Shown: positions 1 through 32,000 of the stretch, one piece after another | How the letters are laid out: the number at the start of each line of letters is the position of its first letter | Position numbering within the stretch: position 1 is the first letter of the stretch | DNA from: Candidatus Helarchaeota ASGARD archaeon Hel_GB_B | GTDB lineage: Archaea > Asgardarchaeota > Lokiarchaeia > Helarchaeales > HEL-GB-B | Reading direction: 5' to 3' | DNA length: 32,000 nucleotides | Assembly: GCA_005191425.1 (NCBI GenBank) | Contig: SUPR01000015.1 | Span: 15,288 to 47,287 of the forward strand | Position numbers and translations under genes: made by a program | Notes under the pieces: model-generated | What the model saw: the letters and a program-made list of their open reading frames with translations, nothing else | What the model was told of the DNA's origin: nothing | Databases searched by the model: none

Positions 1-1
1 C

Positions 2-208
2 ATAGTATATTCGACGTGTTCTATCACTTTAGAAGAAAATGAAGTGATAATTAGAAAATTATTAGAAAAATATTCAGATATAATATTAGACAAACAATCC
101 CCATTTATAGGAATGAAAGGTTTTTTAGGATTAAATGAAACACAAAGATTATTTCCAAATCTACACAAAACTGAAGGATTTTTTATCGCAAAATTAAGAA
201 AAAAGTAG
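2..208 (+). CDS. RsmB/NOP2/Sun family RNA m5C methyltransferase, C-terminal fragment (5' end outside window)
   Basis: Manual translation from base 2: IVYSTCSITLEENEVII...QRLFPNLHKTEGFFIAKLRKK*. YSTCS..EENE (catalytic Cys motif VI) and the terminal GFFIAKLRK are typical of the family. Confidence 0.9.
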   Translation: MVYSTCSITLEENEVIIRKLLEKYSDIILDKQSPFIGMKGFLGLNETQRLFPNLHKTEGFFIAKLRKK

Positions 209-219
209 ACCAAATATAT

Positions 220-570
220 TTATAAAACCTTTTTCTTGTATTTTATTCTATCAATATCTAATTTTACTGATGCATTGAACCCATTAGTAGATTTATTTAT
301 ATTTAGAACTTTAAATTCCTTCTTTATATTATTACACATATTTTCTAAAATTTTATTAAGATTATCTAAATTTCTATCTTTATCAATTAGAGGCTGAGCT
401 ATTTGATAAAATTCATTTTCTTTTTTTAGGTTTATTTTTCCATTGGAATAAAAAGATATTTCTAATCCAGATCCTAATCTACAATGGATAGACCGCATAT
501 TATTTTCCCAAATATATTTAAATATATGGTGTAATTCTTCTTTTGTAAAATATTTTTCAAATTCGTTCAT
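220..570 (-). CDS. hypothetical protein (116 aa)
   Basis: ORF track. Protein-like composition, no recognised motif. Confidence 0.65.
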   Translation of the reverse strand: MNEFEKYFTKEELHHIFKYIWENNMRSIHCRLGSGLEISFYSNGKINLKKENEFYQIAQPLIDKDRNLDNLNKILENMCNNIKKEFKVLNINKSTNGFNASVKLDIDRIKYKKKVL

Positions 571-902
571 TGATCAAATTCCACAAATTTTGTTTTGATT
601 ACAGCCTTAACTTTTTTAGGAAAAACATTTAAAAACTTAATTCAAAATTTTGTGAAATTTTTTACAAATTCAAAAATATATTTAGGAAAAAGCAAAATGT
701 AGAAATTCTTGTTTAAATTGAAAAAATTAATTAAACGCGAATATAAGAAATTTAAATGTGATTTATTTTGAAGATAAATTAGTCGGAAAAAAATTCTAAA
801 AATGTTTAAGAAGTTTCATTAAAAATCAAAATAAGGATATAGGATTAAGGAAATATAAAAAAATTTGATTAAATTTAAAATCAAGACCAAGTTAACAGAA
901 AA

Positions 903-1382
903 ATGAAACTAGAATTTCCATTAATAGGATATGGGACATTAATTTATAAAATGATAGACAAACAGGGAGATATACATACATATGGTGTCTGTATAATCTA
1001 TGATTATATTAGAATATTTCATAAAAAATTAGGATATTGGTACCCATTTGTATTACCAAAAATAGGACATAAATTTAAAGGAATATTATATGATATACGT
1101 TCAAAAGATTTTCTAAATGAATTAGATAGATATGAAGGTGTGCCAGAACTATATCATAGAGTTAAATGTAATGTAAATTATAAAGGTAAGAAAATAGAGT
1201 CGTGGATTTATCGACCAACTGATCGAACTATTGAAAAATTAATTAAAGAAATAGAAAATTTAAAAGAAATAGACAGAAAATCTATTTTTAACGAAGATAT
1301 ATGGCTTAGATATCTGGAATCAGAATTTCCGCATGTTGTTAAAAAATATCCGGAATTATTTATGCCAATAAAATCGTTCTAA
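903..1382 (+). CDS. gamma-glutamylcyclotransferase (GGCT/AIG2-like) family protein
   Basis: GYGTL near the N-terminus, LDRYEGVP.LY.R and WIY motifs. Confidence 0.85.
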   Translation: MKLEFPLIGYGTLIYKMIDKQGDIHTYGVCIIYDYIRIFHKKLGYWYPFVLPKIGHKFKGILYDIRSKDFLNELDRYEGVPELYHRVKCNVNYKGKKIESWIYRPTDRTIEKLIKEIENLKEIDRKSIFNEDIWLRYLESEFPHVVKKYPELFMPIKSF

Positions 1383-3311
1383 TTCTTTTTTTAATTGATT
1401 GGGATCATTTTCCAGAATTATCATTTTTTCACTTATCCAATTAGCTAAGAATCGTCTAAAATATCTAGTTGCATACCTATAATCCATTAAAATAATGACA
1501 CCTCGGTCATCTAAAGTCCTGATAGGTCTCCCTGCTGCTTGGTTTGCTCTTCGTAAAGCTGGTACATTATAAGATAAATCTTTTCCTTTTTCCTTACCCC
1601 AAATTTTATTATAATAATCAATTGCGGCTTGGACTCTAACGCTGGGCCTTGCAAAAGGGATTCCGCAAACGATTACTGTATTCATATAATCTCCGGGAAA
1701 ATCTTCACCTTCAGCATTTCTACCGCCACAAACACCTAATAATACTCCGCCCGCTTTTTTTGACTGATTTTTAAAATTTTTTATCATATTGTCGTTTTCT
1801 TTAGAAGTCATTGCAGGATTTTCAATATATATCTTTTTATTAGTTTTAATTTTTTCTATGCCTGCTTTTCTTAGACCTCTTAAAATATCATAAGATGCAG
1901 CAAATATTCCAATATTTTTCGGAGTATATTCTATCGCTATTTTTATGTGTTCAAGCATCTGTTTATACATGTCCAATGATCTGGATGTGCCTTTACTTGT
2001 GATACCTTTTAAAGCAAAGACTTTCATATTTTCACTACTCCAGAGAGATGGTAAGGTAAATTTTATTGTTGAATCTGGTAAACCAATTGAGTCTACATAA
2101 GCATCAGGGTTAATTGTCCCGGACATGTGCAATGATCCTTCAATTTCGTTAAATATATTCTTTAAAATTTCTCTGGGGTCTAAAGACAATATTTCTAAGG
2201 CGACATACTTTTCATTTTGTTTAGTCCTATATTTTGATGCAATAAAAAAATAACTGGGGTTATCTATCACATTATACCAGTTTATAAAGAAATTTCCAAC
2301 CGAATAAATGTAAGAGTAAGGGGCTTTTCCTTCCTTAACTTTCAATTCTCTAATTTCTTTGCCTATTTCGATCATATTATTAAAAAAATTTTTATTTATT
2401 TTACATGATTTTTCCATTTTTTTTAAAATATACTTCGGAATAATTGCTAACTCTTCAAAATCCTTTTTCTTAAATTCATCGAAAATATTTTTTAATGAAA
2501 TACTGAAATCGTAAAACATTTCCTTTTTATATGCCTCTATTTCCTTGATTAGACTTTTAACGCTAAATTCAGTTAGTCTAATCGACCCAATTTCTGTTGC
2601 AATATCAGGCAGATTATGTGCTTCGTCAATTATTAAAATTAAGTCATTTAAAGAAACATTTAACATCTCAAGAAATCTTTTTCTAATAAAAGGATTGAAT
2701 ATCCATTGATAATTACATGCAACTAAGTCTACTTTAGATAACGCAATTCTGCTAATCATATAAGGGCATAAATTATGGTCTTTACAAATTGCAACTAACT
2801 GAGCTCCGTCCATAGGTTCTAAATGCAATATAGATAATAGAAAATCCACCCTTTCAGGTTTCCTAATGATATTAGTATAATATAGACATTTATTTCCCTT
2901 TCTTAATTCAGTACACATTAATTGCGCTAAATTAGGGTCTTTTAGCTTTACTACTAAAGGATGAAAACACATGGTATTTCTTCCGCGTAGCCCGATCCCA
3001 CTTAATTGTATATCCAAGTTATTCTTTTTTAATTCTGAGTTTATTTTTATTAATTCATCAATAACTCTCTGGATTTGCGTATGAGTCCTACAAAGATAAA
3101 TTACTTTTTTATTTTTATCTTTAATTAATGGTAATACTGACACCAAACTTAATATAGTCTTACCGTATCCATTTGGTGCTGAAATTACAATATGCCTTTT
3201 TGATTCTAGCAATTCAGTATATATTTTATTAATTACATAATCCTGCTTTAAACGTACTTCTTTATATGGAAAATATGGCCTAATATTTTCTAATAATCTA
3301 GAAATCGACAT
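1356..3311 (-). CDS. xpd: XPD/Rad3-family Fe-S DNA helicase
   Basis: Walker A APNGYGKT, DEAHN, Fe-S cysteines (MCFH, CTELRKGNKC, LCPY), SGT, EGEDF, QAAGRPIR...DDRG helicase motifs. Confidence 0.95.
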   Translation of the reverse strand: MSISRLLENIRPYFPYKEVRLKQDYVINKIYTELLESKRHIVISAPNGYGKTILSLVSVLPLIKDKNKKVIYLCRTHTQIQRVIDELIKINSELKKNNLDIQLSGIGLRGRNTMCFHPLVVKLKDPNLAQLMCTELRKGNKCLYYTNIIRKPERVDFLLSILHLEPMDGAQLVAICKDHNLCPYMISRIALSKVDLVACNYQWIFNPFIRKRFLEMLNVSLNDLILIIDEAHNLPDIATEIGSIRLTEFSVKSLIKEIEAYKKEMFYDFSISLKNIFDEFKKKDFEELAIIPKYILKKMEKSCKINKNFFNNMIEIGKEIRELKVKEGKAPYSYIYSVGNFFINWYNVIDNPSYFFIASKYRTKQNEKYVALEILSLDPREILKNIFNEIEGSLHMSGTINPDAYVDSIGLPDSTIKFTLPSLWSSENMKVFALKGITSKGTSRSLDMYKQMLEHIKIAIEYTPKNIGIFAASYDILRGLRKAGIEKIKTNKKIYIENPAMTSKENDNMIKNFKNQSKKAGGVLLGVCGGRNAEGEDFPGDYMNTVIVCGIPFARPSVRVQAAIDYYNKIWGKEKGKDLSYNVPALRRANQAAGRPIRTLDDRGVIILMDYRYATRYFRRFLANWISEKMIILENDPNQLKKELERFYWHK

Positions 3312-3523
3312 TATTAATACTCTATTTTTAAGTTGGAAAATAAAAATTTTAAATTTTTTTCAAAAAAATAGAATCATTATTTACTAAAAATTATTCTTAT
3401 TTTTGAAACAAACTTTATCTAATTTGAAAAATAAAATAAAAAAAAGTAATAAGTGAATTAATAGGAAGATCCCAGAACTCTGTTTTCAATTTTTTGCTGA
3501 AATATATTTTTAATCATTAAATT

Positions 3524-3738
3524 AATCCGAGGTAGATGAAATTATTCTATATACAGGAAACATTGTAAATATTTTTTTGATAATCATGAATTTATGTTTC
3601 TTCCTTGGATTTTTAATTAAATTTGGTCAAACTTTTCTAATTGTATATTTAGAAGTTAAATTTTTAAACTACTCGAATTGGAAAATCGCATTAATGATAA
3701 TAGAAAATCCGCAATTGTTCCAGAACATTATTCAATAA
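3524..3738 (+). pseudogene. possible decayed membrane-protein gene remnant
   Basis: AATCCGAGGTAGATGAAA (3524-3541) nearly duplicates the start context of the 4111 gene (4098-4116). The ATG at 3536 stops after 10 codons, while an adjacent frame is open 3526-3738 and hydrophobic. Confidence 0.25.
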
Positions 3739-4110
3739 ACTTTTCATATTTTTTAAAAATTCGGTCGAATTTATGTTTTTTTAAAGAATACTTAAAATCC
3801 GACTCAAATTATCTTTTTCTTAAAAAAATAGCTTATTTATAAATAAAATTTTGCGCATCTTACCTTATACACTAAGAATTTAAAAAATTTGGTCATCAAA
3901 ACTTAATATTGAAACGGAACTAACTAAAATTTGCAAAAATATAATCTTTTCAGCAAATTATATATTAAATATTATTAGAAAATTTGAAAAAAACCTAAAA
4001 AATTCCTTTTTTTCCTTGTGTTGAAATTTTGTGGAGTTTTTATAGTTACCTTCTATTTAAAAAAATAGACTTTAAAGCCGAATTAAAATGAAAGTCGAAT
4101 CCGAGGTTAG

Positions 4111-4779
4111 ATGAAAATGTTTGATGTTTTTTATATTTTAACAGCATTTTTTAAAATATTATGTTATTCGATTATCGGAATTTATTTACTAAAACAATGG
4201 ATCAGATTGGAAAAGAAATATGCAAGTGATTTGCCTTTTTTAATGGGAATTGCTGTATTATTTTTGATTCCGGGTACTATTATAGATATTACAGTAATGA
4301 CAAATTCAATTGGGCCATGTTTATTATACAACTTTAGGTATTCATTGGACTTAATTGGTTCACAATTAATTTTTGGGGCAATACTTTCTGTTTGGATGTC
4401 AGGTAAAGTAAAATTACGGTATAGTATAGTAATAAGTACATCAATCTTGTTTACGATAATATTCTTACTAATGCCTACAGATATTTTACTTCTAGATATA
4501 ACATCTGCGATGATCACTTTACCAACTTTACTCAGTTTAATTATTACATTTATGTTTACATATTTCACTAAAAGATTGACCAATGTACACGGACTATTAA
4601 TTAGTATAGCTACATTAACAGTAATAGCAGCCTCAATTATACGCCCATTTCTTAAAATTACTGCTGTTTCACCAATTATGCCCTATGGACTCTCTTGGAT
4701 TACTAATCTGATATTAATAAGCGGCTGGCTTATAATGTATTATGGATTGATATCAAAACCGGGCTATATAAACGCTTAA
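4111..4779 (+). CDS. stand-alone 7-transmembrane protein
   Basis: Seven hydrophobic segments in 222 aa; SD-like GAGGT just upstream. Confidence 0.8.
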   Translation: MKMFDVFYILTAFFKILCYSIIGIYLLKQWIRLEKKYASDLPFLMGIAVLFLIPGTIIDITVMTNSIGPCLLYNFRYSLDLIGSQLIFGAILSVWMSGKVKLRYSIVISTSILFTIIFLLMPTDILLLDITSAMITLPTLLSLIITFMFTYFTKRLTNVHGLLISIATLTVIAASIIRPFLKITAVSPIMPYGLSWITNLILISGWLIMYYGLISKPGYINA

Positions 4780-4849
4780 TCAAAAATTCTTGAATTTTTT
4801 TTATTTTTCTATAAACATTTTTATTTATAGTAGTTTTAAATCTTGAATA

Positions 4850-6076
4850 ATGAAAACGTTTAAATTTTTAGGAAGTTGTGATACACTTGTAGCATTAGGA
4901 AGTGCAACAACTGATGGGACAGTTATTTTTGGTAAAAATTCGGATCGCCCAGATGATGAAGCTCAGAATTTGGTACATGTCCCACGAAGATCAAATTTAA
5001 AAGACCAGAAGGTAAAATGTACATATATTACGATCCCACAAGTATCCGAGACATATGAGATATTAATTTGTCAGCCATCGTGGATATGGGGAGCAGAAAT
5101 GGGAGTTAATGAGTGGGGAGTTTGTATTGGTAATGAAGCGGTTTGGACTATAGAGAACTACAATTCTTTGGGGCTACTTGGAATGGATTTACTTCGACTT
5201 GGGCTGGAAAGAGGAAAAAGTGCAAAGAATGCGTTAGAAGTTATAATTTCTTTGCTTGAGGAATTTGGGCAGGGGGGTTCTTGTTCTGAGGACGGTAATA
5301 TGAACTATCACAATTCGTTTCTAATTGCAGATGCAAAAGAGGCGTGGATTCTTGAGACGGCAGGAAAATGGTGGGTTGCAGAACAAATAAAAGACGGTAT
5401 TAGGTCTATTTCGAACTCCTTATCTATAAGGAATAAAGGCACCTTACAAAAAAAAGGAATAATAGAATATGCAGTCTCGCGAAATTTAATTAAAGATGAT
5501 GACGATTTTGATTTTGCAAAAATATTTTCTGAAGGGTATATATCTGATGAACCAGCGCCATACTCAAGAGAAGGAAGGGCTATTCAATTATTAAAACAAA
5601 ATAAGGGAAATATTGATGAAAAAATGATGATGAATTTTTTGCGGGATCATAAAGCAGGAATTTGCATGCATGGTGGATTTACTTCTACTGCCAGTCAAGT
5701 GTCTAAAATATATGATGATGGTACCTCAGTTAATTGGTTTACAAATGCTTCGAACCCATGTTTAAACTTTTATAAACCATTTATCTTTCCTTATAATGGG
5801 AAAAATACGATTGATTCAGGGCCTTATTCTAAAATTAATCCCAATTGGAATTGGTCAAGGTTCGAGAAATTCAAGCAAAATCTTTCAAGATTATCGGATA
5901 ATACTAAGCAGAAATATTATAATGAAATTAACCAAATAGAAAATAAACTAATAGCAGAAATGAACAATTTAAAAAATGAGATGAGAATAAGAAAAAACGA
6001 ATATATCAAAAAATCCTCTGAGGTTTCTGAAAAAGCATGGGAATTTATGGAGAAAATTTATCAATCCTATGGATAA
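4850..6076 (+). CDS. secernin / peptidase C69 family Ntn hydrolase
   Basis: SCDT nucleophile near the N-terminus, FGKNSDRP.DE.Q, WGAEMGVNEWGVCIGNEAV, GMDLLRLGLER, YHNSFLIAD..EAWILET. Confidence 0.93.
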   Translation: MKTFKFLGSCDTLVALGSATTDGTVIFGKNSDRPDDEAQNLVHVPRRSNLKDQKVKCTYITIPQVSETYEILICQPSWIWGAEMGVNEWGVCIGNEAVWTIENYNSLGLLGMDLLRLGLERGKSAKNALEVIISLLEEFGQGGSCSEDGNMNYHNSFLIADAKEAWILETAGKWWVAEQIKDGIRSISNSLSIRNKGTLQKKGIIEYAVSRNLIKDDDDFDFAKIFSEGYISDEPAPYSREGRAIQLLKQNKGNIDEKMMMNFLRDHKAGICMHGGFTSTASQVSKIYDDGTSVNWFTNASNPCLNFYKPFIFPYNGKNTIDSGPYSKINPNWNWSRFEKFKQNLSRLSDNTKQKYYNEINQIENKLIAEMNNLKNEMRIRKNEYIKKSSEVSEKAWEFMEKIYQSYG

Positions 6077-6083
6077 AAGGGAC

Positions 6084-7538
6084 TTAATTTTCCAAGATTT
6101 TTTGAAATATTGAAAAATTTTTAAAATCTTTTATGATAAAACCAATTTCCTTAATTTTATCCCTAATTTTATCAGCTAGTTTATAATTCTTTTCATTTCT
6201 TGCTTGATATCTTATTTCCATTAAAATACTAAGTAATTCAAATATCTTTTTATCTTCTTTTGTAGGATATTTGTAAGTTAAAAATAGACCAAGAATTTCT
6301 CCAAAGTCTAGGATCAATTTATTTGCTTTACCAATAAATTCTTTACTGAAAAAAGTTATATTCGCCATATTTTTGTTTATGAATTTGACTAATTCTAATA
6401 ATGCAATCATTGCATTGTGGGTATTAAAGTCATTGTCCATCGCAATAATAAAATCTTTTTCAATTTTGTCTAATAATTCTTTTTCTTCTTTTTTTATGGG
6501 TAAGACTATTTCTTTATCATTAATATTGGTAATAATATTTTGATATTGATTTAAAAAATCTAATGTAAGATAAAATTTGTCCAATGTTCTTTTTGCCACG
6601 CGTACTTGGTCTTCATTAAAATTGATTGGATTTCTGTAATGAACAGATACCAGTAAAAAACGCAATAATTCGGGAGGATATTTTTTAAGTGCATCACGAA
6701 TTGTTATGAAATTTCCAAGTGATTTGGACATTTTTTCACTATCAATATTTACAAATCCATTATGGAGCCAATATTTTACAAAAGGCTTTTTACCAGAATA
6801 TGCTTCACTTTGTGCTATTTCGTTTTGATGATGTGGAAAGATTAAATCCTGTCCACCGCCGTGAATGTCTATATTTTCTCCTAGATATTTCATACACATG
6901 GTTGAACATTCAATATGCCAGCCAGGTCTGCCTTCACCCCAAGGAGATTTCCAAGATGGTTCTCCCTCTTTTTTCTTTTTCCATAATGCAAAATCTTTTT
7001 TATGTCTTTTTTCGCCAATATAAATTTTACACATTGTACCTTTTGAATAATTATCGTCTTTCAGTGTAAATCCAGCTAATTTACCATATTCATCATATTT
7101 TGTTGTATCAAAATAAATATTTCCATCAATATTATAAGCATAACCTTTTTCCAAAAGTACATTTATAACATCGATCATGTCAGGAATAATTGCAGTTGCC
7201 CTAGGATGGTAAACTGCTTTTCTTATATTTAATGGGTGTGTATCCTCAAAATAAGCATCGATAAATTTTTCAGCCAGTTCATGAACAGCCACATTTTCTT
7301 CTTTAGCCCGATTTATCATTTTATCATCAATATCAGTAAAATTCTGGACATAAATTACTTTATAACCTTTAAATTCAAGGTATCTTCTTATCGTATCAAA
7401 AGAAATTAATGATCTTGCATGTCCAATATGGCAATAATCATAGACAGTAGGCCCACAAACATACATTTTAACAATTTTATCTTCAATAGGTTTAAATTTT
7501 TCTTTTTTCTTAGTTAATGTATTATAAACTTTTAACAC
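6084..7538 (-). CDS. cysS: cysteine--tRNA ligase
   Basis: CGPTVY, HIGH, NFTDIDDK, GRPGWHIECS, DLIFPHH.NE, KMSKS. Confidence 0.98.
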   Translation of the reverse strand: MLKVYNTLTKKKEKFKPIEDKIVKMYVCGPTVYDYCHIGHARSLISFDTIRRYLEFKGYKVIYVQNFTDIDDKMINRAKEENVAVHELAEKFIDAYFEDTHPLNIRKAVYHPRATAIIPDMIDVINVLLEKGYAYNIDGNIYFDTTKYDEYGKLAGFTLKDDNYSKGTMCKIYIGEKRHKKDFALWKKKKEGEPSWKSPWGEGRPGWHIECSTMCMKYLGENIDIHGGGQDLIFPHHQNEIAQSEAYSGKKPFVKYWLHNGFVNIDSEKMSKSLGNFITIRDALKKYPPELLRFLLVSVHYRNPINFNEDQVRVAKRTLDKFYLTLDFLNQYQNIITNINDKEIVLPIKKEEKELLDKIEKDFIIAMDNDFNTHNAMIALLELVKFINKNMANITFFSKEFIGKANKLILDFGEILGLFLTYKYPTKEDKKIFELLSILMEIRYQARNEKNYKLADKIRDKIKEIGFIIKDFKNFSIFQKILEN

Positions 7539-7813
7539 TTTTATTCACATAAGAATTTATCAAATTTTATTAACTTTATAAAGAACGCAGTAGATTGAAT
7601 AACTTAAAAAATTGATTATATTTCGGTTTATTTTAATTGTTTAGTATAAGTTTAGTTTTTTCGTTGAAAATTCTAAATATAATTAGATTTTAAATTTATT
7701 TCAGATTGATTATGAAAAAGACCATTACAATTAAATCTAGCGAGAATCTATAAAAAAAGGTAATATCAAAAGTTGGTTTTAAAAAAATCAATAATAATAG
7801 AAAATTTTCTCGA

Positions 7814-8113
7814 TTAAAACTTTTTTATCTCCATTTGTTTTTGAATTTCGTCCACTAAAGGTTTTAATTTTTCTGGGATATTTAATGTACTAAATGAAAT
7901 CATGTGTGATTTGTCCTCTTGTTCAACTGTGATATAAATTTGCTCCACATCGGGCATGGGTTGTTCATCTTTGAGTTGTAGATTAAAAAAGTCCGCATTA
8001 GTTATAATATCCTGGAAAAAATCAGCTGTATCTTTAGGTATTTTATCAGTATCTATATTTGCTTCCTTAACTATGCCTGCAAAACCGCCACTTTGAATAA
8101 ATTTAATTTTCAT
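7814..8113 (-). CDS. emfourin (protealysin inhibitor) family protein
   Basis: N-terminal SGGFAG motif, 99 aa, lies 12 bp downstream of an M4 protease. Confidence 0.88.
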   Translation of the reverse strand: MKIKFIQSGGFAGIVKEANIDTDKIPKDTADFFQDIITNADFFNLQLKDEQPMPDVEQIYITVEQEDKSHMISFSTLNIPEKLKPLVDEIQKQMEIKKF

Positions 8114-8125
8114 TTATAAAACCCT

Positions 8126-9190
8126 TTAAATAACCATTACTTCCTTCCAACCTTTAATGACAGCCTCTCTTTCTTGTTCACCCATTTCTTCTGCTATTTC
8201 TATTGAGAGTTTGGCGGCACGTTCAAAATTTGCATTACTATCTAACTTCTGCAACAATTTATACCAAATTAGCCCCACTTTTTCCCATGCATAACCGCCC
8301 AATTCCATTGCAGCTACATAAAAAGCATGGTTCGGAATGCCACAATTTACATGGACACCACCGTTATCTTGATAAATTTCTAAATCTTTATATTTGTCCA
8401 TTGTAGAAGGCTGAGGGTCGGTACCCAATTGAGGATGATTAACATAAGCGGTACCCGGACTTTTAAGTGATCTTATCGCATATTTTTCGCCTATCAATAA
8501 ATTTGCACCTATTAACCAATCAGCTTGGTCTACAGTCTGATTAAGTTTAAACTGCTTGATCATTGACCCAAATATATCTGAAAAAGATTCATTTAAAGCA
8601 CCACTTTGAAATCTATAGATTAGAGCGCATTCATGTTGTGTCACGCCATGTGTTAATTCATGCCCAACTACATCAAGGTCTAAAGTAAATCTATTAAAGA
8701 TTTTACCATCCCCATCACCAAAAACCATCTGCCAACCATTCCAAAATGCATTATTATAGTGATCACCATAATGTACAGAAGCATCTAATCTCATTCCTTT
8801 GTTATCAATTGAATTTCTTTTAAATATAGTATTGTAGAAATCATATGTATCCCCCAAATATTCATAAGCTTCATCGACTTCTTTATCATTAGATAATTTA
8901 TCACCTTCTTTTCTGACTAAAATACCAGGTAAATGTTGCGAGTTTTGTGAATCATAAATATGTCTGATCTTTTTCTTAACAATTTTAACAGGCTTGATTT
9001 TTAATTCTTCCATTAAAAGGTCCCGTTCTTTTTTATGAATAAACCTGACAGATCTTATAAAGTTGTCAATTTTAAATGATAATAAAGCCATTTTACGAAT
9101 TTTACTATCTTTACTCTCTAAGAGTTTGTCTATCATATATGGAGGAATTATTCTACAAAAATCATCATGACAAAAATATTTTTCAATCAT
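8126..9190 (-). CDS. protealysin-like M4 metallopeptidase
   Basis: Short propeptide with IIPPY motif, NAFWNG.QMVFGDGDG, HELTH, GALNESFSD, DNGGVH.N.GIPN. Confidence 0.95.
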   Translation of the reverse strand: MIEKYFCHDDFCRIIPPYMIDKLLESKDSKIRKMALLSFKIDNFIRSVRFIHKKERDLLMEELKIKPVKIVKKKIRHIYDSQNSQHLPGILVRKEGDKLSNDKEVDEAYEYLGDTYDFYNTIFKRNSIDNKGMRLDASVHYGDHYNNAFWNGWQMVFGDGDGKIFNRFTLDLDVVGHELTHGVTQHECALIYRFQSGALNESFSDIFGSMIKQFKLNQTVDQADWLIGANLLIGEKYAIRSLKSPGTAYVNHPQLGTDPQPSTMDKYKDLEIYQDNGGVHVNCGIPNHAFYVAAMELGGYAWEKVGLIWYKLLQKLDSNANFERAAKLSIEIAEEMGEQEREAVIKGWKEVMVI

Positions 9191-9374
9191 TTTTTTCCCT
9201 TTTTTCTAAATTTTGTTAGTAATAAACATTTGTAAATTTATTTATCGATTTTGGATTAAAAAATGTTTATAAAAAGTTTTTAGAGAATTAATTTCTCAAT
9301 AAATTATCTTGAGAAAAAAAGGATATTTTTTAAAGGTTCGGATAAAAATTAAAAAGGATTTAAGTGAAAAAGTA

Positions 9375-9479
9375 AGCTGGTGGTGAGATTCGCACTCACG
9401 TCCACGGCTATCTGAAAAACTGCAGGCCGCTACCTAGCTATAAGTCTACTTATTGAGAAGATTTCTCGGTTACACCAGC
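9375..9479 (-). tRNA. trnC: tRNA-Cys(GCA) with a 10-nt intron at 37/38 (9410-9419) and a ~22-24-nt D-loop insertion (~9440-9463)
   Basis: Reverse complement gives acceptor stem GCTGGTG/CACCAGC with U73, D-stem ACC/GGT, anticodon stem GCGGC/GCCGT, anticodon GCA at 9423-9421 and T-stem GTGAG/CTCAC. The anticodon loop becomes CTGCAGA after removing TTTTTCAGAT. CCA is not encoded. Confidence 0.9.
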
Positions 9480-9651
9480 ATATATTAGGAAGTTTGTGGA
9501 ATTTTACTTAATTAAATTAATTACTATTTAATAATAATTAATACATTTATCTAATTAAAATTTTAAGGAAATTTAGATATAAATAAATTATTAATAGTTC
9601 TAATGTTAGATTGAATTAGAATTATTTATTTTTAAGATATAAAAATAGAGA

Positions 9652-11733
9652 ATGAAAATGTCAATAGATAATGATAACGAAATTAAATGGGAAGAACTAA
9701 AAAATTTAAGCGCTCGTGAAATAGAAAAAGAGTCTCGAAAAATTCTTTCAATTATGACGTTAGAGGAAAAAGTTAACCAAATGTCTGGAGATGCGACTAT
9801 ATTTCGTGAAGGGTTATCCATGTTAAAAAGATATAATGCGAAACCAATCACTGCTGGTACTGACAGGAAATTGGGAATTCCAGGAATTAAATTTACTGAT
9901 GGACCAAGAGGAGTAGTTATGGGAAATTCTACATGTTTCCCGGTTTCTATGGCAAGAGGGGCAACGTGGGACATTGATTTAGAGCAGAAGGTCGGTGATA
10001 TTATAGGAATTGAGGCTAAAGCTCAAGGAGCTAACTTTTTTGGTGGAGTATGTATAAATTTACTTAGACATCCGTTGTGGGGGAGAGCACAAGAAACATA
10101 TGGAGAAGATCCAATAATACTTGGAAAAATGGGAGTTGCTCTCTTGAAAGGAGTTCAAAAACATATAATGGCATGCGCGAAACATTATGCTGCAAATAGT
10201 ATTGAAAATGCCAGATTTAAAATAGATGTTAGGATGGACGAACGGACTTTAAGAGAAGTGTATTTACCTCATTTTAAGAGGTGCGTTAAGGAAGGTGTTG
10301 CCTCAATAATGAGCGCATATAATAAAGTAAATGGTGAATATTGCGGACATAATAGTCATTTATTGAGAGAGATTTTAAAAAATGATTGGAAATTTGAAGG
10401 TTTTGTTATAACAGATTTTATCTGGGGAATTAGGAATGGAAAGAAGGCAGTGAACGCAGGTGTTGATATTGAAATGCCTTTTAGGTGGAAAATGAAACCT
10501 AATAAATTAATCAATCTCGTAAAAAACAAAGAAATACCTGTAGAATATATTGATGATGCAGTCTTTAGAATTTTAAGACAAAAGCTCAGGTTCAATTATG
10601 ACGAAGACCCAAATTTTTATAATAAAAATAAAATCGCTTGTGAGGAACACGCTAAAATAGCTTTAGAAGTTGCGCGAAAAAGTATCGTTTTACTTAAGAA
10701 TGAAAATAAATTATTGCCTTTAAATAGAAATAAAATAAAAAAGATTGCAGTTATTGGAAAATTTGCTGATAGACCAAACATAGGAGATCACGGAAGTAGT
10801 AGAGTTTATCCACCCTATGTAATAACACCATTGCAAGGTATTATAAAGGCAGCCGGAAATTCTATAGAAGTAATTTATTCAAATGGTAAAAATATAAACG
10901 GTATAAAAGAAAATATAAAAGATGCAGATGCAGTAATAATTATTGCGGGTTATTCATATAAAGATGAAGGTGAAAATATTTTTTTAATAGGAGGAGATAG
11001 AAAATCTCTTGAATTAAGACCTTATGACCAAGAGCTTATTATAAAAATATCTGAAATAAATAAAAACTGTATTGTTGCCCTTGAAGGCGGGAGTGCAATA
11101 ATTATTGAATCTTGGAAAGAAAAAATTCCGGCAATTCTTATGATGTGGTATCCAGGAATGGAAGGAGGTACAGCTCTCGGAGAAATTATTTTTGGCGATA
11201 TAAATCCAAGTGGAAAGCTTCCGATAGTATTTCCTAAATCACTTGAACAACTTCCATTTTTCAGTAATAAAGTAGACACGATAGAATATGGATATTTTCA
11301 TGGTTATAAATTAATTGAAAAAAACAACGATATACCAGCATTTCCCTTTGGATTTGGACTTAGTTATACTACATATTCTTATAATAACTTGAGATTAGAC
11401 AAAACGCAAATCGACGCAAATGGTGAAATCACCATTAAAGTAGATATCACCAATAAAGGACCAATGGACGGAGAAGAGATAGTCCAATTATATATTGGGT
11501 ATAAAAATTCAAAAATAAACAGACCAGTTAAAGATTTGAAAGATTTTCAGAGAATAAAACTTGATAATGGAGAAACTAAAACAGTTGAATTTAAATTAAA
11601 AGCCAGTGATTTAGCATATTATGATATTAATACATCTTCTTGGAAAATTGAAGAAATACAATATATTGTATATGTAGGTCCATCATCAAGAAGTCAGGAT
11701 CTCCTTACTGCCAAATTTAATTTATCGGTTTAA
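9652..11733 (+). CDS. GH3 beta-glucosidase/beta-xylosidase with C-terminal Fn3-like domain
   Basis: DGPRG, RHPLWGRAQETYGEDP, CAKHY, IMSAYN, FVITDF (nucleophile), WYPGMEGG, FPFGFGLSYT. No obvious signal peptide. Confidence 0.95.
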   Translation: MKMSIDNDNEIKWEELKNLSAREIEKESRKILSIMTLEEKVNQMSGDATIFREGLSMLKRYNAKPITAGTDRKLGIPGIKFTDGPRGVVMGNSTCFPVSMARGATWDIDLEQKVGDIIGIEAKAQGANFFGGVCINLLRHPLWGRAQETYGEDPIILGKMGVALLKGVQKHIMACAKHYAANSIENARFKIDVRMDERTLREVYLPHFKRCVKEGVASIMSAYNKVNGEYCGHNSHLLREILKNDWKFEGFVITDFIWGIRNGKKAVNAGVDIEMPFRWKMKPNKLINLVKNKEIPVEYIDDAVFRILRQKLRFNYDEDPNFYNKNKIACEEHAKIALEVARKSIVLLKNENKLLPLNRNKIKKIAVIGKFADRPNIGDHGSSRVYPPYVITPLQGIIKAAGNSIEVIYSNGKNINGIKENIKDADAVIIIAGYSYKDEGENIFLIGGDRKSLELRPYDQELIIKISEINKNCIVALEGGSAIIIESWKEKIPAILMMWYPGMEGGTALGEIIFGDINPSGKLPIVFPKSLEQLPFFSNKVDTIEYGYFHGYKLIEKNNDIPAFPFGFGLSYTTYSYNNLRLDKTQIDANGEITIKVDITNKGPMDGEEIVQLYIGYKNSKINRPVKDLKDFQRIKLDNGETKTVEFKLKASDLAYYDINTSSWKIEEIQYIVYVGPSSRSQDLLTAKFNLSV

Positions 11734-11739
11734 TAGTAT

Positions 11740-13353
11740 GTGATATTAATGCCCCCAAAAAAGCTGCCAAATATAATTTTATTTGTTGCTGATGAAATGA
11801 GAGGAGATGTAATTTCATTAAATGGCCAAAATAATCCATATATTAAAACGCCTAATATAGATAATTTGGCGAAAGATGGTATAGCATTCACGAAATGTTT
11901 CTCTGTTAATCCAGTATGTGTACCTTCAAGGTGTTGTACATTTACAGGTCAATATGTTCATTCAAATGCACATAGAAGCTTATATCAATTATTACGTCCA
12001 CATGAAGACAATCTTTTCAAATTTTTAAAAATGAGCGGATATAAAGTAATTTGGATTGGAAGAAATGATCTTTTTTCCAAGGAGACAATTAAAGTAAGTG
12101 TATCTAAGCATTATAGCCTATATAAACTTTTATTAAGAAAATTTATGCCTGAAATCTTAAGACTGAAATTTTTTAAAAGGCTATTTCGCATATCTACAAT
12201 TAGGTCTCTTTTTAAGTTAATAAAAAACCGCAAAACAATATTAGAAGATTATCGATTTCTTAAATCGCCCCTCATTAAAAGCTTCTTAAGTGCTCAAATT
12301 AAATTAAATCCATTTCCTAAAGGCAATCCATTAAGAAAATCATTTTATTTTGGAGAAAGGGATCTGAAGCAAGGAAATGATATAGATACATTAATAATCG
12401 AAAAAGTGTTAAAATTTTTAAATTCTAAGCCTAAAGGGCCTTTTTGTCTATATATTGCGTTAAACTTTCCCCATCCACCATATACCGTAGAAGAGCCATT
12501 TTTTTCTATGTATAATAGAAAAGAAATACCACCACCAATTCCACCAATTCTTGATGATAAGCCAGAATTTATGAAATTGATGTTTAAAAGATATGGACTT
12601 GAAAAATTAAGTGAAAAAGACTTTAGAGAAATAAAAGCTACATATTATGGTATGGTTTCCAGAGTAGATTATCAATTTGGTAGGATTATAAAAAAATTGA
12701 AAGATATCAATAAATATGAGGATAGTGCTATTTTCTTTTTTGCAGATCATGGAGATTATACTGGTGATTATGGCATTACTGAAAAATGGCCCAATGCATT
12801 TCAAGATTGCTTAATCAACGTGCCACTAGTAATAAAATTACCCAACTTAAAAATTAAAAAAAATATCAGCGAAGAATTAGTTGAATTAATAGATTTATTT
12901 CCTACTATCTTGGAATTGGCTAAATTAAAGACAACATATACGCATTTTGGGCGCTCTTTGATACCATTATTAACAGGAAAGACGGAATCTCATAGAGAGG
13001 CAGTATTTGCAGAGGGAGGGTATAATATTCAAGAGCCCCAGTGTTTTGAGCAACCAGTATTAAGTCCAGACATGGCTTTATTAGGAATTTATTATGATAA
13101 AACAAATATACCCCAAGAATTTCCTGCTACTGTTGCTAGATCAATTATGGTACGAACAAAAGAATGGAAATTAATTTTAAGAAATGAGATTAAAGGAGAA
13201 CTTTATAATTTAAAAGATGATCCACATGAGCTTAATAATTTAATAGATAATGATGAGTATAAACAAATTAAATTAGAATTAAAAGATAAATTATTAAATT
13301 GGTTCTTAAATACCAGCGATAGTCCTCATTGGTCAAAAGTTAGAAATATATAA
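11740..13353 (+). CDS. Cys-type (formylglycine) sulfatase
   Basis: PNIILFVADE, CVPSR..TFTG, PHPPY, YYGMVSRVDYQFG, ADHGD, ELYNLKDDPHELNNL. Starts 6 bp after the GH3 gene. Confidence 0.93.
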   Translation: MILMPPKKLPNIILFVADEMRGDVISLNGQNNPYIKTPNIDNLAKDGIAFTKCFSVNPVCVPSRCCTFTGQYVHSNAHRSLYQLLRPHEDNLFKFLKMSGYKVIWIGRNDLFSKETIKVSVSKHYSLYKLLLRKFMPEILRLKFFKRLFRISTIRSLFKLIKNRKTILEDYRFLKSPLIKSFLSAQIKLNPFPKGNPLRKSFYFGERDLKQGNDIDTLIIEKVLKFLNSKPKGPFCLYIALNFPHPPYTVEEPFFSMYNRKEIPPPIPPILDDKPEFMKLMFKRYGLEKLSEKDFREIKATYYGMVSRVDYQFGRIIKKLKDINKYEDSAIFFFADHGDYTGDYGITEKWPNAFQDCLINVPLVIKLPNLKIKKNISEELVELIDLFPTILELAKLKTTYTHFGRSLIPLLTGKTESHREAVFAEGGYNIQEPQCFEQPVLSPDMALLGIYYDKTNIPQEFPATVARSIMVRTKEWKLILRNEIKGELYNLKDDPHELNNLIDNDEYKQIKLELKDKLLNWFLNTSDSPHWSKVRNI

Positions 13354-13503
13354 ATTTGATCTAAAAATTCTTTAATTATCAAAATTTCTTAAAAATCTAA
13401 ATGAAATGAATACTTAAATTAAATAAATTTAACGATTTTCAAGTCAAAAATCATAAATATACAAACAATTCTTTAAAAGCTGGCTTAATTTAATATATAT
13501 TTA

Positions 13504-13890
13504 GTGGCAGTTATGAATGAGTGTAAAGAATGTGGTGCATGCACAAATGCATGCCCTTTAAATGAGTATGATGAAAATTATATTGTTTATAAAATATTTT
13601 TTGGTCCAGAAAAAGATTTTAAATTGTGGACTAGGTGCTGTTCATGCTTTTTATGTGAGGAAAACTGCCCTTATGGGCTAAATCCAAGAGAAGAAATTTT
13701 CAAAATCAGGAGAAACTCTGATAGATCTAATATTCCACCGCGAATTATTAAATACTATGAAAATATAAAAAGAACAGGGTTTGTTTTTAATATCGATGAA
13801 TATGTCAATGAAGAAAGAATTGAATATGGACTGGTGAAACTCAATTTAGATCGGATAAAAAGTGAAGTTAATAAATTATTTAATATTTAA
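13504..13890 (+). CDS. hdrC: HdrC-like 2x[4Fe-4S] protein
   Basis: CKECGACTNACP and CCSCFLCEENCP; directly upstream of an HdrB-like gene. Confidence 0.75.
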   Translation: MAVMNECKECGACTNACPLNEYDENYIVYKIFFGPEKDFKLWTRCCSCFLCEENCPYGLNPREEIFKIRRNSDRSNIPPRIIKYYENIKRTGFVFNIDEYVNEERIEYGLVKLNLDRIKSEVNKLFNI

Positions 13891-13912
13891 AGTAGATTAA
13901 AAGGCGTTTTAT

Positions 13913-14788
13913 GTGAAATATACAATTTTTCCAGGATGTCTCATATCTTACAGGTTTCCAGAATATGAAAAATCTGCAAAATTAATCTTACAAAAGTTAG
14001 AAGTTGAATTTATCCCAGTAGATTCTTTTTCATGTTGCGGATCACAAGTATTAGAATCTATCGATGATGAAAAAATGGTTTTATTAAATGCTAGAAATTT
14101 AGCTATTGCTCAAGAATTAGATATTGGTTCAATAATTACATTATGTGGATCTTGCACGCATATATTAAAGAAATCATTAATAAAACTCCATGATAATAAA
14201 ATATTAAAAAGAATTAATAAGAAATTAAGGCTAATTGGACTAAAGTTTTTTCCTAAAAAAAAGATTGAAATTATTCATATTGCTGAGTTTCTAAACAAAA
14301 AAGAAATATTTCAAAAATTCCAAAATTTAGTAGTAAAAAAGTTGGAAATAAATATAGCGGTTCAAAATCCATGTATGGTATTAAGGCCAAGTTCAATTTC
14401 AAATTTAGAATTAAAAGACAGAAAAATAATCCGAAATTTATTAACATCTACAGGTATTACAGCATCATCATACAGATATATGAATAGGTGTTGTGGTGGG
14501 ACAATGCTTGCCTTTGATGATTCTATTGCTAAGGATTTAGGAAAATTAAGATATAAGGAATTACAAAAAAGTGGCGCTAATATTTTAGCAGTTGGATGTC
14601 CAAATTGCCAATTAATGTATTCAATATATCAAAATATGTTAGTTGATGATGTAGTCCCATCTATTTTCTTTACTCAGCTCTTAGGTTTATCTATAGGATT
14701 CTCTCAAAAAGATATGGAAATCGATAAAAACATTAATACAGAAATTATTTCAAATATTTTAAATAATTCCATAAAAAATAATGGATAA
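13913..14788 (+). CDS. hdrB: HdrB-like CCG-domain protein
   Basis: FPGC...SCCG...LCGSC and QNPC...RCCGG...GCPNCQ, then FFTQLLGLSIG. Confidence 0.88.
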   Translation: MKYTIFPGCLISYRFPEYEKSAKLILQKLEVEFIPVDSFSCCGSQVLESIDDEKMVLLNARNLAIAQELDIGSIITLCGSCTHILKKSLIKLHDNKILKRINKKLRLIGLKFFPKKKIEIIHIAEFLNKKEIFQKFQNLVVKKLEINIAVQNPCMVLRPSSISNLELKDRKIIRNLLTSTGITASSYRYMNRCCGGTMLAFDDSIAKDLGKLRYKELQKSGANILAVGCPNCQLMYSIYQNMLVDDVVPSIFFTQLLGLSIGFSQKDMEIDKNINTEIISNILNNSIKNNG

Positions 14789-14802
14789 ATTATGTCTATC
14801 TC

Positions 14803-15087
14803 TAATTTGGAAATATACCGGCTAAAAAGGCATAGTATATTTAGAGGAAGGTATACACTAGCATATTGAAGATAATAATAAATTGCGAAATATATGTATA
14901 AAGGTGAAAATTAAATAAAATATTATGTGGTGCTTTAAAATGAAATATCAGAATGGTGCTATATAAATGGACACAAATTATGGGTCAAAATTCAAGAATA
15001 TTATAGAATTGCTAAAAAACCAGATAAAAGTTATCTGAAAAGTCCAGCCACAAATTTTATTAATTTAGTCGGTATATTTCCGAATTA
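14803..15087. mobile_element. putative MITE / non-autonomous IS remnant (285 bp, 24-bp terminal inverted repeats)
   Basis: TAATTTGGAAATATACCGGCTAAA (14803-14826) matches the reverse complement of 15064-15087 (TAATTCGGAAATATACCGACTAAA) at 22/24 positions. It lies between convergent genes and the interior has no intact ORF. Confidence 0.6.
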
Positions 15088-15146
15088 AAGGTTAATTGTT
15101 TTAAAAAGTTAATTTATTTTAAAAAAAAGAATTTCACTATAGATAT

Positions 15147-16238
15147 TTAATCCAATTTATCAAGATATTTAACTAACTCTTCAAAAATATCTAATATTTC
15201 TAAATTTACATCAAGTTCATTAGCTGCTTCTACAAAATTATTGATACAAAATGGACATAATGTAAATAATATGTCTGCTTTTTCTTTAGCTTCCTTTACT
15301 TTATCTTTACCAATTTCTATTGCTAATTGTTTATCGATTATTCTCATTCCACCATCTGCACCACAGCATAGCCCATTTTTGCCTGATAAATTATATTCTT
15401 TTAATTTTTCATTATCTCTACTATAACCAAGAAGATTTAAAATAGCTCGGGGTTGAGAAATGATATTAAATGGCCTAGATATATGACATGAATCATGAAA
15501 TATTGCTACTTTTTTATCTGGATTTACAAATTCTAATTTTTTATTTTTTAATTTTTCATAGACAATTTCAATTACATGTCGAATATCTTTTTTTAGACCA
15601 TAAAATTGTTTAATAAAAATTGTACAGCCTGCACAAGCAGTGATAATATGGTCATATTTCTCCATATCTTTTTTATTTCTTTTTATAATTTCAAATGCTC
15701 GTTTATGATTACCGGTATTATAGACAAAATATCCGCAACACCGTTCATTGGGCGAAATTGTAAAATCGATATTTAATTTCTTTAGAGTTTTAATTATATT
15801 TTTCCCAATATCTGGATATCTATATGAAATCATGCACCCTAAATGTAATAGTGTTTTTGAATGCTTATTAATTGGCTCATCAAGCCACGCTAATCTTGGT
15901 TTGTCCTCTCCAAATGGATTTCCTGTTCTAAAAATATTTTCAATTAATAAATCTTGACGGGGAAATTGAGTACCCCATTTTTCAACACAGATTTTTCTAG
16001 CTTCATCAATGATTTTTGAAATTGGAATCTCTTCTGGGCACACAAATTCACAAGCTTCACATTTTGTGCAGAGAAAAATTGTTTTCCAATCTTCGGGTTT
16101 TTGTGATTCAGTTAAAACTTGTTTTGCGACAAATAATTTTTCATAAGGAGCATATTTTTTTGTACTTAGATAGATTGAGCAATAATCTTCACATAATTTA
16201 CATAAACTGCATTTCTCTATTAACATAAGAAAATTCAT
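15147..16238 (-). CDS. HdrD/GlpC-like Fe-S oxidoreductase (2x[4Fe-4S] plus two CCG domains)
   Basis: CSLCKLCEDYC, CTKCEACEFVCP, LGC...RCCG...ACAGC, FHDSC...LCCGA...LCPFC. Confidence 0.9.
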   Translation of the reverse strand: MNFLMLIEKCSLCKLCEDYCSIYLSTKKYAPYEKLFVAKQVLTESQKPEDWKTIFLCTKCEACEFVCPEEIPISKIIDEARKICVEKWGTQFPRQDLLIENIFRTGNPFGEDKPRLAWLDEPINKHSKTLLHLGCMISYRYPDIGKNIIKTLKKLNIDFTISPNERCCGYFVYNTGNHKRAFEIIKRNKKDMEKYDHIITACAGCTIFIKQFYGLKKDIRHVIEIVYEKLKNKKLEFVNPDKKVAIFHDSCHISRPFNIISQPRAILNLLGYSRDNEKLKEYNLSGKNGLCCGADGGMRIIDKQLAIEIGKDKVKEAKEKADILFTLCPFCINNFVEAANELDVNLEILDIFEELVKYLDKLD

Positions 16239-16265
16239 AAATTCAAATTTTAACTATATATTTAT

Positions 16266-16283
16266 AAAGTTATCAATAACTTT
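16266..16283. promoter_or_regulatory. palindromic operator candidate AAAGTTAT-CA-ATAACTTT
   Basis: Perfect 8-bp inverted repeat inside the 60-bp divergent intergenic region, abutting TTTATA (16261-16266). Confidence 0.45.
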
Positions 16284-16298
16284 TTCATAATTTTTTAT

Positions 16299-16763
16299 TT
16301 GATGAAAAGGTGTATAATTTTGAACGATGATTTCTTAAAAAATGCAGTTAACTTTCATGGACATTTAGGCCCTTTTTTGATTTTAGGATTAAAAATGGGA
16401 GAATTTGCAAAAAATTATATTCAACCTGTTGATTATAAAGATATTTCAGCTTCGATATTGATTGAACCATTAGAAACGCCTTTGTCTTGTATATTAGATG
16501 GAATTCAAATTGCCAGTGGCTGTACCATAGGTAAAAGAAATATTGAAGTTAAACAGAGAGATTCAAAGGGTATTGAAGCAATATTTGAAGGAAATAACCA
16601 TAAAATCTGGATTAAAGTGAATGATATAGCTTTAGGAGTAATATTACATAATCTAACGGACCATCATGGGTCTAATCACCACCATGGATCAATGGAAGAT
16701 GTTGCTAAAGATATCATAGAAAAGGACTTTGATGCATTATTCGAATATAAAAAGATAAAATAG
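16299..16763 (+). CDS. FmdE-family protein with His-rich C-terminal segment
   Basis: FHGHLGPFLILGLKMG, SCILDGIQIASGCTIGKRN, DHHGSNHHHG. Confidence 0.88.
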   Translation: MMKRCIILNDDFLKNAVNFHGHLGPFLILGLKMGEFAKNYIQPVDYKDISASILIEPLETPLSCILDGIQIASGCTIGKRNIEVKQRDSKGIEAIFEGNNHKIWIKVNDIALGVILHNLTDHHGSNHHHGSMEDVAKDIIEKDFDALFEYKKIK

Positions 16764-16824
16764 AATTTAGAAAATAAGTTGATTTTTCTTACTCATTTTA
16801 TTCAATATTCAAATTTTTATTTAT

Positions 16825-17019
16825 TTATAAACTAAAATTATTAAATAATGAAGTTAATGCATCATTTATCCAATCAAATAATCCAAAAATTAGACCTAAA
16901 AATATCAAAATACCAACTATAGCGATCCCGATTAACAAAGCTTCCTCTACCACTGGTGATCCATGTTTATCCTTTAGTAATTTATCAATTTCCTGGTAAA
17001 TGCCTTTCTGTTTTTTCAT
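16825..17019 (-). CDS. minimal Flp-like/archaeal type IV prepilin (class III signal peptide)
   Basis: Charged leader ending KDKHG, then SPVVE (Glu at +5) and a long hydrophobic helix. Predicted mature length 44 aa. Confidence 0.7.
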   Translation of the reverse strand: MKKQKGIYQEIDKLLKDKHGSPVVEEALLIGIAIVGILIFLGLIFGLFDWINDALTSLFNNFSL

Positions 17020-17153
17020 TATAGATTTTTTTTATTTGATATTATTTAAACTCCGCTTAATTCTTTTTAATGCGTTATTAAAGTAGAAATGCGAATTCTT
17101 TAGTTTAACAGGAATTTTCACAGCAAATTGCGCAGTCTATTATTTTCGGGGAG

Positions 17154-17161
17154 TTTATAAA
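17154..17161 (+). promoter_or_regulatory. TATA box candidate for the 17190 small ORF
   Basis: TTTATAAA preceded by a purine-rich GGGGAG, 29-36 bp upstream of the ATG at 17190. Confidence 0.4.
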
Positions 17162-17189
17162 TATATTTATTAAATAATTTTTGATCAAA

Positions 17190-17315
17190 ATGAACGAATT
17201 AGAAATGCTTAAGGAGACCAAATTACTCGGTCTATTTAAATATATTATTGGATTTGGTCTAGGAAAAGATGATGTTGTAACAGCTGATCCCTGGGCACCT
17301 TGGCCATTTCCATAA
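17190..17315 (+). CDS. small protein, 41 aa, MNELEMLKETKLLGLFKYIIGFGLGKDDVVTADPWAPWPFP
   Basis: Manual translation (below the ORF-track cutoff). Higher GC than its flanks, TATA upstream, T-tract downstream. Confidence 0.5.
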   Translation: MNELEMLKETKLLGLFKYIIGFGLGKDDVVTADPWAPWPFP

Positions 17316-17333
17316 TTTGGATCCCTTTAATTC

Positions 17334-17350
17334 TCTTTTTTTATTTTTTT
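17334..17350 (+). terminator. archaeal-type oligo-T terminator candidate
   Basis: T-run after the small ORF stop (ctttttttatttttt). Confidence 0.35.
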
Positions 17351-17526
17351 AAATTATTTTTAATTATGTTTAATGGCATATTGCTAATTTAATATTTATT
17401 TTTAAAAATTCTGTTGAAAATATATCTAAAAACATCCTCGTCTCCTTTTTAAAAGGTATTTTTTTGTTTTGACAATTAATTCTATTGAAATAATTTTTAA
17501 TGTTGGTTTTCTATTATTAGATTTTA

Positions 17527-19182
17527 ATGATTGAAATATTGGTTAAAAATAACTTGATAAATTTATTAGAAAGCAAGACTTTTAATGAATTTTTATTAGA
17601 TTGGATTATTAAACAAAGATGGAGCGGTCTTACTGGGCAAACCATTGAATCGATGAAAATTATAGATTATTTTATTGAAAGCGAATATGAAAATAAAATT
17701 TTATTGCTATTAATTAACATAGAAACACAATTTCTAAATAAAAGTCGAAATATAAAGTATATTGTTTCATACATAATAATTAGAAAATTAGATAAAAATG
17801 TGGTACTTAAAATTAAATATAATAATGAAATTTATTATCTCTCAGATGCAAGTAAATATTTAGTTTATTATCAATGGATTTTAAAAAATTTTATGAAAAA
17901 GAGAGAAATGTTATTTCAAAAAGGTAGTAATTTATTTTATAATTATGATATAAATAATATTAATGGTATAAAAGTCAAGGACTTTTCTATTTTAGGAGGG
18001 GGAGATACTACAAATTCTGTAATAAGGTTGGAACTGTTTGATAATAAAAGTATAGTGTTAAAAGAATATAAAGTCCTGAAAAAACAGAGAGAAACTGATA
18101 TTTTAAAATTTCTTACTAAAATGAAATTTCGTTATTCTCCGATGTTATATGGAAATGTTAATTTAAAAATTGACGAAAAAACTTTTGATATTGCTATAAT
18201 TATGGAAAATATTAAATCAATAGGCGATGGGGGTACTCTTTTTTGGGATAACCTTTTAAAATATCTTGATAATATGGTAAAAGGTAAAATTCTTAAGGAT
18301 GAAGTAAAAATTTACGAAAAATTAAGAAATGATTCAGAATTAATAAATATTATCGATAGATTAACGATTAGCATTGTAAATTTTCATAAAATAATGGAAA
18401 ATTTTAACGGAAAAAATGAATTTTTCAATTCTGAAGATATAACTTTTTATGGTAAATTTTTGAATGATTTGATTAAAGAATGTAAAATAAAACTCGCAAA
18501 TTTGGATTTAATAAAGGTACATAAATTCTTAAAGAATATATATGAAGAATTATTTGTAAATGAACCGAAATTTCACAAATTACAGCTATTACGTAAAAAT
18601 TTAAATGGAATGAAAAAAATTGTTTGTCATCAAGACCTCCATTTTGCTCAAATGTTGACATCTAAACAGGAACATAATATAAATTTTTATTTAATTGATT
18701 TCGAGGGAGATCCCCAATTAAAATATGACTTAAAAATTGCAAAAGATATTGTATTTCGAGATATAGCCCCATTGATTACTGCATTATATTATATTCAATT
18801 TAATGCGTTAGTAGAAATCGATAAAAAATATAATTCTAAAAATCATGATTACTATTCATTATTTAAACGAATTTATAGCTATAGTTATGATAATAAAGAT
18901 TTTTTAAACAATTATGACCTAAAATTTTATCATATATTCAATTTTTCAAATAACTGGAATAAATTTATTCGTGAAAAAATCGTTTCAAATTATTTTCAAA
19001 AATATAATTTAGAATTTAAGGATAAAATTAATTTTACAAATAATAAATCATTCATTTTTAATTCCATTAAATTATATACAATTGATCGAGCAATACGCGA
19101 ACTTAAATATGAATTAACTCATAGAATAAACAATATAATTATCCCACTTTTTATTTTATGGGAAAATTTGAGGGATATATAG
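17527..19182 (+). CDS. maltokinase (Mak/Pep2)-like phosphotransferase
   Basis: N-cap LDWIIKQRW, IVLKEY, CHQDLHFAQML, LIDFEGDP, RDIA, RELKYEL..R. Confidence 0.78.
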   Translation: MIEILVKNNLINLLESKTFNEFLLDWIIKQRWSGLTGQTIESMKIIDYFIESEYENKILLLLINIETQFLNKSRNIKYIVSYIIIRKLDKNVVLKIKYNNEIYYLSDASKYLVYYQWILKNFMKKREMLFQKGSNLFYNYDINNINGIKVKDFSILGGGDTTNSVIRLELFDNKSIVLKEYKVLKKQRETDILKFLTKMKFRYSPMLYGNVNLKIDEKTFDIAIIMENIKSIGDGGTLFWDNLLKYLDNMVKGKILKDEVKIYEKLRNDSELINIIDRLTISIVNFHKIMENFNGKNEFFNSEDITFYGKFLNDLIKECKIKLANLDLIKVHKFLKNIYEELFVNEPKFHKLQLLRKNLNGMKKIVCHQDLHFAQMLTSKQEHNINFYLIDFEGDPQLKYDLKIAKDIVFRDIAPLITALYYIQFNALVEIDKKYNSKNHDYYSLFKRIYSYSYDNKDFLNNYDLKFYHIFNFSNNWNKFIREKIVSNYFQKYNLEFKDKINFTNNKSFIFNSIKLYTIDRAIRELKYELTHRINNIIIPLFILWENLRDI

Positions 19183-19294
19183 TTAATTCATAGAAATATT
19201 GTGTAAGAGTTAACCTAGAATTAATTAAATATTAATAAAATTTAAACTATAATAAAATTATTTAATTTAATCACAATAGGAATAATGATTTCAA

Positions 19295-22045
19295 ATGTCG
19301 CACGAAGAAATTACAAATGCAGTTCAAAGGTACAACGAACTACTAGAGTTAGCAAAAAATTATGAGCGTGATGAAAAATATGATGCTGCTTATGATATTA
19401 TAATTAAAGCTGAATCAGTTATAAGTAAATATGCATCTAAAAGTGAATTAGGAAATTTGGCTTATTTAAAAGGGACGCTTTTAATGCGAATGGGAAAATA
19501 TAAAAAAGCTGAAGATTTACTTAAAAAAGCCTTATCAATTTCTAAAGAAACAAAAGGAGCTTTAGATGATTCTAGAATTACTTATGCATTAGGAGACCTA
19601 CATTTTCAGCAATCAGATATGGAACTTGCCTTGAAATATTATCTTGGTGCTCTATCAATAATTTCAAAAGAATACGAGCGAGCAGCATTTACAAGATCGC
19701 ATTTACTTGAGGAAATTATTAAAGAACAAATAAAGCAACACCTAAATTTATCAGAAATCTATTTTCAAATGAATGACCTTGAAAAATCAATGAAACATGG
19801 TAAATTTGCAATAGAACTCGGTGAAAAGATCAACGACAAACTTACCCTGTTAAGAACACAACACAAATTAGCTCAAATTGAAATAAAATTAGGAAAATAT
19901 AAAACTGCTTTTAACCGTTTAATTGATACAATGGAGCTATTACTAAGCGACCGAAAAATTAAAGATGTCAATTTAAAAAGGGACATATATTATAGTCTTG
20001 CAGAGATTAGCCTAAAACAAAATAATTCTGAAGACGCTAAATCATATATTAAAAAAATATATCCATTAATTAAAAATTCAAATTCTAAACTCATTGAATA
20101 TTATTATAAGTTGGGGTCCATTTATGTTAGAGCAGGCAGTTATAAATATGCTATTAAATATTTTAATAAAGCTATAGAACTATCTGAATCAGTAAAATCA
20201 CCTTTAATTAGTAAGCTACTCTACGAGATCGGAAATATATATTATCAAATGAGGGAATATGATCTTGCTGTCCAAATGCTCAAGAAATGTTTTGATACGA
20301 CCAAATCCAATTTTAAATTAGAAGGTAGAATTAACTTACTAATAGGAAAAACGCTTTTCTCGCAACAGAAATTTGAAGATGCAATTTATTACTTCAAAGA
20401 GGCATATAATATTGCTTATAAAAAAATTAATGATTTCAAAGGCAGTATTATTGCAAAGAATTATTTAGGAAAAATATATTATTTTCAAAACAAATTAATG
20501 GAATCTTTAAATGAATTTAATGATGGTTATTATATATTAAGACAATTACCCCTCAGAAATAATTTAGAAATATCTAAAAAGACCTTGAATAAATTAGTTT
20601 TTCTTATTATATTCAATATTATCAAGTTAAAAATTAAATTTTACGAAAATAATAGAAATAAAGAAGAATTAAAAGAAGCGATTGGGTATTTAGAATATTT
20701 GAAATTTTTTAATGCATTTAAATTTATTAGAAAATATGAAGGGTTTCCGGGTTCAATAGCAGCTAACTGGAACAAAAATTTAAGAAAATTAAATAAGTTG
20801 AGTAATGACCTAGTAATAATGGATTCAAAACTAAAAAATAGTTTAAATTATAAGGAAATTGAAAAAAATCTAAAAAATAGGGATAATTTGATCAAGGATT
20901 ATTTGTCTATTATGGACAAAATTTGGGAAAAATCTCCAGATGGAATAAACTCATTCCCATCTAACCCATCAAGAATTATCGATAAATTTTTCGAATCAAA
21001 TATAACTGAAAATTGGGCAATTTTGTATATATTTTATCTTCCCTTAGACGAAAAAATTGTTACTTTTATTATCGACCCAAAAGAAAAAACTATAGATTAT
21101 AAATTTAAATATATAGAGCTTCACAAAATTAATGAATTAATTAAAAAACAAATTGAATTTGATAGGTTCAAAAAGCAAAACAAATATGAGGAATTAAATA
21201 CAATATTAGAGTATTTCTCAGAAAGTTTATCAGAACTTCTTCCAAATATGGTCATTGAAAATATATTACAAAAAAAATATAAAAGTATTACAATTATTCC
21301 GCACAAATTTTTATTTCAATTACCATGGGAACTTATGAAATTAAAAGGAAACTATTTATTTTCTCTAACAGACATTTCTCGACATTATTCTATTGAATGG
21401 TTGAGAATAGATATTAACAAGGTTGGAAGTAAAAAGCCCACGATTTTCTTCATGATAGATGCGGACCATGGAACAGACCTAGAAATAACAAATGCAGATA
21501 ATGAGGTTGCTGCCATAAAATCTAAATTTAGTAATTTTAAATATGATTCTTTGCAGTATTTAGACCTTACATTAAATAATTATACAGAAACAATAAAAAG
21601 AAAGAGTTTCATTATTTTACATTATTTAGGTAATTTAATTTTAAATTTAAATAGCCCATTTAATTCAAAATTGAAATTATTTAGACATGAATATATTACA
21701 CCACTTGACCATTCAAAATATTTATTCAAACAAAATCCAATAATTATAATAGCAAATACTGAATTTACTTTTGAGAGTGATATAAATTTAGATACTGACT
21801 ATATTTATATTTTTTATAGAAATTTAATGATTTCAGGTTCTTCTGGACTTATATACTCTTTTTCCGGTCAAAAATCTATTGACAAGACTAATTTTTACTT
21901 AAATTTATATCAATCTTTAAATAACAGCGAAAATATATCAAGATCACTTGCCAATTCAATTAGAGCAGCTAAAGAGAAAAATGCACCTGTTGGTGAATTA
22001 TACTGGACATTTATTGGAAATCCATTTTTTAAAATTATGAAATGA
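19295..22045 (+). CDS. TPR-repeat protein with C-terminal CHAT (caspase-like) domain, catalytic dyad degenerate
   Basis: About 400 aa of TPR-like repeats (e.g. YYKLGSIYVRAGSYKYAIKYFNKAIEL), CHAT-type TIIPHKFLFQLPWELM, ILHYLGN, and terminal YWTFIGNP. Confidence 0.8.
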   Translation: MSHEEITNAVQRYNELLELAKNYERDEKYDAAYDIIIKAESVISKYASKSELGNLAYLKGTLLMRMGKYKKAEDLLKKALSISKETKGALDDSRITYALGDLHFQQSDMELALKYYLGALSIISKEYERAAFTRSHLLEEIIKEQIKQHLNLSEIYFQMNDLEKSMKHGKFAIELGEKINDKLTLLRTQHKLAQIEIKLGKYKTAFNRLIDTMELLLSDRKIKDVNLKRDIYYSLAEISLKQNNSEDAKSYIKKIYPLIKNSNSKLIEYYYKLGSIYVRAGSYKYAIKYFNKAIELSESVKSPLISKLLYEIGNIYYQMREYDLAVQMLKKCFDTTKSNFKLEGRINLLIGKTLFSQQKFEDAIYYFKEAYNIAYKKINDFKGSIIAKNYLGKIYYFQNKLMESLNEFNDGYYILRQLPLRNNLEISKKTLNKLVFLIIFNIIKLKIKFYENNRNKEELKEAIGYLEYLKFFNAFKFIRKYEGFPGSIAANWNKNLRKLNKLSNDLVIMDSKLKNSLNYKEIEKNLKNRDNLIKDYLSIMDKIWEKSPDGINSFPSNPSRIIDKFFESNITENWAILYIFYLPLDEKIVTFIIDPKEKTIDYKFKYIELHKINELIKKQIEFDRFKKQNKYEELNTILEYFSESLSELLPNMVIENILQKKYKSITIIPHKFLFQLPWELMKLKGNYLFSLTDISRHYSIEWLRIDINKVGSKKPTIFFMIDADHGTDLEITNADNEVAAIKSKFSNFKYDSLQYLDLTLNNYTETIKRKSFIILHYLGNLILNLNSPFNSKLKLFRHEYITPLDHSKYLFKQNPIIIIANTEFTFESDINLDTDYIYIFYRNLMISGSSGLIYSFSGQKSIDKTNFYLNLYQSLNNSENISRSLANSIRAAKEKNAPVGELYWTFIGNPFFKIMK

Positions 22046-23408
22046 ATTCTTTGTGTATTAAATAGACAGCATCATTCAAATCTTTTGAAGGAATTAATAT
22101 AGATATATTTAGTCCATAACTTCCTTGCGCAATAGCTAAAACAGGAATTTCTTTTTCTCCTAAAGCATTAAAAATACGACCAATAATCTTTGGTTTAGAC
22201 AAGTTCAGTCCAATTATTGCTATCATTCCTACCTCTTGGACAGACACTTTAAACCATTTCTTAAAAAATTCAGATTCCTCAATCACCTTTTTTGCTTTTA
22301 TTCCATCCCCCTCTGAGACGGTGAATGTCGTATTTATTTCCGATGAAGATTGGCTTACCATCATTACATTTATAGAATTTTTACCCATCAATGCAAATAA
22401 TTTTGCAAGGACACCTGGAATTTGGACAGTACCAGTACTTAATGCCGTGACCATACAGACTTTTGGGATTATAGATATACCAGTAATTTCGCTTTTTAAT
22501 GCCTCATTACCTATAACAGTCCATTCCGAACTTGATGGGTCTTTAAAATTTTTGATTTCCAGCTGAATGTTCTTTTCTTGGATTGGGATAATACATTTGG
22601 GGTGTAGAATTTTACTTCCAAAATATGCTAGTTCTTTTGCCTCATTATAAGACAGCCTCTTTACTAATCGTGCGTTTGAAACAATATTTGGATGCGCAGT
22701 TAATAGTCCAGGTACATCTTTCCATAGAATTACCTTCGATTTGACCTTTGGGGGATTATGTAAACAATTGGAAATTATCGTTGCAGTAAAATCACTTCCA
22801 CCTCTACCTAAAGTAGTCGTATGACCTTCAATATTTCGGCCAATAAATCCAGTTATACAATAAATAGTGCCATCTAGTTTAATTTTATCATTGACCAAAT
22901 TTCTGGTTGCGTCCATTATTGGTAATGCATTCTGATAAACATTATCTGTAAAAATTAATTTATCAGCGGATAGAAATTTTGTTTTATAACCTTTAGTTTG
23001 TAAAAAACAATATAATATATATGTGGATAATTTTTCTCCCTTTGACATAACAAAATCTAATTTATAAGGCGTTAACCCAAAAATTTCGATTTCATTGAGC
23101 ATTTCCTCGAGGCTGTTAATTTGACTGTTCAAATAATTTTCAGCCATTTCTAAATAAATAGGATTTGTAATTAGTTCAATTAACTTAATATGTTCAGCCT
23201 TTATTTTCCTAATTAAGTCATGATATTCCGTTTTTTGGTCAGCCATTTTTGCAATTTTAATTAATAAATCAGTCATTCCAGACATTGCAGATAATACTAA
23301 AATTAACTCGTTATCTTGATATTGATCAATTATTTTGATTACAGTATTTATGGAATTAGGAGAAGTTAAACAACTTCCGCCAAATTTCATTACATAAACA
23401 TTGTTCAT
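22035..23408 (-). CDS. lysC: aspartate kinase with two ACT domains
   Basis: VMKFGGS, LSAMSGMTD, SKGEKLS, TTLGRGGSDFTA, KDVPGLLTAHP, EAKELAYFGSKILHP, SQSSSEINTTF. Confidence 0.95.
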   Translation of the reverse strand: MNNVYVMKFGGSCLTSPNSINTVIKIIDQYQDNELILVLSAMSGMTDLLIKIAKMADQKTEYHDLIRKIKAEHIKLIELITNPIYLEMAENYLNSQINSLEEMLNEIEIFGLTPYKLDFVMSKGEKLSTYILYCFLQTKGYKTKFLSADKLIFTDNVYQNALPIMDATRNLVNDKIKLDGTIYCITGFIGRNIEGHTTTLGRGGSDFTATIISNCLHNPPKVKSKVILWKDVPGLLTAHPNIVSNARLVKRLSYNEAKELAYFGSKILHPKCIIPIQEKNIQLEIKNFKDPSSSEWTVIGNEALKSEITGISIIPKVCMVTALSTGTVQIPGVLAKLFALMGKNSINVMMVSQSSSEINTTFTVSEGDGIKAKKVIEESEFFKKWFKVSVQEVGMIAIIGLNLSKPKIIGRIFNALGEKEIPVLAIAQGSYGLNISILIPSKDLNDAVYLIHKEFIS

Positions 23409-23427
23409 TAAAATTTTTTCCTTTTCA

Positions 23428-25137
23428 TTATTTATTTATCCAAAATTCAATATCAATTTCTTCAAATAATCTATCTTCTTTCTCCAATAGACCAAGATAG
23501 TTCCAATCGCCTTCGTAAACTTGTTCTTGAGAGCAATAAGTTTCGACCATTTTTGCCAAGCGTTTAAATCTAGAATAATGTTCTGCAACTCTATTTTCAG
23601 CATAATCTCTTGCAGACCATGTGGAAATCAAAAATTGCCAATCAGAAGATTCTAGAAGGAATAATTCTCTTCCTAATTGTTTTAATATTTTTTTAACATT
23701 TTCGTCTTCATTTTTATGGTATTTTTTTACTAGTTCTATCATTTTATCTTCACATTCATAGATTTTTTCCCAAGTCCATTCAGTCCATTCATTAAGCCAT
23801 ATCCAATGCCCTTGACCTTCTCCCCAGCTCCCTTCAGGAATTTTTATGATGGTACTGGCAGGATATTTTTCCATAAATCGCCCGCAAGTGGTCAACTCGA
23901 TTTCTGGATCTTCTTGCGTCCATTTCAGGACATAATATAAAAATCTAGGGCCTTCCCACCACCAATGACCAAAAAGCTCACTGTCATAAGGTGCCACAAC
24001 TATCCCGGGTACATTTGGAGACTTCTCAAAATGACCTCTTAAAAGTTCATTTATTAAGGATTTAAAATGACCTGCATTTTCCTTAATTCTGTCATCTACT
24101 TTGTCCGGGTAATACTCAAATTTGTCCCCCAATGATGATTTTGCACTCGTTACTCTCCAATATCTAAGACCGCCAGGATAATGTTTCTTATGAAATTCCA
24201 AATACCAACCATCCCCAGGATAACCATGTTCGGCACTCCATAATTGTATTGAGGTTCTTGGATCTCTCGTAAATACAGTGACAGGTTCCATTTCTTCTTT
24301 AGGGTGAAGAATATAGGTAGTATAAGGTGTTTTATTAATGTCAATTGGGTCTGGTGTATATTGCTCTTTAAATATTTCCCATAGTTTTTCTAATGCCTTA
24401 AAACGCATAGCATAAACACCTACAGCCTCTCCACCTTTTAATAAATGCGTGTCTATGATAAAATAGCGAAGTCCATTTTCAGATAATATCTCCTCAATAC
24501 CTTTCCGGTCAATTGGGGGGACTTCACTTCGTACAGGGCGTTCCCATTTATATGCTGGGCGATATGCACATTCAGGCAACCAAATACCAATTGGATCTCT
24601 TCCATAATGCTTTTTATAATTTTTTATCCCCATTTTAATCTGAGCTTGGACACATTCATCATCTCCAATAAGTGGAAGATATCCATGCGTTGCTGCACAA
24701 GTAATTATTTCAATAATGTTTTCATCTTGAAGGCTTTTAAATGCTCCTACTAGGTTTCTATTAAATTTGTTGTCAAAATCATTTAAAATGTTTGAATAAA
24801 AATTTTCCCACATTTTCGCTAAATTCGAGCGGTGATCATTGCCTAATGAGTTAAATAATTTATAATCATTCTGAGCTGCATCTATTTTATTGTTTAAATA
24901 TGTGATAAAACTCTCTTGAAAAACTTTTGATGCTAACTGCTCGGTCAATACAGGAGTAATACCAATTGTTAAATGAGGTACATATCCTTCATCCTTTAAT
25001 CTATATAAGATATTTATTATTGGAATATAACACTCAGCTGCTGCTTCGTTTAACCAGTCCATACCGTGAGGCCATATCCCATGATTTAAAACATACGGTA
25101 AATGTGTGTGCAAAACAAAAGAAAAATTACCTATCAT
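23428..25137 (-). CDS. GH57 1,4-alpha-glucan branching enzyme (DUF1957 type)
   Basis: LHTHLPYV, ATHGYLPL, WLPECAY (nucleophile), APYDSELFGHWWWEG (acid/base), SSDWQF. Confidence 0.93.
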   Translation of the reverse strand: MIGNFSFVLHTHLPYVLNHGIWPHGMDWLNEAAAECYIPIINILYRLKDEGYVPHLTIGITPVLTEQLASKVFQESFITYLNNKIDAAQNDYKLFNSLGNDHRSNLAKMWENFYSNILNDFDNKFNRNLVGAFKSLQDENIIEIITCAATHGYLPLIGDDECVQAQIKMGIKNYKKHYGRDPIGIWLPECAYRPAYKWERPVRSEVPPIDRKGIEEILSENGLRYFIIDTHLLKGGEAVGVYAMRFKALEKLWEIFKEQYTPDPIDINKTPYTTYILHPKEEMEPVTVFTRDPRTSIQLWSAEHGYPGDGWYLEFHKKHYPGGLRYWRVTSAKSSLGDKFEYYPDKVDDRIKENAGHFKSLINELLRGHFEKSPNVPGIVVAPYDSELFGHWWWEGPRFLYYVLKWTQEDPEIELTTCGRFMEKYPASTIIKIPEGSWGEGQGHWIWLNEWTEWTWEKIYECEDKMIELVKKYHKNEDENVKKILKQLGRELFLLESSDWQFLISTWSARDYAENRVAEHYSRFKRLAKMVETYCSQEQVYEGDWNYLGLLEKEDRLFEEIDIEFWINK

Positions 25138-25514
25138 TTTATCGTTCCTTTTTAAATTATTTTAATCAGATTGTATATTAATTCTTTTCATACCTTAAAT
25201 TTTTAATTTAAATTTATTCAATATTCATTACTATTAAAAAAGGGATTTTATAAGTTTTTAATGGTATATATAGTTAATTTAATTTTTTATTATATTTACT
25301 CATATAAATCAATTTGATAAAATATTTCTCAATATATAAGTTATTATTTGCATTATTTTTAATTCTTTTATTAGTTTCTCGTTTTTGCTAAAAGATCGAT
25401 TGATAATATAAAAAGTTGTTAATTTAACAATTTATACAAGTCATTTTGATTTATTCAATACTCATTTTTAGAAAGTTGGAATAAATAATTTTTTATGAAA
25501 AAAGAATGGATATA

Positions 25515-26390
25515 TTAATTTAAATTCTCTTTAATCCATTTCACTATTTGAGCAGTTATTAAAGTTTCTTGTCCAAAATAATGGTGCCCACCTTTTTCAA
25601 ATAATACATACCGATCTTTTGGTAATTGTAATAACTCTCTATTTTTTTCAAATTCAGAAATATGAATTATTGGATCGTTTTTACAATGACTTAAGAAGAT
25701 TTTTTTTCCTGGATAAATTGGCTTAGTTAGATAATTTTTAGGACTAACAATTTTTTGCTGTTCTTTTGTAGGATTAAAGTTCATTTTAAGGAAAACTTTA
25801 AAAAGAAATTTATTAAACAAGCTCATATTAATCAGCGCAGATTTTGCATCATTTGGAGCACAATTTGCAATTACAACTCTTATTCTAGGGTCTTCGTATC
25901 CAGATGTTAGTGCTACAAGCCCGCCAAGACTAAATCCAACTAATCCGATTCTAAAATTATCTAAATCTGGCCTCTTTTCCACAAATTTTACTACATCTTT
26001 TAAATCTTTAATTATATCAACAATTATATTTGGGTCCTTGATATTTCCCGGGTTAATTCCGTGTCCATAATGGTCATATGCTATAACGGCATAACCTGCC
26101 ATAGCAAGGGGTATATTAATCCAATCTAAATTCTCATGTTTTGAAACCCATCCATGCGCTACAATAACAGTCGGGGCAGGGACAGGTAAATCATGTAATT
26201 TATAGATTTCCCCTTTTAGAAATGAATTTCGACGTGGAATTGGGATTTCTATCTGCTCTCTCTGAATTTTATCTGGGAAATCTATTTTACTCCATCGTTT
26301 AATATATATTTTCACTAAGAAATATGTTGCTAATACAGAACCAACTATTGAAAATATGTAAATCCCAAAAAGAATCTGAATTATTTCCAT
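25515..26390 (-). CDS. alpha/beta hydrolase with N-terminal membrane anchor
   Basis: Hydrophobic N-terminus, HGW, YDHYGHG, GFSLGG nucleophile elbow, NDP, GGHH. Confidence 0.9.
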   Translation of the reverse strand: MEIIQILFGIYIFSIVGSVLATYFLVKIYIKRWSKIDFPDKIQREQIEIPIPRRNSFLKGEIYKLHDLPVPAPTVIVAHGWVSKHENLDWINIPLAMAGYAVIAYDHYGHGINPGNIKDPNIIVDIIKDLKDVVKFVEKRPDLDNFRIGLVGFSLGGLVALTSGYEDPRIRVVIANCAPNDAKSALINMSLFNKFLFKVFLKMNFNPTKEQQKIVSPKNYLTKPIYPGKKIFLSHCKNDPIIHISEFEKNRELLQLPKDRYVLFEKGGHHYFGQETLITAQIVKWIKENLN

Positions 26391-26646
26391 TTTTCTACCT
26401 AATGCTTTTTGTATAAGTTCATAATTTTGACGTTCATTATAGGAATGATTAAATATATTATCAAAAAATTTACTCTACTTTTTTTGAATTAATAATCATT
26501 TTTTGGAGACAAACTCATTTTTTTTAGGTCATGTAAAGATATGTTTACGAATATTTATAAATTTTAAATTTTGAATTTAATTCAAGATATACTTTGAAAA
26601 TCACATTAAAATTGTTCTGAAAACTGTAAAAATTTGGATATACCAC

Positions 26647-27096
26647 TTAAAGGAACTGTATAAACTTATCTAATGTAATTTTTGCCCCTATATTGGGAGG
26701 AATTCCGACTAATTTTTTTACTTCAGAATATGTATAACCTTTTTCATACAAATTTTTAATTGCCGGTGAAAAAATTTTTTTGTAATAATTTTCGCCCATT
26801 TTTTTAATAATTTTATCAAATTCTTTAGACGTAATCCATTTTTCTTTATTTCGCGCCCGTATAGTTGCACCTTTTTCACCCTTTTTGCTTTGAATTTCGT
26901 AAAATGGTTTTTCTTTTTTTGTCCTAGCCCTATAACCAACAATAGCTATTACAATGCCATGAATTTTAGCTTCTTCTTCGTTATGACCTTTTTTAAGCCA
27001 ATCAATTCGGTGGTATTCTGAAATTATATCCCATTTTCCAATTTTTATTGATTTTATTTCTTCCAACTCTTTTTCAGTAAATTCAGGACTACCCAT
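26647..27096 (-). CDS. hypothetical protein (149 aa)
   Basis: ORF track, AGGT upstream, protein-like composition; family not identified. Confidence 0.75.
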   Translation of the reverse strand: MGSPEFTEKELEEIKSIKIGKWDIISEYHRIDWLKKGHNEEEAKIHGIVIAIVGYRARTKKEKPFYEIQSKKGEKGATIRARNKEKWITSKEFDKIIKKMGENYYKKIFSPAIKNLYEKGYTYSEVKKLVGIPPNIGAKITLDKFIQFL

Positions 27097-27202
27097 TTAA
27101 ATATCACCTAAAATTATGGATAATGTCTAAATAATAATAATATTGAAAAATTAAAAAAGATAATTAAAAATGTAGAAAAAAGAATTTTTGAATCCTATAT
27201 TA

Positions 27203-27625
27203 TTATTTCGATTGTTCTTGTCCATAGACAAATATGGACACAAAATAACCATTTAGCCCACCTAAACCACCAAGAATTCCACCGATTAATAGTGCCATAA
27301 AAATTATTATAACACCTAGATCGCCTAATCCCATAATACTAGCGATTATATTTGCAAATGTTAAAAATGGCCCTTGAAATGCCCATATTATAAAATAAAT
27401 CCCCCATGAACAAATAATGCCCAAGAACCCGACCAAGAAACTTTTACCTCCAGATTTTACCAAGAAACCACCCAAAAATCCGGCTACTAAATTAAGCAAC
27501 CATGCATATTCCCAGATAAATCCAAATAACTGTAATAGAAATCCGGTTACAGTAGTAATAATGAGTCCAATCAAAAACTTATTTTTTTGTTTGAAGAATT
27601 TTTCAAGTTCGTCCATTTTATTCAC
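27203..27625 (-). CDS. small Gly-rich membrane protein (about 4 TM)
   Basis: Hydrophobic helices with GxxxG-like runs; GTGA overlap with the upstream acylase stop. Confidence 0.8.
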   Translation of the reverse strand: MNKMDELEKFFKQKNKFLIGLIITTVTGFLLQLFGFIWEYAWLLNLVAGFLGGFLVKSGGKSFLVGFLGIICSWGIYFIIWAFQGPFLTFANIIASIMGLGDLGVIIIFMALLIGGILGGLGGLNGYFVSIFVYGQEQSK

Positions 27626-30183
27626 CTCGTAAATAATATAGTGGCTTCTACAACGCCAGTTTGTGATTTGAAATATATATTATGATATTGATAATTCAAC
27701 CACAATTGTAATAAGTCGTCATAATGTTTAGAAACGGGATTACTATTCTGTCCCCCCGGATAAACACCAATTGATGTAAGTTGAGTTGTTAGATTTCCTA
27801 AATCTATGATCATTCTCCAACTAGGGCCTAATTGGGCAATATATGCTTTTTCATCTGAATCCCATTGACAATAAGCATTGTTAGGTGTCCAACTACTACC
27901 ATCATGCGAGTATGGCCCTCTGTTTAATGTTTTTAGACCAGTTAAGTGCTCAAAATATATTTTATGTACATTTCCCCATGTCCATTTATTTATATTAGAA
28001 CCGATATTAGATTTTAACCAATCAACAGTTTCATTTAATGTTTTTAACATAGTATAATTCCTGTCTTGAGTGCCATGTATTGAAGTATCATTAAACCAGA
28101 CCGAATTAGGGTCGTTCTTGGTAATGTTTTCTAATATAGAAATTGCAGGGAATTTTAGTCCAACAGCGCCCCAATTTGTGAATTCATCACTCCAAGTATT
28201 TTGTTGATATAATTCTATCCATTTCCAGTAGATTGTGGGTGCAATTAAATACCTGTCCATGATAAACCTATTATCGGATTTATTCCATTGATAGATCTTA
28301 CTCATTGCGACTTGAATATCTGCAGAATATGTGTCTCCTTTTGAAATAGAATAGTTCCATACTTTTATTAATATAGGGACAAACTGGCTTGCTGAATAAT
28401 CATAATTGTCTGATTGTAATTTCTTAAAGTCGTCCATAGTAAAATCATTTTTGCTTCGTAAGACTCTATTGATTTCTCTAGCCCTATATCCCGGATCCCA
28501 TGAATTAGTCCCTAAATAATATTGATAACTTTCGTTTATTGACCTTTGGTTTGCTGATACCAAATAACACTGTTTTGGATTGAAGGATTGGGGTATTTTA
28601 CCATATGGTATAAAACCTGCCCATTCTTCGCCAGTTCCATTGCCTGGCTGGACGAATCTACCCGTTAATGTCCCATTTGGTGTTCCTAAAACACCTTGCT
28701 TTCTGATGGGATGTGCACCTGCCACAGTCATAGCGATATTACCTTGGTCATCGGCATATACAAAATTTTGAGGTGGTGAATCCCAGTATTTTAGACTTTC
28801 ATTAAATTCAGTCCAATTTTTTGCTTTATTTATACCATAAATTGCTTTTATTATATTATAAGTCCCATCTAAAGGTGTATGTGTCCCAGACCACTTCATT
28901 GTAAGGCATACTCCCGGATTTTCATTGATATACTTGTGAGATATAAGGTCAGTCATTACAGGCCCGTGCACAGTCTCTCTTACAGTGAATGAAATAGGAC
29001 TACCGCTTTTGACATTTATTATTTCATGATATTCACTAAATTTTTGCCATTTACCATTATAATAATAATGAGTCCCATTTGAAGTCTCATTATACCAATC
29101 TACAGCGCTATCACCACCGACATTTGTAAGTGACCAGGCGATATGGTCATTGTGGCCAATTATAATATATGGTATCCCGGGAAATGTAACTCCAGTAGTA
29201 TTATACCCTTCACCACTAATTAAATGGACTTCATACCAAACAGACGGTATTTGATGCCCAAGGTGGGGGTCTCCAGCAAGTAGAGGATTACCTGTTGAAG
29301 TTTTAGAGCCGTTAACAGCCCAATTATTACTACCAATACCATTTTCCCCTAAACTTTTGAATATTGGAGGAATCGCTTCCATATAGTCCAAAAGATTTAA
29401 TATCGCTTGAGTAAATATGGTATTATGGTTTTCTATAAATCCTTTACTACCATCAGGAATAATTGGTTCCTCAAATGGTAGCCCGGTCGTCCAATTTGGG
29501 TATAACTCATTGAACACCGATTTTGGTAGCTTTTCATGTAATAATGTAAAATCCAAATCATACCTCGTGGCAGTAAGCCCCCATGCTTGTAGATATTTTG
29601 CAAGGACTACATCAATTGGTCTCCAAGGTTGAGGAGCTGCAGAAATTAAATAATATTCTAGAGGTAAATTTGTTGGGCTATTTTGGGATATATATAAATT
29701 AATTCCATTGCAATAACTTTGAATTAAGTTATAGTAATATGTTTCATTGATTTTTAAATAATTTAACTCTTTTTGTGCCCTCCTATTAAACCCAATTGTC
29801 AACATATATTTATCAACATTAATATAGTCCGAACCCAAAAGTTCTGATAATTTACCACCTGCATACCTCCTAAACATGTCCATTTCAAACAAACGGTTCC
29901 TGGCATGAAGATATCCTAGTGCAAATAACAAATCTTTATCAGTCTGAGCATAAATATGGGGAATACCATATTTATCTATATTTACATGAACCATACCAGT
30001 TAACCTCGAATCACGAATTACCATTGATGTAGGATATTCAGCGTTTGAAGGGACAGTCCACACTCCAAAGGGGTTTAAGAAATTTCCCAAGGCTGGAATT
30101 ATACCAAATGACATTACTAATAAAATAATAAACCCAATCAATCCCAAAAGCGCGAAAATTTCTTTTATGATAACTGTTTTCAT
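27622..30183 (-). CDS. penicillin acylase family (S45) Ntn hydrolase, membrane-anchored
   Basis: GIPHIYA, GYLHARNRLFEMD..RR, GSNNWAV (Ser nucleophile), LLAGDPHL, PQNFVYAD..GNI, SANQ, PGGQ. N-terminal TM segment. Confidence 0.95.
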   Translation of the reverse strand: MKTVIIKEIFALLGLIGFIILLVMSFGIIPALGNFLNPFGVWTVPSNAEYPTSMVIRDSRLTGMVHVNIDKYGIPHIYAQTDKDLLFALGYLHARNRLFEMDMFRRYAGGKLSELLGSDYINVDKYMLTIGFNRRAQKELNYLKINETYYYNLIQSYCNGINLYISQNSPTNLPLEYYLISAAPQPWRPIDVVLAKYLQAWGLTATRYDLDFTLLHEKLPKSVFNELYPNWTTGLPFEEPIIPDGSKGFIENHNTIFTQAILNLLDYMEAIPPIFKSLGENGIGSNNWAVNGSKTSTGNPLLAGDPHLGHQIPSVWYEVHLISGEGYNTTGVTFPGIPYIIIGHNDHIAWSLTNVGGDSAVDWYNETSNGTHYYYNGKWQKFSEYHEIINVKSGSPISFTVRETVHGPVMTDLISHKYINENPGVCLTMKWSGTHTPLDGTYNIIKAIYGINKAKNWTEFNESLKYWDSPPQNFVYADDQGNIAMTVAGAHPIRKQGVLGTPNGTLTGRFVQPGNGTGEEWAGFIPYGKIPQSFNPKQCYLVSANQRSINESYQYYLGTNSWDPGYRAREINRVLRSKNDFTMDDFKKLQSDNYDYSASQFVPILIKVWNYSISKGDTYSADIQVAMSKIYQWNKSDNRFIMDRYLIAPTIYWKWIELYQQNTWSDEFTNWGAVGLKFPAISILENITKNDPNSVWFNDTSIHGTQDRNYTMLKTLNETVDWLKSNIGSNINKWTWGNVHKIYFEHLTGLKTLNRGPYSHDGSSWTPNNAYCQWDSDEKAYIAQLGPSWRMIIDLGNLTTQLTSIGVYPGGQNSNPVSKHYDDLLQLWLNYQYHNIYFKSQTGVVEATILFTR

Positions 30184-30588
30184 ATAATTTCCTTCCTATT
30201 TGTTTAATATAAATATCAAAAATTAATACCTATTTTATTATTTAACCGGTCTATTTAATAAAGTTATTTTAATAATTATAAGAATAATCTACCGTGAATA
30301 TTTAATAATAAAAGAAAATATGGACAAGTACATGATGTACAAATAAAATTTTGAAATAATTTAATAGGATATTATTCAATTAAAAGTCCTAAACATGTAT
30401 AAATATGGGAGAATTGAATGAAATTAAAAAAAAATGATTAATTCTAAATATTTTCTTGATATACTAAATCCCTAATTTTTTTAGTAAATAAATATTAAAA
30501 ATATAAAAAACATAGTGATAATATTGGAGATCAGTATTGTATATTAAAATTAGATTAAATTTTTAATGTAAAAAAATGTGGAGAAATT

Positions 30589-31164
30589 ATGACTTCTGAT
30601 GAAATCGTAAAATATATCTACAAAATATTACTCTTAGGAGACCCGGGAGTTGGTAAGACTAGTTTATTAATTCGATTTGTAGACAATACTTTTGACCCGC
30701 AATATAAAAGTACAATTGGAGTAAACTTTTTGACGAAAATAGTAAAAGCCTTTGATGAAGAAGAAAAAGATGAAAAAGCAGTAAAATTAGTTATTTGGGA
30801 TATCGCAGGGCAGGCGAGGGCAGCCAGTTATCGTCATTTATATTATCGTGCAGCAGAAGGTATTATCTTAGTTTTCGATGTAACTAATCCGTCGTCGTTT
30901 TATTCATTATCGCACTGGGTATCCGATGCTTTAAGTAAAACTCAACCCGGGACTATCATTACAGTTTTGGGAAATAAAATAGATTTACCGAGAATAATTT
31001 CTAGAGATGAAGGGTATGGTTTTGCAAGACAAATTCATTCAGCAGTGTATAGTGAAACTTCAGCAAAAACTGGTAGAAATGTTGAGAAATCATTTAAAGT
31101 ATTAGCAGAATTTTTACTTAAAAGGAGTAAAAAAATGGAGGGATTAAGGGAGAACCATCAATGA
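30589..31164 (+). CDS. Rab-like small GTPase
   Basis: GDPGVGKTS, STIGVNF, WDIAGQ, YYRAAEG, LVFDVT, GNKID, ETSAKT. No C-terminal Cys. Confidence 0.95.
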   Translation: MTSDEIVKYIYKILLLGDPGVGKTSLLIRFVDNTFDPQYKSTIGVNFLTKIVKAFDEEEKDEKAVKLVIWDIAGQARAASYRHLYYRAAEGIILVFDVTNPSSFYSLSHWVSDALSKTQPGTIITVLGNKIDLPRIISRDEGYGFARQIHSAVYSETSAKTGRNVEKSFKVLAEFLLKRSKKMEGLRENHQ

Positions 31165-31934
31165 CGTCTAATAATGAAGAGCTTATCAAGGGATTTTTAA
31201 TTTTCGAAAAAAGAAGTGGTAGGCCATTTATACACCGAACCTATCCAGGATTTAATGCAGACCCTTTTCTTTTGATTGGGTTCTTAAATGCGATGATAAA
31301 GTTTGCACGTGAGGCTATGGTCGGGCATAGTGATATACGGATGATTGATATGCAGAACCTACGGTTCGCTTTTATGGAGTCTAAAAACATAATATTTACT
31401 GCTATAACTAGTAATTTATGCTCTCCATTGGATTTAGAATTTAAAATTAAGACAATTGAGTCATTGTTCATGGAGAATTTTACTGAAAAAGAGTGGAATA
31501 ATCCGTCTCTATCACTCGACCATTATAAATTCTTCAATGAGATAGTCGACGAGGTCATTAAAGGAGAAGTAAAATATATTGAAAAGAAAAAGATCAAAAT
31601 AATAAAAAAAGTGCTCGAGAAATTTAAAGAAGAAAAAGAAGAGATATTAGGACTCGCTATTATTTCATTTACAGGAATAATATTAGTTAACATATTAGGT
31701 AAAGAATATTATGATATTATAGCGAGATTGATCAATAGTTTGTTTAGTTCACGGATAAGTGGGATAAGAAATTTTTTTATGAAGTTAGTGGATAAATCGA
31801 TTTATATAAAACTGGTTTCAATTGATAGTTATGTGGTGTATGTTTCGAGTAAAGACAAATTGAGTGATTTAGAAACAGAAGAATATACTTCTTTTGAAAA
31901 AAAGATTTCAGAAATTTTAGAGAAAGAAGATTAA
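31161..31934 (+). CDS. longin-like domain fused to roadblock-like domain
   Basis: N-terminal GFLIFEKRSG...LLIGFLNAMIKFARE...FMESKNIIFTAIT (longin pattern) and C-terminal EILGLAIISFTGIILV (roadblock pattern). ATGA overlap with the GTPase. Confidence 0.7.
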   Translation: MTSNNEELIKGFLIFEKRSGRPFIHRTYPGFNADPFLLIGFLNAMIKFAREAMVGHSDIRMIDMQNLRFAFMESKNIIFTAITSNLCSPLDLEFKIKTIESLFMENFTEKEWNNPSLSLDHYKFFNEIVDEVIKGEVKYIEKKKIKIIKKVLEKFKEEKEEILGLAIISFTGIILVNILGKEYYDIIARLINSLFSSRISGIRNFFMKLVDKSIYIKLVSIDSYVVYVSSKDKLSDLETEEYTSFEKKISEILEKED

Positions 31935-32000
31935 GCTGATTATTTTTTGTTGAATATATATTTTTCACTATTTCAATGTTTCTAAATCTTTTTCAAATTT

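Follow-up and report, generated by a model that had tools for sequence, protein, structure and literature searches.

A probable tRNA-Cys(GCA) gene with two short introns in an Asgard archaeal genome and its linkage to cysS

How can a gene that carries every stem of a tRNA-Cys, together with a long insertion in the D-loop and ten extra nucleotides beside the anticodon, give rise to a functional tRNA? This question is raised by positions 9375-9479 of a 32,000-nt stretch of contig C56, here called the window (the whole stretch of DNA that was analyzed). The initial annotation had described a 105-nt tRNA-Cys gene with intact stems and two interruptions, one in the D-loop and one at 37/38, and analysis of the reverse complement agreed with this description: the acceptor, anticodon, and T stems were all confirmed, exactly 31 nt separate G13 from the 3' strand of the D-stem, where a 7-nt D-loop belongs, and the 10-nt insert TTTTTCAGAT is located at 37/38, where its CAG pairs with C32-U33-G34. 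For the raw gene, Rfam gave no match at the gathering threshold and just a partial tRNA match (14.6 bits, E=4.3), and ARAGORN, used with and without its intron option, reported 0 tRNA genes in the window. After removal of both inserts in silico, a 71-nt RNA was obtained which ARAGORN called tRNA-Cys(gca); its cloverleaf is also the minimum-free-energy fold, and arms of standard size appear only after both inserts have been removed. Together with the conservation of the exons in a sister species of the same genus (G001), these results suggest that the locus is very probably a functional tRNA-Cys(GCA) gene with discriminator U73 and two introns of the EndA type, 24 nt in the D-loop and 10 nt at 37/38. 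Its predicted parts are as follows.

9375..9479, reverse strand: tRNA-Cys(GCA) gene, 105 nt, from a manual cloverleaf parse and the G001 ortholog (gene position i is window position 9480-i)
9463..9479, reverse strand: exon 1 (17 nt), with the acceptor 5' strand, U8 A9, the D-stem 5' strand ACCG, and A14 G15 A16 A18, kept in comparison with G001 and the intron-less homologs of G005 and G012
9439..9462, reverse strand: putative D-loop intron (24 nt, gene nucleotides 18-41) at the tRNA A18/G19 junction, with borders predicted from a BHB scan and the G001 site
9420..9438, reverse strand: exon 2 (19 nt), with G19 C20 U21, the D-stem 3' strand AGGT, A26, the anticodon stem 5' strand, and C32-G37
9410..9419, reverse strand: 37/38 intron (10 nt), between G37 and A38, with a bulge-helix-loop motif
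9375..9409, reverse strand: exon 3 (35 nt), with A38, the anticodon stem 3' strand, the variable loop GGAC, the T arm, the acceptor 3' strand, and U73
9367..9371, reverse strand: run of five T, 4 nt past the tRNA gene, which may be an archaeal terminator

The acceptor stem (GCTGGTG/CACCAGC) has seven Watson-Crick pairs and is followed by the discriminator T (U73, position 9375), the anticodon stem is GCGGC/GCCGT, and the T stem (GTGAG/CTCAC) belongs to a T arm that reads GTGAG-UGCGAAU-CUCAC. The loop nucleotides of exon 2 are C32 U33 G34 C35 A36 G37, with the anticodon GCA at 9423..9421. The variable loop has four nucleotides (GGAC); the D-stem has three pairs and a G13/A22 mismatch, and the same mismatch was found in all homologs linked to the cysteinyl-tRNA synthetase gene cysS. 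Anticodon GCA and discriminator U73, which are major cysteine identity elements (PMC9976931), are shared with G001 and with 24 homologs linked to cysS. The tertiary nucleotides U8, A14, G19, C56, G53-C61, and A58 are present; at positions 18 and 55, G and U have given way to A18 (9463) and G55 (9393), the latter within a T-loop (UGCGAAU) that had been overlooked in the initial annotation.

The genome (3.54 Mb, 28% G+C, 94% complete) contains a gene of the ESCRT-II (Vps25) family, which was matched by the same search in none of 14 control prokaryotes and which fits an Asgard archaeon, and DNA identical to the locus was found in hydrothermal-vent and marine-sediment metagenomes. Just 16 tRNAs were reported in this genome by Rfam. 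A scan for acceptor and T-arm sequences detected 23 tRNA-like genes, 18 of which are interrupted and longer than a compact tRNA, many of them with D-loop inserts. Two paralogs of the EndA family (PF01974; 98.6 and 75.1 bits) are encoded; when the translations were read by eye, the 192-aa protein keeps the Tyr/His/Lys context and the 198-aa paralog appears to have no His, so that a catalytic (alpha) and a non-catalytic (beta) copy, as judged from these translations, match the (alpha-beta)2 type. In Asgard archaea, (alpha-beta)2 EndA with an L1 loop has been linked to cleavage of non-canonical introns and broad specificity (PMC5829648), which is in line with the relaxed-specificity endonuclease that the initial annotation had called for. 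It had also stated that multi-intron tRNAs are known mainly from Thermoproteales, a view that is outdated since heavy interruption of Asgard tRNA genes has been published: introns were found in 92-95% of tRNA genes in Atabey- and Freyarchaeia (PMC11291895), and tRNAscan-SE overlooked approximately 30% of the inserts, most of which lie in the D-arm (bioRxiv 10.64898/2026.10.13.758758).

At 37/38, the 5-bp anticodon stem serves as the outer helix of the motif and a loop replaces the inner helix. The central helix has three of four pairs (C32-G, U33-A, and G34-C, with a C35/U mismatch), the 3' bulge is A-U|A38, and comparison with shuffled introns gave a P of about 0.04. Introns are located at the same position in G001 (11 nt), G006 (12 nt), G004 (13 nt), and G002 (15 nt), and A38 is preceded by GAT in four of these five genes (the present gene, G001, G006, and G004) and by GAA in G002. 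The occurrence of homologous introns of 11-15 nt in four relatives implies that the 37/38 intron is old and has been short throughout; the only minimum found for comparison is 11 bp, for the red alga C. merolae (PMC3728597). The G006 intron has a perfect central helix (CUGC/GCAG) with the bulges AG|U and AU|A. A rule that cuts after the second nucleotide of each bulge, which was checked on the 37/38 introns of this clade, yields the loop CUGCAGA in G006, identical to that of the uninterrupted tRNA-Cys. Alternative placements in the present gene were examined by removing by hand every other 10-nt window of the 17-nt anticodon region and were rejected; the 37/38 placement was kept because no other choice gives a CUGCAGA loop with U33 and G37, i.e., the loop of a canonical tRNA-Cys copy.

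For the D-loop, two mini-hairpins (GAGAA-ATC-TTCTC and ATAAG-TAGA-CTTAT) had been noticed, and two, possibly nested, introns had been proposed for the gene. Both hairpins are there and constitute the minimum-free-energy fold of the precursor. Two introns are retained in the present interpretation and the nesting is not, as the D-loop insert is best read, on its motif and its orthologs, as a single 24-nt intron. In gene numbering, the central helix consists of G13-U38, A14-U37, and G15-C36 (three of four pairs, one of them G-U, with a C12/A39 mismatch), A16 A17 A18 form an exact 3-nt 5' bulge, and the inner helix is made of U19-A35, C20-G34, and U21-A33; the only outer helix is the adjacent 3-bp D-stem. 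The motif is of the relaxed HBh' type and was matched in just 0.7% of shuffled introns (P of about 0.007). Both introns show just relaxed BHB or BHL motifs, which for the 37/38 insert agrees with the initial annotation. The predicted spliced D-arm is ACCG-AGAAGCT-AGGT, compared with TCCG-AGCAGCT-AGGA in G001, and the 3' exon begins with GCTAG in both genomes.

The same gene and introns could be read with the D-loop borders shifted by 1 nt on each side (cuts after gene nucleotides 18 and 40), which would give a 22-nt intron and the 9-nt D-loop AGAAAAGCU. This register scores equally in a simple BHB scan and has the same two helices plus an extra outer pair (C12-G42); however, the unpaired bulge is exactly A16-A18, for which the rule verified on the 37/38 introns would place the cut after A17, and G001 and the intron-less G005 have 7-nt D-loops, with GCTAG at the start of the G001 3' exon, which makes the shifted register improbable. 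The borders at gene nucleotides 18-41 were therefore preferred on account of the exact 3-nt bulge and the orthologs. A further candidate, a 24-nt intron near positions 7-10 derived from the partial Rfam match (which uses an internal GTA-GACT), was rejected, since no BHB exists there, the D-loop would have no A14, and the orthologs disagree.

The stability of the folds counts against the splicing interpretation: the two mini-hairpins (-30.4 kcal/mol) are favored over the BHB-forming fold (-24.2 kcal/mol) by 6.2 kcal/mol. The incomplete central helix of the BHB-forming fold, with its G-U pair, and the lack of an outer helix apart from the D-stem count against it as well. The insert might instead be retained as a two-hairpin expanded D-arm, or be removed as two or nested introns, and according to a recent preprint a part of the D-arm insertions could be something other than introns (bioRxiv 10.64898/2026.10.13.758758). 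Nevertheless, splicing based on the two mini-hairpins was tried and rejected, as no hairpin-based pair of cuts gives a sensible product or D-arm. In addition, the G001 insert is unrelated in sequence and length and has a strict BHB at the same site, insert-free homologs exist, and a 31-nt D-loop would part A18 from G19 and disrupt the elbow. Retention or nested removal is thus very unlikely, and the two mini-hairpins are a competing fold rather than the splicing structure.

The predicted primary transcript would carry both introns, and the (alpha-beta)2 splicing endonuclease encoded in the genome would cut both. In the D-loop intron (gene numbering), exon nucleotides G13-G15 would pair with the intron, the 5' cut would fall in the bulge A16 A17|A18, and, after the 3-bp inner helix, the 3' cut would follow two nucleotides past the central helix, at U40 A41|G42. 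In the 37/38 intron, C32-G34 would pair with the intron CAG; the 5' cut would be made in the closing loop and the 3' cut in the bulge (A-U|A38). Joining of the three exons (17, 19, and 35 nt) by an RNA ligase would then yield a mature tRNA of 71 nt. Its D-loop would have seven nucleotides and its variable loop four, the G13/A22 mismatch would remain in the D-stem, and A18 would contact G55 in place of the G18:U55 contact; this tRNA may be charged with cysteine.

Comparison with relatives argues that the exons are still in use. The G001 ortholog (138 nt) is interrupted three times, twice by 28 nt (once in the D-loop and once in the 3' strand of the D-stem, between positions 23 and 24) and a third time by 11 nt at 37/38. 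Each of the D-arm inserts forms a strict BHB, in which the central helix is complete (4/4 pairs), both bulges have 3 nt, and the inner helix measures 6 or 9 bp; none of 20000 shuffled introns did as well. The D-loop intron of G001 occupies the same site as the 24-nt intron of the present gene. Application of the cut rule to G001 gives a 71-nt tRNA that ARAGORN also calls tRNA-Cys(gca). Alignment showed that the spliced exons of the two species are identical at 64 of 71 positions (90%), whereas the linked cysteinyl-tRNA synthetases (CysRS) share 66% identity. Four of the seven exon differences are compensatory, at 3:70 (U-A vs G-C) and 10:25 (A-U vs U-A), and the others lie at positions 9, 16, and 57; the 10:25 pair of G001 exists only if its second intron is removed as predicted. 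The introns of the two species are unrelated in sequence and length (24 vs 28+28 nt, and 10 vs 11 nt). Exon conservation with compensated stems argues strongly for purifying selection on a copy that would still be functional.

Uninterrupted members of the family display the architecture predicted for the spliced product. The D-arm of the intron-less G005 homolog is TCCG-AGTGGTT-AGGA, with a 7-nt D-loop, and the uninterrupted A18/G55 homolog of G012 was detected as a tRNA by Rfam with 58.7 bits. No inserts were found in G005 and in many f4 genomes; G002, G004, and G006 have the 37/38 insert only, and G001 has three. In DNA contigs from four other vent or sediment samples, the identical sequence and one G001-type contig were found and no intron-less allele; a metagenome scan with a 30-nt exon-3 pattern gave no match. 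Inserts were also observed at other sites across family members (G029, G039, G016, G008, G009, G031, and G021): position 9-10 is followed by approximately 30 nt, D-loop position 15 by 29 nt, and position 59 within the T-loop by 30-32 nt, and the variable region is extended by 6-9 nt. The different sites point to repeated independent intron gains that may have occurred within one tRNA-Cys family.

The tRNA-Cys is located 1.8 kb upstream of cysS in this genome, and three neighboring genes are relevant here.

8126..9190: M4 protease (protealysin-like), identified by Pfam, between tRNA-Cys and cysS
7814..8113: emfourin (M4 protease inhibitor), identified by Pfam, between tRNA-Cys and cysS
6084..7538, reverse strand (co-oriented with the tRNA): cysS, 484 aa, identified by TIGR00435 (544 bits) and Pfam

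Among the class genomes examined, the M4 protease and emfourin genes separate tRNA-Cys from cysS in this genome alone. In G001, where the neighborhood is otherwise the same, 172 nt separate tRNA-Cys from the downstream cysS; in G002, G004, and G005 the distance is 27-73 nt, which is the usual spacing across the class. The cysS locus was examined in 29 other class genomes, 22 of which have a tRNA-Cys no more than 600 nt upstream, in 20 cases co-oriented with cysS. By this gene order, the interrupted gene represents in this genome a tRNA-Cys/cysS pair that occurs throughout the class, with cysS as its ancestral neighbor. Outside the class, the closest CysRS sequences (approximately 50% identity) belong to Clostridia and other bacteria and to a few Thermoprotei and Bathyarchaeia MAGs, which suggests a possible old transfer of CysRS between bacteria and archaea. 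As a separate observation, exactly one in-frame stop (TAA, TAG, or TGA) occurs within the full-length cysS match in G007, G008, G009, G021, G036, G039, G040, and G041; these single stops could be small inserts or introns, frameshifts, or assembly errors.

Position 55 of tRNAs is near-universally U, and G18:U55 is a near-universal contact of the elbow. In the present tRNA-Cys it is replaced by A18:G55, so that the usual pseudouridine-55 site is lost, which was counted against the functional interpretation. Both positions were scored in 23 genomes, comprising 22 with a cysS-adjacent gene and G006, whose tRNA-Cys is on another contig: 17 have A18 and G55 (UGC T-loop), six have G18 and U55 (UUC T-loop), and none is mixed. 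On the CysRS tree, the 18/55 state needs at least two coordinated switches. Furthermore, when metagenomes were scanned with an 18-nt G55 T-arm pattern, unrelated contigs yielded 23 distinct compact tRNA-like genes. In at least 18 of these the D-loop has AG where GG would be usual, and nine of the 23 are tRNA-Cys(GCA) with A37. The co-variation within the class and its presence in unrelated metagenomic tRNAs imply that A18:G55 is probably a recurrent working alternative and not a lesion. No paper describing A18:G55 was found in the searchable literature, which is not proof of novelty. The G035 gene (on C34), which was ambiguous at 18/55, has a particular structure of its own: it is a 122-nt tRNA-Cys approximately 41 nt upstream of cysS with two consecutive T-arm 5' halves (TGCAAAT and TTCAAAT) and C at D-loop position 18.

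A second tRNA-Cys in the genome, whose existence, together with a lack of expression of the interrupted gene, would have refuted the interpretation according to the initial annotation, was indeed found.

G000:C36:29985-30057 (G000 being the present genome): canonical uninterrupted tRNA-Cys(GCA), 73 nt, Rfam 59 bits

This copy has G18 G19, a UUC T-loop, a U13-A22 pair, and a 5-nt variable loop, and a canonical second tRNA-Cys is also present in G001 (G001:C2:10245-10346) and G003. Its existence means that the interrupted copy is not strictly needed, and the latter could be a decaying redundant duplicate, i.e., a tRNA pseudogene whose work is done by the canonical copy. The relaxed motifs of both introns, the BHB fold not being the most stable one, and the inserted genes that part tRNA-Cys from cysS would all be compatible with decay. 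On the other hand, while introns and flanks have diverged from those of G001 past alignment, the exons have remained 90% identical with every stem change compensated, the GCA anticodon, U73, G19-C56, G53-C61, and U8-A14 are all intact, and A18:G55 is the common state of cysS-linked tRNA-Cys across the class. A pseudogene is therefore quite improbable, and a functional gene with two introns remains the preferred reading.

The presence of two tRNA-Cys(GCA) genes is accompanied by two potential routes of charging, since SepRS (509 bits) is encoded beside CysRS. In Methanosarcina mazei, SepRS and CysRS prefer different tRNA-Cys species (Hauenstein and Perona 2008, as summarized in PMC9976931). As far as that summary goes, the two organisms share SepRS, CysRS, and more than one tRNA-Cys, the two tRNA-Cys(GCA) here differing at 13:22, at 18:55, and in the variable loop; the difference is that the comparison of genes gave no sign here of a partition of the two tRNAs between the enzymes. 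An assignment of one tRNA-Cys to each charging pathway was considered and rejected as a general rule, because SepRS, detected in 25 of the 46 genomes of the class and in each of the seven of the order, is unrelated to tRNA-Cys type or copy number. It was kept as a case of low probability in the following form: the cysS-linked tRNA-Cys and the bacterial-type CysRS might be a co-evolving unit, with a bacterial-like purine mismatch at 13:22 and with A18:G55 as an alternative elbow contact that would remove the pseudouridine-55 site, parallel in this genus to a canonical tRNA-Cys that would mainly serve SepRS/SepCysS. We consider this joint scenario unlikely; if true, a single Asgard cell would have two channels of cysteine charging that are insulated from each other.

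With regard to known systems, introns of this kind have been described before in Asgard archaea, and those found here are not exceptional for the lineage, although no description of this particular tRNA-Cys gene was found in the literature searched. Published Asgard tRNA genes (PMC11291895; bioRxiv 10.64898/2026.10.13.758758) likewise have short protein-spliced introns, several per gene and often in the D-arm, with BHB or relaxed BHB motifs, are often overlooked by standard finders, and occur with (alpha-beta)2 EndA, whereas those studies focus on Freyr-, Jordi-, and Atabeyarchaeia families and this genome probably represents another lineage. The multi-intron tRNA genes of Thermoproteales, as far as they are summarized in the same preprint (Sugahara 2008; Fujishima 2010 via bioRxiv 10.64898/2026.10.13.758758), are similar in having canonical and non-canonical introns per gene, relaxed BHB motifs, and a heterotetrameric EndA, but they belong to another phylum, and the introns described here (10 and 24 nt) are at the short end. 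From the viewpoint of annotation, a cysS-linked tRNA-Cys that is invisible to ARAGORN and Rfam adds a case to the systematically overlooked D-arm introns of Asgard archaea. The gene may also be of use as a small natural substrate for studying how an Asgard (alpha-beta)2 endonuclease recognizes relaxed motifs: it combines a 10-nt bulge-helix-loop intron with a 24-nt intron in the D-loop, in which the fold that can be cleaved has a stabler competitor.

The cysS linkage and the co-variation of A18 with G55 may be more interesting than the introns. For tRNA biologists, they offer a class-wide tRNA-Cys/cysS pair and indicate that A18:G55 can probably stand in for G18:U55, in unrelated environmental tRNAs as well. 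A different replacement was observed in two other tRNA-like genes of this genome (G000:C29:7566-7668 and G000:C165:692-795), which have C55 (T-loop TCCGAAT); the gene on C165 keeps G18 G19. Judging from these sequences, position 55 seems to be unusually free in this lineage.
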